A stretch of DNA of 64,000 nt, taken from NCBI RefSeq assembly GCF_000189555.1, contig NC_017276.1. The stretch is one strand, 5' to 3'. Source of the DNA: Saccharolobus islandicus REY15A. GTDB taxonomy: Archaea > Thermoproteota > Thermoprotei_A > Sulfolobales > Sulfolobaceae. The position numbers and the translations under genes are program-made. The notes below the pieces were generated by a model. It searched no databases, was not told where the DNA came from, and saw only the letters and a list, made by a program, of their open reading frames with translations. This document shows positions 1-64,000 of the stretch, piece after piece; the stretch's first letter is position 1; every line of letters starts with the position of its first letter.

Positions 1-127
1 AAATCCCATTCTTTTAATCATACCATGCCACCGAGTAATAGCTGAAAATGGTATTGGAGGATACTCCAGAGGAGTAAAGTTGAAGAGAGCCTTATTGGAA
101 CTGGAGGGAGTCAAAATACCAGAATGA
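1..127 (+). CDS. ogt: O6-methylguanine-DNA methyltransferase, 3' end (partial)
   Basis: The frame starting at nt 2 reads NPILLIIPCHRVIAENGIGGYSRGVKLKRALLELEGVKIPE*, containing the PCHRV active-site motif. Confidence 0.95.
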   Translation, partial: NPILLIIPCHRVIAENGIGGYSRGVKLKRALLELEGVKIPE

Positions 128-224
128 TGTGGAAAAATTTAACAGTATTAACCAATTAATTTTTAACAAAAAGAGCTTTTATCTTAACAAGGGGTTCAAA
201 GGGGGCGAAAGACCCCTTCCGTGA

Positions 225-1437
225 CGGTAGACCCAAAATCATATTAGAAAAAATATTTCTGGTAGGATAATATCGAATTTATAAAAGATAAAGAAATTTA
301 TAAGAGTATAAAGAATTCAATTGAAGAAAGGGTTTAAGGTGAGGGAGATGGCGTATTACCACGTGACATAGGAAGATGGTAACACCAGGTCTCCCTCACC
401 AAAATAATATTCAACAAATAGGATATAAATTACTTTCCATGTTGAACTTCCAAGGGGAAAAGGTAGAGGAGGTAGCGAAAACTCTCATCTCCGCGTGTTT
501 GTGGAACGATTCAGTAGAGAACAAGTCCAGAGCGTATGACGTATCCCCACAGACCGTGAGGAATTACGTAGAGAAACAAGGGATGGAAGTGACTGAAAAG
601 CTATTGGAAAGAGCTAGGAAAATATCCTTGGAGATATTAAAGGGAGTGAATGAGATAGATCTTTCAATAGACTGGACAACCAAGACGTGGTATGGGAAAC
701 CAGTGAAAGGGCTCGGGAGCTCTGAAAAAGGAAACTCGTGGAACTACGCAACTGCAACAACCAAGTATAAGGGGAAAGTGCTTTTACTTGCCGCAAGTGA
801 ACGGTATGACTAAGGACGAGATAGTGAAGGCTCTTGTTGAACAAGTAATGGCAATGGGATTCAAGATAAGGTTGATAACTCTTGACGCTGGTTTCTATAC
901 TGTTGACGTGCTCAACTTCATTTCACAGTTTAAATACATAATTGCTGTTCCGGTTGGGGACGTGAAGGTGTACGAGGAGTTTGACGGGGATTACACAACT
1001 AATAGTAAGAGGCATAGGAGGGATGAGCAGGTCAAGTTCAGGCTTCTCGTGTACAGCAAGGAAAAAGTGAGGAGAAAGAAGAAGAGTCTTGTTTATTTTG
1101 CTAGGGCTACTAACCTAGACCTATCCAAGAGGGAAGTGTTGGATTTGTACAATAAGGTAAGAGGTCCCATAGAGACCTCTTATAGGAACATTAAGGCTTT
1201 TCTTCCATTTACTAGTTCTACTAAGTTTGTTTTCCGCACGTTGATCTTCGTGCTGGCCCTTGTACTCTACTCCTTATATACCATATTCAAGGGGGAGGTG
1301 GGGGGAGAGGAGTTTAGATTATTATTAATTCTTTTATTTCCTGATTTATTCAATCCAGAGAATTTTACATTTAATATAGTTGAAACGCTTATTTATACTA
1401 TAGATTTATTTTTAAGGAGGTGATTTTGGGTCTACCG
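225..1437 (+). mobile_element. ISH3-family IS (ISC1200/ISC1225-like), 1213 bp
   Basis: Perfect 17-bp TIRs CGGTAGACCCAAAATCA (225-241) and TGATTTTGGGTCTACCG (1421-1437); 4-bp TSD GTGA (221-224, 1438-1441). Confidence 0.9.
376..1423 (+). pseudogene. ISH3-family DDE transposase, frameshifted
   Basis: Split into ORFs 376-813 and 788-1423 that overlap in different frames; DDE segments SIDWT, TLDAGF and IETSYR are present. Confidence 0.85.
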
Positions 1438-1498
1438 GTGAGGGAGGGGATGGATAGTCCCCTTATATTTAAATAATTCTTTTTCAAATATTCTATTA

Positions 1499-2168
1499 AT
1501 GTCTGACGTAGGGTTACGCTTTAGAGCTTACGCTGACGAACAAACATTGAGGGCGTTAAAAGCCCAATTGAGGTTAGCGTGTGAAGTGTACAACACCCTA
1601 CGTTGGGCAGACATCTATTTTCATGAGAGAGACGGAAAAGGACTCACTAAGACGGAGTTGAGACAACTAGCTCTCGATCTAAGAAGACAGGATAAACAAT
1701 ATCAACATCTATATTCCCAAACACTACAACAGATCGCAGACAGATTCTACGACGCTAGACAGAGGTTCTTCGAAGGGTTAGCACACTTCCCCAAGGAAAA
1801 GAAAGCACACAAGTGGTACTCACTAGTCTACCCTCAGTCAGGTTGGAAAGTCATGAAGGTGAGAGAAATAAGGACGAAAAGCAAGAAGAACAAGAAGAAG
1901 GTAATGACGCTTCAGCTTTCAAACCTAGGTATCTTCAACGTCGTTGTTCATAGGGATTTCCAACTGGAAAAAGTGGAGAGGGTAGTAGTCAAGCTGGCAC
2001 CTTCAGGCAGATTGTACATCACTTTCGTTGTGGATCAAGAGTATCCTCAACTCCCCAAGACAAACAAAGTTGTTGCTGTGGATGTTGGTGTAGAGAAACT
2101 TCTCACTACCTCTGATGGGGAATACGTGCCAAACATGAGGCCTTACGAGAAGGCGCTCAACAAGATGA
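1499..2168 (+). pseudogene. tnpB: TnpB, truncated after RuvC-I
   Basis: N-terminal HTH (LRFRAY...YN) and [10 protein letters not shown] RuvC-I motif. Cut at 2168 by an IS5-type element, so RuvC-II/III and the Zn finger are absent. Confidence 0.9.
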
Positions 2169-3396
2169 GAGAATGTCCGGAATGTAATTATCTGAATGAA
2201 TATATAAATGGAATGATAAATATTAATATTATCAGAAGTATAAAACCTGGTTAATCTGGAAAAACTTGATCATGGAAAAATATCAAGTTAAGAAGATTTA
2301 TTTGTCATGCATGGTGATGCTTGAGTGCGTGATGACGTTTCTTAGAGTTGAACTATTCGACGTCCTGGAGGGGTTCTCCGTTGGACGGCTAGGAACATCC
2401 TGATATTGTAGAAGACTCCCAGGACGTGGAGGAAGGCTTCGTTCCTCCACACCGTGGTCCCATAGGGCCTCCAGAACTTGTACAGGAAGGTACCGAAGAA
2501 CTCCACGTGGGCCCTCAGAGTCGTGAAAGGTTTCTCCATAGCTATGAGCTGGGTTGGGGAGGGCGAGAAACCCCTATCAGCTATCTTAATCCCCTTGAGC
2601 GGGGACTTAAATCTCTTATCCGAGAAGTTGGCAGGCTTCACCGTGATGGACCTTACGAAGAGGGAAGTGGAGATAACTATTAGGGCCTTCAGCCCGAAGT
2701 GAGAGACTCCCCTCTTCTTGGTCCACTTCCCCTTGAATCTCCTCTTAGTTCTCCCCAAGGAGAGCAGCTTCTTGGCCTTCTTCAAGTTACCTTCCTTCTT
2801 CTCCAGCTCTGCCTTCTCTCGGAAGGTCTCCACGCTCCTCTTCCCAAAAGGTAAGTCTAGAAGGAAGGAGTCAACGAGCCACGCAATGAAGTCCAGGGAG
2901 TGGGCACTGGCAGGGAGGTAACTGGGTAGGCACTTCTCCTCAAGCTTGAAGGAAATTTCCAGCAACTTCTTCCTCACTTCGTATACTCTTCCCACGAAAT
3001 CGTGTAATGTGCTCTTACCCACTTTCCTCCCAACGAACCACGCCACAACGACGTTCACGTTGACCATCTTTACCGCGTCTCTATAGGAACAGGAGTAGAG
3101 TACCATGACGATTAGTAACTTCAGGTAAATCAGAGTGCCTTCTCCTAGAACTCTTTCTAGATCTAGGGTGTCTAGCACGGGTTTGATATCCGTTAACCAT
3201 TTTTCCCTCCACGGCATATCCTCTCTTGGGGGGAGAGAATAGTACACTAAGTTTGGGATGCGTCTTAGTGTACGTGCCATGGTACTACTCTCTCCTCCCA
3301 TAACTTAAGTATTACTACAATTTAATCCAAAATAATGCTAAGAATCAATTTATTCTCAAAAATTAAAATTCAGTTTTTTACATTCCGGACACTCTC
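2169..3396 (-). mobile_element. IS5-family IS (ISC1234-like), 1228 bp
   Basis: 19-bp TIRs GAGAATGTCCGGAATGTAA and TTACATTCCGGACACTCTC (1 mismatch). Flanks ATGA and ACGT differ, so there is no TSD. Confidence 0.8.
2342..3301 (-). CDS. IS5-family transposase (apparently intact)
   Basis: 319-aa ORF between the TIRs with WLVDS, ADRGF and HVEFF DDE-like motifs; the start may be MARTL. Confidence 0.8.
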   Translation of the reverse strand: MGGESSTMARTLRRIPNLVYYSLPPREDMPWREKWLTDIKPVLDTLDLERVLGEGTLIYLKLLIVMVLYSCSYRDAVKMVNVNVVVAWFVGRKVGKSTLHDFVGRVYEVRKKLLEISFKLEEKCLPSYLPASAHSLDFIAWLVDSFLLDLPFGKRSVETFREKAELEKKEGNLKKAKKLLSLGRTKRRFKGKWTKKRGVSHFGLKALIVISTSLFVRSITVKPANFSDKRFKSPLKGIKIADRGFSPSPTQLIAMEKPFTTLRAHVEFFGTFLYKFWRPYGTTVWRNEAFLHVLGVFYNIRMFLAVQRRTPPGRRIVQL

Positions 3397-3741
3397 ACGT
3401 AATTCCTCACGGTCTGTGGGGATACGTCATACGCTCTGGACTTGTTCTCTACTGAATCGTTCCACAAACACGCGGAGATGAGAGTTTTCGCTACTTCCTC
3501 TACCTTTTCCCCTTGGAAGTTTAGCATGGAAAGTAATTTATATCCTATTTGTTGAATATTATTTTGGTGAGGGAGACCTGGTGTTACCATCTTGGTTATT
3601 CACGTGGTAATACGCCATCTCCCTCACCTTAAACCCTTTCTTCAATTGAATTCTTTATACTCTTATAAATTTCTTTATCTTTTATAAATTCGATATTATC
3701 CTACCAGAAATATTTTTTCTAATATGATTTTGGGTCTACCG
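3397..3741 (-). mobile_element. Partial second ISH3 copy (left 345 bp), inverted relative to 225-569
   Basis: Near-identical reverse complement of 225-569 including the TIR (3725-3741); truncated at ACGT by the IS5 element. Confidence 0.9.
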
Positions 3742-3761
3742 GTTAGGGCGTGGTAGTTCAC
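3742..3761 (+). other. IS605 right-end remnant (3' end of the reRNA scaffold)
   Basis: GTTA-GGGCGTGG-TAGTTCAC is the 3' arm of a GC hairpin ending in TTCAC, as I recall for Sulfolobales tnpB right ends. Confidence 0.65.
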
Positions 3762-4035
3762 ATCGTATTCGAGTTACTTGAGCATTCTCCAAAGTCCGAA
3801 TAGATAAATCTCTCGTTATCTAAATTATTATATTTTTAGGCTACTTCAATTGTAGATTACATGCATAAAAGTTAACTATCGGCGTTTGATAATATTATTT
3901 CGTCAAATGAATATATAAAATCTAATAAAAAGTAATTATTAAATTTAGTCAAAGCTATTAGTCACCTAAACTTGAATAGATTTGGGATTCCATATTATTT
4001 TGATAATAGAGTTAATTACTGTATTTGGGAAAACA

Positions 4036-4057
4036 TTTAAATACGGTCCCATGGGAC
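4036..4057 (+). promoter_or_regulatory. TATA box plus perfect 12-bp palindrome upstream of the sulfocyanin gene
   Basis: TTTAAATA at 4036-4043; GTCCCATGGGAC at 4046-4057; ATG at 4067. Confidence 0.5.
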
Positions 4058-4066
4058 TTGGTAGTC

Positions 4067-4816
4067 ATGAATACATCAATAATTATAGCTGTTATAGTTA
4101 TATTAATAATAGTAGTAGGAGTAGTTGCCTATCTAACGCTAGTACATCATCCTGCCACGATATCTTCTACAACAAGTTCAGTTGAGACAACCTCAACAAG
4201 CTTCACTTTAACCTCAACATCTACCACAATCTCAACAAGTTCGACTTCAACATCTTCCACAACTACAACAAGTTCATCTACCACATCTTCCACTACTATT
4301 ACCACGACACAGTCGGTAACTTTACCTCCTGGGGCTAATATGTTGCCTTATAACCCTAACAATAAGACTGTATTTATCTATCTAGCTGTTACAGCTACTG
4401 GTCCAGCATTTAATTATAATGGTACTTCAAATGGGCAGATGAAAATTTACGTTCCTGCAGGATGGAATGTGATGATAATTTTAACGAATGAACAATCCAT
4501 TCCCCATAATGCGAATATAGTATTAAATGATACTCAAATCCCTAACAATCCCAATATCTCCGCAGATGGTAAAATCTTACTATATGTAGGTGACTCACCA
4601 TCAAATTTTGCAAATAATGGAATTCTATCTGGTCAGACTGCAGTTGGAATATTAGATAACATTTCAGCTGGTTACTATTGGATTGCGTGTGGAATAACTG
4701 GCCACGCTGAAAATGGAATGTGGGCTGATTTAATAGTATCAAACTCTGTCTCAGTCCCGTACTTCATAATTTCTTCCTCATCCTCTTCAACTTCAACAAC
4801 TCATAGCTGGGGCTAA
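4067..4816 (+). CDS. Sulfocyanin-like blue copper protein with membrane anchor and Ser/Thr-rich linker
   Basis: N-terminal hydrophobic helix, S/T-rich stalk, IPHN His ligand and IACGITGHAENGM (Cys/His/Met) type-1 copper motif. Start reassigned from 4025 to 4067 on the basis of TATA spacing. Confidence 0.9.
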   Translation: MNTSIIIAVIVILIIVVGVVAYLTLVHHPATISSTTSSVETTSTSFTLTSTSTTISTSSTSTSSTTTTSSSTTSSTTITTTQSVTLPPGANMLPYNPNNKTVFIYLAVTATGPAFNYNGTSNGQMKIYVPAGWNVMIILTNEQSIPHNANIVLNDTQIPNNPNISADGKILLYVGDSPSNFANNGILSGQTAVGILDNISAGYYWIACGITGHAENGMWADLIVSNSVSVPYFIISSSSSSTSTTHSWG

Positions 4817-4855
4817 GGGAAAATTTTTTATTTAATATTTTTCTTAAATATCAAT

Positions 4856-5620
4856 ATGATTAAAAGGCTAACAATATCCCCTTTATTTTTGATACTCTCC
4901 TTGATAGCTTATTATCTCAGTAGAAATGACATACTTCTCTACTCAACATTATCCACAATATTGTTTTGGACATTCATAATTTTAATCTTACCGACTTCTT
5001 TCTATAATTACATCAAAGATGGTATTGTAAAATATTGCAAAAAGAAAATATTTTGGTTCACAGTAGGATTATATATATCATATCACGTGATTCTCTATTC
5101 GTTCTTCTTCTATTTATTGCTTCCTGGCTCTATAAAGAACATAAGTTTTTGGTTCTCGTTTAATGCGGGAATAGGATATTCCATACCGCCCCCAATCACT
5201 TACTTTCTTGAATGGGTATCAAATAGTCCTGCAATATGGTTTTTCATAGGTCCTTATGAGGGGGATGTTATACCTTTCTCTACTTTCTTAGGAGTAGTTC
5301 TAGCATTATTAATAGGCTTAAATGTTATGAAAATATTGGAATTATGGGGAATTTCAAATAAACTTAGCAAATCAATAGTTTTGATCCCCTCTTTGGGAGT
5401 CGTATCTGGCTCATCTTGTTGTGTATTCCTACCAAGTATAGTAATGTACTCTATTGCTCTCTCAATAAGCTCAATTACTGCGACAATACTTTCCATTTTG
5501 TCCTCATTCGCGTATTTCATATTAGTCTATTACGCCCTACCAATAGTTTCAGCTATTGTTCTATTTCACAATCTTACCATGCTTAATAGACTAATCAAGA
5601 AACTATCATTTACCATGTAG
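4856..5620 (+). CDS. Multi-pass membrane protein of unknown function with an SSCC motif
   Basis: 254 aa, several hydrophobic segments, GVVSGSSCCVFLP. Confidence 0.75.
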   Translation: MIKRLTISPLFLILSLIAYYLSRNDILLYSTLSTILFWTFIILILPTSFYNYIKDGIVKYCKKKIFWFTVGLYISYHVILYSFFFYLLLPGSIKNISFWFSFNAGIGYSIPPPITYFLEWVSNSPAIWFFIGPYEGDVIPFSTFLGVVLALLIGLNVMKILELWGISNKLSKSIVLIPSLGVVSGSSCCVFLPSIVMYSIALSISSITATILSILSSFAYFILVYYALPIVSAIVLFHNLTMLNRLIKKLSFTM

Positions 5621-5663
5621 AGTTTTGTAAGTTTATTAATTTATTTGTCATACATTAATACAT

Positions 5664-6647
5664 ATGTTCAAAGTAGAGTACCCTATTACACAAGTAATTT
5701 ATGGACTTAACGCACTAGATTGGTTAGCAAGTGTGAAGGGGAAAAGGATAGCTTTAGTCACTACTAGGAGCTTGCTTAAAAGTAAAATTCTTGAACAAAT
5801 ATTAAGTCTTATAAACGCTGAGGTAATTGAGGGACCAAGACAACACACTCCAGTAGGTGATGTAAATAATTTAACGGAGAGACTTAAGGGATATGATGTT
5901 GTAATAGGCTTAGGCGGAGGAAGTGTAATAGATGGTATTAAGCTTTCATTTAATGGTTACTATATAGCAATACCTACTACTTTTTCTGGAGCGGAGCATA
6001 CTAGATCTGGAGGAGCAACAATTGATGGGATAAAGAAAAGTAGAATAGGAAAAGAGGCAGATGCAATAATCTTAGATCCTAGAGCCACACTTGAAACACC
6101 AAAATGGTTGCTTATAGCGAGTGGAGTAAGGGCAATAGACCACGCGGTCGAGGCATTATACTCTAAAGACTCTACACCCTTTACTGATTCCTTAGCTATA
6201 GAGGGTTATAAAAAGCTAGTTAAATGCATAAGAGATCTAGATTCAATTGAAAATAGGGCATTATGCCAAATAGGCACGTGGTTATCGTCATTAACGATGA
6301 GATATGCTAAAATGGGGATAAGTCATAATTTCGGTTACGTTTATGGTCCTAGATTTAATATACCTCACGGAGTAACCTCTTGTATCTCATTGCCATCAGC
6401 AATTAAGTTAAACTATAGTGTTGCCAGAAATAAATTGAGGGAGATAGAGAATGAAGGTGAGCCATTATACGAGTTCATGGATAAATTCCTAAAGGATATC
6501 GGAGCTAAGCGGAGACTATCTGAATTTACTACCTTGGATGAGGCATTAAAATATGTGCAAACTTTCATTCAAATTGTGAACAATAGTGGAAATCCGGTTA
6601 AAATTGACATAGAAACAGCTAAGAGGTTTATAAAAGAGGTCTTTTAA
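5664..6647 (+). CDS. Iron-containing alcohol dehydrogenase / maleylacetate reductase-like protein
   Basis: [27 protein letters not shown] and PHG motifs. Confidence 0.9.
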
Positions 6648-6648
6648 A

Positions 6649-7095
6649 ATGATAGAGTGGAAGGGCTTTGGAAAAAGATGGGGTAAGTGTGAAGAGTGTT
6701 GGTTAGCTTATGAAAGGCGAATTCAACATGAAAATTCTTTGAACTGTTATAAACTGGGAATTCCAATAGATGCGCTAAAAATTCCCCTGGATCAATTTTT
6801 AAATATAGTTAAGGATGTCCCTGGAAAATATGCGATTTTTGGATTTCCCCTAAACCTATTAAGTAAGGGAGTCATAATTTTTTATTTTGATACTAAAGAA
6901 GAGATGGAAAACTTTATAGAAAATATAATGAATTATATTAAGAGTGAAATATCCTTTAGAGAAAAGAAGTTTTATGATATTTTTGTTAATACAGAGTGGA
7001 TTGGAAGTATGAATTGGAGAAGAGGGTGTCCAGAATACGATAAGAAGTTTGGCGATTGGAGAGGATGGAGGAATCACAGTAATGAAGATTACTAA
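6649..7095 (+). CDS. Hypothetical protein with 4 Cys (CEEC...C...C)
   Basis: 148-aa ORF starting 2 nt after the Fe-ADH stop. Confidence 0.7.
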
Positions 7096-7229
7096 TGTTT
7101 AAACGAGAAATAATGTCGTGAATACTTCTATAGATATTCTTCTTTATTATATATTGTATATGTAGGATGAAAGTAGTTAGAATCTTTCTAACTAATCTTT
7201 ATTAAGGGAAATGCTTACCTAAAATAGAT

Positions 7230-7835
7230 ATGTCTATTTCAATTTTTGTCCTAAGCCTAAAAGGTGGAATAGGGAAGAGTAGGCTATCTTATGAGTTATC
7301 CAGATATATCTCTAAAAGGAAATTTAAGAAGGTACTGCTTATCGATAATGATTCTCTATCTACTTTATCGAATTTACTAGGTCATTATGGTGATGGATTA
7401 CTAGATGGTTTCGATTTAAGGTCTTCATTAAAAGAAATAGACGATATTTTCATACTTAAATTACGTAATAAAGTATATTTTTTAGATAATTTTTATGACA
7501 ATGAAAGATTGAAGCAACTTAAATTCGTTTTATCCAGAAATTGGGATTATATTATAGTAGATAATTACGTTGGAATATCAGAGACAAATCCAATAATTAA
7601 AATCATCTATGAGTTTTCTCAGCTCAAAATAGGTATTTTTCTTAGTGATGACTTATCGCTAAATTCTACAACCGAATATTCCAATAGTTGGAACTATCTA
7701 GATTCTAAGTATGTATTATTAACAAATAAGCCTTTTGATGTTCATTATATTATAAACAGAACTATTATTGACGCTATATTAAACCAGGGCGAAGAAAACT
7801 ATGATGAAAAATTTAACATAGAGAAAACTAATTAG
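7230..7835 (+). CDS. ParA/MinD-like P-loop ATPase (divergent)
   Basis: SLKGGIGKS deviant Walker A, LLIDND and DYIIVD motifs. Confidence 0.7.
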   Translation: MSISIFVLSLKGGIGKSRLSYELSRYISKRKFKKVLLIDNDSLSTLSNLLGHYGDGLLDGFDLRSSLKEIDDIFILKLRNKVYFLDNFYDNERLKQLKFVLSRNWDYIIVDNYVGISETNPIIKIIYEFSQLKIGIFLSDDLSLNSTTEYSNSWNYLDSKYVLLTNKPFDVHYIINRTIIDAILNQGEENYDEKFNIEKTN

Positions 7836-7966
7836 ATAAATACATCTTAGAATTCATGACAAAATTCTAACATGAGGTACTAAAATCAAACTATACAATA
7901 CTAGTTTAGAGAAATCATAAATGTGATATGTAAAAAGATTTTATATTTCGAATTTCAATATAACAT

Positions 7967-8884
7967 ATGCCCCTAGACCCTCGAATCAAAGAGCTCCTAG
8001 AATCAGGTTTTATCGTACCAATTGGTAAAGCCTCGGTAGATGAGGTAAGAAAAATATTTAGGCAATTAGCATCAGCCGCGCCTAAAGTTGAAGTTGGAAA
8101 AGTAGAAGATATAAAAATACCAGGTAGTGAAGCCAATATAAACGCTCGAGTATATTTGCCAAAGGCTAACGGTCCCTATGGAGTTTTAATATATCTTCAT
8201 GGAGGAGGCTTTGTTATAGGAGATGTGGAATCTTATGACCCATTGTGTAGAGCTATCACCAATGCATGCAACTGTGTCGTAGTATCAGTTGATTATAGGT
8301 TAGCTCCAGAATATAAGTTTCCTTCTGCTGTCATCGATTCATTTGATGCTACTAATTGGGTTTATAATAATTTGGACAAGTTTGATGGAAAAATGGGTGT
8401 CGCTATTGCAGGAGATAGCGCTGGGGGAAATTTGGCAGCAGTTGTAGCTCTTCTTTCTAAGGGTAAACTTAATTTAAAGTATCAAATTCTAATTTATCCT
8501 GCTGTAGGTTTCGATAGCGTTTCAAGATCCATGATAGAATACTCTGATGGTTTCTTCCTTACTAGAGAACATATAGAGTGGTTCGGTTCTCAATACTTGC
8601 GAAGTCCTGCAGACTTGCTAGACTTTAGGTTTTCTCCAATTCTAGCACAAGATTTGAGCGGATTACCTCCAGCCTTAATAATAACAGCAGAATATGACCC
8701 ATTAAGGGATCAAGGAGAAGCTTATGCGAACAGATTACTACAAGCTGGAGTACCGGTTACCAGTGTTAGGTTCAATAACGTTATACACGGATTCCTTTCA
8801 TTTTTCCCGTTAATAGAGCAGGGAAGAGACGCTATAAGTTTAATAGGCTCTGTTTTAAGACGCACATTTTATGATAAAAGTTAA
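7967..8884 (+). CDS. HSL-family carboxylesterase
   Basis: HGGG, GDSAG, YDPLRD and HGF motifs. Confidence 0.95.
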   Translation: MPLDPRIKELLESGFIVPIGKASVDEVRKIFRQLASAAPKVEVGKVEDIKIPGSEANINARVYLPKANGPYGVLIYLHGGGFVIGDVESYDPLCRAITNACNCVVVSVDYRLAPEYKFPSAVIDSFDATNWVYNNLDKFDGKMGVAIAGDSAGGNLAAVVALLSKGKLNLKYQILIYPAVGFDSVSRSMIEYSDGFFLTREHIEWFGSQYLRSPADLLDFRFSPILAQDLSGLPPALIITAEYDPLRDQGEAYANRLLQAGVPVTSVRFNNVIHGFLSFFPLIEQGRDAISLIGSVLRRTFYDKS

Positions 8885-8961
8885 TAATCTTTTTTATTTT
8901 AATTTTTGTTTTAAGTCATTATTAAAAACATTTAAAAAGAGTCAATAACAAATTTAAGACT

Positions 8962-9972
8962 ATGAAAGCTGTTATTCTTCCAGCTCATAAACAAGGTTAT
9001 AGAATTGAGGAAGTACCAGATCCTAAACCAGGTAAGGACGAAGCAATTATTAAGGTTAACAAGGCTGCACTGTGTTATAGGGACTTATTGCAAATAAAAG
9101 GATTCTACCCCAGATCTAAATACCCATTAATTTTAGGTCATGAAGTTGTGGGAACTGTAGAGGAAGTTGGAGAAGACGTTAACGATTTTAAGAAAGGAGA
9201 TAGAGTTACGTCAATGCTTTTTGTCCCTGACTGGTCGTGCGAATATTGTAGAAGGGGAGAAGAGGTTTATTGTAAGAATAGGGTTCTATACGCTCAAGAA
9301 CTAGATGGGTTTTTCGCAGAAAAGGCCAAAGTTAAGACAAGTAGTCTAGTTAAAGTACCTGAGAGTGTTTCCGATGAGGGAGCTGTTATAGTGCCATGTG
9401 TTGCTGCAATGGTTTATAGGGGTTTGAAAAAAGCTGGAATAAAAAAAGGAGAAATTGTATTGGTTACTGGAGCAAGTGGTGGTGTAGGTATTCATGCTAT
9501 TCAAGTAGCTAAGGCTTTAGGGGCTAAGGTAATAGGAGTTACTAGTGGGGAAAGCAAGGCTAAGATAGTTTCTAAATATGCTGACTACGTAATTGTAGGT
9601 GAGAAGTTCTCAGAAGGGGCTAAAAAGATAGGTGACGTTTCCATTGTAATTGAAAATGTGGGTCCCTATACGCTAGAAGAAAGTATGAAGAGTCTGAGGA
9701 GTGGCGGTAAGATTATACAGATCGGTAATCTAGATCCTTCTGTAACATTTAATTTAAGGCTGGGCTATATTATTCTTAAAGACATAATTTTAATGGGGCA
9801 TATAGGTGCAAATAAAAATGATATAATAAAAACTCTAAACCTTGTTAAGGAGGGTAAAATAAAACCTGTTATTGGAAGTGAGGTTAGCTTAGAGAATTTT
9901 GGAAAAGCTCTTGACTTGCTTAATGACAGTAAAAATAGGTACGGAAAAATATTGATCTCAAACTCTTTCTAG
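8962..9972 (+). CDS. Zn-dependent MDR dehydrogenase / acryloyl(enoyl)-CoA reductase-like
   Basis: LCYRD, GHE, CEYCRRGEEVYC and GASGGVG motifs. Confidence 0.85.
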   Translation: MKAVILPAHKQGYRIEEVPDPKPGKDEAIIKVNKAALCYRDLLQIKGFYPRSKYPLILGHEVVGTVEEVGEDVNDFKKGDRVTSMLFVPDWSCEYCRRGEEVYCKNRVLYAQELDGFFAEKAKVKTSSLVKVPESVSDEGAVIVPCVAAMVYRGLKKAGIKKGEIVLVTGASGGVGIHAIQVAKALGAKVIGVTSGESKAKIVSKYADYVIVGEKFSEGAKKIGDVSIVIENVGPYTLEESMKSLRSGGKIIQIGNLDPSVTFNLRLGYIILKDIILMGHIGANKNDIIKTLNLVKEGKIKPVIGSEVSLENFGKALDLLNDSKNRYGKILISNSF

Positions 9973-11145
9973 AACTATTGCCCCACCTTGACCTCCACCA
10001 ACACACAGCGTTGCAACACCATAATCCTTTCCCTCTATTATTAATTGCCTAGCCAAGGTACCCACTAGTCTAGCCCCAGTGGCTCCTAGTGGATGCCCTA
10101 TAGCAATAGCACCTCCCTTCTTATTTACTGTGCTCTCATCCAATTCTAATTGTTTTATAGCATATAATACTACAACTGCAAATGCCTCATTTATTTCCCA
10201 TAAGTCTATTTTTCTCGTGCTTAAATTTGCCTTTTCTAAGGCCTTCTTGGAAGCCGGTACTGGTCCCTTCCCCATTACTGCTGGAGGTACTCCAGCGAAC
10301 CCAAAACTTCTTATTTTTGCCATTGGAGTTAATCCATATTTCTTCAATGCATTTTTTGACATTAGAAGTACATAAGAAGCTCCAGAATTCAAAGGTGCTG
10401 AATTTCCAGCAGTTATTGTACCATTAGGTTTAAAGGCTGGAGGTAATTGGCTTAATTTTTCTATGCTAGTGTCTGGTCTAACCGATTGATCTACATTCAC
10501 TACAGATTTCTTCCCTTCAACTTCTACCTCAATAGGTAGGACCTCGTCTTTGAAATACCCCTCTTGTATAGCTTTCCATGCTAATTGATGACTCCTTAAA
10601 GACCACCTATCCATTTCCTCCCTTTTTATTCTAGCTTCTTCAGCTAATTTCTCAGCAGTTAATCCCATAACATACCCTGTAGTTAAATCGTATTCAATAT
10701 ATTTACTATCAGTTAGAAACTTAGTGTTAACTTCAATATGAGGATTATCAAACATTGGCGTTCTAGATAATTTTTCAACTCCACCCGCTAATACTATATC
10801 AGCCATACCAGTTGATATTTCCATGGCTCCTATAGAAACTGTAGTTAATGATGAAGCGCATTGCCTATCCACAGCCATAGTTGGTATGTTATATGGTAAT
10901 CTAGCTGCGAAAATTTCATGCCTACCTCCGAAAGCCCATTGTTCGCCTACTTGGAGCGCACATCCAGTGATTACTTCGTCTATTTCTTCTGCCTTAATTC
11001 CGTTTTTCTCTATTAACCTATTTATTACCATTCCAGCTAATTCCTCTGGTCTTATATTGTAAAATGGATCTTTTTGATAGTCCTTGCGTGAAAACCTCGT
11101 AAATGCCGTTCTCGCATAATCTACCAGATATACATCCTCTAACAT
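9958..11145 (-). CDS. Acetyl-CoA C-acyltransferase (3-ketoacyl-CoA thiolase)
   Basis: RQCASS, NEAF, GHPLGATG and LCVGGGQG motifs. Confidence 0.95.
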   Translation of the reverse strand: MLEDVYLVDYARTAFTRFSRKDYQKDPFYNIRPEELAGMVINRLIEKNGIKAEEIDEVITGCALQVGEQWAFGGRHEIFAARLPYNIPTMAVDRQCASSLTTVSIGAMEISTGMADIVLAGGVEKLSRTPMFDNPHIEVNTKFLTDSKYIEYDLTTGYVMGLTAEKLAEEARIKREEMDRWSLRSHQLAWKAIQEGYFKDEVLPIEVEVEGKKSVVNVDQSVRPDTSIEKLSQLPPAFKPNGTITAGNSAPLNSGASYVLLMSKNALKKYGLTPMAKIRSFGFAGVPPAVMGKGPVPASKKALEKANLSTRKIDLWEINEAFAVVVLYAIKQLELDESTVNKKGGAIAIGHPLGATGARLVGTLARQLIIEGKDYGVATLCVGGGQGGAIVLERV

Positions 11146-11182
11146 CTTATCATCTACCCACTATATTATTTTATTTGATAGA

Positions 11183-12082
11183 TTATATAGGTTGCAGGAA
11201 CTCAGAGATATTCACTTTACTATTGTATAACTTACTTAATGTAAGCGCTCTCCTTAAATGGAGGTGAATATCAAGATCATCTGTAAATCCTATCCCCCCA
11301 TGGACTTGGATACCACTTAATATAGCCTTAGGTATCTTCTTATTAGCTAAATCCTTAGCTATCCATGCGTACTTTATATTTTCTGCTGCTTCCAATATTA
11401 AAGATCTAGCTAATTCCACATCAATTGCGTCATTAACCACTCTATGCTTTATTGCCTGATACGAACCTATAGGTTTTCCAAAAGCGACTCTCTCTTTACT
11501 ATACTTAATTGACATACTAACTACTTCTTCACCACTTCCCACCATCTGAGAGGCTAATGAAAGTGCGATTTCAGCGTTATTAACTTCTATATCTTCATGG
11601 TTTCCAATGTTGTCTACTTTACTAATTTTCATGGAGTTATCAAGAGAATTGAAAGTGCGAATTGTACAGTTGCTTCTCTTAATCAGTCTATTTCCTACTA
11701 TTATATAATCAGCCTCATCAGCCGAGGGCACTAAGTTTGAATCAGATATTGCTATTCTAATTTCACCGGCGTACACTCTATTCAAAATGTCCTTGTTCTT
11801 AATACCCCTAGATGCTACTATACTACTTACCACAATTCCAGGCAGTAATTTTCTACCAATAACTTCATTTATTATCACGTTATCTCTTAATGATAGTGTG
11901 GAAAGGTAAGGTAAGATATCAAGCTTAATTATTTCCTTCCATATTTCCTCAATATAATCCTTGTTTCCCTCCATTACTGCCCTTAACTTTTTTGTGGACC
12001 ACCTTGATTCCAGTAATTCATTTAGACTGCTTAAAATCAGTTTAAGATCCTCGCTAATTTCGAAGTTAAGATCTAGGAGCAT
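11183..12082 (-). CDS. Short acyl-CoA dehydrogenase (beta-subunit-like)
   Basis: 299 aa with RVAFGKPIGSYQAIKH and QVHGGIGF; lacks the typical N-terminal FAD-binding motifs. Confidence 0.8.
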   Translation of the reverse strand: MLLDLNFEISEDLKLILSSLNELLESRWSTKKLRAVMEGNKDYIEEIWKEIIKLDILPYLSTLSLRDNVIINEVIGRKLLPGIVVSSIVASRGIKNKDILNRVYAGEIRIAISDSNLVPSADEADYIIVGNRLIKRSNCTIRTFNSLDNSMKISKVDNIGNHEDIEVNNAEIALSLASQMVGSGEEVVSMSIKYSKERVAFGKPIGSYQAIKHRVVNDAIDVELARSLILEAAENIKYAWIAKDLANKKIPKAILSGIQVHGGIGFTDDLDIHLHLRRALTLSKLYNSKVNISEFLQPI

Positions 12083-12086
12083 CTAA

Positions 12087-13013
12087 TCACCATGATTCAA
12101 TTACATCCAAATCCTTTGGTAATAACATTTCCAATTTCATCTGCTTGGCTCTATTTATTGCATCGATCCTAGTATTCAAGAGCTTTTTAGCGTAGTCTAC
12201 TAGCTCTATATTAGTTAGATTAAAAGGTAGACTTTCAACTTGGGGCATTGTAGGTTCAGAGAATATTCCTATAGCATAAGGTGCAAGATAATTTATGTGA
12301 TCCATGGCAGTCTTATATACTCCCTCTCCATATTCCTTTACTAGTCTTGTAATTAAATATATTCCAAATGCTATATGTCTAGACTCATCAGTAGCTATGA
12401 GGTTTACCATTTTAGCCAAGCCGGGTAGGATCTTTCTTGTATTTGTTATCTGCCTAAAAATATTGTAACCTCCTTCAGCTGCTACTCCTTCAACTATTAA
12501 ATTGTAAGTTACCACGGCTCTAACTTGATTTTCAGGAGAAGGATCTCTAGATAGATTCCACATGGCCTTTGGTAATTCTTCATAGAATATCTTCTTATAA
12601 TTAGGCGAAAGATCCTTTGTATATGCGCTCAGATCTTCCATAACATTGACTATATCAAAAAATCTTCTAAATGCCTCAACGTGTTTAGATTCCTCATAAA
12701 CGAATTGTTCTAAATACATTACCTCTTCTACCCTTCCCTCCTTAACTAGTGTCACGATTAGTGGATGGAGGTCTAGTGCTACGGCTTCTTCTCCCGCAGC
12801 GAACTTTGAACCAACATTTATTATAAACATTTTCTCTAAATCATTTAATTTTTTCCAGTCTTCTGCATCTTTACTTAGATCTATATTGGCTGGATCCCAG
12901 AAAAGCTTCTTTCCAAGCTGATATAATTTCATTGGGAAAAGTGACCAATTCAAGCCTCCAGATCTTATAGACTTAAAGTATTCATGCTTATATTCTTCAA
13001 AACTCATACCCAT
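12087..13013 (-). CDS. R2-like ligand-binding oxidase (R2lox, Mn/Fe ferritin-like)
   Basis: GEEAV, EESKH, YNLIVEG and DESRH metal-ligand pattern; no R1 partner in the window. Confidence 0.9.
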   Translation of the reverse strand: MGMSFEEYKHEYFKSIRSGGLNWSLFPMKLYQLGKKLFWDPANIDLSKDAEDWKKLNDLEKMFIINVGSKFAAGEEAVALDLHPLIVTLVKEGRVEEVMYLEQFVYEESKHVEAFRRFFDIVNVMEDLSAYTKDLSPNYKKIFYEELPKAMWNLSRDPSPENQVRAVVTYNLIVEGVAAEGGYNIFRQITNTRKILPGLAKMVNLIATDESRHIAFGIYLITRLVKEYGEGVYKTAMDHINYLAPYAIGIFSEPTMPQVESLPFNLTNIELVDYAKKLLNTRIDAINRAKQMKLEMLLPKDLDVIESW

Positions 13014-13102
13014 AATTAACTATAAATGATTTGTTTATATTTAAATTTTGCCTTAGATACGATAAAATAAAGTTTTAGTTAAGCCAGAGAACGAAAAGAC
13101 CC

Positions 13103-13861
13103 TTATTTTATTCCACCTTTTAAACTCTCTCCAGAGTCTAACACGAAAACTTGCCCTGTGAGAGACTCTATCTTAAGAATTGCTGCAGTGAACTCGGCTA
13201 CCTCTTCTGGGTCAAGAATTTTACCCATTAAAGTGAATTTTTCACCAAATTCCTTTTCACTCATTCCTAACACTTGAAACATACTTTCACCTAGTTTAGT
13301 CTTCACGAATCCTGGAGCTATGGCATTAACCCTTATTTTAGGGGCTAGTTCTAAAGCTAGGTACTTGGTTAGTGCAATTACTGCAGCTTTCATAGCGCCA
13401 TATATTGATAAGCCATAGGCTGGTGATACTCCAGCAACTGATGCTATGTTAACAATTGCTCCTCCATCTCTCATTTCCTTTGCTAAACTTTGAGAGCAGT
13501 AAACTACAGATTTAAAGTCAGTCGAGATATGCTTATCTAGAAGTTTATCATCTACATTTAAAAAGGGAGAGAATAGTCCTAAACCAGCATTATTTATCAA
13601 TATGTCAGCTACTCTATACCTGTCGATGGTCGCTTTAGCTAAAGTTTCACAACCCTCTCTCGTAGAGACATCAGCTAAGATTCCAATAGCTTCTCCTCCG
13701 TTCTCCTTTATGATTTTTATTGTTTCATTCATTTCATCAGCTCGCTTTTTAGCGTTTACTACAACTAAACTACCTTCTTTAGCTAATCTCACAGCTATTG
13801 CCCTACCAATACCCCTACCAGAACCCGTTACTACAACGACCTTATCCTTTAGGGAGTACAT
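13103..13861 (-). CDS. SDR family 3-oxoacyl reductase (FabG-like)
   Basis: TGSGRGIG, NNAG and YGAMK motifs. Confidence 0.9.
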   Translation of the reverse strand: MYSLKDKVVVVTGSGRGIGRAIAVRLAKEGSLVVVNAKKRADEMNETIKIIKENGGEAIGILADVSTREGCETLAKATIDRYRVADILINNAGLGLFSPFLNVDDKLLDKHISTDFKSVVYCSQSLAKEMRDGGAIVNIASVAGVSPAYGLSIYGAMKAAVIALTKYLALELAPKIRVNAIAPGFVKTKLGESMFQVLGMSEKEFGEKFTLMGKILDPEEVAEFTAAILKIESLTGQVFVLDSGESLKGGIK

Positions 13862-13895
13862 GAATAATATAAAATTTTTAGTAATAAAAAACTTT

Positions 13896-14942
13896 CTAAT
13901 TCCATCTTATTATAGCCCTTATGTGTAACCCTTTCTTTAAATTCTCATAAGCCTCATTTATCCTGTCTGGAGTGTAAATATGCGAAACTAACTTCTTAAT
14001 GTCGATTTTCCCGGAAGAGGCCAAACTTACTAGATCGGGTAAATCAATTCTAGGTCTGTAGCCTAAACTTCCTATTAAGGTTATACCTCTGGAGACGAAT
14101 AGTGTTACGGGAATTTGTGCTAATGTAGAGAATCCTCCCAATCCCGTAACAACTATAGTCCCACCGCTTTTAACTACTTCTAACGATAATTTGAAATCTG
14201 GATAAGGTTTTGTCTCATATACTATATCAGCACCATCTTCTAAAGCTTCCAGAACTTTCGCCCTCGCATCATTTTCGTTAGCGTTAATAATATGAGTTGC
14301 GCCCAGTAATTTAGCACTCTTTAACTTATTCTCATCTATGTCGACTGCAACAATAGGATTTAATCCAATTGAGTTAGCCAATTGTATTGCAGCAGAACCT
14401 ACACCACCAGCTCCCACTATAACAACACTCTTTCCTGAAGTAGCGTTCGCACTCTTTAATGCATTATAAGCAGTACCATATGCACATGCAATTGGAGAAG
14501 AATAGTATGGATCAAGATTTTTGGCCAGAGGAATTACTGCTATCTCTGGAACAGTTAAATACTCAGCATGACCTCCATTAATACCAATTAGACCTACTAG
14601 TCTCTTTGCATTATCTTTACAATAATTCTCCTTTCCATTTGCGCAATATCTACATATACCACATGGAACTATCCAAGATACTAGAACTGGATCTCCCTCC
14701 TTTAGTCCATATGGATTCTTAACGTTCTCACCTATCTTCTCTACCCACCCAGCTATTTCGTGACCAATTATAAACCCGTTAGGAAGTGGCCCTACCAATT
14801 CACCACTTAATAGATGTAAATCGCTATGGCATATTCCGGTCGATGCTACTTTCACTAAGACTTCTCCTTCTTTTGGAGCTGGATTGGGAACTTCTTCTAT
14901 TTCTAATGGTAATCCATACCCTTTATATACGGCTGCTTTCAT
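13896..14942 (-). CDS. Zn-dependent alcohol dehydrogenase
   Basis: GICHSD, GHE, CGICRYC...C and GAGGVG motifs. Confidence 0.9.
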   Translation of the reverse strand: MKAAVYKGYGLPLEIEEVPNPAPKEGEVLVKVASTGICHSDLHLLSGELVGPLPNGFIIGHEIAGWVEKIGENVKNPYGLKEGDPVLVSWIVPCGICRYCANGKENYCKDNAKRLVGLIGINGGHAEYLTVPEIAVIPLAKNLDPYYSSPIACAYGTAYNALKSANATSGKSVVIVGAGGVGSAAIQLANSIGLNPIVAVDIDENKLKSAKLLGATHIINANENDARAKVLEALEDGADIVYETKPYPDFKLSLEVVKSGGTIVVTGLGGFSTLAQIPVTLFVSRGITLIGSLGYRPRIDLPDLVSLASSGKIDIKKLVSHIYTPDRINEAYENLKKGLHIRAIIRWN

Positions 14943-15162
14943 TGTTTCTTTCTATATCTTTAATAGAATTAATTTCTTCCTTTATAATAGTCGACTTTTT
15001 ATTTAATACCTCTCTATTTATATATAAACTCCCCTAGAGATATAGGGTATAATTTTAATGTGAAATCATATATTGTATAAATTGTATATAATATAAGATA
15101 CAAACATAACAGTCAACTTTTAATGGTAGTAGCCTCTACTATTTTCAAACAATTTATCTAAA

Positions 15163-15178
15163 TTGATAATAGAGTCAG
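15163..15178. promoter_or_regulatory. Candidate secondary FadR site
   Basis: TTGATAATAGAGTCAG; its reverse complement matches 12/16 positions of the operator at 19587. Confidence 0.4.
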
Positions 15179-15225
15179 AATTCAATTTCCCTTATTAAGA
15201 GAAATAGCTTTTTAACAAAATTGGC

Positions 15226-15630
15226 TCAGATCTTTCTCTTAATTCTTTCTAACCTTACTTCCTCGTCAAATCTTTTGATATTTTTCTCAATTTTTCTTCT
15301 TAGTGAGAATTTAATAAAAGAAGCAAATCTACCTTCAAATTCTACTATTAGTCTAATCTCACCCTCTTTAAATAAGTCAAATTCTAAAACTCCACCTTCT
15401 CCCTTTTGTGTTCCCACACTATAAAACTTATAAGACACCTTATTATTCCCTACATAGACCGTACCGTGTAGAATTAATGCTGTAACTCCTAACGATATCA
15501 TGGCATCAAATTCATTACCCTTTACAGATACTGTTTCAGCTCCTAATATCTTGTATAACGTAAAAATAGGATCTGACAGAATTTTTGCTAAAGCTTGTAT
15601 ATCATGCTGTGTAGGGAAAGTGATTTCCAT
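15226..15630 (-). CDS. START/Bet v1-like lipid-binding protein (STK_08120-like)
   Basis: SDP near the N-terminus and a C-terminal RLERIKRKI, as recalled for the Sulfolobus fatty-acid-binding START protein. Confidence 0.7.
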   Translation of the reverse strand: MEITFPTQHDIQALAKILSDPIFTLYKILGAETVSVKGNEFDAMISLGVTALILHGTVYVGNNKVSYKFYSVGTQKGEGGVLEFDLFKEGEIRLIVEFEGRFASFIKFSLRRKIEKNIKRFDEEVRLERIKRKI

Positions 15631-15693
15631 AGATTTATTTTCCTATTTATTCTTTTTATGTTTTTCTATTATCAGATCAAAAGGAAAAAAAGA

Positions 15694-17085
15694 CTAGCTT
15701 AATACCCTTTTAACTAAGTTTTCGGCCTCCTTAAAATTATAACTTCTGAATAGCTCTATTTTGCTAGCTTCCATAGAACCTTCCGCATGTATCATACCAG
15801 TTAGCAAATAGCCAGTAAACGTACTAGCCCCTAATTCCTTAGCTAGTTTTAACACTTTTGCTCTTTCCTCTCCATCAACTGAGCCCCTTAAATATTTAAC
15901 AATATTCTTTCCTTCATCACTTTCCAAATCTTCTTGAGAGGGCATAGTAGCTATTATCCCCCCAGCAATGTCAATTAAATCTCTTACAACATCATGGAAA
16001 TGCATATTAGAGTATAATTTACCAACATTAGTAAAAAGCGGGTTGGGCACAGCTATACCCTCCATGTTTACTGGATACACAGCCGCAGCTATCGCGCTAC
16101 TCCTCATAATTTCCTTGTAGAGAATTATATCAACTATATCATCTCTCACATGCTTTTCATTCTCAATGCCATTTACTTGAGATGCCACTTTAGATGCTCC
16201 CAAATATAGATTCATGGTCGCTGACCTATACGATAATGCAGTAAACCTATGGAAGGTTGCAAATAGCATAGCCAATGTTCCAGCGTAGTCGTATTCCTTA
16301 AATAAAAATACCCTATCCCAAGGAACGAAAACGTCGTTGAAGACGGTTAATGTTTCTAGCTCATAATCTTTTCTACTGAGTACTGAGGAGGAATTGCCCT
16401 CAATTTCATCAATTGGTCTAATATACATCTTCAAACCTTTAGTATTAGCTGGAACCGCAAAGGCTACTGCGTAATCTTTATCGCTATCCCTCATTACTCT
16501 GGTTGGTATGACAATAATCTCATCAGATACCGCAGATTGAGTTGTATGAGCCTTTGCTCCTCTAACAACTATTCCATCGCTTTTCACATCAACTACTCTA
16601 ACATACATATCTGGATCAACTTGTTCAGAAGGCCTCTTACTTCGATCTCCCTTAACGTCAGTCTGGGCAGTGGCTAACGTTAAATCTTCTTTAGCAACTC
16701 TCTCAAAATATTTTTCAACACGTTTTGAGTAATCAGTTCCGTATTTTCTATCAACTTGTTTTGCCGTGATCATAAGGGCAAAGATCGCATCACTTCCTAT
16801 TGCTTGTGAAATGTTAAATACCCCATTACAATACATCGTTAAATCGTAAATTAGTTTATGTCTATCTAGCAAATCTTGAGATGTCCAAGGTACCTTAAAG
16901 AACTTGCTCATTTTTCCCATTTTATTATCCTCATAGACTCTATCAGCGTATTCATATAACTTAGCTGCGTGTAATGCGGCTGTCTTTAAAATCTGATGTG
17001 TTGTTATATCTTCTACTAACTTCCCCCTATAATACAAATTTCTTCCATCTTTTAAGGACTTTAGGAAATCTTCTTTTGATCTCAT
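15694..17085 (-). CDS. HpaB/4-hydroxybutyryl-CoA dehydratase superfamily flavoprotein (oxygenase-like)
   Basis: AQTDVKGDRS, VRGAKAHTT, FNDVFVPWDRVF and HRF motifs; only one Cys is present in the region where the dehydratase carries its Fe-S ligands. Confidence 0.8.
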   Translation of the reverse strand: MRSKEDFLKSLKDGRNLYYRGKLVEDITTHQILKTAALHAAKLYEYADRVYEDNKMGKMSKFFKVPWTSQDLLDRHKLIYDLTMYCNGVFNISQAIGSDAIFALMITAKQVDRKYGTDYSKRVEKYFERVAKEDLTLATAQTDVKGDRSKRPSEQVDPDMYVRVVDVKSDGIVVRGAKAHTTQSAVSDEIIVIPTRVMRDSDKDYAVAFAVPANTKGLKMYIRPIDEIEGNSSSVLSRKDYELETLTVFNDVFVPWDRVFLFKEYDYAGTLAMLFATFHRFTALSYRSATMNLYLGASKVASQVNGIENEKHVRDDIVDIILYKEIMRSSAIAAAVYPVNMEGIAVPNPLFTNVGKLYSNMHFHDVVRDLIDIAGGIIATMPSQEDLESDEGKNIVKYLRGSVDGEERAKVLKLAKELGASTFTGYLLTGMIHAEGSMEASKIELFRSYNFKEAENLVKRVLS

Positions 17086-17402
17086 AAATAATATTACTCA
17101 TGTTAGTCTATTAACTTTTTCTTTACCTTAAAGAAATAACTCTATGATATGGGTTGGGAACATACCGCAAATTGATTGACCTAAAATCAACCATTTGAAA
17201 TAAATCTGTATTATTAAAAAGCACTTCTTTTACTTTAACTAAATACCACACTATGTCAAAGATATTATTAATAAATGGGAGAATAAATAATAATCTGAAA
17301 TCCTCTTTTTCAGTTTGAATACGTTGAAGAGTGAATAGATAAGCGTTTCAATCAAGAAGGCTAAAATGCAAAACAAGAACTTAGTTGAACTAGTAGATAG
17401 GA

Positions 17403-17710
17403 AACGTTCCTATAAGACGTCTCTATGGGATTTCTCATCTTATCATATACTCTCAAGGCTTGTTGGGTAGATCAAGGTTAGTAGCTCTAACTATTTATTC
17501 AACTCTCTTTCCCTTCTTCCTTCTCATCTTCTCCTTACGATTAGCGATAAACTTAGACTTGCTCATCTTTCTCGTGCCTCTTACTATTCGTAATTTATTC
17601 CCAATCACGTTCCTCGTAGATTTTAACGTCACCAACTGGTACTGAGATAATGTATTTGAATTGTGAGATGAAGTCTACTACGTTAACCGAGTGGAATCCT
17701 TCGTCAAGTT
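17403..17710 (-). mobile_element. Degenerate ISH3 transposase remnant
   Basis: Reverse complement reads LDEGFHSVNVVDFISQFKYIISVPVGDVKIYEE...RATNLDL with stops; homologous to 788-1423. Confidence 0.8.
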
Positions 17711-17877
17711 TTATTAAGTTATTGAATTCTCAGCATTATTATAATAAGTTCCAGTCTTTTCTATAAATCTGATCTTGCGTAACTAGGAATTATTTTTGTA
17801 AAAAGATCTTGAATATGCTAGTGAAAGTAAGGTAACTCCAAAAAATTTTCTTCAAAAATTATCTTTATTCTTGATAC

Positions 17878-19299
17878 TTACTTCTCGCTTTTTATAATTC
17901 CTCCTTGAGGTTGTTGTGGAGTTAGATGGATTTCGTTTATCTCCTCTAATCTTACTCCAACAGTCCTAGGAACGGTAAACCATAAGATCGCTGCAGCTAC
18001 AACTACCGGGAATGCCTCAATAGCCCAGGCATTTATTGGTCCAGTGGCTAATACTAATGGGAAGAGCAATAATGGTCCTATAGCTCCTCCAAGATGTCCT
18101 AATCCATCAGTTATAGCAAATCCAGTAGATCTAGCTGCTGTAGGGAAGGACTCACTACTCATTAAATATCCAGCCAAATATGACATACCACCCCCAATAG
18201 CGTTCGTAATGAGTGCTAAAGTCAATGCCATACTTAATAAGTTAAAGTGTAAAGCAAAATACGATGCAACTATCATACCTACTAACCAACCTATGGAGCC
18301 TATTTGGGTAATCAATCTCCTATCTGTTCTCTCTATAATAATTAATAGAAGAAATGCCATAAGAGTATCTCCCAATGCTGAAAATCCTGTAAGGAGAACA
18401 AACTGGTTAAGCATAGTGCCAGAATAACCTATGAATTTTCCATAGTAATCCCATAATGTTGAAAATGTATACTGTACGAAGTATATGAAAAACCAGAACA
18501 ATAGAAGTCCTACTAAACGTTTTGTAAATACTCTCTTGGCTAATATTGAAAATGGATTTGTAGTTTGATACGAATAATTTATTATTTTAGGTTCTGGTAA
18601 TGACTGGACTCTTGCTCTCTTCATGGCAGTCTCTTCCATTATTCTTACAATACTCTCAGCTTCGTTTATCCTGCCCTTTTTGACTAAGAATCTTACAGTT
18701 TCTGGAGCCCTTATTCTAATTACTAGTGCCGCAACCGCCATTATAGCTGCTATTCCAAAGGCTAATCTCCATCCTATTGAAGGTAGACCAGTAACCAATA
18801 ATGCGGCAATTGTTGAACCGATACCAACTGCTATCCATCCAGCTGCGTAGATCCAGTTTGCGTACTTACCTCTTTTTGCACTTGGAGCAAATTCAGATAT
18901 ATAAACCATTGCTAGATTTAAGTCGCCGCCTATTCCAGCTCCTTCAATGAATCTAAATACTGCTAGCATGGGAAAGTTGACAGATAATGCCATCCCCAAA
19001 CTGCCTATTGCAGTCAATAAGACAGTGATTATTAGTACAGTCCTTCTGCCTATTCTATCTGCTAAGTAACCTAATCCTAGAGAACCTGGAATATAACCAA
19101 AGAGACCTAGAGATGCTATCAAAGAAGCTTGAGATGCGTTGATAAAGGGTATATACGGTAGTGCAGCTCCTATATTTCCCACGGCATCATAGAGTGTTAT
19201 GAAGTAGCTAAATCCTATAGCCCATAGTAATGCATATGATAGTCCCCATGTAGGTAGTCTATCTATTCTAGCCAGATATTCATCTAATTTACTACTCAT
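17878..19299 (-). CDS. MFS transporter (sugar/aromatic-acid porter-like), paralog 1
   Basis: ADRIGRR, FRFIEG and ESFPTAARSTG motifs. Start reassigned to MSSKLDEY at 19299. Confidence 0.9.
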   Translation of the reverse strand: MSSKLDEYLARIDRLPTWGLSYALLWAIGFSYFITLYDAVGNIGAALPYIPFINASQASLIASLGLFGYIPGSLGLGYLADRIGRRTVLIITVLLTAIGSLGMALSVNFPMLAVFRFIEGAGIGGDLNLAMVYISEFAPSAKRGKYANWIYAAGWIAVGIGSTIAALLVTGLPSIGWRLAFGIAAIMAVAALVIRIRAPETVRFLVKKGRINEAESIVRIMEETAMKRARVQSLPEPKIINYSYQTTNPFSILAKRVFTKRLVGLLLFWFFIYFVQYTFSTLWDYYGKFIGYSGTMLNQFVLLTGFSALGDTLMAFLLLIIIERTDRRLITQIGSIGWLVGMIVASYFALHFNLLSMALTLALITNAIGGGMSYLAGYLMSSESFPTAARSTGFAITDGLGHLGGAIGPLLLFPLVLATGPINAWAIEAFPVVVAAAILWFTVPRTVGVRLEEINEIHLTPQQPQGGIIKSEK

Positions 19300-19320
19300 A
19301 TGGTTACTTACATCAATTAC

Positions 19321-19341
19321 TTCATAAAACCATCTTATGAA
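19321..19341. promoter_or_regulatory. Inverted repeat TTCATAA-N7-TTATGAA over the MFS1 promoter
   Basis: Perfect arms; the same motif lies at the same distance upstream of paralog 2. Confidence 0.6.
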
Positions 19342-19586
19342 AGTCAATTTTGTAGATTTATACATTTATTCTATAATAAGGAATTCTCAAGATTCTATTT
19401 TGAAGCATACTATATAGCTTTATACTCATTTGTTAATTTAGCTTACATTTAGAAAAAAGAGGTTATCGCTATACTGACTGGGATTTACCTATATTTTTAA
19501 ATAATACTTATTTATAAATTAGGAAAGTATTATTATAATATCATTCCTTTTAGAAAGGTTTATATACGATGACAATAAATTATAAA

Positions 19587-19602
19587 TTGACTCAGTAATC
19601 AA
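19587..19602. promoter_or_regulatory. FadR operator (autoregulatory)
   Basis: TTGACTCAGTAATCAA, a 16-bp dyad between the TATA-like TTTATATA (19559-19566) and the fadR ATG. Confidence 0.75.
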
Positions 19603-19604
19603 AA

Positions 19605-20204
19605 ATGGTGATCCAAATGTATAGGTACCCAAAAACTGAAAAGGGAAAGGAGTCATTAAATAAAATAATAACTGCATCACTCGACTTAATTTCAGAGAAA
19701 GGCTTTTTGAATACTAGTATAAGTGATATAACTAACAAGGCTGGCGTTGCTTACGGCTTATTCTATTTCTATTTTAAGAGTAAACATGATATATTAGATG
19801 AGTTAATTAGAAAATTCAATACCGATATGAGGTATTATTTAAAGGTAAATACAATGGGTATTCAAAATAGGATAGAGATGGAAAAAGAAGGTTTAGCTAA
19901 ATTCCTAGAATGGATGAGTCAAAATAAAAAATACTACAAGGTATTCGTAGAGGCTCAAGTGCATAGGCCAGAAATGTACATATGGCATTTCACTAAATTG
20001 GCAGAGAGATATAAGATTGGCCTAAAAGAGGCTATGGATAGGGGAGAGATTGTTAAAGTAGATCCAGAATTATTAGCCTATGTATTAATAGGAATAGGCG
20101 AGATGATAGGTAGAAGATATATTCTGTGGACAAATCAAGGGTTAAATAAAAAACAATATAATGATTTGGCCATTCTTATAGAAAATATGCTAAGACCCAA
20201 GTAG
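19605..20204 (+). CDS. fadR: TetR-family fatty-acid metabolism regulator (FadR-type)
   Basis: PKTEKGKESLNKI...AGVAYGLFYFYFKSK HTH, closely resembling S. acidocaldarius FadR as recalled. Confidence 0.9.
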   Translation: MVIQMYRYPKTEKGKESLNKIITASLDLISEKGFLNTSISDITNKAGVAYGLFYFYFKSKHDILDELIRKFNTDMRYYLKVNTMGIQNRIEMEKEGLAKFLEWMSQNKKYYKVFVEAQVHRPEMYIWHFTKLAERYKIGLKEAMDRGEIVKVDPELLAYVLIGIGEMIGRRYILWTNQGLNKKQYNDLAILIENMLRPK

Positions 20205-20205
20205 T

Positions 20206-20649
20206 CTAAACAAGGAATTTTGTATTTATTTTATTTGAGATATTAGCCATAACCACTGAAGCAGTAGTGTATCTAGCCAGATCGAAGAGGCTACCCTTCT
20301 TAAGCTTTATTGTGCCAGACAACAAGGCTGAGACAACTTGTAGTTTTCCGCTAATTATATCCTTCCAAGAATTATAACTTGCCTCAAGTACGTATGGGGC
20401 ATCAGCCTTGGTAATATCGCTGAAAAACTCCGTACCTTGACACTTTCCATTATTTAGATAAAGCTTCATTGCTATAGCGTTAGTACCCTTTACACCTAAA
20501 TAGTCCAATACTTGGATAGGGATATCGGTTGCCACGAATAAAATTGGCGAAACCCACCCTTTCCCTGCGTCATTATATTCCTTGCTTTCATTTAGTAGTT
20601 TACACCATTCTTCTGCCCATTCCTTACTAGGATACACAAACTCAGCCAT
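20206..20649 (-). CDS. SCP2 sterol-carrier/lipid-binding domain protein
   Basis: WKDIISGKL...ALLSGTIKLKKGS signature; likely start MAEFVYPS. Confidence 0.8.
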   Translation of the reverse strand: MAEFVYPSKEWAEEWCKLLNESKEYNDAGKGWVSPILFVATDIPIQVLDYLGVKGTNAIAMKLYLNNGKCQGTEFFSDITKADAPYVLEASYNSWKDIISGKLQVVSALLSGTIKLKKGSLFDLARYTTASVVMANISNKINTKFLV

Positions 20650-20739
20650 AATAAAAGTTAATCTGAACTTCTTAATAAGTATTATTAGAAGGAGAAATTT
20701 GAACAAGATTTTTTAATAAGTAGTAAATCATGATTAACA

Positions 20740-21882
20740 ATGATTGTAGGATTTGCTGGAAAACTGTCTAAAAATTATGAGAAAGATGGAATAGAGCTAT
20801 TAAAAGAAGCCATTGATGAGGCCCTAGAGATGGCAGGATTAAATTATGCTGATATTGATGGAATAATGGCGAATATAGGTAGAGGTTCATTTCACGGTAA
20901 TAAGACATATCTTAATCCTCCTGCCCAGATAAGCGAATATTTTGGAATTAAGCCAAAAATTATAGACCATGTGCAATACGGTGGACCCTCAGTATTATCA
21001 ATGATATATAGGGCATATAAGGCAATTAAGACGGGGGATGCAGAGACGATACTTTGCATACAAGGAGGGAAGATATCACATTTAAAAGATAATCATTTCC
21101 AAAAAACAGATATAATAGATAGCCCCTTTGATGATTACATAAAGATTTACGACCAGATGTCTCCAATATCTGATTATGCAATGGTTACTTATAGACACTC
21201 CAAACTCTTCGGTACAACTGATGAACAAAGGGCAGAAATTGCAGTAATGCAGAGATATAATGCAAGTTTCAATCCTAAAGCTCTATTCAGAAATCCTATT
21301 ACAGTAGAAGACGTTTTGCAATCTAGGATAGTTTCTTATCCTTTACATCTTCTTGAAATAGTTTACCCTATAGACGGCTTTCACGTTTTTGTAGTAAGTA
21401 AAAGAAGTAGCAAATCAGCCCTTAGGAATATTGATATTTTAGCATATGGAGAGGCTCATTGGCCAAATCCACCAGCTGAATGGGATGATATAATTTATAC
21501 TCCAGCAATTGAAAGCGCGAAAAGGGCTTCATTTGACCTTAATCGTGTAGACACCTTTCAACTTTACGACTCATTCACCATAACCGTGATGCTACAAATG
21601 GAGGATATAGGGTTAGTTGAGAAGGGTAAGGTTGGGCAATTCGTTGAATCCCATGACTTAACTTTCAAGGGTGATGTTCCCATTAATACTGGGGGTGGTA
21701 GTTTGAATACTGGTCAACCCGCTTACATGAGTGGTGGTGTTATTTTAGAAGAAGCTTTACTTCAATTAAACGATATGGCAGATGGCCATCAGGTTAAGGG
21801 TACTGACGTTGTATTCCTAAATGGAATTGGGTGGTGGAGTAGAAAGCATAGTGTAACTTTAGTATTGGGTGAGCGGAAATGA
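20740..21882 (+). CDS. SCP-x-type thiolase-family protein
   Basis: YDSFT and INTGGGSLNTG motifs; overlaps the DUF35 gene by 4 nt. Confidence 0.85.
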   Translation: MIVGFAGKLSKNYEKDGIELLKEAIDEALEMAGLNYADIDGIMANIGRGSFHGNKTYLNPPAQISEYFGIKPKIIDHVQYGGPSVLSMIYRAYKAIKTGDAETILCIQGGKISHLKDNHFQKTDIIDSPFDDYIKIYDQMSPISDYAMVTYRHSKLFGTTDEQRAEIAVMQRYNASFNPKALFRNPITVEDVLQSRIVSYPLHLLEIVYPIDGFHVFVVSKRSSKSALRNIDILAYGEAHWPNPPAEWDDIIYTPAIESAKRASFDLNRVDTFQLYDSFTITVMLQMEDIGLVEKGKVGQFVESHDLTFKGDVPINTGGGSLNTGQPAYMSGGVILEEALLQLNDMADGHQVKGTDVVFLNGIGWWSRKHSVTLVLGERK

Positions 21883-22235
21883 GAGATGACGAGATAAGAG
21901 AATCATACTTTAAATATTTCAATGAGGAGAAGTTACCGTTTATTCAATGTAAAAATTGTGGTCATAGGTTTTACTATCCAAGAGCATTTTGTCCTAAATG
22001 TGGCTCTTCAGATGTTGAAGTTAGATTTAGTGAAGGGCGAGGTAAAATATTTGCGATGACTAAAATCTATAGGAAAGACGGTAGCTATGTTATTTATGGG
22101 ATAGTAGAGCTAGAGGAGGGGTTTAGAATGTATTCCAATATAGTCGAGGGGAATCAAGCTGACATTGGTAAGAGAGTTGAAGTAATATTTAAGGAGATTA
22201 ACGGCAAGAAATACCCCCTATTTAAGGTTATCTAG
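21879..22235 (+). CDS. DUF35 Zn-ribbon/OB-fold protein (thiolase partner)
   Basis: QCKNCG...PRAFCPKC and VELEEGFRM motifs. Confidence 0.9.
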   Translation: MRDDEIRESYFKYFNEEKLPFIQCKNCGHRFYYPRAFCPKCGSSDVEVRFSEGRGKIFAMTKIYRKDGSYVIYGIVELEEGFRMYSNIVEGNQADIGKRVEVIFKEINGKKYPLFKVI

Positions 22236-22302
22236 CTCTTAGTTTCATTTTTTATCTATAAAGGTAAAAAAGCTTAAATATAGAAAAGATTACATATTAC
22301 AT

Positions 22303-23973
22303 GTGGAGATAATAAAAGGTTTTCCTTCAACTATGATGGATGACTATCAACTTAACGTCAAGCAAATATTAGAACATGCAGGGAAGTGGTATGGGGAACA
22401 AGAAATTGTCTCTAGGAAAAAGGATAATACGATCTTTAGATACAATTATAGGGAAGCATTTAGAAGGGTTAAGAAACTTGCAAGTTCGCTTAAGTCTTTA
22501 GGGGTTAAGGTGGGTGATAGAGTAGGTGTACTAGAATGGAACACGCATAGGTTTTACGAATTATACTTCGCAATCCCTGCTACTGGTGCTGTAATGTTAG
22601 AGCTAAATCCTAGACTTCACCCACTTCAATTGGCAAAGATTATTAACCACTCTAAAGTATCATTTCTTTTCTTAAACGAGGACTTCATTCCTATAGTTGA
22701 GAGTATATCAAACAATATCCCGTCCGTTAAGAAGCTCATATTGATTTCCGACACTGAGAAGATTCATCGAAATAGTTACTACGATTACGAGACATTGGTA
22801 GAGGAAGGTGATGAGGAATATGAGATACCAATGTTCGATGAGAAGACGTCGTGTTATGCAGCATATACTACTGGTACTACTGGAGACCCTAAAGGGATAT
22901 ATTATTCACATAGATCAATTGTATTAAATACATTAGTAATATCACGTAATATCACAATAGATGATACTTTTATGCAATTAGTACCTATGTTTCACGTAAA
23001 TGGTTGGTTAGGATTTATGGCTACTACACTAGTTGGAGCGAAGTTAGTGTTACCAGGGAGATATACTGCAGATAACCCAAGACCGTTAGTTGACTTAATG
23101 ATTAACGAGAAAGTTACAGTTACTGCTGGTGTTCCAGAAGTGTTTAGTTCAATTTTAAACTATTTAAGGAACATGGAAAACAAACCATTATTTGTGAATT
23201 CTAGAATACTTATAGGAGGAAGTGAACCTCCTCTAAGCTTAGTAATAGGTCTGATGGAGTTTGGATTTCAAGTTGGACAAGGATATGGTGCTACTGAGAC
23301 TACACCTTCAGTTGCAGGCAGTGTTGTTAAACCCAAGATAAAGGAAAGATATTCTGAAAAGGATATGTTGGATTTGTTGAGAAAACAAGGTATACCAGCT
23401 TTTGGAATTGATATAAAGGTAGTTGATCCTTCAACTGGTAAAGAAGTTCCTCATGATGGTAAAACTATAGGGGAGTTATGGATCAGAGGGCCTTGGATTG
23501 CTTCTGCCTACTATAATGATCCCAGAACTGTAGAGTCTTTTGTAGGTGATGGTGTAGATAGATGGTGGAGAAGTGGTGATTTAGCTGTAGTAGATGAGCT
23601 AGGTTATATTAAAATAGTAGATAGGATAAAGGACGTTATAAAGAGTGGGGGAGAATGGATAAGTACAGTAGATTTGGAGAACCACTTAATGACCCATCCA
23701 GCTGTAGCTGAGGCTACAGTTATAGGTATTCCTCACCCTAAGTGGGGGGAGAGACCATTAGCTTTCGTTGTTTTAAGGCAAGGATTTGAAAATAAGATAA
23801 GTAAGCAGGAACTATTAGGGTATTTAAGCCAGAGATTTGCCAAATGGCAGCTACCTGATGATATAATATTCGTCAAGGAGATTCCTAAGACTAGTGTAGG
23901 GAAATTTGATAAGAAGGTTTTAAGGGAAAAATATAGAGATTTCTTTACTAGTGATAGAAAAGAAAGTATTTAA
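22303..23973 (+). CDS. Medium/long-chain acyl-CoA ligase (AlkK-like)
   Basis: YTTGTTGDPKG, GYGATET, SGD and DRIKDVIKSGGEWIS motifs. Confidence 0.95.
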   Translation: MEIIKGFPSTMMDDYQLNVKQILEHAGKWYGEQEIVSRKKDNTIFRYNYREAFRRVKKLASSLKSLGVKVGDRVGVLEWNTHRFYELYFAIPATGAVMLELNPRLHPLQLAKIINHSKVSFLFLNEDFIPIVESISNNIPSVKKLILISDTEKIHRNSYYDYETLVEEGDEEYEIPMFDEKTSCYAAYTTGTTGDPKGIYYSHRSIVLNTLVISRNITIDDTFMQLVPMFHVNGWLGFMATTLVGAKLVLPGRYTADNPRPLVDLMINEKVTVTAGVPEVFSSILNYLRNMENKPLFVNSRILIGGSEPPLSLVIGLMEFGFQVGQGYGATETTPSVAGSVVKPKIKERYSEKDMLDLLRKQGIPAFGIDIKVVDPSTGKEVPHDGKTIGELWIRGPWIASAYYNDPRTVESFVGDGVDRWWRSGDLAVVDELGYIKIVDRIKDVIKSGGEWISTVDLENHLMTHPAVAEATVIGIPHPKWGERPLAFVVLRQGFENKISKQELLGYLSQRFAKWQLPDDIIFVKEIPKTSVGKFDKKVLREKYRDFFTSDRKESI

Positions 23974-23996
23974 AGTGAAGAGGAGGTATTAAAATT

Positions 23997-25109
23997 ATGA
24001 GTAAAAATGAGGATGAATTGGAAGAGTACAGAAGTAAGATAAGGGAGTGGATAAGGAATAATGTACCGGAGGAGATAAGCTCTAAAGGAGATATGGCTCC
24101 TCCTGAGATCTTAAGGGAGTGGCAAAGGAGAATATATGAGGCAGGATATTTAGGGGTTTCTTGGCCAAAGGAATATGGTGGATGGGGAGAAAATCCGATT
24201 AAGGAGATAATAGTTAGAGAGGAGTTCGCCAAGGCAGGAGTACCTTATGCAACAGTTGGATTAGGAGTATCTGTAGTTGGTCCAGCAATAATTCTCAACG
24301 GTACTGAAGAACAGAAGAGGAAATACATAAGGAGAATATTAACGGCTGAGGATATATGGTGTCAAGGTTTTTCTGAACCACAAGCTGGTTCAGATTTAGC
24401 TGGAATAAAGACTAAAGCTGAGGATAAGGGGGATCACTTTCTAGTTAATGGACAGAAGATATGGAGTAGTTATGCACATTTGGCTAACTATTGTCTTCTT
24501 CTAACTAGAACTGGTGATGTATCGGAGAGACATAAGGGGCTTACTATGCTTATAGTTGATATGAAAAGTGAGGGAATAAGAGTAAGCCCAATAAAGCAAA
24601 TTACTGGGAGGTCAGAATTTAACACATTGTATTTTAATAACGTAAAGGTTCCTAAGGAGAACGTAGTCGGTAAGGTCGGTGAAGGATGGAAAGTGGCAAT
24701 GTCAACGCTAAATTATGAGAGGCTTAACATAGGAACAATATTATTTACAGTAGAGAGGCTTATAAGGGAATTATCTATTAACAATGAGGAATTGTTCAAT
24801 ACCGCTGAGGATATAGTAGCACTAAAGTCATTTTATAAGAGGATATTGGAGCGGCTTAAGAAGGGATATGTTGCAGGTCCAGAGGCTGCAGTGATAAAGT
24901 TAGTAGCTTCAGAGGCCATACAGAGAGTTTATGAAAATGGAGTAACTAATGCTGGAATAGAAGGGCTAGTAATGGAAAATGGAGCTGGATTTAGACCAGA
25001 GATAATATATGGCTTATTAGCCTCTAGAGCTATAACAATAGCTGGCGGGACTTCAGAGATATTAAGGAATTTATTAGGAGAAGTTGTTCTAGGATTACCA
25101 AAAGGATAA
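23997..25109 (+). CDS. Acyl-CoA dehydrogenase (alpha-subunit-like)
   Basis: WCQGFSEPQAGSDLA, NGQKIWSS and IAGGTSEI motifs. Confidence 0.9.
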   Translation: MSKNEDELEEYRSKIREWIRNNVPEEISSKGDMAPPEILREWQRRIYEAGYLGVSWPKEYGGWGENPIKEIIVREEFAKAGVPYATVGLGVSVVGPAIILNGTEEQKRKYIRRILTAEDIWCQGFSEPQAGSDLAGIKTKAEDKGDHFLVNGQKIWSSYAHLANYCLLLTRTGDVSERHKGLTMLIVDMKSEGIRVSPIKQITGRSEFNTLYFNNVKVPKENVVGKVGEGWKVAMSTLNYERLNIGTILFTVERLIRELSINNEELFNTAEDIVALKSFYKRILERLKKGYVAGPEAAVIKLVASEAIQRVYENGVTNAGIEGLVMENGAGFRPEIIYGLLASRAITIAGGTSEILRNLLGEVVLGLPKG

Positions 25110-25134
25110 AGAAAGAAAATAAAGTTAATAAAAA

Positions 25135-27126
25135 TTATTCTCCTTTAAATTGTGGTTTTCTTTTCTCCAAGAAAGCTTTTACTCCTTCTTCCACATCTTT
25201 AGTTGTAAATAAAAGCCCAAATAATGTGGATTCAAGGGTCTGTCCAGTCCAGATATTGGATTCATATCCTAATTCTATCGCTAGTTTAGCTGCCAACAAG
25301 GATATTGGAGATTTTTCAGCTATTTTCAATGCTACCCTTCTTACCTCTTCCTCGAACCTATTGGCTGGGGCTACTAGATCCACTAGTCCCATCTTATACG
25401 CATCTTCAGCGGAAACCATATCACCGGTATATATCATTAACTTAGCCTTTCCCTTCCCGACTAGTCTGGGTAATCTCTGTGTTCCCCCAGCTCCAGGTAT
25501 TATACCTATGTTTATCTCAGGTTGTCCTAATTGCGCAACTTCTGAAGCTATCCTTATATCGCAAGCCATGGCCAACTCAAGTCCACCCCCTAATGCAAAT
25601 CCATTTATCCCTGCAATTATTGGCTTAGTATAAAGAGCAATTTTGTTTACTACATTCCTTAGAGTCCTCAATCTTATTACGTCTATTGGTCTTAGCGTAA
25701 TAAACGAACTAACATCGGCTCCAGCTGAGAAAGCCCTACCGTTCCCTGTGATAATAACAACTCTTACGTCACTTCTGCCCTCTAATTCATCTAGACTCTT
25801 GTCAAGTTCACTTACCAACTCTGGATTTAATGCGTTTAAACGCTCTGGTCTATTTAATATAATCCACGCTAGGGGTGGTTCAATACGTATAATAAGTGTG
25901 TTTAGTTTCTTCTCCTCAACCTTTCCATATGTATAGAACCCACTACCACTCTTTATTCCTAATTTATTCTCTCCTACCATTTGAGTTAGCAAGGGATCCG
26001 GTGAGAAAACACTATAACCAGATAATGCCTTTAGGTCTTCCAAAGCCTTAACCACGCTATCAATTCCTAGTTCATCTGCATATTGGAATATTCCCTTTGG
26101 AAGTCCTAAGCCTAATCTCACACCTAAATCTATGTCATCCCTACTCGCTATTCCTTCTCTCAATAGTCTAGCAGCCTCATTTACAGCTCCAGCTAAAATT
26201 AATACGGGGTTTAATTTATCAGCTAATTCTTTTGGCAATTCTGGTTTAACATACTTGCCTGGTCCTGGATATGTATAGAAACCTTTTCCAGTTTTTACAC
26301 CTAGTTCATTGTTCTTAAACTTCTGCTCTATTAGACTGCATATTGGTATATCATCTCTTATCCCTAATTCCTCTCTAGACTTTGAAACGTAATATGCAAC
26401 ATCTACTCCAGTATAGTCTATTAACTCATACACCCCCATTGGAAATCCTAATTTATATCTAGCTACTGCGTCAACTTCTCTGTAGTCCGCAACTTTCTTC
26501 TCCACTAATATACATGAGGCGATATTTATCTGGCCCAATATCCTATTAACAACATAACCCGGTACGTCTTTGTTTATCATTATTGGTTGTTTGCCAAACC
26601 TCTTTGCTAAATCGTAAGTTATTTTGGCGGTTTCGTCGCTAGTTTTATCTCCTTTCATCACTTCCACAAGTTGCATTAATACTGGTGGGTTAAAGAAGTG
26701 CATCCCCACAACTTTATCTGGTCTCTTAGTAGCTTCAGCTATTTTAGTAATTGGTAGACTGCTCGTATTTGTGGCTAATATTGCATGAGATGGTAATAAT
26801 TCGTCAAGTTTAGAAAATACTTGTCTTTTTATATCCATCCTCTCTGTTGAAGCTTCTATTGAGAAGTCTGCGTCACTTACTGTCTTATCTAATCCCACTA
26901 TAGTAGTTATCCTAGACATTATGGTATCGATACTCTCTTTTATCTGTCCTCTCTCTTGTAACTTACTTAAACTCCATCTTATCCTTTCTAATGCACTGTT
27001 TAATATGTCTTGAGATATATCGCTTAAGTACACCTTATACCCTGAAATTGCAGCAATTTCAGCTATACCGTGTCCCATTGTTCCTGCTCCGACTACAAGT
27101 ACTTTTTTAATATCTTCTACTTTCAT
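25135..27126 (-). CDS. Bifunctional 3-hydroxyacyl-CoA dehydrogenase / enoyl-CoA hydratase
   Basis: GAGTMGHG, TNTSSL and MHFFNP motifs followed by a crotonase domain (GGGLELAMACD, GGTQRL). Confidence 0.95.
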   Translation of the reverse strand: MKVEDIKKVLVVGAGTMGHGIAEIAAISGYKVYLSDISQDILNSALERIRWSLSKLQERGQIKESIDTIMSRITTIVGLDKTVSDADFSIEASTERMDIKRQVFSKLDELLPSHAILATNTSSLPITKIAEATKRPDKVVGMHFFNPPVLMQLVEVMKGDKTSDETAKITYDLAKRFGKQPIMINKDVPGYVVNRILGQINIASCILVEKKVADYREVDAVARYKLGFPMGVYELIDYTGVDVAYYVSKSREELGIRDDIPICSLIEQKFKNNELGVKTGKGFYTYPGPGKYVKPELPKELADKLNPVLILAGAVNEAARLLREGIASRDDIDLGVRLGLGLPKGIFQYADELGIDSVVKALEDLKALSGYSVFSPDPLLTQMVGENKLGIKSGSGFYTYGKVEEKKLNTLIIRIEPPLAWIILNRPERLNALNPELVSELDKSLDELEGRSDVRVVIITGNGRAFSAGADVSSFITLRPIDVIRLRTLRNVVNKIALYTKPIIAGINGFALGGGLELAMACDIRIASEVAQLGQPEINIGIIPGAGGTQRLPRLVGKGKAKLMIYTGDMVSAEDAYKMGLVDLVAPANRFEEEVRRVALKIAEKSPISLLAAKLAIELGYESNIWTGQTLESTLFGLLFTTKDVEEGVKAFLEKRKPQFKGE

Positions 27127-27207
27127 CGGATAAAGATAAGCAAAATAAGGTTAAAAAGTAATCTCAATTCAATCTTCATACAATTTTTAATATTTACCCA
27201 TTTTATA

Positions 27208-28140
27208 TCAACTACTCATAGTATAATAAATACTATTAGTGTTGTTTATCTCCCTTATAACGCCCTCTTCGACCAAGTATTTAATATGTGCTAATGTTTC
27301 CCCCATTGCCAATTGCTTATCAAAAGTAGAGAGTTCATCCCACTTCTTATACCAAGAAATTCTAGACGCAATATCAAATCCATTAGCCCTTCTCAAAACA
27401 CTTATAATATTCTTTATTTCCTCTAGCCTTTTTTTATGGTGTTCCTTTATTTCCTCTACCCTTTTACTTACATCTTTGAATGGCTCTCCATGTGCTGGAT
27501 ATAATTGCTCAACACTTAATCTTTCTATCCTATTGAGACTTTCTAAATACGCCTTCAATGGGTTATCTTCCAATCTCAATAACGATATATTTGGCGTTAT
27601 GTCTTGCAATATGTGATCCCCGCAGAAGACTACTTTGTCGTAGGCTAGGCAAATATGTCCCATGGTATGACCAGGCGTTAATAATACTCTCATCTGTCCT
27701 TGCCCAAATTTTACCACATCCCCATCCTTAACGGTATTGAAATTTACGCTGTCAATTATTTCGTTAAATCGACTTCTATTTTTAAACATTTTCTGAATGA
27801 ACTCCTCTGGAAATCCGTTCGCGAGAAGATATTGCCTCATTTCCTTTTCATATTCTTCACTTACCAGATAGGCTATATATTCGAACTCCCTATCTGATAT
27901 CAATATGTCACTCTTATCCTTAAACAATCTAACTAGCCCCATGTGATCTGGATGGTAGTGGGTAACTACAACTAAGTTTGGATAACCATGAGCCTTCAAA
28001 TAATTTGTTAACGTGATTACATCTTCTTGAGTAGGTAGTCCAGTATCGATTAGTATGCCCTCTTCATTATCTTTTACTAAATATGTGTTTATGTACTTTA
28101 AGGGACCTTGCATTGGTAACTTTAAAGTAAATATCGTCAC
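27208..28140 (-). CDS. Metallo-beta-lactamase fold hydrolase
   Basis: THYHPDH, PGHT, GDH and PAHG motifs. Confidence 0.9.
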   Translation of the reverse strand: MTIFTLKLPMQGPLKYINTYLVKDNEEGILIDTGLPTQEDVITLTNYLKAHGYPNLVVVTHYHPDHMGLVRLFKDKSDILISDREFEYIAYLVSEEYEKEMRQYLLANGFPEEFIQKMFKNRSRFNEIIDSVNFNTVKDGDVVKFGQGQMRVLLTPGHTMGHICLAYDKVVFCGDHILQDITPNISLLRLEDNPLKAYLESLNRIERLSVEQLYPAHGEPFKDVSKRVEEIKEHHKKRLEEIKNIISVLRRANGFDIASRISWYKKWDELSTFDKQLAMGETLAHIKYLVEEGVIREINNTNSIYYTMSS

Positions 28141-28372
28141 AAACTCACTATCTCTTGACTAACTTTAAAATTTATCTCTTTAGTCCAATAAACTTATTGT
28201 ACTTTCATTGACCTTAAAAATTGAATAAATAGATAAATAATAAGAAGGTTTGCCCTTTGCTCTAATTAGGAGTTAAACTCATTCGATTTTTGTATCAAAT
28301 TTCTCTATGATATATATTATTGATAGCTAATATCTAATTATACAATTTATGTATAAGTCTAAAAAATTGACT

Positions 28373-28393
28373 TTCATAAGATATTTTTATGAA
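28373..28393. promoter_or_regulatory. Inverted repeat TTCATAA-N7-TTATGAA over the MFS2 promoter
   Basis: Perfect arms, ending 22 nt before the ATG at 28415, the same spacing as in paralog 1. Confidence 0.6.
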
Positions 28394-28414
28394 TTTATTG
28401 ATCTAAGTAACCTC

Positions 28415-29815
28415 ATGAGTAATAAGTTAGATGAATATCTAGCTAGGATAGATAGATTACCAACCTGGGGACTATCATATGCGCTACTATGGGCATTAGG
28501 GATAGGGTATTTTGCCACCCTATATGATGCAGTATCGAATTTAGGTTACGCTTTACCATTTATCCCTTTCATAAACGCAACTCAAGCTTCAATTATTGTA
28601 TCTGTGGGATTAGCAGGTTACATAGTAGGTTCGATGGGATTTGGTATCGCTTCAGATAGGATAGGTAGAAGACCAATACTGATTGTCACGTTTGCGCTTC
28701 TAGGAATTGGCAGTTTAGGTATGGGTTTAGCTACTAACTATTTCACGCTTTTTATTTTTAGAGTACTAGAGGGCATAGGTATCGGAGCAGCTCTCAATTT
28801 AGCTATGGTCTATGTTGCAGAGTTTTCTCCTAGTACGAAAAGGGGAAAATATGCAAATTGGATTTTCATTTCAGGGTGGACAGCAGTGGGGGCAGGTACA
28901 GTGGTTGCAGCGTTCATTGTCACTATTAGCCCTACAATAGGTTGGAGAATAATTTTCCTTTTGCCTGGAGTCTTAGCTCTTATAACTACTGTCATTTTAG
29001 CTATTTCATCGCCAGAAAGTGTTAGAATATTGGTGAAGAAAGGAAAGATACAAGATGTGGAAAGGATTGTAAATAGAATGGAAGAGATAAGCATGAGGAG
29101 AGCTAAAATGGAATCGCTTCCACAGCCTAAGATAGTTCATTACGAAGAGATTCCATCCTATAGCCAACTGAAAATACTAAGAGAGCCGAAATATCTTAAG
29201 CGTCTAATTTCGCTTACAGTTTTCTGGTTTTTCATTTACTTTATACAATACACATCCACTGGACTCGGTCCTACATTCGTAAAAGTAGTGGTAGGATTTT
29301 CTCCGGCCCAATATGCAGAGTATATTAGATTATCAGGGTTTGCAGCGATAGGAGCCACCATAATCTCATTTATATTGCTAGGCATTGTGGAAAGGACAGA
29401 TAGAAGGTTATTAACCCAGATTGGAGGAATAGGGTTCCTAGTTAGCTCTTTTGTTTCCACTTACTTATTGCTCAACAAGGAACTTATAACTTGGTTTATA
29501 GCATATTTTCTCCTTGAATTCATTCTTAACCCACCATACCTAGCTGGATATTTAATGAGTAGTGAAGCCTTCCCAACGGCAGCTAGATCAACAAGCTTCG
29601 CCATAACTGATGGTATAGGGCATTTGGGTGGAGTTGTGGGGCCTTTACTTTTATTTCCCTTAATAGGGATAATAGGTCCATTACCAGCATGGATAGTTCT
29701 AGGTCTTCCAGTTCCTTTTGCTGCTGCATTGTTATGGTTTACAATTCCAAAGACAGTAGGGGTTAGACTTGAGGAGGTCAATGAAGCTTACAGAGAGGGC
29801 GCTACACAAAGATAA
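28415..29815 (+). CDS. MFS transporter, paralog 2
   Basis: Clear paralog of 17878-19299 (MSNKLDEYLARIDRLPTWGLSY, SDRIGRR, EAFPTAARS). Confidence 0.9.
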   Translation: MSNKLDEYLARIDRLPTWGLSYALLWALGIGYFATLYDAVSNLGYALPFIPFINATQASIIVSVGLAGYIVGSMGFGIASDRIGRRPILIVTFALLGIGSLGMGLATNYFTLFIFRVLEGIGIGAALNLAMVYVAEFSPSTKRGKYANWIFISGWTAVGAGTVVAAFIVTISPTIGWRIIFLLPGVLALITTVILAISSPESVRILVKKGKIQDVERIVNRMEEISMRRAKMESLPQPKIVHYEEIPSYSQLKILREPKYLKRLISLTVFWFFIYFIQYTSTGLGPTFVKVVVGFSPAQYAEYIRLSGFAAIGATIISFILLGIVERTDRRLLTQIGGIGFLVSSFVSTYLLLNKELITWFIAYFLLEFILNPPYLAGYLMSSEAFPTAARSTSFAITDGIGHLGGVVGPLLLFPLIGIIGPLPAWIVLGLPVPFAAALLWFTIPKTVGVRLEEVNEAYREGATQR

Positions 29816-29922
29816 CTCATAGCTAAATAATCATTAGCGAAACTTTAGAGCATTAATAATGAAAGTTTCTTAAAATTAAATAGTAAACTATATATGGAGT
29901 CAAAAAAGATTGATTAGGTGGA

Positions 29923-30684
29923 ATGATTCCTCTAGATCCGGAAGTAAGTAGCATTGAAGAAATGGAAGCTAAAGGTATTTACGCTACACCCAGTAAAGGA
30001 GGGACAAATAACCCTATCTGGGCTTACGCGTTAGCAAATTCAGATATGCCAAGTCCAGATCCCAAATATAAGACTATAACTGATTTCTTAATGGATAGTT
30101 TGTACATAAGTGGATCAGCGAATCCTTACGATTATCCATGTTCTAAAAAAGAAGATATGTTCCCAATTTTAGCTTCTTTCGACTCTTACTGGCCATATAG
30201 GTTAAGTCTAGAAAGGGAGTTAAAATTTGACTATTAAGGAAATACTTTTCCTCACTATAGCATTTGTCAGCGAAAGGTTAGGTCTTCAAGTCTTTGACAG
30301 TGAGAGATTACCTCCAAATAGTGAAGTCATCTCGTTGAAGGGATAGGTCATTTGGATGTGTACACTGGGATGAATCCTTTTTCATGTTAATAGAAATCTT
30401 TTTATATTTAAGTATGTTAAGATTTTATTGATAAATGATAACCTCTCACGCCGATGTGGGCTATGCCCAAAAGGGTGGGAGTAAAAATTACGGAGATGTG
30501 AGCCCCGTGCCGTTGGGCTCAAATGAGTCCCATGACCCACCTAAAAGGTGGTTGAGGGCTAAGTCCCTATACTCGATCATGAACGAATATAAAATGATTT
30601 AAATGAAAGTGTAGGGGACAAACGGAAAACAGTGAAAAAGACGTCAACTCCATAGTGTTAAAGTGGTTGTCGCAACAACATTAA
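29923..30684 (+). pseudogene. Chimeric esterase/lipase pseudogene
   Basis: MIPLDPEV start fused to the C-terminal half of an alpha/beta hydrolase. The frame continues past TAA (30235) and a later TAG through GHLDVYTG, is interrupted by a 257-bp insert, and resumes as NSEKDVNSIVLKWLSQQH*. Confidence 0.8.
30369..30625 (+). mobile_element. Non-autonomous tnpB-derived element (IS605/IS607-type internal deletion derivative)
   Basis: Interrupts a hydrolase frame; contains tnpB 3'-like sequence (SPVPLGSNESHDPPK...MKV*) and ends GTAGGGGACAAACGG. A homologous end lies at 60817-60872 on the minus strand. Confidence 0.65.
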
Positions 30685-30689
30685 TTACT

Positions 30690-31604
30690 TTATTCCACCT
30701 TTCTTTTCCTATATTTAACCATTTCTACTAATATTTTATCAATGTTCTCCAATTTTGAGGCTGGAGGATTTCCCTTCAACTCGCTATAAGCTCTAGCCAA
30801 ATTTCCAATTATCCTCTCCTTACTTATCCACTCCTCATATTTGCCTAAATTTACTTGATAGGCAGCTCTAATAGGATCATCAATATTCTTCATCAGTTTT
30901 CTAGCCTCATCTCTCACAAAGATTAAGTAATCTCTTGATTCATACAAGGTTTTTCTATCATAACTTACCTCACCGTGACCAGGTACATAAACCTCTGCGT
31001 TAAGATTAGCTAGGTTCTCTAACGTATTTATATATCCTTGAATGTAACCCATTAACGCAAATGGAGTACAAGGTGGAGAAAAGAGGAGGTCACCAGTAAA
31101 TACAACCTTTTTATTAGGAACATAGACGTAGATGTCACTAATCGTATGTGCGTAGCCAACATACGCTATTCTAACTTCATCATCATCAATAAATATTCTC
31201 ATCTCATCATCAATTACTACTTCTTGGGGAGTGTATTTATAGCCCGAAAAATCTATTGTACTAAATAACTTCTCGTAGGGATTACTCCCTCTCTTCATTC
31301 CCTCTACTACCTTCTCCCTACAATTCTTATGGCAAATGGTTATTGCGTTAGGGAATAAGTGATTAGTCCACAAATGGTCTTCATGTTCATGAGTATTTAT
31401 CAAATACTTTATTGGCTTATCCGTTACTTTCCTTATTTCAGAAATGAATTGTTTAGTCATTTTCTCATTCGTTAATGAATCCACTACTATAGCGTAATTT
31501 TTGCCAATTATTACCCCAGCATTGCTTAAGAACCAATCACCATTAGGTTGAATGAAAGCGTATACGTTATCACTTATCCTTTCGAACTTATATTGAACTT
31601 CCAT
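30690..31604 (-). CDS. MBL-fold hydrolase (cyclase-like)
   Basis: NTHEHEDH, AHT, GDL and PGHG motifs. Confidence 0.9.
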   Translation of the reverse strand: MEVQYKFERISDNVYAFIQPNGDWFLSNAGVIIGKNYAIVVDSLTNEKMTKQFISEIRKVTDKPIKYLINTHEHEDHLWTNHLFPNAITICHKNCREKVVEGMKRGSNPYEKLFSTIDFSGYKYTPQEVVIDDEMRIFIDDDEVRIAYVGYAHTISDIYVYVPNKKVVFTGDLLFSPPCTPFALMGYIQGYINTLENLANLNAEVYVPGHGEVSYDRKTLYESRDYLIFVRDEARKLMKNIDDPIRAAYQVNLGKYEEWISKERIIGNLARAYSELKGNPPASKLENIDKILVEMVKYRKRKVE

Positions 31605-31648
31605 AATAATATATATTACTTTTTTTCGATTAAATATTTTTAGAGAGC

Positions 31649-32602
31649 ATGAAACTACTAAGTTTCGTTAAGGATAATAGGGTAAGAAGTGGTGTTTTGG
31701 TTAACGATGAGCATGTGGCAGATCTGAATACCTCCTGTTATCTAATGCTAATGGAGAAAGGGGAAGATGAACAGTTTGTGGAGAGGTATTGCCAAGCTAT
31801 TGTCCCTCCAGATATGCTAAGTGTTCTTCAAGCTGGAGATAGGGGATTGGAAATGGTCAAGGAAATTTTGGAGTGGGCAAAGAAGAGAAATGAGGTTCTT
31901 TATAATATTAATCATGTTAAGTTAAAGGCCCCATTATTAAGGGCGAATATGTTAAGGGATTTCTTAGCATTTAAAGGTCACGTTGAGGCTACTTATAGGA
32001 GAAGAGGGCAGCCTATCCCTGAAGAATGGTTCAAGATACCTATTTATTACAAGGGAGATCCAGCAATATTTTATGGTCATTTAGAGGAAGTACCTTGGCC
32101 GAAGTACTCTAATCACGTTGATATAGAGTTAGAAATAGCAGCCATAATATATAAGAAAGGTAAGGATATTGATAAAAGAAAAGCAAAGGATTACATATTA
32201 GGTTTTGCAATTTTCAATGATTTTAGTGCGAGAGATATACAAATGGCTGAAATGAAAGGTTTGTTAGGTCCAGCTAAGGGTAAGGACTTCGCCAATGGAT
32301 TGGGGCCATGGATAGTTACCAAGGACGAGTTATCAGACATTAAGGGGTTAGGAGTTTACGCTAAAATCAATGATGAAATCTGGTGTGATACTAGGGCAGA
32401 GGACATGCAATGGACTTTTGAAGAAATGATAGAATATGTCTCACAAGACGAACACATTAGGCCTGGCGATGTTTTCGGTAGTGGCACTGTAAGTGGATGT
32501 ACTGGATTAGATATAGGTAAATCGTTAAAGCCAAATAGTAGTATAGAACTTTATGTGGAAAAAATAGGTATTCTGAAAAATGTTATAGTAAAAAATCAAT
32601 AG
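31649..32602 (+). CDS. Fumarylacetoacetate hydrolase family protein
   Basis: DIELE, NDFSARD, KGKDF and GSGT motifs. Confidence 0.9.
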   Translation: MKLLSFVKDNRVRSGVLVNDEHVADLNTSCYLMLMEKGEDEQFVERYCQAIVPPDMLSVLQAGDRGLEMVKEILEWAKKRNEVLYNINHVKLKAPLLRANMLRDFLAFKGHVEATYRRRGQPIPEEWFKIPIYYKGDPAIFYGHLEEVPWPKYSNHVDIELEIAAIIYKKGKDIDKRKAKDYILGFAIFNDFSARDIQMAEMKGLLGPAKGKDFANGLGPWIVTKDELSDIKGLGVYAKINDEIWCDTRAEDMQWTFEEMIEYVSQDEHIRPGDVFGSGTVSGCTGLDIGKSLKPNSSIELYVEKIGILKNVIVKNQ

Positions 32603-33525
32603 TTAAATATTTTTTTAATTGATGATGCAATATGATGTATTGCCTCCCTTCCCACATCTAAATATTCGTAAAAGCTCACGAAACCGTGAATCATGCCGTT
32701 ATATCTTAAGCTTATTGCCTTTACTCCACTCATCTTCAATTTATGAGCGTAAATTTCCCCTTGATCTCTTAAGGGATCATACTCAGCAGTTATTACCAAC
32801 GCTGGAGGAAGGTTATGTGGATTAGCGAACACAGGTGAGGCTAAAGGATTATAATAGTCATTATCATCCTTAACATACTGCTTATTGTACCATAAAATTC
32901 TCTCATAGGTTAGGAAATATCCATCACCGTAATTATATATTGAGGGGGAGGAATCTAACATGTTAACTACAGGGTATATTAAAACTTGATACTTCACAAT
33001 GTTATCCTTATTATCTCTATCAAGAATACTAACTGCTGCAGACAAATTGCCTCCTGCACTATCACCAGCAACTGCAATTTTTGACGTGTCTATTGATAAC
33101 TTTCCTCCATTATTAGCCAACCACTTAACAACGTCATAAGCTTCATAAACTTGTGTAGGGAATTTGTGTTCTGGAGCTAATCTATAATCCACTGAAACTA
33201 CTATCGTATTTGATAATTTCGAAATTAGCCTACATACACTATCATGAGTATCTAAGTTCCCATAAACGAAACCTCCTCCATGATAATACACTACAGCGGG
33301 TAGGTTTTCCTTTAGGCTTGGAAAATAGAGTCTAATTTTTATATCCCCATTACTCCCTGAAATAGTCATATTACGGATATCATTCAGTTCAACTTTCTCT
33401 TTATTAAACAAATTGACAAAAAGTTCATTTCTGACTTTTCTGAACTCTTGTGGTGTTAGAGGAGTTGTAGGTAATAACGAATTTATTTTAGTTAGGAGAT
33501 CTTTAACTTGAGGATCCAGTGGCAT
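32596..33525 (-). CDS. HSL-family carboxylesterase
   Basis: HGGG, GDSAG, YDPLRD and HGF motifs. Confidence 0.95.
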   Translation of the reverse strand: MPLDPQVKDLLTKINSLLPTTPLTPQEFRKVRNELFVNLFNKEKVELNDIRNMTISGSNGDIKIRLYFPSLKENLPAVVYYHGGGFVYGNLDTHDSVCRLISKLSNTIVVSVDYRLAPEHKFPTQVYEAYDVVKWLANNGGKLSIDTSKIAVAGDSAGGNLSAAVSILDRDNKDNIVKYQVLIYPVVNMLDSSPSIYNYGDGYFLTYERILWYNKQYVKDDNDYYNPLASPVFANPHNLPPALVITAEYDPLRDQGEIYAHKLKMSGVKAISLRYNGMIHGFVSFYEYLDVGREAIHHIASSIKKIFNY

Positions 33526-33558
33526 GTTATAATAAATATGTTGAATTAAAATAAATAT

Positions 33559-34503
33559 TTAGCTGAAGAATTTTTTCGGATTCTCCTTGAATATTATATC
33601 TATAACCTCCTCACTCATTCCATTTTTCTTTAAGAACGGTATGGTATCCTCAAATATTAGTGCCATACTCCATCTTGGAGCGAGTTTAGGTTTAAGCTCT
33701 GGTCTAGCAGTCCCCCAGTCAATTGTGCAACAATAGTCATGTGAAATCATTATCCTATCAGAGTAACCATCCTTGATTAGTTTCAATGTTGTTTCATTTC
33801 TCTTATCAACTGGTAAGAACAAATCTAAACCATATCTATCTAATCCGATAAAGGATCCCTTATCTGCTATCTTCTTTATATAATCCGTATTATCAGTGTC
33901 CCCCAAATGTCCTATTAATATCTTTCCTGGATCAACACCTTCTTCCATTAATATTCTCTGTTCTTCTAATCCAGTGTTATTGTGAGCATTAGAATGCGTA
34001 ATTATAGGTACTTTAGCCTCCTTATGGGTTATAGCTGCTGCTCTTATTACCTTCTCTACATCTTTAGTAATGCCTGGCTCGTCTGCAGCTATCTTTACGA
34101 AGCCAGCCTTATTGGAAGTAGCCTGTATTCCCTCTTTTATATCGTGAATAAATAGGTCAGCTATCTCATCAATTGACCTATTTAAGAAATAGAAAGGTAA
34201 GTCAACGTATATGTAAATCCCCGTCCCTGCTACCAAATTTATCCCGGTGGCCTTAACTACCTTTTCCATAAATCTAATGTCCCTTCCCAATCCCATTACT
34301 GTAGGATCCACTATAGTCTTTACTCCAAATTGCATAGCCCTTTTAACCTCATTTACAGCGTTTCTTAACTCCTCATCTTCATTGTACAAATGAGGCCATT
34401 GATATCTGACTGCTTCACTAAAAACTCTTAAATGTTCATGAATCAGCGTAAATCCCATATCCTCAGCTTCTATTGGCTCTTTCCCAACTAATGGTATTCT
34501 CAT
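33559..34503 (-). CDS. Phosphotriesterase-like lactonase (SsoPox/SisLac ortholog)
   Basis: HEH, FVKIAAD, THS, GH, SHD and IDW motifs; closely matches SisLac as recalled. Confidence 0.95.
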   Translation of the reverse strand: MRIPLVGKEPIEAEDMGFTLIHEHLRVFSEAVRYQWPHLYNEDEELRNAVNEVKRAMQFGVKTIVDPTVMGLGRDIRFMEKVVKATGINLVAGTGIYIYVDLPFYFLNRSIDEIADLFIHDIKEGIQATSNKAGFVKIAADEPGITKDVEKVIRAAAITHKEAKVPIITHSNAHNNTGLEEQRILMEEGVDPGKILIGHLGDTDNTDYIKKIADKGSFIGLDRYGLDLFLPVDKRNETTLKLIKDGYSDRIMISHDYCCTIDWGTARPELKPKLAPRWSMALIFEDTIPFLKKNGMSEEVIDIIFKENPKKFFS

Positions 34504-34582
34504 ATAATAGTTTATTTTTATCCATAATAGATAAGCTTTTCTGTGAATAAAGGTTTATTAGTGTATATATCTAAATTTTTCT

Positions 34583-36265
34583 GTGAACCAAAGTATATTA
34601 TCTGATAGACCATGGTTTAAATATTGGCCACCTAAATTACCTAAGTCATTAGACTACCCAGAAGTTCCCCTATTCAATATTGTTGAGGTCTCCTCACAGA
34701 GGTATCCTAATAAGACTGCTATAATATATTATGGTAATAGGATAACGTATAGGGAATTATGGGAAATTATACTTAGATTTTCAGCATTTCTACATAATGA
34801 ACTTAAAGTGAGAAAAGGGGATCGAATAGCAGTATTTATGCCAAACTCAATACAATGGGTTATAGCGTATTTTGGAATTCTAAGAGCTAACGCGATATTG
34901 ATTCCAATAAACCCATTATTGGCAGAAGATGAGCTTAACTACATACTTAGGGACTCTGGTTCAGTTGGAGTAATAACTTTGTCCTCATATCTTAACAAGG
35001 TACTTAAAGCTAAAGAGAATACTCACGTTAAATGGGTTATAGCAGGTAAGTTTAAGGACTATCTTCCAGAGAAACCAGAAATAAAGGTCCATCCATTGAT
35101 GCAGAAAGAGCCAGAGTTAAGCGATGACGTGATTCCTTGGAAGGAAACTTTAAGAAACAATTATACTCCCCCATCAGTTGAGGTAAGGGCTGAAGATATT
35201 GCCGTAATTCCCTATACTTCGGGCACAACTGGAGTTCCAAAGGGTTGTATTCATACGCATTCAACCATATGGCCTACGATCTTGGGTTCAGTTATCTGGA
35301 ATACGTTAGCGCCTTCTGCAGTAACCTTATCGTCGTTACCAGTATTTCACGTAACTGGTTTCGTTCATAGCTTAAACGCTCCATTATATGTTGGGAGTAC
35401 GATGGTTTTACTGACTATTTGGGATAGGGAGGCAGCCCTAGATGCGATAGAGAAGTATAAGGTCACCCATTGGACTAACATATCCACCATGGTTGTAGAT
35501 TTGTTAGCTACACCAGGCGTAGAAAAGAGGAATTTGAGCTCGCTAATGCTGGTAGGTGGAGGAGGTGCTCCCATGCCTGAGGCTGTTGCTAGAAAGTTAA
35601 AGGAGTTAACTGGGTTAGATTATATTGAGGGTTACGGATTAACTGAAACCATGTCTCAAACCCATGTTAATCCTCCACAGAGACCTAAGTTACAGTGTTT
35701 AGGGATTCCACATTTTGGAGTTGACGCTTTAATAATCGATCCATCCACTGGTGAAGTGCTTCCACCTAATAGGGAAGGGGAAATAATAGTTAGGTGCCCT
35801 AGTTTATTTAAGGGTTATTGGAATAATGAGGAAGAAACTAGGAAGTCATTCATAACTATTAATGGTTTAGAATATTTCAGAACTGGAGATCTTGGATATA
35901 TGGATGAGGAAGGGTATTTCTTTATCCTCGATAGAATAAAGAGAATGATAAATAGAGCGGGATATAAGGTATGGCCAACTAAGGTAGAAAACAAACTATA
36001 TCAGCATCCGGCAGTTTTAGAAGCGTGCGTAGTTGCTACACCAGATCCGAGAACTAATGAGGAAGTTAAGGCGTATATAGTATTAAAACCAGAATATAAG
36101 GGGAAGATAGGTGCAGAAGAAATAAGGGAATGGTGTAAACAACACATGAGCGCTTATGAATATCCCAGGGTTATAGAATTTGTAGATTCATTACCAAAGA
36201 GTGGATCAGGTAAAATATTGTGGAGGATACTTCAAGAGAAAGAGAAAGGAATCAGTAACAAATAA
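34583..36265 (+). CDS. Long-chain fatty-acid-CoA ligase
   Basis: YTSGTTGVPKG, GYGLTET, TGD and DRIKRMI motifs. Confidence 0.95.
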   Translation: MNQSILSDRPWFKYWPPKLPKSLDYPEVPLFNIVEVSSQRYPNKTAIIYYGNRITYRELWEIILRFSAFLHNELKVRKGDRIAVFMPNSIQWVIAYFGILRANAILIPINPLLAEDELNYILRDSGSVGVITLSSYLNKVLKAKENTHVKWVIAGKFKDYLPEKPEIKVHPLMQKEPELSDDVIPWKETLRNNYTPPSVEVRAEDIAVIPYTSGTTGVPKGCIHTHSTIWPTILGSVIWNTLAPSAVTLSSLPVFHVTGFVHSLNAPLYVGSTMVLLTIWDREAALDAIEKYKVTHWTNISTMVVDLLATPGVEKRNLSSLMLVGGGGAPMPEAVARKLKELTGLDYIEGYGLTETMSQTHVNPPQRPKLQCLGIPHFGVDALIIDPSTGEVLPPNREGEIIVRCPSLFKGYWNNEEETRKSFITINGLEYFRTGDLGYMDEEGYFFILDRIKRMINRAGYKVWPTKVENKLYQHPAVLEACVVATPDPRTNEEVKAYIVLKPEYKGKIGAEEIREWCKQHMSAYEYPRVIEFVDSLPKSGSGKILWRILQEKEKGISNK

Positions 36266-36320
36266 GCTAATGAGAAGTTATAGATTTTTTACTAATACGA
36301 AGAATATTAATTACAATAGA

Positions 36321-36764
36321 TCATGATAATTTTGAAGAAATACAGTTTATTATATGGCTTATATTGGGCTCGGCTATTCTTCTAATGTTGTCCTCCCCTA
36401 AAAGTTTAGATAACATTCCAAGATCTACCCTGGCAAACCAACTCACTCTAGTAATTTCCTCACCTTCCTCTAATCCCATGACGATATTAAACTTTATTCC
36501 AACCCCAGCAGATCTACCGTTACCGTTTATCTCTACACTAGTCTCTTTTTCAAGGATATTTGCAGTTATTAAGGCAGTTAATGTGCTCATATGGGGTATT
36601 TTCATTTGCGATACATCTAGCTTGAAATTCGCTTTAAATGCATTATTCATTACCTCATAGCTCTGTAATCCAGGGAGGCATTCTGCAAACTGCTTAGGAT
36701 TAGTTAAGAATTCCTTAGCTGCGTTTATCTTTTTCTTTACCTCAAAAATTCCCTTAAAATCCAT
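36321..36764 (-). CDS. CoxG/SRPBCC-family protein downstream of glpA
   Basis: FLTNP...CLPGL SRPBCC N-terminus; coupled to the glycerol-3-phosphate dehydrogenase gene. Confidence 0.8.
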   Translation of the reverse strand: MDFKGIFEVKKKINAAKEFLTNPKQFAECLPGLQSYEVMNNAFKANFKLDVSQMKIPHMSTLTALITANILEKETSVEINGNGRSAGVGIKFNIVMGLEEGEEITRVSWFARVDLGMLSKLLGEDNIRRIAEPNISHIINCISSKLS

Positions 36765-36767
36765 TTC

Positions 36768-38066
36768 CTATATCCTCCCCCTAGAAATTAGTGATAAAAG
36801 AATATATAGTGAACTTAAATACCTTTCCTCATCTAAGGATCCTTTCCTATCTAAAATACTCTTCACCACCACTTTAGGTATCCCAATCCTTTCAGCGTAA
36901 TCCAACAGATTAATATCTAGAGGGCTAATCAGCTTAGTCATTGCAGTTTTACTCACACTCTTTATGCCTAGCTTAGAAGAGACTAAATCAGCTACTCTTT
37001 CTCCAACTAGTCTACCAGTTGTAAACTTACCGCCAATTACGGATACTAATCCTCTTAACCCATTTTCTTTTTCGTGATCAATTAATCTAAAATCCCTAGT
37101 AGCCTCTCTTGCAGAGACATCACTTCTAATTAAAGGTCTTATGGAGGCATAAGATCTAACTACCTTCATTTCCTTTAATTTTGGTATTAGGTAAGCTCCC
37201 TCACTTACTAACATATTAATATCTTCATCTGAGATGGTGAAGTTATCTGGATCCTCAATAATTGTAGCTGTAGTTCCTAGAATTGACGAATCAGCGTATG
37301 GTACAATTATGTCTCCATCAGAGGGCGGTCTCAATCTATTAATAACCATGTTGTTAACCCTTTGGGCAAAGACTGTCATAATTCCCGCAGTTGGCATTAT
37401 TGGTATTTCCTCTAAACCAGCCATCCTTATAATTTTGAAGGACCAGGGTCCTGCTGTATTAACTATAAAGTCAGATTTTATCACGTTAGTAGTATTGTTT
37501 ATTTTGTCGAAAACCTTAACTCCCTTAACACTATCTTTATCCCTTATAAACTCTACTACCTCATTATACGTTAAAATCTTAGCTCCGTTTAACGACGCTG
37601 TAACTGCAACGCTAGCCATTAGATCGTAACCATAAACTACTTTGTCGGGAACCCAAATCGCCAGCTTTGTATCCCTATTAATAAAGGGTTCACTCTGTAA
37701 CAACTCATTAACGTCCACGACTTTATGTTCGATTCCAACTTCTTTTAACGCTTTCATGAAAGTTTCAGAGAATTGTAGGTCATCGTTAGTAATGCCAAGA
37801 AATACTCCACCAGTATCTTTCACTGCATGAGGAGCAATTTTCGATATTATCTTATTCTCTTGAATACACTCCTTAGCGGATTCTGGATCAGATACCGCAT
37901 ATCTAGCCCCACTATGAAGAAGCCCGTGAAATTTTCCGGAAGTTCCAGAACCTATATCGCTTCTTTCTACCAGTATTATGTCAATTCCTCTTAACGCTAA
38001 ATCTAAGGCAGTAAATAAACCGCTGATTCCTCCTCCAATTACTGTTACTGTAGATTTAATCTCCAT
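36768..38066 (-). CDS. glpA: FAD-dependent glycerol-3-phosphate dehydrogenase (GlpA-like)
   Basis: IGGGISG, GTSGKFHGLLHSGARY and GGKFTTGR motifs. Confidence 0.9.
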   Translation of the reverse strand: MEIKSTVTVIGGGISGLFTALDLALRGIDIILVERSDIGSGTSGKFHGLLHSGARYAVSDPESAKECIQENKIISKIAPHAVKDTGGVFLGITNDDLQFSETFMKALKEVGIEHKVVDVNELLQSEPFINRDTKLAIWVPDKVVYGYDLMASVAVTASLNGAKILTYNEVVEFIRDKDSVKGVKVFDKINNTTNVIKSDFIVNTAGPWSFKIIRMAGLEEIPIMPTAGIMTVFAQRVNNMVINRLRPPSDGDIIVPYADSSILGTTATIIEDPDNFTISDEDINMLVSEGAYLIPKLKEMKVVRSYASIRPLIRSDVSAREATRDFRLIDHEKENGLRGLVSVIGGKFTTGRLVGERVADLVSSKLGIKSVSKTAMTKLISPLDINLLDYAERIGIPKVVVKSILDRKGSLDEERYLSSLYILLSLISRGRI

Positions 38067-38248
38067 AGTAATGTGTTACGAACCTAGCATTAAAAATGTT
38101 GATATTGGTAACTCGCTTATAGATATATCACTTGTAAATTTTGTTTTTTAAAATGTATCTAGTAATCAATATTACTTAGATATAAATCCAAATATCTTCC
38201 CAAAATGATCTAAAAGAGTTAAATATTAGTTAAACAAATAATTTTATT

Positions 38249-38471
38249 GCGCCTAATAGCTTCATCTTGGCAATAGATGAGGGAACAACAAGTGCTAGGG
38301 CAATAATCTACAATCAAGATTTAGAAATAGTAGGAATAGGTCAACATGAGTTCCCTCAGCATTATCCACAACCAGGGTATGTTGAACATAACCCCCATGA
38401 GATATGGAATTCACAAATGCTGGCCATAAAGGAGGCGATGGAAAAGGCAAAGATTGAGGGCAAGCAGATTA
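38249..38471 (+). pseudogene. glpK: Glycerol kinase, N-terminal ~74 codons only
   Basis: [15 protein letters not shown] and [10 protein letters not shown]; cut by an IS630 element at TA (38470-38471). Confidence 0.9.
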
Positions 38472-39167
38472 CCGTAGTATTTCCGAAAAGTTTATAGCCT
38501 AGTATTACCAAATTGAATTATGGAAGATTTAGTTAAAGCTTACGAGGAAGAGAAGGACGCGAGGATTAAGGAGAGGATTCTTGCGGTGAAGCTGCATGTG
38601 GTTGACGGTAAATCGGAGAAAGAAGTTTCGAAAATGCTGAACAAGGGTTATTCCACAAATAAAATTGTGGGTTGGCAAGTACAAGAAAGAAGGTCTTGAC
38701 GGACTAAGAGATAAACCTAGATCAGGAAGACCGAGAAAAGCTGAGGAAGAAAAAATAAAACAAATACTAGAAGACCAGCCTCAAAAATACGGAATACAAG
38801 AAGAGTACTGGACAATGAGAACACTAAAAATAAAACAACAAGGAATAGAGTACAAGAAATCCAGGCTATACGAGATAGTTCACGAACTAGGATACAATCT
38901 AGTAAAACCTAGGCCTACTAACGTTCAAGCAAGAAAGGACATGTGGGAAGGCTTTAAAAAAATAAAGAAGTTGGAAGAAGAGGCTCTCTTCTTTCTAGAC
39001 GAGAGTAGGGCAGTAATTAGCACGTCGATCCGGAAGGTTTTAAGATTGGTAGTAAGCCCGTAATGCACGTCAATATAGGTTTTTCTTCGATCTATGTCAT
39101 TCTTGCTGTAAACGCTTGGACTGGTGAAGTAGTTGTTTCTCTTGTTAGGAGGCCTAATTCTGAGTCT
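38472..39167 (+). mobile_element. IS630-family remnant (ISC1048/ISC1078-like), frameshifted and truncated
   Basis: MEDLVKAYEEEKDARIKER..., RDKPRSGRP HTH and FFLDES; starts after TA. The right boundary is approximate. Confidence 0.8.
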
Positions 39168-39219
39168 GTGCAATTATCTCATTATTTTATAAATAAAAGT
39201 GTTTCTACGTGAAAAAGGT

Positions 39220-40092
39220 TTACTTGGAGAGATATTTCCAAGATAGTACTATACCGATTGTAGATAATATTAATGCGAATAATCCTAGATAAAGGAAGTC
39301 TAGGCCAAGATTAGTGCTTATTCCTAGCAATAATCCTCTTGCAACACCATTGGAATACGTTAATGGATTAATGTATGCTACTGGCTTTAACCAGTACGGC
39401 ATTGATTTCACTGGATAGAATGCGTTGCTGGTAAAGAGTAATGGTAGGTTTAATAAATTCATTATTGCCATTTGGGACTCCCAACTTGTGGCTCTCAGTG
39501 CCAGCATTAGGAATAGTGAAGATAATCCGAAAGCCATGAGAAACAATGCAGCGTAAACTACTAGGAAGTCAAGAGGGTTAATTCCAGGATAGAAGGTCAT
39601 TCCTAACAATATAGCTACTACAAGGACAATCGTAGCTTGCACTAGTGACCTTATTACAGCAGATAACACTTTACCTATTATTATATTCCCTCTGGCTACA
39701 GGAGTAGTTAGAATTCTATCTAGTACTCCCAATCTTCTGTCCCAAACTATAGACATACCGCTCTGCATCGATGTGAATAGCACTATGAAGGATAGCATTC
39801 CAGCCGCTAGGAAGGAGAAGTAATCACTAGTCCCGAAGGTCTGTTTAAGTATTTCTAAACCTATTTGATCTAACACTTGCTTTGGTATTGTTAGGCCAGG
39901 GATGTTATAGGAGGTCCCAGTAAAGATGCTACCTAGATTCATCGCTTTACCGAATATTCCTATCCAGAATATTGGCTGTATTAATGAAAGGAGAAGTATC
40001 ACTGGAGCCTTATACCACTTCTTCAATTCTCTAGATGCTAAAGTCCACAAACCGTGGAAAACGGAATAGTTATTTCTTTCCTCCTCTATCAT
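39220..40092 (-). CDS. ABC-2 type exporter permease (DrrB-like)
   Basis: Hydrophobic protein with DRRLG...TTPV and NPLTY motifs. Confidence 0.9.
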   Translation of the reverse strand: MIEEERNNYSVFHGLWTLASRELKKWYKAPVILLLSLIQPIFWIGIFGKAMNLGSIFTGTSYNIPGLTIPKQVLDQIGLEILKQTFGTSDYFSFLAAGMLSFIVLFTSMQSGMSIVWDRRLGVLDRILTTPVARGNIIIGKVLSAVIRSLVQATIVLVVAILLGMTFYPGINPLDFLVVYAALFLMAFGLSSLFLMLALRATSWESQMAIMNLLNLPLLFTSNAFYPVKSMPYWLKPVAYINPLTYSNGVARGLLLGISTNLGLDFLYLGLFALILSTIGIVLSWKYLSK

Positions 40093-41087
40093 GTTCTCGC
40101 CCTCCTCACAGTTCTTCTAAATGCGAACATTTCTTGTGCACTAGCCTCTTCATCTCTCAGCCTCTTTCCAGTGACCTCCATATATACCTCATCCATTGTT
40201 GGCTCAGTAATTGACATTCTACTAACCTTAATACCATTCTTAACTAAAGACTCTAGGATCTCTGGAGCTTTCTCCTCACCATTCCTAACCTTAATTCTAA
40301 TACCATCATTTGCTTTCTTTACATCTAAGATTCCATCTATTGACGAAACTACCTTCATTGCCAAATCGTCATTATTGGTCTGAAGTGAAACTAAATCCCC
40401 ACCAATCTTCTCCTTTAACTCCTTGGGGCTTCCTATTGCTAAAATCTTTCCCTTATCAATAATTGCAATTCTATCCCCGTACATGTCAGCCTCCTCTAAA
40501 TAGTGCGTGGTAACAAATATTGTCATCTTATATTCCTCCTTTAGCTTCATTATGTATTGCCATATTGCAGCCCTAGTTTGCGCGTCTAAACCTAACGTTG
40601 GCTCATCTAAGAACAGTATTCTAGGTCTACTTATTAGTGACATAGCAATTTCCAATCTCCTCCTCATACCTCCAGAATACGTTTCAACTTTTCTCTTAGC
40701 AGCATAAGTTAACTCAACCATTTCAAGTAACTCCTTAGATCTCTCCTCTGCTACTTTCTTTGGTATTCCGTAAAGTCCTGCCATCATCATCATGTTTTCC
40801 CAACCAGTCAAATCCTCATCCGCAGTGTATTCTTGTGGTACTACGCCTATTGATTGTCTAACATATGCGGGTTGTTTTATTACATCATATCCATTAACAA
40901 TTGCAGTTCCTTCAGACGGTGTTAATACAGTAGTTAACATTTTTATTGTGGTTGACTTCCCAGCACCATTAGGACCTAGAAAGCCAAATATTTCACCCTC
41001 ATATACTTCAAAATTAATGTGATCAACCGCAACGAACTTTCCAAATCTCTTAGTCAGATTTATAGCTTTTATCGCGACGTTACGCAC
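40089..41087 (-). CDS. ABC exporter ATP-binding protein (DrrA-like)
   Basis: GPNGAGKST, YSGGMRRR and LDEPT motifs. Confidence 0.95.
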   Translation of the reverse strand: MRNVAIKAINLTKRFGKFVAVDHINFEVYEGEIFGFLGPNGAGKSTTIKMLTTVLTPSEGTAIVNGYDVIKQPAYVRQSIGVVPQEYTADEDLTGWENMMMMAGLYGIPKKVAEERSKELLEMVELTYAAKRKVETYSGGMRRRLEIAMSLISRPRILFLDEPTLGLDAQTRAAIWQYIMKLKEEYKMTIFVTTHYLEEADMYGDRIAIIDKGKILAIGSPKELKEKIGGDLVSLQTNNDDLAMKVVSSIDGILDVKKANDGIRIKVRNGEEKAPEILESLVKNGIKVSRMSITEPTMDEVYMEVTGKRLRDEEASAQEMFAFRRTVRRART

Positions 41088-41487
41088 CTTTAACGGCCTC
41101 CTCTATTTCCTTTACCGCGTTCAAGATCCTCTCTTTATATTCAAAGAGTTTATTCTTTTCGACTTCCTTAAAGAATTGCGCTAGTCCTTCTAGTTCTTGT
41201 ATAGAATCTTCAATGCTATTTATCTGCTTAATGGGTAAGATCTCCTTAATCTCCTCTATTCCTTTAGCAGTGATCTTGTATTTACCATCAGAAGTTCTCT
41301 CTATTGTTCCTTCTTCTACCATTTTATTAAGAAGTGGATATATTGAACCAGGAGAAGGTTTCCAAAAGCCCCAGCTCATTTTGTTAATATCATCGATAAT
41401 GTCAATGCCTCTTTTTGGAGATTGCCATAGTAGCCAAAGGGTCATTAATCTTAATCTTCCTTTTTGTCTTACTATTAACTCACTCAT
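41080..41487 (-). CDS. PadR-family transcriptional regulator
   Basis: SPGSIYPLL...YKITAKG winged helix; likely start MSELIVRQKG. Confidence 0.9.
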   Translation of the reverse strand: MSELIVRQKGRLRLMTLWLLWQSPKRGIDIIDDINKMSWGFWKPSPGSIYPLLNKMVEEGTIERTSDGKYKITAKGIEEIKEILPIKQINSIEDSIQELEGLAQFFKEVEKNKLFEYKERILNAVKEIEEAVKGA

Positions 41488-41544
41488 ACTATCAGACTCG
41501 ATAGTAATAAATTTAAAGTTACCCAATTATCGGTATCGATAGTA
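41487..41544. promoter_or_regulatory. Two candidate PadR operators flanking the TATA box
   Basis: TACTATC-N6-GATAGTA (41487-41506, perfect) and AATTATC-N6-GATAGTA (41525-41544). Confidence 0.6.
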
Positions 41545-41888
41545 ATCATTGCAACCCTCTAGGGTTGTCTTAATAATCTTTAATTAGTAAATTCTAAATT
41601 TACTATCTTGTATCATTTTCTGTTTTTCTTTTGTTTATAACTTTTATCAGAATATGGTAAATTCTATATACGCTGTTTATAGAGAATCAAGATTATATGA
41701 TAAACTATTTTGCTAAAAGCGAATTAGATTTGGAGACTAAAAAATCAAATTCCTTATTAGTTTACGTTGTGTATTCTTAAAGAAAGATTCTGTAATATTA
41801 ATCTTCATAAGGTTGGTTTTGAAATTGGATTCTTCTTAACCTAAAAAGTATTCTAGATAAACTTTAATAGCGTGGGTACCCAGGAGAT

Positions 41889-42083
41889 ATGGGTACCATA
41901 AAATTCATCTTCGGTAAACCAGTTGATGAACCTTTTGATAGGGAAAACGAGATAAGGCAACTAGTTGAAATGGCAAATAGAAGGCAACCAACTGCAATAA
42001 TCGGTGTGAGAAGGATAGGAAAGACTTCGGTAATATTGAAAGGTTTAAAAATGGTTGAGACTCCAAAAGTCTATCTCTCTGCA
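41889..42083 (+). pseudogene. Archaeal AAA+ ATPase N-terminal fragment
   Basis: FDRENE and GVRRIGKT Walker A; cut by an IS at 42084. Confidence 0.85.
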
Positions 42084-43093
42084 GTGCTTTGTGGGCTACT
42101 TCAATTTATTTCATAAACATGATATGATACACTGAGAATTTTTCAGCAAGTAATATTTATTTCAACGTTATTCGCAAGCTCACACCCTAATACCTGTAGC
42201 TTTACCGACTACAGAATTAGCCAAGTGGATCATCCACGCGTAAGCCCAGAACTTGGCCTCAACCACTTGTCCTAAAAAACTTGTAGCCCTAACAGATTCC
42301 CCAAAAGTTAACAGCAGAGAATAAGGACTCAATTCTCCACCTAACACCATAACCCTCCAACGATTATAACCCAATTTCTTGAACTCCCTTACAGCCTTCC
42401 TCCTAGCAGGATGACCATACCTAGTAGAAGCGTTCTTCCTAGGTGGGACACAACCTCAACCCCAGTCTTGTAAACCTCGTTGGCATCATAAGCCTTATCC
42501 CCATAAAACCTTCTTTCCCTTATCTTGTAAATCCTTAACCGTCTTAACTGCAGTCTCAACCTAGTTGCTAGTTACCTCAGCGTTTATCACGTTGAACTCG
42601 TCCTTATCCATTATTATCTCGATCTTGAGGAATTTTGAGTCTCTGGTTTTACCCCATTTTGCTATTGTCCTCCTTTGTTTGTGCTTATTCCCGTTGCGTC
42701 TGCTTCAAGTTGGTCATTTGCCTCTGGGAAGGTTATGTTCATGTTTCTTACTCTTTCCCATATTGTTGAGTAGTCTAGGCTTGTTGGGATGATTTTCAGT
42801 CTTTCTAATGCTCTCGATACTCCTTCTATGGCCCTATAAGGTAGGAAGATGTGGAGGAATGCTAGGAATTCGTTGAACTCCTTTGGTGCCTTGTAGGTTT
42901 TCTTGGCATTCCTATTCTCCTCTGCTAGTTGACTAGTGTTCGAAGACGTAGAAGGGGAACATTAGGGTATATCTCGTTATGACGTTCTCGTCGTATTTGC
43001 TCCAATCCCTCTTGTACTTACTCTTTCCCATGGGTAATACTTGACATAATTAGTTATAAATTTTTGTATAATGTGAAATAGCTCACAAAGCAC
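42084..43093 (-). mobile_element. IS5-family ISC1058-like element, transposase decayed
   Basis: ~20-bp TIRs GTGCTTTGTG(G/A)GCTA(C/T)TTCA. Transposase starts MGKSKYKRDWSKYDENV at 43032 and has frameshifts. No TSD. Confidence 0.8.
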
Positions 43094-43505
43094 CTTGGAC
43101 TTTCTTTCTTAAAATATACCATGAGCCTAATGCCTTAGCCCCTAAATTGCCTTCAGCATCTCTAAACTCTATCTCAACAACTATTACTGTACTGCCTTTC
43201 CTAAGAACCTTACCCTCAACTCTAAACGGCCCCTTATACATAGGCTCCAGAAAGTTAACCTTAAGTTCTTGTGTAACTTGATCTACACCATCATTAACAG
43301 TAAACGCTGCAAGACCTCCAGTGAAGTCAATCGCAGTCATTATTATTCCTCCGTGTAATACGTTGCCCCTTCTAGTTAATTCTTCCTTAAAAGGTATTTC
43401 AACTACTGCTCTACCTTGCTCTAGGAGAAGCACTTTAGCTCCTACATATCTGAAAACATGATCAGCATTTTTGAATATTTCCTCAATGATCTTAGGATCT
43501 TCCAT
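43083..43505 (-). CDS. PaaI-family thioesterase
   Basis: [11 protein letters not shown] hotdog-fold motif; likely start MEDPK. Confidence 0.9.
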
Positions 43506-43924
43506 ACTAATAAAGAAGGGAGAACGATTTAAATAATTTGCGGATAAGATTATTCTATAGCTAGAAGAGTGTACCATAACTACAGTAAAGACAATTCTTA
43601 CGTTATTGATTCTCTTTAACTTCCCGAGATACCGGGCAATCTTAATTTTTAAGATCTACATAAATACTAAAATAGGATTTTTATATTACATTTATTACCT
43701 TTTTAAATTATCTTACATTAACACAGAGTATCCATTGAACGTTATCACCAATATCTTACTATAGAAAATCTCGCTATTTAGTCTCAATAAGCCCTTAATG
43801 CGATTAGCCTTTAATGCTCATTAATCCTAGGCAGACATCTTCTAAAACCATAATACCGTTTCGGATTTAGCTGATTCATTCAAGCTCTCTAAGTCTTTCT
43901 GAACGTATTCAGAGTGTGGACACA

Positions 43925-43962
43925 ATGTCATTATTAAGCTACAAATTCTAGAATTAACCTTC
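43925..43962. repeat. Isolated IS1 (ISC796-like) end remnant
   Basis: ATGTCATTATTAAGCTACAAATTCTAGAATTAACCTTC matches the end of the element at 60873. Confidence 0.65.
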
Positions 43963-44060
43963 TTATATAAAACATTTTAGTCAGATCTTTGTAATACAGA
44001 TCTAACTGGGTAAGGCCGTTAACCTTCTTGGGCATAAAGCCCGAATAAGGGTAAGTATAT

Positions 44061-44275
44061 ATGGAGGCCCCAGTTGTGGGAATAGATTTATCAAAAGATA
44101 AATTAATTATGTATTTTCAAGGCAAACACTACGAGTTTCCTAATTATAGGCAAGGGTTTGAGGAGATAAGGAAGATCTTGCATAAGGGTTGTAAAATAGG
44201 TATTGAAAGTACCGGAGTTTACCACATTAACCTAGCCAAGTACTTGATGGGTGAGTATGATGTTAGGATAGTATT
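44061..44275 (+). pseudogene. IS110-family recombinase N-terminal fragment
   Basis: VGIDLSKD and IESTGVYH (DEDD N-half); homology is lost after about codon 71. Confidence 0.85.
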
Positions 44276-44307
44276 TATTGGAAAAGCGTTGAATTCGATA
44301 ATTCCTA

Positions 44308-44442
44308 TGAATACCTACCTTAATATTTGCTATTATTTTAAAATAGATAGTATCGATCAACAATTTAGATATAAAAATATTATGATCATAGACATAGTCC
44401 TTTAAAAACTATGTAACCCTAGGATTTTACGCAAAACGTTAC
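44308..44442. repeat. Degenerate ~135-bp dispersed repeat, copy 1
   Basis: Aligns with 50889-51022; shared core CCTTTAAAAAxTAxxTAACCCTAGGAxTTTACGCAAAA. Confidence 0.6.
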
Positions 44443-44578
44443 TTGAAAACTTTTTAAAAATGTCCCAACAAAATATCGTGCGAATAAAAACCTCAGCAAC
44501 GATACATATTACCAAGCGTTAAGGGATACCATATTTCCTTACGTATACCTTTTAGCTATTTAGACCATTATTTGCAAA

Positions 44579-44949
44579 TCACCATTCCCACAGTCTACCC
44601 TTTCTCCTAAACCTCTTCCTAATTTTCTTATACCTCTCCAATACTTCTCTTTCAAATTCCTTCTCTCCGCACAGTATTTTTCCATCTTCTATAATCTCCA
44701 GAATAAAAGTTGAACCTTCATCCAGTTTCTTCAAAAAACCTGAGTATTCATTGCCACAGGCATTACTTGAGGAAATTTTAAATTATAGGCCATACCAAAG
44801 CTTTCTCTCGGATCTCTAGAGAATATATCGGAAACTACTAGAACGTCTATATCACTCTCACTAGTGTAATCTCCTCTGGCATAGGAGCCAAATAATATGA
44901 CCAGTTTTGGATTAAACTTAGAATAAATCTTACACAGTTCCTCTAACAA
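44579..44949 (-). pseudogene. MNT (minimal nucleotidyltransferase) antitoxin, frameshifted
   Basis: LFGSYARGD...SDIDV motif; a 1-nt shortfall in the T6 run (44733-44738) shifts off the tail LKKLDEGSTFILEII...WEW*. Confidence 0.85.
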
Positions 44950-45322
44950 TTCCCTCTACCCATGATAAAATCCTCTTACCGCAATTTAAACATCTATCTG
45001 CATCATCCTTGTTATAATAATCAGCAGGAGCACCTTGGTCATACGCATCGGGATAGCGAGAAGGGATATAATGCTTATCGAGCTCTTGAGCGCATTTCAA
45101 TATCTCACTGGGAATTTGGATAGAAGAGGATTGTAAAAGAAAGGTAATCTAATGTCCCCTTAGTTCTTTATGAAAATAACTTAGTAACGCTTTAACTGCT
45201 TTCGCGGCAGTCTGTTGAGACTCATAACAAGCTTCCTCGTAGAGCTCATTCTGATAATTAATCTCCGCCGATCTAAGATTTCTCTCAGCTTGTCTAAGCC
45301 AGTCATCAACTCTGCTTACCAT
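44930..45322 (-). pseudogene. HEPN domain protein with an internal TAG
   Basis: MVSRVDDWLRQAERNL...QQTAAKAVKALL...RGH*ITFLL...LDKHYIPSRYPD; TAG at 45149-45151. Confidence 0.85.
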
Positions 45323-45834
45323 AAAAAAGTGTGGTAACTTAACTTATTAAGTTCATGCCCGCTTAACCTCGATTAGTGCAACGGTTTCCTTTATTCCGGA
45401 TGTCATGTAGCTACTTCATATAATTTCATGATATTTAATATCATTCATCAACCTTGTATAAATCATAGGACGATTTTCTGTCTTATCAGTGAGATACTCC
45501 TTATTTCTGATCTCCCAAATGAAGATAATAGTTCAATATTGAAATTTAGTTTAAATCTTTAAAATTCCTTTAAATATGTTAATATATAGAAAATTTCTGG
45601 AAAAATTGTACATTTTTCTCTATATGGATAAATCTTTTCATAAATTAAATGGACTAATACTTTATATGATTTACTAATTAACAAAATTATTATATGTATT
45701 ACACTCCAAAAACGGCTTATTTTCCATTCGATACGATTTAATGAACATGGTTTTCATTCTTTTCCTTTTACCATAATATTTTTCTCCCATTTTATGATAG
45801 CTTAATAAGTGGTATCTAGATTATAATTAGGGTA

Positions 45835-46300
45835 CCGCTTTTTATTGAGCTGGAAAAGAGTTGAAATTTTTAGAGGAATAGGTATAGAGAATAAGGCTCA
45901 ATTAATAATAATTTACGGGAGGAAGATTGGAAAGACCGAGATCATTAAACAGTTTATTAAAGGGAAAAAGCGATTTAACATTTGTGTACTTCTGAAGGTT
46001 TGACAAGTAACGTTAATAGGCTTAAAGAAGAATTAGTGTCATTTACCGGAAAGGCCTATTTTAAGCCACTAAATGTCAGCCTAGACGAACTTTTGATTTA
46101 CTTTGTCGATGAGATTATAGAGAAGGTTATTTTATCAATAGACTAAGTTCAGTATTTAATTGAAAGTGAGAGAAGTGTCACCTAGCTAATTCAGAGAGTT
46201 TGGGATTGAGAAATTAAAGGATAGTAAAATTTTCTTGATTCTCACTGGTTCAAGTATCGGTATGATGGAGAATGAGGTTTTATCCAGCAAATATCCTTGT
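45835..46300 (+). pseudogene. Decayed archaeal AAA+ ATPase
   Basis: Fragments IIIYGR.IGKTEIIKQF and LILTGSSIGMMENEVLSSK, with stops and frameshifts. Boundaries approximate. Confidence 0.7.
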
Positions 46301-46451
46301 ATTAGAGCATCAGTTTGAAAAATTTGAAATTAATATATTAATTCTGAGAAATTCATTTTATATTATATTATTTTTCGGAAATAAATTGAACATATTACTA
46401 AAGCACACTGAAGGAAAAGGATTTTAACTTGTGTAAACAATATCCCCTATA

Positions 46452-46712
46452 ATGAGTTGGAAATTAAAAGACCTTAAGGGGTTATCAGCTCCTACTGACG
46501 TTAAAATGTGTACAGTAGATGATGTAGTAAGACAATTAAAAGATAAATACAAGATAGATGTTCAGATCTTAACTAAAATAGCCAATGATGTTCTGGTTAA
46601 ACATCTTACAGAAAAGAAGATAACAATAGAAGATATAAAAAAGAATTATAGTAATGTTAAAGATATTGACAATATTATAGAGGATATCTTAAGATTGTCT
46701 GGCAAGTTGTAA
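46452..46712 (+). CDS. Small hypothetical protein
   Basis: 86-aa ORF with an upstream TTTTAA TATA-like element; no family recognised. Confidence 0.6.
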   Translation: MSWKLKDLKGLSAPTDVKMCTVDDVVRQLKDKYKIDVQILTKIANDVLVKHLTEKKITIEDIKKNYSNVKDIDNIIEDILRLSGKL

Positions 46713-47090
46713 TTTTTGGCCTATACTTTTTAGAATCTCCTCACTTTCTGGGAACCTTTTTTCTATATATCTAGAAAATACTAGCTCATCATTAACATAT
46801 ATATCTAGTATTCCCCTATCACCTTGAACTAGTTCAACATTGACCTCCTCAAAATAGGATAGAATATCTCTTGCCAGATTTAACGCCCTATCCATATATT
46901 TGCAAGGCCTGCAGTAAACGATCTTAACGTCAATTTTCTTATTCAGATCAGCTGGTGAGACGTATTTAGTTAGATTCTTCTTAAACTCATCTAGACATCC
47001 TTTAGAACAGAAGTAATAGGTTATACCCCTATAGTTTATCCTATAAGGCGTAGTGTTCTCAACTTCCATTTTACAAACGGGATCTTGCAT
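46689..47090 (-). CDS. YHS/TRASH metal-binding domain fused to an Rdx (SelT/SelW-like) domain
   Basis: DPVCKM...YYFCSKGC followed in frame by IVYCRPC...FSRYIEKRFP. Confidence 0.8.
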   Translation of the reverse strand: MQDPVCKMEVENTTPYRINYRGITYYFCSKGCLDEFKKNLTKYVSPADLNKKIDVKIVYCRPCKYMDRALNLARDILSYFEEVNVELVQGDRGILDIYVNDELVFSRYIEKRFPESEEILKSIGQKLQLARQS

Positions 47091-47434
47091 AAAATAAGGA
47101 AGTATCAGTAAATTATAAAACTTTCCCAAAATACTTTCAACTTCCTTAATGTACTTATGTTAATAATCAACTTATAATTTCAATATATGTGATTTGTGGA
47201 TTGCTTCAATTTTTATCAAAGTAACGCTAAACTTATTTTTAATCTAAGGCTTGATTTTTAATTTAATAAAATTTAACGAGCTTGACGCCTAAGAAAATCG
47301 AAGAATTCACAAAGCACAATATATAAACTAGTTTCCTATAAAACGGAATTAGAGTTAAGAAAGCGTAATTATAAGGAAAAATATAAACCATCTTGAATTT
47401 AAGGTTTATAATAATCCTCAACAAGTTTATTATT

Positions 47435-48658
<1,224 letters not shown>

Positions 48659-48762
48659 CCCTTTTTCTTTCGGATAAGTAGTTTAGTGGTTAAAAGTTAA
48701 ACTTTTTACTTAACTATCTAACTTCTCCCCATGTCATCCAGTACACCATTTCTCTTTATAAA

Positions 48763-48945
48763 ATGGATTGATTCCAGTTGCTATAGTTTTGGGCTTTCAT
48801 ACCCTTCTAACTAAACTTATTACAGTTTACTCCTCACCGATGATAGTTAGTGGAGTTAGGGTTACTATAGGTAGCGTATTTTTCATACTATTAGGCAATG
48901 GGCTTTCAATAGGTGTCAAACAATTCATTAACGGTTTGTTTGATT
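48763..48945 (+). pseudogene. EamA/DMT transporter N-terminal fragment
   Basis: Hydrophobic run ...SSPMIVSGVRVTIGS... that is abruptly truncated. Confidence 0.55.
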
Positions 48946-49219
48946 GGTAATCCTCTGCGTAACATCTTTTCACTTTCAGCCCTCTCTTCTCAGCTATCGG
49001 ACCCATTTCGGAAGGTTCTACGCAGTCCTTTATTCCAATCCCCTTGTCTTTTAGAATATATTCGAAAAGACCGCTCCCACAACTTACACTCAAGATATTC
49101 TTTCCCTTCTCTTCTTTCAGCATCTCTTCTATCAGAAGAGCTTTGGAGAATAGTGCGTTTTGATTTTTCATAAACCAAGAATCATATTCCTCTGCGTGTT
49201 TATCGAAAGCCGCTCCCAT
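48946..49219 (-). pseudogene. Class I SAM-dependent methyltransferase N-terminal fragment
   Basis: FDKHAEEYDSWF, LSVSCGSG and VEPS; ends at a junction with the convergent fragment. Confidence 0.8.
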
Positions 49220-49335
49220 AATATAAGTTACTTATAATCTAACTTATAATTCTTAACATAGGCTATCCTACTTTTTAGGAGCGTAAATAGCATTAACCTA
49301 CTAATTTTTTAAAATTGCCAAAGTAAGTAATACCT

Positions 49336-50301
49336 ATGAATAAGCTAATTCCCATATTAGTCGTGGTAATAATCATACTTGGTATAATTGCGTTTCTAGA
49401 ATTTGGCAAGTTCCAACAAAATACTAGTTTAACTAAAAGCACTAGTATTTACGCCTTGTTCCCTGGTCGTAATCACTCTTTCAATATAGTTGCGAACTAT
49501 TCCGGTAATTATGCAGATGCTTTAGTAATAGTGAACTCGTCTACAAATGCTACTCTGATGGCTTCACCCTTTTTATGGAATATAGGATATGCTTTAGGAA
49601 ACGTTAACATGACGTTTAATAATTATTTACACGTAGCGATAAATCTATCTCAAATAAACAAGATTTCCTTAAACGTGGTGGATGGTTATCCAGGTTTAAT
49701 GTACGGTCAAGAATTGTGGTGGCCATTCGAGTATAGGACAGCTCAACTTAAGTCCCTATCCTTGCCTATGATTGTTTCACAGTTACCAAACTTCTACTCA
49801 ATTCTTAATTACTCCGTTTACCTCATTAATGGAAGTATTGACGATTTCTCCTATGATATTTGGCTTTCCCAAAATCCCAACGTAACCTCTTTACAATATG
49901 GCGATTTTGAAGTGATGATTTGGATGTATTGGAGCGAAAACTTGTCCCATGTTCCATATTTCATATATGTCGGCAACATGACAATCCCAACACTTATAAA
50001 TGGTAAGATCGAGAACTTGAGTTGGGAAGTATACGTATTGCCTAGAACTGGTTCGGCCAACGGTTGGACTGGAGTTTACTTTTTGTCACCCTTAAAAGAA
50101 CGCGAAGCGGAATTTGGAGTGCCTATAGCTTATATATTGAAAAACATGGGCCAATTTATTGAGAACGCAGGGATGAATGTATATAATCCAAATACGTACT
50201 ATTTAGATGCCATACAAGTTGGCATGGAGTTCAGTGATAATCACGGTACTGCAATAATGGGTTACTATTTGTATTCATGGCGAATATGGCTACTCTCCTA
50301 A
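49336..50301 (+). CDS. GH12 endo-1,4-beta-glucanase, membrane-anchored
   Basis: N-terminal anchor, GYP, YDIW, FEVMIW (nucleophile Glu) and GMEF (acid/base Glu). Confidence 0.9.
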
Positions 50302-50703
50302 GATCTCAACTGTGATATGTCTCTCGCTCCTAGGTCCATCTAACTCAACTAGGAATATGTTTTGCCACGTTCCTCTAACTAATTTACCATCTCTAACTGG
50401 GAACACTCTTTCCGCACCTAGGAAAGTTGCACCTAGATGGGCGTGTGCGTTATCATCAATTAGATTATGTTTCCAACCTCGTGAAGGTTCCGTGAACTCC
50501 TTTATCTTAGTTAAAATGTCTTCCATTAGTCCTCTTTCGTGTTCATTAGCGACTATAGCTGCAGTTGAATGTGCTACAAAAATTAGACAGATTCCATTCT
50601 TTACACCGCTCTTTCCTACAATTTCCTCAACTTGATCAGTAATGTCAACTAATTCAAACTGTCTTGTTGTAGAGACGCGTATATCCTCGAAGTACACCTT
50701 CAT
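50290..50703 (-). CDS. yjbQ: YjbQ/UPF0047 family protein
   Basis: HSTA, NAHAH and [15 protein letters not shown] motifs. Confidence 0.95.
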
Positions 50704-50744
50704 TTTTTACCACAAATTATAATCATATCATAGGGATAAAAAGT

Positions 50745-50882
50745 TTGAGAGAGATTTCCATTGAATGGAGTGGTAAGATACTGGTGCTATCTGATATTCA
50801 TTATCCCCATTGTGATATTGAAGAGATAAACAAAATAATGCTATCCGAGAAGTCTTCCCTTACGATCCTTTTAGGGGTATAA
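50745..50882 (+). pseudogene. Calcineurin-like metallophosphoesterase N-terminal fragment
   Basis: [11 protein letters not shown]...ILLG, stopping just before the expected GD motif. Confidence 0.75.
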
Positions 50883-50888
50883 TTACTG

Positions 50889-51022
50889 TGAATGCTTAAC
50901 GTAACATTTGCTGTCGCTTTAAGACAAATAACAAGATTTAACAATTTTAATATAAAATATTATAAGCGTAAACACAGTTCCTTTAAAAAGTATTTAACCC
51001 TAGGAATTTACGCAAAATGCTA
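50889..51022. repeat. Degenerate ~135-bp dispersed repeat, copy 2
   Basis: Direct-orientation homolog of 44308-44442. Confidence 0.6.
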
Positions 51023-51435
51023 ATCTAATAGTTGTTGCTCTGCAAGTTTAAAATTGTCTCTCATTCCCCCATTTATTACGGGGTTTTTGATTGAGAGTAA
51101 AGTTTAAAGATTCTGATATCGAATTCAATATCAATGATAAAAATGTTTAGGATGTGGATATCATGCATTAAATGAGTTATCAAAAGGTAGGAAAAGTATA
51201 GATAAATTAAAGAAGACTCTACCACTATATGGCTGTGCTTTCGATTTAGTAATCAGCGCTTTGCTGTAATCTGGATTAACTAAAAGGACTGTTGAGGGAA
51301 ATATGGAATATTTAGAAATAACTGATTTCGGTAGAGCTTGCTTATCGTATCCTGCTGGTTGGCATTTCCATCATGGACTTTATCATTTCAGATGGTGGTA
51401 AAGTTTTTCTTTTTTCTTTCTTATTTGCAACGACA

Positions 51436-52167
51436 ATGACTAGATATAAGCTATCCGCTGAAGTTTCCTTTTCTAGGCCTAGTGAAGTAAAGGGCAAGCT
51501 TTATATGATTCCTTATAAGGACTATGGGCAAAAGGTCCTTTATTTTGATATCGATTATCCCTCATTTTGCAAGGTTAGTGTAAATCAAGATAGATTTAGA
51601 AATGAGTATTTATCCTTTGACTGTAATCCCTCTGGCTATTTTTCAATTAGTATCAATTATGAGGTCGAAATTTATTCTTTCTCAAAATTTGAGAATGAGG
51701 AGAATGTTTTTCTCTCTTCAAGCAAATATGTCAATATTGATAAGTTTAGGAGGTTTAACATACCATATTCCTCACTTGATGACCTCCTAAATAAAGTTAC
51801 GAGTTTTGTTAGGGGTAGTATTAAGTACGATAAAAACAATAGTAGCGTTAAATCGGCATTTGGCTCCTTAATTATGGGTTCTGGAGTTTGTGTAAACTAT
51901 AGCCACGTTACAATAGGAATTCTAAGAGCATTGGGAATCCCTGCTAGGTACGTTGTGGGTTTAATTCCATATTCTACTAAGGAAGCTCACGCATGGGTTG
52001 AGGTTAAGGTTAACGATGTGTGGTTTCCTGTTGATCCCACTAATGCCACTAAAGGAATACAGTATTTGAAATGGGCTATTGGGAGGGATGACGCTGATGT
52101 TAGGAGTAAGATCTGGTATCGCAAACCCACAAGTTTTGACTTCTCTTTTAACTGGTATTTCAGATAA
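51436..52167 (+). CDS. Transglutaminase-like domain protein
   Basis: GVCVNY, HAWVEV and VDPT Cys-His-Asp triad; start uncertain (51373 or 51436). Confidence 0.9.
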   Translation: MTRYKLSAEVSFSRPSEVKGKLYMIPYKDYGQKVLYFDIDYPSFCKVSVNQDRFRNEYLSFDCNPSGYFSISINYEVEIYSFSKFENEENVFLSSSKYVNIDKFRRFNIPYSSLDDLLNKVTSFVRGSIKYDKNNSSVKSAFGSLIMGSGVCVNYSHVTIGILRALGIPARYVVGLIPYSTKEAHAWVEVKVNDVWFPVDPTNATKGIQYLKWAIGRDDADVRSKIWYRKPTSFDFSFNWYFR

Positions 52168-52210
52168 TATGTTCATATGGGAAAATATTTTTACAGAAAA
52201 AGGAGGTTAA

Positions 52211-52531
52211 GGGGCGGAAAACCTCACCAGCGGGGATGGATAACCCCCTTATATTTAAATAATCCTTTTTTCTGAAATTCTTTTAGTGATGTTAATGATG
52301 CTCCTTCCCAGCTCGATTAAGGGCTTAATGGGACTGTGGGAGGAGCATCTAGTATCTCTTCCCTTTAAGGGACTAGACGTTATGGATGAAAGTCCCCTTC
52401 TATTCAGATGGGAGTGGATCTCTGATCCACTCGACTGCTCACCAGATGAGAGATGTAAACCCGAATTGATGGTGGGAACGATGATCCCTCTTGAGGGGAA
52501 CCATCGCCCTTCCAGGGTAGGGATGAATCAG
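52211..52531 (+). mobile_element. SMN1-like non-autonomous IS200/IS605 derivative (321 bp)
   Basis: Follows GTTAA; left end homologous to 1442-1470 (GGGGATGGATAxxCCCCTTATATTTAAATAAT); hairpin right end finishing TCAG. The 321-bp length matches SMN1 as recalled. Confidence 0.75.
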
Positions 52532-52744
52532 TCTCAATATCAGCTAGCAATTTTAAGTGCTACAATATTAGGTACTAATTATTCAACGAATAGTATTACG
52601 CCTAATCAGCTTTCTTTAGGCTATAACGCTATTAAAATCGATTTCAAAACTTCATTCACTTTTGTATCTGGTAACATTTACGTTATACAACTAACTTTAT
52701 CAAATGGACAAACTTTAAACATTAGTGTGGTATATCAGCCTTAA
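52532..52744 (+). pseudogene. C-terminal domain of a Sulfolobales DUF973/pilin-like surface protein
   Basis: ...FVSGNIYVIQLTLSNGQTLNISVVYQP*; the 5' part is missing. Confidence 0.55.
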
Positions 52745-52866
52745 AGAAATTTAAAAATTTCTTAACTAATATTTTTATAAATTATTCTATATAATCTAAT
52801 GTTTTTAATTATCAACTAGAAAGTAATAAATATTTAGAATTTTGATAATTAACTTTTTTCTTGAAG

Positions 52867-52944
52867 TTGCAAAATTGTTAATTATAAGAAGATAAGAGTT
52901 TAATTTATGCAATGAATCAATGGATAATCTTGTAATTTTTACAA
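52867..52944. promoter_or_regulatory. Three Ss-LrpB-type boxes (autoregulation)
   Basis: TTGCAAAATTGTTAA (52867), GTTTAATTTATGCAA (52898) and TTGTAATTTTTACAA (52930), spaced 31 and 32 bp. Confidence 0.85.
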
Positions 52945-52978
52945 TAATCCTTATATGTTTGATAATGTATAATATATA

Positions 52979-53446
52979 TTGATGGGAGTTAATATAATGA
53001 GACTTGACGATACTGATGAAAAAATACTTGAGATCTTACGCTATAATGCTAAAAAGAGTTTAAAAGAGTTATCGGACGAACTGGGAATACCTATAAGTAC
53101 CGTGAGGTATAGGATAAAGAGACTGGAAGACGCTCAAATAATAAGAGGATATGTAGCCATAATAGACAGAGTGAACCTAGGTTTAAATGTTTCATTAGTC
53201 ATGGAAATAGAGACAGTGCCTTATTCCATAAAAAAGGTAGCTCAAGAACTAGGTGAAATACCAGAAGTGGTGAGAATATATGGTTTAGATAATGGGCCTA
53301 GATTACACGTACATATGATCTTTAAAGATGATGCAAGGGCACATCAATTTATAGCCAATAAATTGTACAATATTAAGGGAATTAAGACTGTTTCCATTTC
53401 AAGAATAATTGAGAGATATAAGATAGACCCCTCGGTATTGCTATGA
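52979..53446 (+). CDS. lrpB: Lrp/AsnC regulator, Ss-LrpB ortholog
   Basis: LDDTDEKIL...STVRYRIKRLE HTH plus RAM domain, adjacent to the por-like operon and permeases. Confidence 0.9.
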   Translation: MMGVNIMRLDDTDEKILEILRYNAKKSLKELSDELGIPISTVRYRIKRLEDAQIIRGYVAIIDRVNLGLNVSLVMEIETVPYSIKKVAQELGEIPEVVRIYGLDNGPRLHVHMIFKDDARAHQFIANKLYNIKGIKTVSISRIIERYKIDPSVLL

Positions 53447-53496
53447 GAAAATCGGAGTAGCAAGAGGAAAAAGATATCCCTTTCTTTTCTTTATTA

Positions 53497-54513
53497 TTAT
53501 TTGTCACTTATCTTTACATTTAACGACTTTATTGGCATTACTCCGGGGATTTCCCATTCTTCATACATCTCGTCAACCATCCTTTGTATGTGCTCGATGT
53601 CTTCCTCTGTAAAGTGTGAGAATCTTCCTTGCTTTTCTAAGTACTCTTTTACCGGTTTTCTCTTCATTCTACCCTCCACTATACTCTTTGTGGGCTCATT
53701 GTACGCTATCTCCCCATCAGTATACTCATATAGTGGCCACAGTCCAGTTTCAGCTGCCAATACTCCCAGTTCATGAGAGAACCTTGGATCGTAATCCCAT
53801 CCCTTGGGACATGGATCTAAGGAATGAATGAAAGTTGGCCCACCTATTGCTAATGCCTTCTTGATCTTGTTTATTGAATCCAGTGGATAGGCGGGGGTCA
53901 TGGTAGCGGCGTATCTAATGTTCCTATGCCCTGCTATTATCATTGGAACTACACTCTTCTTCCACCTCTTCTTCATTATCCTTCTTTGCTTACCTGGCCT
54001 ACTGAATGAGGTCTGTGCTCCATAAGGTGTCATGCTAGTCTCTTGAATATCAGTGTTAGCTGAAGATTCATTATCATAAAGTACTATGAGTAAGTTATAG
54101 TCATACGTCATTGCGTTTGAAACTCCAGACAAACCCATATCTGCACATCCTAGATCTCCACAGAAGGCTATCACGTTTATAGGTTCTTGCTTTATTTTTC
54201 CTTTCCTCATTAATGCTCTCAATGCTGCGGCTGTACCTAATGCAGCCGCACCAGATCCTCCCAATTGCGTGTGAACCCATGGTACTATCCATGACGTGCT
54301 ATAATATGTAGTATTTGCCACATACATGCATCCAGTAGCTCCTATAACTATGGTCCTTTGTCCGGCAGCTTTAGCCAAAAACCTCATGACTAGTGCTGAC
54401 TCACATCCTTGACAAGTCCTATGGCCAGATGTATAGAACTCTTCCAGTGGTGTATCTTTTATTGTCTTAATAATTGACTTATACACCTTTTCTTCCATTT
54501 CCTTTTCAACCAT
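53497..54513 (-). CDS. 2-oxoacid:ferredoxin oxidoreductase beta subunit (oxalate oxidoreductase-like)
   Basis: GHRTCQGC, TGCMYVANT, GD...DN TPP motif and PCPKGW. Confidence 0.9.
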   Translation of the reverse strand: MVEKEMEEKVYKSIIKTIKDTPLEEFYTSGHRTCQGCESALVMRFLAKAAGQRTIVIGATGCMYVANTTYYSTSWIVPWVHTQLGGSGAAALGTAAALRALMRKGKIKQEPINVIAFCGDLGCADMGLSGVSNAMTYDYNLLIVLYDNESSANTDIQETSMTPYGAQTSFSRPGKQRRIMKKRWKKSVVPMIIAGHRNIRYAATMTPAYPLDSINKIKKALAIGGPTFIHSLDPCPKGWDYDPRFSHELGVLAAETGLWPLYEYTDGEIAYNEPTKSIVEGRMKRKPVKEYLEKQGRFSHFTEEDIEHIQRMVDEMYEEWEIPGVMPIKSLNVKISDK

Positions 54514-54531
54514 GTGGGATCACCTTCAATT

Positions 54532-55779
54532 TTACCAAGGGTCTCCTCTGACCCCAACCCAATAAACGGGTTTCGTTATGGGAGTATCCCTATGCTCGTA
54601 ACCTATCTTAATTATTTTTTCCACGTCCTGGATAGTTATTTCCCTTCCACCCAATCCTCCTATGAAACTCATAACTCTGGGCCTCTGATCTAGATCGTAT
54701 AGTGAAGATCTAATTTCATGATAGATGACCCCTCCTCTGTTTGGCGATCCCATTGAGTAATCCCTATCAACAACACACACCACCCTAGAATTTGCTAAAT
54801 ACTTAATGACATCTTGTGTTGGGAATGGCCTGAACCACCTTATCCTTAACATTCCCACCTTATAGCCTTGTCTTCTCATACTCTTTATCGCGACTTTCAT
54901 CGGTTTAGAAACTGTTCCCATTCCAATTAACACCACCTCAGCGTCATCAACCATATACGGCTCTACAAATGGGTTTTCCGGCATTTGTAACTCATTGGTT
55001 GAACCTGGATATCTCCCGAACACCTTTTTAAATTCCTCATATGCTTCAACTATTACACCCCTAGCCCTTTCAATAGCCTCTTCATGTTGTCTCCTTATCT
55101 CCATAACCCAATCTTCGTTAACTTGAGGAGCTACAGTAATTGGATTATCTGGGTGAACCAAATACTTGCCTCTATTATATGGCGGTAAGAAGTTCTTAAC
55201 CAGTTCCTTAGGAGGTAGTCTCACTATTTGTTCTGAGTGCGTCAAAAATCCACCATCCATAGATATGCCTAAGGGTAGTAACACCCTTTGATCTTCAGCT
55301 ACCCTATAAGCTATTAACGTAGTATCGAAAGCCTCTTGAGCAGTGTCCACCCATACCAATAACCAACCCAGATCCCTTACCATTAACGCATCATTGTGTT
55401 CAACTCCATAAGCTCCAGGATCATCTAGAGCCCTATTCCCTATTATTGCGACTACTGGAGCACGATCTGTTGCCGTAACCACTATTGCCTCCATTCCGTA
55501 AAGCCACCCAACTCCACTACTTCCCACTAAAGTCCTTGCTCCAGCTAAAGAGGCATGCTTCACAGTTTCAAACTGTCCGTGTTCTCCTTCAGCAACTATG
55601 AACTCTGCATCCAATTCACCATCTGCTATTAATTTAGAGATCGTGTCCATAACTTCAGTATATGGTCTAATTGGATAAGCTGCAACTACGTCCACATCTG
55701 CATACATTGCAGCATGAGCAACTGCTTGTGTTCCGTTCATTAATACCTCTTTTTCTACTAATTTTTTGACCTCTGTCAT
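54532..55779 (-). CDS. 2-oxoacid:ferredoxin oxidoreductase alpha subunit (oxalate oxidoreductase-like)
   Basis: YPIRPYT (55657-55677), EGEH, NRALDDPG and GLGG motifs. Confidence 0.9.
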   Translation of the reverse strand: MTEVKKLVEKEVLMNGTQAVAHAAMYADVDVVAAYPIRPYTEVMDTISKLIADGELDAEFIVAEGEHGQFETVKHASLAGARTLVGSSGVGWLYGMEAIVVTATDRAPVVAIIGNRALDDPGAYGVEHNDALMVRDLGWLLVWVDTAQEAFDTTLIAYRVAEDQRVLLPLGISMDGGFLTHSEQIVRLPPKELVKNFLPPYNRGKYLVHPDNPITVAPQVNEDWVMEIRRQHEEAIERARGVIVEAYEEFKKVFGRYPGSTNELQMPENPFVEPYMVDDAEVVLIGMGTVSKPMKVAIKSMRRQGYKVGMLRIRWFRPFPTQDVIKYLANSRVVCVVDRDYSMGSPNRGGVIYHEIRSSLYDLDQRPRVMSFIGGLGGREITIQDVEKIIKIGYEHRDTPITKPVYWVGVRGDPW

Positions 55780-56867
55780 CTCCCTAACCCCGGAACGTAG
55801 ACCCTTTCTTTCCTAGCTTGCCTTACATTCTTTAACCATTCCTTGTACTTTGCCTTATTCTCCTTCCACATCTCATATGGTCTTCTGTAATCTGTGAACA
55901 TCGATTCATCTACCATTACTATGCAATCCTTAACAGGACATACATCAGCGCATATGCCACAGCCTACACAGTAATCATATGCTATATCGTAATATCCATC
56001 TGGCGTCTCATCAAAACATTCATCCGGACAGTATATCCAACATAACTTACATTTGATACAAGTGTCGAAATCTACTGTAGGTCTCTCAAATTTCGTAGTC
56101 CCCCTCTTAAAGAGTTCGTTTCTCTTTCCTCTAGGAACTGCGGGAATTACTGTACCTTCCAACATCTCCTGCCATGTTAGTAGTCTAGGCGGATTATATA
56201 CGAAATCTATTCCCTCACCTTTCATTACAATTCTGTAATCTACTGACGAATATGCTTCCTTGACCGCAGATATTCTCTTGTTAGCATCTTGTTTTTTACT
56301 TACATATTTAATTAAATGATCTAAATCAATTATATCTGGTCTTAACTTTGCTAATCCTCCCCAGACTTTCTCCATTGTTAAATCATCCTTAAATGCCCAT
56401 AGTCCCGAAAATGATGGTTCAGTATTTATTACTCCTAGAGTCCAATTGAAGTCCTTTTTAGGTATCATTTTCGACAATTCGTTAATTCTCTTTGTAGAGG
56501 TTACTAGCATTGTCCCGTTACTCTTTAGTTTAAGGTTGATTGGTTGTACCCCTTGCCATGCCCACGATTCTACACCCTTTAATAGGGTATCGTCTAGTAC
56601 AATAATGGTATCTACTAGATCAGGCTCTACTCTTGTTGAGTACCCTATAAGGTCTTCCTCATTCACTCCATTTCCTATTCCAACATAGTATTTCGCCGGT
56701 ACTCCGTTCCTTTCTGGAGAATCTCCATATCTTCCGAAAGATAGGGCTGGTCTCCCCATTTCCCTTGCAGTATACACGATTCCTTCTGCAATATATTTTG
56801 CCAATCTTTTCTGGAATATACCCCTATATACTATCTCTACATACTTCACTTCATCTTTTACTCCCAT
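55776..56867 (-). CDS. 2-oxoacid:ferredoxin oxidoreductase gamma-delta fusion subunit
   Basis: Gamma-like N-domain plus CIKCKLCWIYCP and CVGCGICADVCP 2x[4Fe-4S] motifs. Confidence 0.9.
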   Translation of the reverse strand: MGVKDEVKYVEIVYRGIFQKRLAKYIAEGIVYTAREMGRPALSFGRYGDSPERNGVPAKYYVGIGNGVNEEDLIGYSTRVEPDLVDTIIVLDDTLLKGVESWAWQGVQPINLKLKSNGTMLVTSTKRINELSKMIPKKDFNWTLGVINTEPSFSGLWAFKDDLTMEKVWGGLAKLRPDIIDLDHLIKYVSKKQDANKRISAVKEAYSSVDYRIVMKGEGIDFVYNPPRLLTWQEMLEGTVIPAVPRGKRNELFKRGTTKFERPTVDFDTCIKCKLCWIYCPDECFDETPDGYYDIAYDYCVGCGICADVCPVKDCIVMVDESMFTDYRRPYEMWKENKAKYKEWLKNVRQARKERVYVPGLGR

Positions 56868-56904
56868 ATGAGAATATTTCGTAATCTGTTATATATAGAT
56901 TAAT

Positions 56905-56982
56905 TTGTAACTATATTAATTTACGTATACAAGGTTTTGTAACATAGTAGGGTGTTTCTAGAATCTTTTGCAAAATATGCAA
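56905..56982. promoter_or_regulatory. Three LrpB-type boxes upstream of the OFOR operon
   Basis: TTGTAACTATATTAA (56905), TTGTAACATAGTAGG (56937) and TTGCAAAATATGCAA (56968), spaced 32 and 31 bp. Confidence 0.75.
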
Positions 56983-57076
56983 GATATAGGGAAGGAAGTT
57001 TGACTTGACTATTAAGAATTTTTTTAAAAAATAAAAAAGAATAGAAATTACAATAAAAAATGTTTATCATAAGAAA

Positions 57077-58366
57077 TTATTTGGTTTTAGATTCTATGCT
57101 ATCTCTCTGACTCTCAGCACCTGCAATCTGTGCAGTAGGCATTTTTGGTGGTCTTAGGGTTAAGGCTAGGATTGAAGATACTATGGCCATTAAACCAGTT
57201 ATGACCAATGTCTCCTTTATGCCATATGAGGTGAATAGTACTGATGCACCATAACCGGCAAATATACCCGCTAATGCCTTTGCAGTATAGGTTAAGCCGT
57301 AATTAGCTCCAGAGTGCTTAGGCCCATAATAATCACCTACTAGCGGAGGGAATAAAGAGAATAGCGGACCCCATGTGAATGCTGTAAGGAAAATCAAGGC
57401 AAGGTATAATGGTGCAATCTTTGGTATGAACGCTACTGAAAGCATGGAGATTCCACTAATTCCGAAAGACAGCGTCATAGTATATGGTCTTCCTAAGTAG
57501 TCAGATACCGTACCCATTACAAATCTTCCTAAACCATTAGCGAAGGGAAATAGGAACACCGCAATTACAGCAGCTATACTAAATCCCAGTGATCTACCGT
57601 AAGGTATTAGATGTCCAATTATGGATAGACCAGATCCTGCAATAAGGAAAAATGCAATATAAATTACCCACCATTGCCATGTTTTAACCATCTGTGAAAC
57701 GCTAAAATCGCTTTTACTCCTCTTTATCATCTTACGTTTTCTCTCATACTCCTCGGCATTAAAGCCTTTAGGTAACCATTGAGGAGGAGGATAGGCAAAG
57801 AAGTATGCCAATAGAGTTATAACTACTAGTTGTGTAATTCCCAAATAAACTAATGCAGTGCGGTAACTAATTGAAGTGATAATATATTGTATTAAAGGGG
57901 ATAATGCAAATGATCCACCACCGAAGCCTATTTCTATAATTCCAGTTGCTAGACCTCTTTTATCTGGGAACCATCTAACTGCAGTGCTTATTGCGGTGCC
58001 GTATATTATACCAACTCCTATACTCCCGAAGCCATAGGTAAGATATAGTAGCGGCAAGGAATTAGCAAAGGCAGAGCTAACATATCCAATACCAGTAATT
58101 ATCCCACCTAACATAGAAATTAGTCTAGGACCATACCTATCCGCAATCCTACCTGCAACAAACATTGATAGAGCTTGGACAATAATATATATTGTGAATG
58201 TAAGCCCTAGTGCTGCTGACCCCGGAGCTACGTTAAATACTTTACCTAATGGTACTGTGTATAATGTCCATGAGTATTCATACACACTAACAAGTGCCAT
58301 GGAAATAGTTGCTGCTACTACTAAAAACCATCTAAACCATCCTTTCTCAAACCACTTATTGCTCAT
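57077..58366 (-). CDS. MFS oxalate/formate antiporter (OxlT/OFA family)-like
   Basis: YEYSWT, ADRYGPR, WFPDKRGLATG, FANGLGR and YTAKALAG motifs. Confidence 0.8.
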   Translation of the reverse strand: MSNKWFEKGWFRWFLVVAATISMALVSVYEYSWTLYTVPLGKVFNVAPGSAALGLTFTIYIIVQALSMFVAGRIADRYGPRLISMLGGIITGIGYVSSAFANSLPLLYLTYGFGSIGVGIIYGTAISTAVRWFPDKRGLATGIIEIGFGGGSFALSPLIQYIITSISYRTALVYLGITQLVVITLLAYFFAYPPPQWLPKGFNAEEYERKRKMIKRSKSDFSVSQMVKTWQWWVIYIAFFLIAGSGLSIIGHLIPYGRSLGFSIAAVIAVFLFPFANGLGRFVMGTVSDYLGRPYTMTLSFGISGISMLSVAFIPKIAPLYLALIFLTAFTWGPLFSLFPPLVGDYYGPKHSGANYGLTYTAKALAGIFAGYGASVLFTSYGIKETLVITGLMAIVSSILALTLRPPKMPTAQIAGAESQRDSIESKTK

Positions 58367-58458
58367 TATTCATTCTATACGTAAAAAATGGTTTTAACTT
58401 TTGTTTCTAAAATTAGCCTATATTTATTAGAAATATAACTAACTGTCATCAAATTTTC

Positions 58459-58473
58459 TTGCATAAAATGCGA
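58459..58473. promoter_or_regulatory. LrpB-type box upstream of the OxlT-like permease
   Basis: TTGCATAAAATGCGA. Confidence 0.6.
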
Positions 58474-58776
58474 GTAAGTACGTTAAAAATATAATTCTTT
58501 GGCTTAGATAGTAGCACTATATTTGGAAATTAAATTTAAAAACTTGTTATTATTAATGTACATAGTTCAGTTGATCCATGCCATAAATAACAAAATTTTC
58601 CTGCATAAACGGAATCCTATGAATAATATTTAAGTATTCCCTAAAAGCTAGTGGCAATTTTACCTTTTACTTCTTATATAAAAATCTGTGAGGAGTGATT
58701 GAGTTAAACAATTCTAGATATGTAAAAATATTAGGAGTTAACTTAATAGAAAAAAGGAAGGTAGTTTATATAGATA

Positions 58777-60369
58777 CTAATGCACAAATAGAGATGGAGC
58801 TAAGAATGCGTATAGTACTCCTATCAGTATTAGATATATCAATATACCTATAGCCCAAGGCAGATTTTTCCTAATTACTATTCCCTCTTTTCGAACATAT
58901 TTTGTTGTAGATACTCCTGCACTCGCAGTCTGCGGAGCTACTGGTTTAGCTAATTCTGCACCGACAGAGTTTAACGCTGGTGGTAATCCTACGGGTAAGC
59001 CAGCTAAACGTGCAGTTGTGGCTTGGAAAGCTCCAAAAAGGGCGTTAGTTGAAGTATTGCTTCCAGACAGTGCGCATCCAATCCACCCAAATAATGGTGA
59101 GACTATTATAAACGCTACTCCTAGATCACTAGTTTTCCAAGCTAATGAGTAAGCCATTCCACTGAAATTGAATACATATGCAAGTCCAACTACAAAAACA
59201 CCAGTTAGTATCCCTCCCCAGTATTGATGAAAAGACCTCTTTATAGCCTGTCCCATAACTTTAGGCGAGGCCCTCAAAACTAGAGAAATGATTATCCATG
59301 ATACTAAAATTGACGTACCTGCTACGAAAGGATTAAAGGCAAAACTCACCGCCACGTTTTTATGGAGAAGTGAAGAGTAAGCTGACTGGGATAAGGTAAC
59401 TAATGAAAACTTAGTTAGAGGGGACCAAGGACCGGTCCATAGAGTCACTACTATTATCAATACTATGAAAGCTGATAATGCCTCAATAACGTCTCTTTTA
59501 GAGTATTTCTTACTATCCCCCCCATTGGGCTGAATACTTCTTAAGCTCAGTATTCTTTTAGGCCTCCACACTCTTAAGAATAAAAGTAATATTACAAAAG
59601 ATATTAAAGACCCTGTAATGTCAGGTAAGTAAGGACCAATAAAGCTCGCTACCGGATATTGACCTAAGATGTAGGATAATGAGCCTAGTATAGCTATTGG
59701 CCATGCTTCCTTTATCCCCCTCCATTTGTCAACTAGATATAATAATATCCAAGGTGGTAATAGAGCTAAAATCGCCACAACCTTTGCCACTGAAGATGAT
59801 ACAAACAGTAAAGGTAATCCGGTAACTGATGCTAATATAATGATCGGTGTTCCTAATGCACCATAAGATACCGGCGCGTTGTTAGCCAATGCAGAAACTT
59901 GAAGGGCTTTTAGATCATCAAAACCTAGATATATTAAGAGTGGAGCTATAAATGCCCAAGGATATCCAAATCCTACTAATCCTTCAAATAAGGCTCCTAA
60001 AGACCAGGCCAATACAATAGCTTGAACTCTAGCGTCATTAGTAGAGTTTCTTACGATCCAATCCCTAAACGCATCAAATTTCCCAGTTAGCACTAACGTG
60101 TTATAAATTGTTAATCCCCAGAATACTATCCAAGAAATTGCCCAAGTTCCTACTAACGCTCCTATAAGCCATGCATAGCTGACTTGTACTATGGGAGCTC
60201 CCCACACTAAGGTTGCAACTAAAATCGTTATTATTGAACCTATGAGCGTAGCTAACCATGCAGTTATCCTTAGTCCAGCCAACAATACGAGCAGTATAAT
60301 TATTGGCGTTAAAGATGCTAAAATAGTTAACCCTACATTACCAGTTGGGTTTAAGGGTTGTACATACAT
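58777..60369 (-). CDS. L-lactate/glycolate permease (LctP/GlcA family)
   Basis: FEGLVGFG, NNAPVSYGALGTP and SGSNTSTNALFG motifs. Confidence 0.9.
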   Translation of the reverse strand: MYVQPLNPTGNVGLTILASLTPIIILLVLLAGLRITAWLATLIGSIITILVATLVWGAPIVQVSYAWLIGALVGTWAISWIVFWGLTIYNTLVLTGKFDAFRDWIVRNSTNDARVQAIVLAWSLGALFEGLVGFGYPWAFIAPLLIYLGFDDLKALQVSALANNAPVSYGALGTPIIILASVTGLPLLFVSSSVAKVVAILALLPPWILLYLVDKWRGIKEAWPIAILGSLSYILGQYPVASFIGPYLPDITGSLISFVILLLFLRVWRPKRILSLRSIQPNGGDSKKYSKRDVIEALSAFIVLIIVVTLWTGPWSPLTKFSLVTLSQSAYSSLLHKNVAVSFAFNPFVAGTSILVSWIIISLVLRASPKVMGQAIKRSFHQYWGGILTGVFVVGLAYVFNFSGMAYSLAWKTSDLGVAFIIVSPLFGWIGCALSGSNTSTNALFGAFQATTARLAGLPVGLPPALNSVGAELAKPVAPQTASAGVSTTKYVRKEGIVIRKNLPWAIGILIYLILIGVLYAFLAPSLFVH

Positions 60370-60731
60370 ACTTCCTTCCCTAATTGGAATATATCTCTAA
60401 CTTTATAAGCTTACTTTTGATAAATGGTTAAAAATTCTCAAAAATAATTACAAGATTTATTACATCTCATCATCCCTTCATGGAAAGATTTAAAAAAGAC
60501 CATGAAAGTTGACTAATAACGCTTAAATATTAACTTAATTATACTTTAGGTTCTTAACAATAAACCCTTTTGAAATAATAACATCGAAGGTAATTGTGAG
60601 TTTCAAACATATTGATGTTGCTCTTTCGACTATAAGAAAATATAAAAACAATACTTTTCCTCTTTGAGGCAAAGTCAGTATGGTGATTTCTTTTGTATGT
60701 AGATGAAGAATCAGAAAATAGAGTTAGGAGA

Positions 60732-60753
60732 AGTGTCGTCAGTGAGCTACAAA
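60732..60753. repeat. Degenerate IS1 end copy
   Basis: AGTGTCGTCAGTGAGCTACAAA resembles the TIR at 60873. Confidence 0.55.
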
Positions 60754-60816
60754 CTCTCTTTTTGATTCTAAGGTGTGTGTAAACTCCTATTTTACATTGT
60801 TACTCTAAGATGAGAT

Positions 60817-60872
60817 CCGTTTGTCCCTACATTTTCATTTCACTCATTTTATATTTATTCGTGATCGAATGC
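60817..60872 (-). mobile_element. tnpB-element right-end remnant
   Basis: Reverse complement ...TCGATCACGAATAAATATAAAATGAGTGAAATGAAAATGTAGGGACAAACGG aligns with 30570-30625. Confidence 0.65.
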
Positions 60873-61652
60873 ATAGTGTCGTCATTAAGCTACAAATTCT
60901 GGGATTAACCTTCTCTCCCATAAGACTAGGGCTATGGAGTACATCATGGTGCGAATGCTCCTATTTACTGCCTTCGTTGCTCCCTTGAATCTAATTAGCC
61001 TATCCCTTAATGAGGAATGAAAGGACTCGTTCGGGTTAACTGGCGAGACAACCGTGTGGTCTTTCAACCAGAAGTACAAGTTATAATCATCACTCACCCA
61101 TCTACCCTCGTCAAGCAAATACTTTTTGACCTCAAGGAAAGTACTCTCATCCCCATCCCCCACAGAGTAAATGAGGTAAACTCCCAGCTTCGTGTAAACG
61201 TAGCAAGTGAAAACCTATATAGAACGCCCACTTGTAAAAAGCCCTAGTATTCTTGTACAAGTAAGTCCACATCTCATCGACAACCTTAGCAACAACACCA
61301 CCCTTGACCAGCTCCTTAGCCTTACCCCACAACTCAACTTCTGCCCACCATACCGCTTAATCCAAGTGAAGACAGTACCCAAGGGGACATTCAAAACCCT
61401 AGAAATGGCTCTCATACTCATACCATTAGCATACAACCTCAAAGCCTCCTCCCTCAACTTCTTGGAATGATGATGGTAAGTAGCATCACCCAAGAAGTAT
61501 CTACCGCAATCCCTACACACTGCCTACCCAACCACACTTAACAACATGATGAGAACCACAAGAGGGACAAGAAACGTCTTGCCTAACTACAGCCTTCCTA
61601 CCCATAAGTAATACTCGTTATACAAATATAAATAGCTTAACGACGACACTAT
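60873..61652 (-). mobile_element. IS1-family ISC796-like element
   Basis: TIRs ATAGTGTCGTC(A/G)TTAAGCTA; about 780 bp. Confidence 0.85.
60885..61605 (-). pseudogene. IS1-family transposase with several frameshifts
   Basis: MGRKAVVRQDVSCPSCG, CRDCG, HTH, VDEMWT, SDDY and NESFHS segments lie in different frames. Confidence 0.85.
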
Positions 61653-61801
61653 CGACGCACTCGGACTAAGGTTTCCTGCTTTATCTCCTCAGGCTGATTT
61701 TTATCAACTTTTTCTTAGTTATATTTGATTTTATTCTGATATTATTTATACCTATGAATTTTCTAAATATCTTAAAAAGAGAAAGATTATCTTAGACCAG
61801 A

Positions 61802-62010
61802 TTAAATTCCATAATCTCTAATATAAAAAATATATGGTTTAAGACCAGTATTAACATCAATCCAAAGCGTCTCTTCATATTCTATAAATCCTATTGCCTT
61901 ATATACGTTAACTGCGGGTAAGTTATCGTGTCTAACTAAAAGGGAAGCTATCATTCCCCTTCTGACTATATCACTGGTTAATGTTGATACTACACTTTTG
62001 GCTAAACCCT
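61802..62010 (-). pseudogene. GNAT acetyltransferase C-terminal fragment
   Basis: Reverse complement GLAKSVVSTL...LLVRHDNLPAVNVYKAIGF. Confidence 0.7.
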
Positions 62011-62685
62011 ACTGTTGTTGTAGCATTTATCTTTATAATAATTGTAATTCTAATTCTATTCATAATAAAGTCTATTGTGCCACTAACCAGGGAAAAACCT
62101 ATAACTACTACTTCTCATATTCCATTTAAGGAGTATTCTAAATTGATGAGAGAAGATAGAAGTGGATTAATCTTGCCCTTGCTGTTAGCTGTGAACAGGT
62201 TTATTTTTGGAACAAGTTTTTTGTATATTCCACTCTATTTTACAGAGATAATAAAGGGAAGTCTACTGGAGTTGGGAATAATGCTTAGTACCGAGACTAT
62301 AGCCATAAGTTTAGCCTCATCTCTATCAAAGTTCATTTCAGACAGATTGGGTAACGTAACAACGTTAGCAATGACAAGAATTCTAGCCGCTATAACGTAT
62401 GCCTTACTTTACTTTGTAAAATCTCCCGTGATCTTTATATTAATAAACTGGGTTGGAACATTATTTATAGCTATGGATAACGTGCCAGAGGTCAGCGTAA
62501 TCTCTAAGATGAAAACAGCTAATTTATCCATGTCGTTAATAGATTCTGTATCTACATTACTATCAATATCTTCTCCAATAATTGCTCTTTATATTTGGGT
62601 AAACATATCCCCAGCTACCATATTCTTACTCTCCCTTTTAGTAATAATCCCATCAATATTAATGTTCAAATACAAAGTTGATTAG
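62011..62685 (+). pseudogene. MFS transporter C-terminal half
   Basis: About 7 TM segments with an ISDRLG motif; the N-terminal half is absent. Confidence 0.7.
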
Positions 62686-62927
62686 AGAGGTGGAAATTCT
62701 TGTGACGTAATGGATAATCCCATTTTTGATTGATTCAGTTTTTATCAAAGCCAATGTAAAACTTACTTTTAAATCAACGCTTGATTTTGAATTTAAGCAA
62801 AATTCAACAAACTTAACATCTATAATCTTTTTCTTCACACGGTTACAAACTCAGATCTGTTAGAGGCGAGGCATGTAATGCCACTTTTAAAACTTTTGTT
62901 TATAAGATTGCATTGCTAAAATATTTT

Positions 62928-64000
62928 ATGGGAATTAAGTTACCCACATTGGAGGATTTAAGAGAGATTTCTAGACAATTTAATTTAGATCTAGAGGATG
63001 AGGAGTTAAAATCCTTTTTGTCATTAGTAAAACTGCAGTTAGAATCCTATGAGAGGTTAGACTCCTTACCAGATTATACTCCAAAAGTTAAATATCAGAG
63101 AACATTAGGTCGATCACCTGTGAAAGAGGAGAATCCTTATGGTGCTTTAGTGTGGGTAACTTCAATAAAGGGTAAGGAAGAGGGTAAGTTAAAGGGAAAA
63201 AGGATTTGCATTAAGGACAATGTGATGGTAGCGGGTATACCTATGCTTAACGGATCAAAAATGTTAGAAGGTTTTGTCCCGAATATGGATGCTACTGTAG
63301 TTTCAAGGATTCTGGATGAGGCTGGAGAAATCGTAGCTAAGACTACGTGTGAGGATCTATGCTTCTCAGGAGGTAGTCATACGTCTTATCCTTGGCCAGT
63401 ACTAAATCCGAGAAATCCCGAATATATGGCAGGAGGATCATCAAGCGGTAGTGCTGTAGCAGTAGCTTCTGGCTATTGTGATATGGCTGTTGGAGGGGAT
63501 CAAGGAGGTTCAATTAGAATTCCCAGTTCGTGGGTTGGGATATATGGACTAAAACCGACTTATGGACTAGTTCCATATACTGGTGCTTTCTCTATCGAGC
63601 CCACATTAGATCACCTAGGACCTATGGCTAATACGGTAAGGGATATAGCATTACTTTTGGAGGTAATAGCGGGAAGAGACGGATTAGATCCAAGACAGCC
63701 AGATAGTTTACCTCAACCTCCGGTTAAACCTTATTTGAACCTTATTGATGGCGAGATAAAGGGTATAAAAGTAGGTATAGTTAAGGAAGGGTTTAATTGG
63801 CCAAATTCGGAAAAGGACGTTGATGAGTTGGTGTTGGATTCTGCTAAGAAGTTAGAAGATTATGGGATTAAGGTAGAAGAGGTCTCCATACCTCTTCATA
63901 GAATGGGATTGGATATATGGACTCCCATTGGCATTGAGGGTGCTACAGCCACTATGATATTGGGAAGTGGGCTAGGATGGGGAAGGAAGGGTTTATTTGA
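62928..64000 (+). CDS. Amidase signature family enzyme (partial, runs off the window)
   Basis: [11 protein letters not shown]..., IKDN, GGSSSGS and [11 protein letters not shown] (Ser-cisSer-Lys triad); no stop within the window. Confidence 0.95.

Follow-up and report, generated by a model that had tools for sequence, protein, structure and literature searches.

Which acid do the products of the Ss-LrpB regulon take up and oxidize? The authors who described this regulon in S. solfataricus regarded the substrate of 'porDAB' and its permeases as unclear (PMC4046817), and neither the name 'pyruvate ferredoxin oxidoreductase' nor the lactate speculation in that paper is supported by the present analyses. 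We have examined the corresponding locus of S. islandicus REY15A within a 64-kb stretch of DNA (the window), where a first-pass annotation had proposed a module for oxidizing oxalate or a related C2 acid. In the explanation that we favour, with moderate confidence, the locus encodes a three-subunit 2-oxoacid:ferredoxin oxidoreductase that works with TPP and [4Fe-4S] clusters and belongs to the oxalate-oxidoreductase (xPIRP) lineage, together with two carboxylate uptake systems, all under the Lrp-type activator Ss-LrpB, and it oxidizes oxalate.

The locus and its regulator

Our ORF check of the window exactly reproduced the open reading frames, order and shared strand given in the first-pass annotation (Table 1), and the gene order is that published for S. 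solfataricus (porDAB, Sso2127, Sso2126 and Sso2131). The regulator carries the Pfam domains HTH_24, HTH_AsnC-type and AsnC_trans_reg. Scanning the 64-kb window with the Ss-LrpB box consensus, TTGYAWWWWWTRCAA, gave two exact boxes against 0.03 expected, both in promoters, and the three-box array ahead of the regulator gene fits an earlier report of three sites bound cooperatively (PMC4046817). Box consensus and positions match the published description, in agreement with the first-pass statement that the regulon comprises porDAB plus permeases. The claim that both transporter genes have LrpB boxes was right for the MFS gene, with its one-mismatch box, but the region upstream of the LctP gene holds no convincing box; a box there is unconfirmed from sequence because only a three-mismatch site is present (60570-60584). 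Weak LrpB binding ahead of the LctP gene has been reported (PMC4046817).

Table 1. Genes, regulator boxes and sequence motifs of the locus, in window coordinates.
Feature	Position (nt)	Strand	Residues	Remarks
Lrp/AsnC-family regulator gene (Ss-LrpB-like)	52979-53446	plus		divergent from beta gene
Beta subunit gene	53497-54513	minus	338 aa	domain VI; ORF check
Alpha subunit gene	54532-55779	minus	415 aa	domains I-II; ORF check
Gamma-delta fusion gene	55776-56867	minus	363 aa	ORF check
OFA-family MFS transporter gene	57077-58366	minus	429 aa	ORF check
LctP-family permease gene	58777-60369	minus	530 aa	ORF check
Three LrpB boxes	52867-52944			3/2/0 mismatches, 31-32 bp spacing; upstream of regulator gene
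Exact LrpB box	52930-52944			ahead of regulator gene
Exact LrpB box TTGCAAAATATGCAA	56968-56982			~100 bp upstream of gamma-delta start codon
LrpB box TTGCATAAAATGCGA	58459-58473			one mismatch; upstream of MFS gene
PCPKGW, beta	53797-53814	minus		proximal-cluster Cys
GDLGCADMG...DNESSANTDIQ, beta	54043-54159	minus		TPP-binding motif
TGCMYVANTTYY, beta	54301-54336	minus	aa 60-71	TGCMYVANT pocket motif, proximal-cluster Cys
GHRTCQGC, beta	54403-54426	minus	aa 30-37	proximal-cluster Cys
RALDDPGAYG, alpha	55405-55434	minus	aa 116-125	switch loop
YPIRPYT, alpha	55657-55677	minus	aa 35-41	motif search
CxxCxxCxxxCP motif 2, gamma-delta	55935-55970	minus	aa 300-311	
CxxCxxCxxxCP motif 1, gamma-delta	56025-56060	minus	aa 270-281	
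MFS Lys363 (block)	57278-57289	minus		= OxlT Lys355
MFS Arg281 (block)	57524-57538	minus		= OxlT Arg272

Family membership of the enzyme

For all three subunits the best PDB match is the oxalate oxidoreductase (OOR) of Moorella thermoacetica (MtOOR; EC 1.2.7.10; PDB 5c4i, 5exd, 5exe; NCBIfam NF045790-92). The alpha subunit, with an identity of ~50%, scored 312 bits against 5c4i_A and 216 against 9bt4_B of MaPFOR; the beta subunit scored 271 bits against 5c4i_C and 200 against 9bt4_C, and the gamma-delta subunit matched 5c4i_B over its full length. A maximum-likelihood (ML) tree of 122 rows placed all xPIRP alpha subunits in one clade (SH-aLRT 99), and in a carefully searched ML tree of 48 rows this clade was set apart from all YPITP enzymes with support of 100/99, the window alpha grouping with MtOOR and not with the CoA-dependent PFORs. 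Within the clade it belongs to a large subclade that is sister to the Moorella group, with members from Sulfolobales, Vulcanisaeta, Thaumarchaeota, Acidobacteria, Rokubacteria and Dehalococcoidia that are still annotated as PFOR; the NCBI-named OORs lie outside this subclade. By sequence and tree, the 'PFOR' of the Ss-LrpB regulon belongs with the Moorella OOR, in a sister group that had gone unrecognised.

None of the three window subunits reached an NCBIfam OOR cut-off, nor did any reach a PFOR or PorB cut-off. The alpha subunit (Pfam POR_N and PFOR_II) scored 356 bits on the OOR model (cut-off 500) and a near-equal 349 bits on the archaeal PorA model; the beta subunit scored 341 bits on the OOR model (cut-off 590) and 283 on PorB; and the gamma-delta subunit scored 89.9 bits on the OOR delta model NF045790 (cut-off 230), residues 7-325 aligning to profile positions 12-315 of 316. 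The fusion of gamma to a 2x[4Fe-4S] delta domain, noted at first pass, is seen in the 363-residue ORF, which has a diverged domain III (~aa 1-250) followed by the 2x[4Fe-4S] ferredoxin domain V. Domain III is the CoA-binding domain of PFORs (PMC13768988), and Pfam POR (PF01558) was not found in the window gamma-delta, although it was found in MtOOR delta. With the AF2 model of this subunit (pLDDT 83), Foldseek gave MtOOR delta as the best match (E 4.8e-22), followed by PorC gamma subunits (TMt 0.70-0.79); on this model, domain III has diverged past Pfam detection yet keeps an MtOOR-delta-like fold. The first-pass description of MtOOR as an alpha-beta-delta enzyme with the same fusion agrees with the chains alpha, delta and beta of 5c4i, but the fusion is not diagnostic of OOR because gamma and delta are split in three of six Moorella-subclade loci.

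The substrate pocket and the electron path

The alpha subunit does have YPIRPYT in place of YPITP, as was first noticed, and its Arg38 and Arg116 correspond to Arg31 and Arg109 of MtOOR (alignment to 5c4i_A). Arg31-alpha of the 'unique YPIRP motif' binds oxalate in MtOOR, just as the first-pass annotation had stated, and Arg109 is the sole pocket residue conserved between MtOOR and other OFORs (PMC5020499). The motif Arg is not a chance substitution, because it is common to the 120/120 closest homologues and marks one well-supported clade. Both beta motifs reported earlier (GHRTC.GC and TGCMYVANT.Y) are present, as GHRTCQGC and TGCMYVANTTYY, and all beta cluster cysteines of MtOOR are retained. 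MtOOR has exactly the same TGCMYVANT, which MaPFOR and DaPFOR do not; the Val of this motif is aligned to Ile843 of DaPFOR, a pocket residue, and beta Asn153 corresponds to DaPFOR Asn996.

These residues bear directly on whether the public annotation is correct, that is, whether a CoA-dependent PFOR is fed by lactate through both permeases, as was once speculated (PMC4046817). We consider this very improbable, although the PorA score of alpha is near its OOR score. Where YPITP enzymes bind the pyruvate carboxylate through the Thr of this motif, the window alpha has Arg, and mutating any YPITP residue of a Sulfolobus OFOR abolished or strongly reduced its activity in published work. Furthermore, the tree, the missed PFOR and PorB cut-offs and a CoA-binding domain beyond recognition by Pfam all argue against a PFOR, as does the lack of a lactate dehydrogenase gene at the locus in the ORF list of the window; pyruvate suicide-inactivates MtOOR, to judge from the title of a 2017 paper by Pierce et al. 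Compared with the four-subunit archaeal PFOR (Methanosarcina acetivorans, 9bt4) and VOR, the window has YPIRP where PFORs have YPITP; four-subunit PFORs also have separate gamma and delta chains and a recognisable domain III, and lie on the opposite side of the 100/99 branch. The two-subunit Sulfolobales OFOR/PFOR (StOFOR1/2, 5b46; SSO2815) occur in the same organisms and pass electrons to ferredoxin in an aerobe, but they are alpha-beta enzymes with an N-terminal domain III, a single cluster and no delta domain, have YPITP and broad 2-oxoacid use, and are very distant from the window alpha (E 4e-5). S. solfataricus has a separate, characterised alpha-beta PFOR in SSO2815 (PMC13768988). Membership with the Moorella OOR in sequence, tree and neighbourhood is why we regard import and burning of oxalate, rather than pyruvate, as most likely.

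The pocket also differs from that of MtOOR. Asp116-alpha, a key player of the 'bait-and-switch' mechanism (PMC5020499), is kept in 120/120 Moorella-subclade members; this position is Ala in the window (Ala123) and throughout its subclade, with Asp in 0/120 members. Gly145 of MtOOR beta is likewise replaced subclade-wide by Asp (Asp155 in the window), Pro113-alpha is Asp in the window, and beta Tyr141 is Ser in Sulfolobales. The subclade-wide changes at Asp116-alpha and beta Gly145, together with the alignment of Ala123 to the DaPFOR pocket residue Leu121, would suit an enzyme with the same fold and electron path acting on another small substrate, most plausibly glyoxylate, to give CO2 plus formate or formyl-CoA; other small acids, such as oxamate or mesoxalate, are conceivable as well. 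In the glyoxylate case, glycolate or glycine would be imported, with the LctP-family permease as one candidate carrier, and oxidized to glyoxylate elsewhere. We judge this unlikely, since glyoxylate has one carboxylate and two substrate-facing Arg residues would suit a dianion. The enzyme is an OOR-like variant that probably oxidizes oxalate, with glyoxylate as the main alternative substrate.

In the proposed oxidation of oxalate, alpha Arg38 and Arg116 would hold both carboxylates during attack by TPP at the alpha/beta active site, two CO2 would be freed, we infer, without CoA, and two electrons would pass from the beta proximal cluster through the two delta-domain clusters to the ferredoxin of the cell, already the electron acceptor of the aerobic OFORs in Sulfolobales. 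In MtOOR a negative charge is swung in after the first decarboxylation; beta Asp155, two residues past the pocket Asn, or alpha Asp120 in the loop may be a relocated stand-in for it.

Transporters and operon neighbourhoods

The OFA-type and lactate-permease-type families assigned at first pass to the two upstream, same-strand transporters were borne out by TIGR00890 for the MFS (503 bits, cut-off 375) and TIGR00795 for the LctP permease (355 bits, cut-off 341; Pfam Lactate_perm 357 bits). The permease falls far under the LldP and GlcA equivalog cut-offs, and its similarity to the Moorella permease is too weak for the two to count as orthologues. The MFS scored 283 bits on the OxlT equivalog TIGR04259, under its cut-off of 335, and its best PDB match is OxlT, the Oxalobacter formigenes oxalate:formate antiporter (8hpj, 214 bits; 35% identity), against 174 bits for SfMCT. 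Its Arg281 and Lys363 match Arg272 and Lys355, the oxalate-binding residues of OxlT (PDB 8hpj, 8hpk); Tyr35, Thr38, Tyr124, Asn268 and Trp324 are also kept, as are aromatic residues at positions 150, 328 and 352. Gln63 is changed to Ile and Gln34, described as strictly conserved in OFA proteins, to Glu.

Lactate feeding might be argued from the LctP family of the second permease and from the MFS score on NF049980, the model of SfMCT (Syntrophobacter fumaroxidans L-lactate/H+ symporter; 6g9x), which is just over the cut-off (325 bits against 320), both MFS proteins sharing a subfamily neighbourhood. However, that cut-off does not discriminate, because the MFS of one window-subclade locus (L064) passes it too, despite 447 bits on the OxlT model. 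Furthermore, SfMCT shares the Arg (Arg280, equivalent to OxlT Arg272), but the Lys common to OxlT and the window MFS is Cys in SfMCT, and further binding positions are occupied by Leu, Cys and Phe.

Six operons were sampled from the Moorella subclade, of which NCBI names four as OOR. The gene after beta encodes an LctP-family permease in two (Moorella, Ignavibacteriales MAG), an MFS transporter in three (Clostridium, Thermovenabulum, Actinomycetota MAG) and an Nramp-like protein in Caldinitratiruptor; the window has both the LctP and MFS families. The Clostridium MFS (405 bits on TIGR04259) is 34% identical to that of the window over its full length, and their 13-site binding patterns differ solely by a Gln/Glu swap between positions 34 and 66; the Thermovenabulum and Actinomycetota MAG transporters are Pfam MFS_1. 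A CDC48-like AAA ATPase gene precedes five of the six operons, but neither the window nor any of the 83 window-subclade loci has one. Of 80 loci in the window's subclade, 21, from unrelated phyla, have an OFA-type MFS gene after beta, and the one tested alone (L064) passed the OxlT equivalog cut-off. OxlT-equivalog transporters with the Arg and Lys pair behind the operon in many lineages speak against glyoxylate, whereas the membership of the glycolate permease GlcA in the LctP family speaks for it. So do the neighbours of the operon in Dehalococcoidia, which suggest a chemistry of glyoxylate or glycolate: they comprise alpha-hydroxy-acid dehydrogenases that depend on FMN and resemble LldD or glycolate oxidase, a glycine oxidase similar to ThiO, and a double CoA-transferase of family III whose domains are frc-like. 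Glycolate oxidase-type enzymes also turn glyoxylate into oxalate, and these neighbourhoods therefore fit oxalate too.

The proposal of C2-acid oxidation thus stands, as far as sequence can show, in its OOR clade, best PDB matches and transporter families, but with a sister subclade, missed cut-offs and the loss of Asp116-alpha, in an aerobic thermoacidophilic archaeon. Intracellular organic acids are harmful to acidophiles such as this host, and the enzyme might instead destroy acids leaked into the cytoplasm while the transporters export or exchange anions; OxlT is an exchanger, and published work found basal expression and weak LrpB activation under standard growth. This seems improbable, as the same operon and transporter layout recurs in neutrophilic soil bacteria and anaerobes, fitting catabolic uptake, and it overlaps the oxalate explanation because it concerns physiology, not enzyme identity. 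In the literature searched, we found no oxalate phenotype, induction or activity in any Sulfolobales.

Under catabolic oxalate uptake, which we infer, oxalate would enter through the OFA-family MFS, with Arg281 and Lys363 gripping the two carboxylates and the LctP-family permease as a possible further carrier. Formate antiport is unlikely because the OOR pathway makes no formate; we conjecture that Glu30, near the binding pair, couples transport to H+. As in MtOOR, a carboxylate transporter follows the operon and a carboxylate-type regulator precedes it. Regulators in the Moorella subclade are of GntR and/or Lrp type, and Lrp-type regulators flank homologous operons in Metallosphaera, S. acidocaldarius SUSAZ, Thaumarchaeota and Clostridium.

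The enzyme and its active site

Judged by its sequence, the enzyme encoded at this locus is a variant of the oxalate oxidoreductase (OOR) lineage that departs from textbook OOR, and it is very probably something other than a pyruvate:ferredoxin oxidoreductase (PFOR). To obtain a broad sample of homologues, 1.8 billion representative proteins were searched. In the 122-row ML tree, all alpha subunits with Arg in the motif (xPIRP sequences) lie on one side of a 99% branch, and in a careful 48-row tree the xPIRP clade has a support of 100/99. Because the clade separates in this way, the window enzyme groups with the OOR of Moorella thermoacetica (MtOOR; PDB 5c4i) and not with the CoA-dependent PFORs, the clustering that would have told against the module for oxalate or C2-acid import and oxidation proposed in the first-pass annotation. 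The clade has two halves, a Moorella subclade (100/100) and a sister subclade that includes the window (100/96), in which the Sulfolobales group with Vulcanisaeta (100/98); the window therefore lies outside the Moorella subclade proper. Among the best database matches, several Moorella-subclade proteins are named 'oxalate oxidoreductase' at NCBI or JGI, and window-subclade proteins carry PFOR or generic names. The alpha subunit has 6218 relatives at E<=1e-20; in the best 120 of these, for which motif and names were read, YPIRP is always present and the source names are PFOR or generic throughout. Its closest relatives among the matches listed are from Sulfolobus sp. (91-92% identity), S. acidocaldarius SUSAZ (87%) and Metallosphaera (83%).

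Structure and family searches agree with this placement. MtOOR was the best PDB match of both the alpha subunit (312 bits, versus 216 for the Methanosarcina PFOR, MaPFOR) and the beta subunit (271 versus 200), and the gamma-delta subunit matches the OOR 'delta' chain from end to end, while PFOR delta covers the ferredoxin part only. The NCBIfam OOR equivalogs, each scoring below its cut-off, are the top matches of alpha (356.5 bits, cut-off 500; archaeal PorA model 349, cut-off 550), beta (341.3, cut-off 590; PorB 283, cut-off 405) and gamma-delta (OOR delta, 89.9, cut-off 230). The motifs quoted in the first-pass annotation were all recovered: alpha has YPIRPYT at residues 35-41, beta has GHRTCQGC and TGCMYVANTTYY, and delta has CxxCxxCxxxCP twice. 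Domains III and V lie on a single chain, and the Cys motifs for three [4Fe-4S] clusters are all present, as is the TPP-binding motif in beta. As a possible hallmark of OOR we rejected the gamma-delta fusion, since the genes are split in three of the six Moorella-subclade loci.

In PFORs, CoA is bound by domain III (PMC13768988). The Pfam POR domain (PF01558) scores 52.6 bits in MtOOR delta and was found in neither the window gamma-delta subunit nor an acidobacterial homologue, even at E<=1. MtOOR delta is the best match (E 4.8e-22) of an AlphaFold model of gamma-delta (pLDDT 83), and PorC gamma subunits match the N-terminal part of the model with TM 0.70-0.79. Since domain III binds CoA in PFORs, its divergence beyond Pfam detection is compatible with a loss of CoA use, without proving it.

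The alpha subunit aligns with MtOOR without gaps around the active site. The YPITP motif of PFOR, whose Thr holds the pyruvate carboxylate (PMC5020499), is absent; in place of the Thr is Arg38, aligned with MtOOR Arg31, and the same paper, from which the MtOOR active-site residues compared here are taken, describes 'a unique YPIRP motif' in MtOOR, the Arg of which binds oxalate. Alpha Arg116, which does not vary in alignment A1, corresponds to MtOOR Arg109, the Arg with which OFORs in general bind carboxylate. A PFOR fed by lactate, which would keep the published name and the published lactate idea, is poorly supported by these residues: the motif Thr has become Arg, and in a Sulfolobus OFOR activity was lost or greatly lowered whichever YPITP residue was mutated (PMC5020499). 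Moreover, a distinct PFOR, SSO2815, has been characterised in S. solfataricus (PMC13768988), and a lactate dehydrogenase was not found at the locus.

The pocket nevertheless differs from that of MtOOR. Alpha Ala123 occupies the site of MtOOR Asp116 in a mobile loop, which reads RALDDPGA[FY]G in 119/120 window-subclade sequences, with Val once, and R[TA]LDPPGDFG in 120/120 of the Moorella subclade; a small neutral residue therefore replaces Asp116-alpha across the whole window subclade, the loop of which has an additional Asp three residues before this site. Together with Arg31, Asp116-alpha is cited as central to the bait-and-switch mechanism (PMC5020499). In beta, TGCMYVANT is the same as in MtOOR (MaPFOR, TGCLEVMTT; a second PFOR, DaPFOR, TGCSSIWG). 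The Val of TGCMYVANT lines up with DaPFOR Ile843 and beta Asn153 with DaPFOR Asn996, both of them pocket residues (PMC5020499). Two residues after the pocket Asn there is Asp in 43/43 window-subclade sequences and Gly in 7/7 of the Moorella subclade, so that MtOOR beta Gly145 becomes Asp in the window subclade; in Sulfolobales, Tyr141-beta is additionally replaced by Ser. The changes alpha Asp116 to Ala and beta Gly145 to Asp look like coupled changes that would shift a negative charge from alpha to beta, and the pair offers a natural experiment on the bait-and-switch mechanism.

Transporters and regulator sites

The genes of the module and the surrounding features are listed in the table. The window has a G+C content of ~36%, and Rfam and tandem-repeat scans of it returned nothing relevant.

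Features of the module and its surroundings in the window
Feature	Position	Strand	Remarks
Short ORFs alone	41889-44405		includes ATPase-like N-terminal fragment; 114-aa ORF resembling a transposase N-terminus (without Pfam match)
YHS-Rdx protein	46689-47129	-	small; YHS domain (metal-binding) fused to Rdx-family thioredoxin-like domain
Flavoprotein, 421 aa	47393-48658	+	Pyr_redox_2 + Reductase_C (ferredoxin/rubredoxin-reductase type)
Glycosyl hydrolase family 12 protein	49336-50301	+	endoglucanase-like, secreted/membrane-anchored
Lrp/AsnC regulator	52979-53446	divergent from minus-strand genes
Beta subunit, 338 aa	53497-54513	-	Pfam TPP_enzyme_C
Alpha subunit, 415 aa	54532-55779	-	Pfam POR_N + PFOR_II
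Gamma-delta fusion, 363 aa	55776-56867	-	in Pfam, 4Fe-4S dicluster domains only
MFS transporter, 429 aa	57077-58366	-
LctP-family permease, 530 aa	58777-60369	-
IS-disrupted stretch	60885-62685		directly upstream of LctP gene
Transposase-like HTH fragment	61215-61520		within 60885-62685
ORF, 234 aa	61981-62685		matches just the C-terminal half of an MFS transporter

The oxalate transporter OxlT is the best PDB match of the window MFS protein (214 bits, versus 174 for the lactate carrier SfMCT), which exceeds the cut-off of the OFA family model TIGR00890 (503.2 bits, cut-off 374.85) and misses that of the OxlT equivalog TIGR04259 (283.4, cut-off 335). In OxlT, Arg272 (TM8) and Lys355 (TM11) bind both carboxylates as a pair (PMC10070484). 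They correspond to Arg281 and Lys363 of the window protein and are invariant in 18 OFOR-linked MFS proteins; SfMCT, in contrast, has Cys at the Lys355 position. From the residue list of PMC10070484, the window protein also keeps Tyr35, Thr38, Tyr124, Asn268 and Trp324, and positions 150, 328 and 352 are aromatic in it too. However, Gln63 is replaced by Ile, and the Gln34 'latch', called strictly conserved in the family, by Glu30. Across 13 sites, the OOR-linked MFS protein of Clostridium differs from the window protein only in a swap at positions 34/66 (window Glu34/Gln66; Clostridium Gln34/Glu66); OOR-linked MFS proteins keep Gln34 and have Glu at 66, whereas OxlT has Gln at both. As OOR makes no formate for exchange, we conjecture that the Glu at OxlT position 34 marks proton-coupled uptake; this is speculation.

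An SfMCT 'L-lactate MFS transporter' model (cut-off 320) is also passed by the window protein (325 bits), and we rejected this match as support for lactate. It carries no weight because the acidobacterial OxlT-equivalog protein (locus L064) passes the same cut-off; the MFS protein of Moorella-subclade locus L085 (9346-10635) falls just below it at 306. The model is a naming hazard for OFA proteins. The LctP permease scores 355 bits with its family model TIGR00795 (cut-off 341) and stays far below the cut-offs of the specific equivalogs (LldP 258, cut-off 918; GlcA 249, cut-off 1121). It shares 33% identity over just 130 aa with the Moorella LctP protein, and we do not claim orthology; its link to oxalate is therefore one of family-level analogy and published co-regulation.

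The gene order and boxes of the window match those of the Ss-LrpB regulon of S. solfataricus, in which the authors call the roles of the enzyme, the permeases and the effector unclear (PMC4046817). The window was searched for the published 15-bp consensus of the Ss-LrpB box, TTGYAWWWWWTRCAA. Two exact boxes occur in the 64 kb (0.03 expected), one 5' of lrpB and the other ~100 bp 5' of gamma-delta, and the regulator gene is preceded by three boxes with a spacing of 31-32 bp. The first-pass annotation had placed LrpB boxes at both transporter genes; this holds for the MFS gene, with a box of one mismatch upstream, but not for the LctP gene, in the promoter of which the best site has three mismatches.

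Gene neighbourhoods in the two subclades

Gene neighbourhoods are the strongest functional evidence. In the six Moorella-subclade loci that we fetched, the general pattern starts with a GntR/FCD regulator and an AAA ATPase, continues with gamma/delta, as one gene or two, and with alpha and beta, and closes with a transporter. After beta there is an LctP-family permease in Moorella and an Ignavibacteriales MAG, and an MFS transporter in Clostridium, Thermovenabulum and an Actinomycetota MAG; a Nramp-like protein takes the transporter place in Caldinitratiruptor. The Clostridium MFS protein scores 405 bits with the OxlT equivalog, above the cut-off of 335, and those of Thermovenabulum and the Actinomycetota MAG match Pfam MFS_1 and have an OxlT-like binding-site pattern. 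The Clostridium locus also has an Lrp/AsnC regulator. The window has members of both the LctP and the MFS family, plus an Lrp-type regulator. A CDC48-like double-AAA ATPase lies directly 5' of the OOR genes in five of the six loci (L084 3670-5871, and L086-L089; 53-67% identical to one another); neither the window nor any of the 83 window-subclade loci compared has it.

A scan of GTDB genomes, with Sulfolobales contexts taken separately, gave at least 80 window-subclade loci from Methylomirabilota/Rokubacteria, Dehalococcoidia, Acidobacteria, Thaumarchaeota (including Nitrosocosmicus), Thermoplasmata, Bathyarchaeota, Vulcanisaeta and others. Clusters of neighbouring genes were counted only if confirmed by tblastn or family scans, which left out antisense ORF artefacts of high-GC loci. 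Among the 80 loci listed, the order gamma-delta, alpha, beta is kept in essentially all, an OFA-type MFS protein follows beta in 21, from several phyla, a tripartite tricarboxylate transporter follows it in ~10 Rokubacteria-type loci, and 31 have a regulator of GntR/FadR type (NanR-, LldR-, PdhR- or GlcC-like). All 18 OFOR-linked MFS proteins tested match the OxlT model, and the acidobacterial protein (L064 12327-13730), tested alone, reaches 447 bits with the OxlT equivalog. The Lrp gene beside the operon is kept in Metallosphaera and S. acidocaldarius SUSAZ, and at L007, a thaumarchaeal locus, the archaeal layout recurs, with an Lrp-like regulator, a 41%-identical OFA MFS protein and the enzyme. 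An xPIRP operon is present in Thaumarchaeota at L007, L010 and L076, including a Nitrosocosmicus MAG, which hints at the use of organic acids by ammonia-oxidising archaea.

In eight Dehalococcoidia loci (L017, L026, L027, L042, L046, L070, L071 and L080), the operon is surrounded by FMN-dependent alpha-hydroxy-acid dehydrogenases (one or two), an FAD oxidase resembling ThiO, a double family-III CoA-transferase with frc-like domains, an acetolactate-synthase/Xsc-like TPP enzyme and a TenA thiaminase II. These surroundings look like a possible C2-acid island.

Substrate, significance and adjoining genes

Oxalate comes first among the candidate substrates, since two facing arginines and transporters with an Arg/Lys pair favour a dianion; we regard it as somewhat probable. 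The main rival is glyoxylate. The pocket departs from MtOOR exactly at the Asp116 site, with which DaPFOR Leu121 aligns, and in Dehalococcoidia the operon lies among alpha-hydroxy-acid dehydrogenases, the ThiO-like oxidase and frc-like CoA-transferases, both of which would suit glyoxylate; the facing arginines and paired transporters argue for oxalate instead. Detoxification in an acidophile would be a physiological variant of the oxalate explanation.

A wider and more tentative proposal, which we hold to be possible though rather doubtful, is that the window subclade constitutes a class of its own, very widely distributed, of oxalate (or glyoxylate):ferredoxin oxidoreductases that work without CoA in aerobes, lack the AAA ATPase and are served by proton-coupled OFA transporters. 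The catalytic acid would have been relocated from alpha (Asp116 to Ala) to beta (Gly145 to Asp). If so, a route of oxalate turnover would have been overlooked in soils and hot springs, the aerobes concerned being Sulfolobales, ammonia-oxidising Thaumarchaeota, Acidobacteria, Rokubacteria and Dehalococcoidia. Ss-LrpB would then have oxalate, or a C2 acid close to it, as its physiological signal and as the effector that has long been sought.

The OOR enzyme family, the transporter families and the regulator families are already known. New, as far as we have checked, are the placing of the 'porDAB' genes of Ss-LrpB in the OOR lineage, the large mis-annotated sister subclade, mostly in aerobes, and the subclade-wide pair of residue changes. 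In the literature searched we found no earlier OOR assignment of the SSO2126-2130 locus; the primary OOR papers or the Gibson 2016 tree may contain one. The reassignment offers a concrete candidate function for an archaeal Lrp regulon that is among the best studied, and it corrects the name 'pyruvate:ferredoxin oxidoreductase' in thousands of database entries. To our knowledge, a single anaerobe is so far the only source of characterised OOR. A sister group in aerobes, both soil bacteria and archaea, would broaden the biology of oxalate degradation. Surveys of gut oxalate omit OOR because information is lacking (PMC8062136).

Several further features lie around the module. The locus adjoins the IS-disrupted stretch upstream of the LctP gene, with its transposase-like fragment and partial MFS ORF, and the stretch of short ORFs at the other side looks like gene decay. 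The flavoprotein gene, 4.8 kb from the beta gene, may conceivably link reduced ferredoxin to NAD(P). The glycosyl hydrolase family 12 protein, encoded near the regulon, appears unconnected with the module. The YHS-Rdx fusion, the gene of which adjoins that of the flavoprotein, is an unusual pairing of domains.
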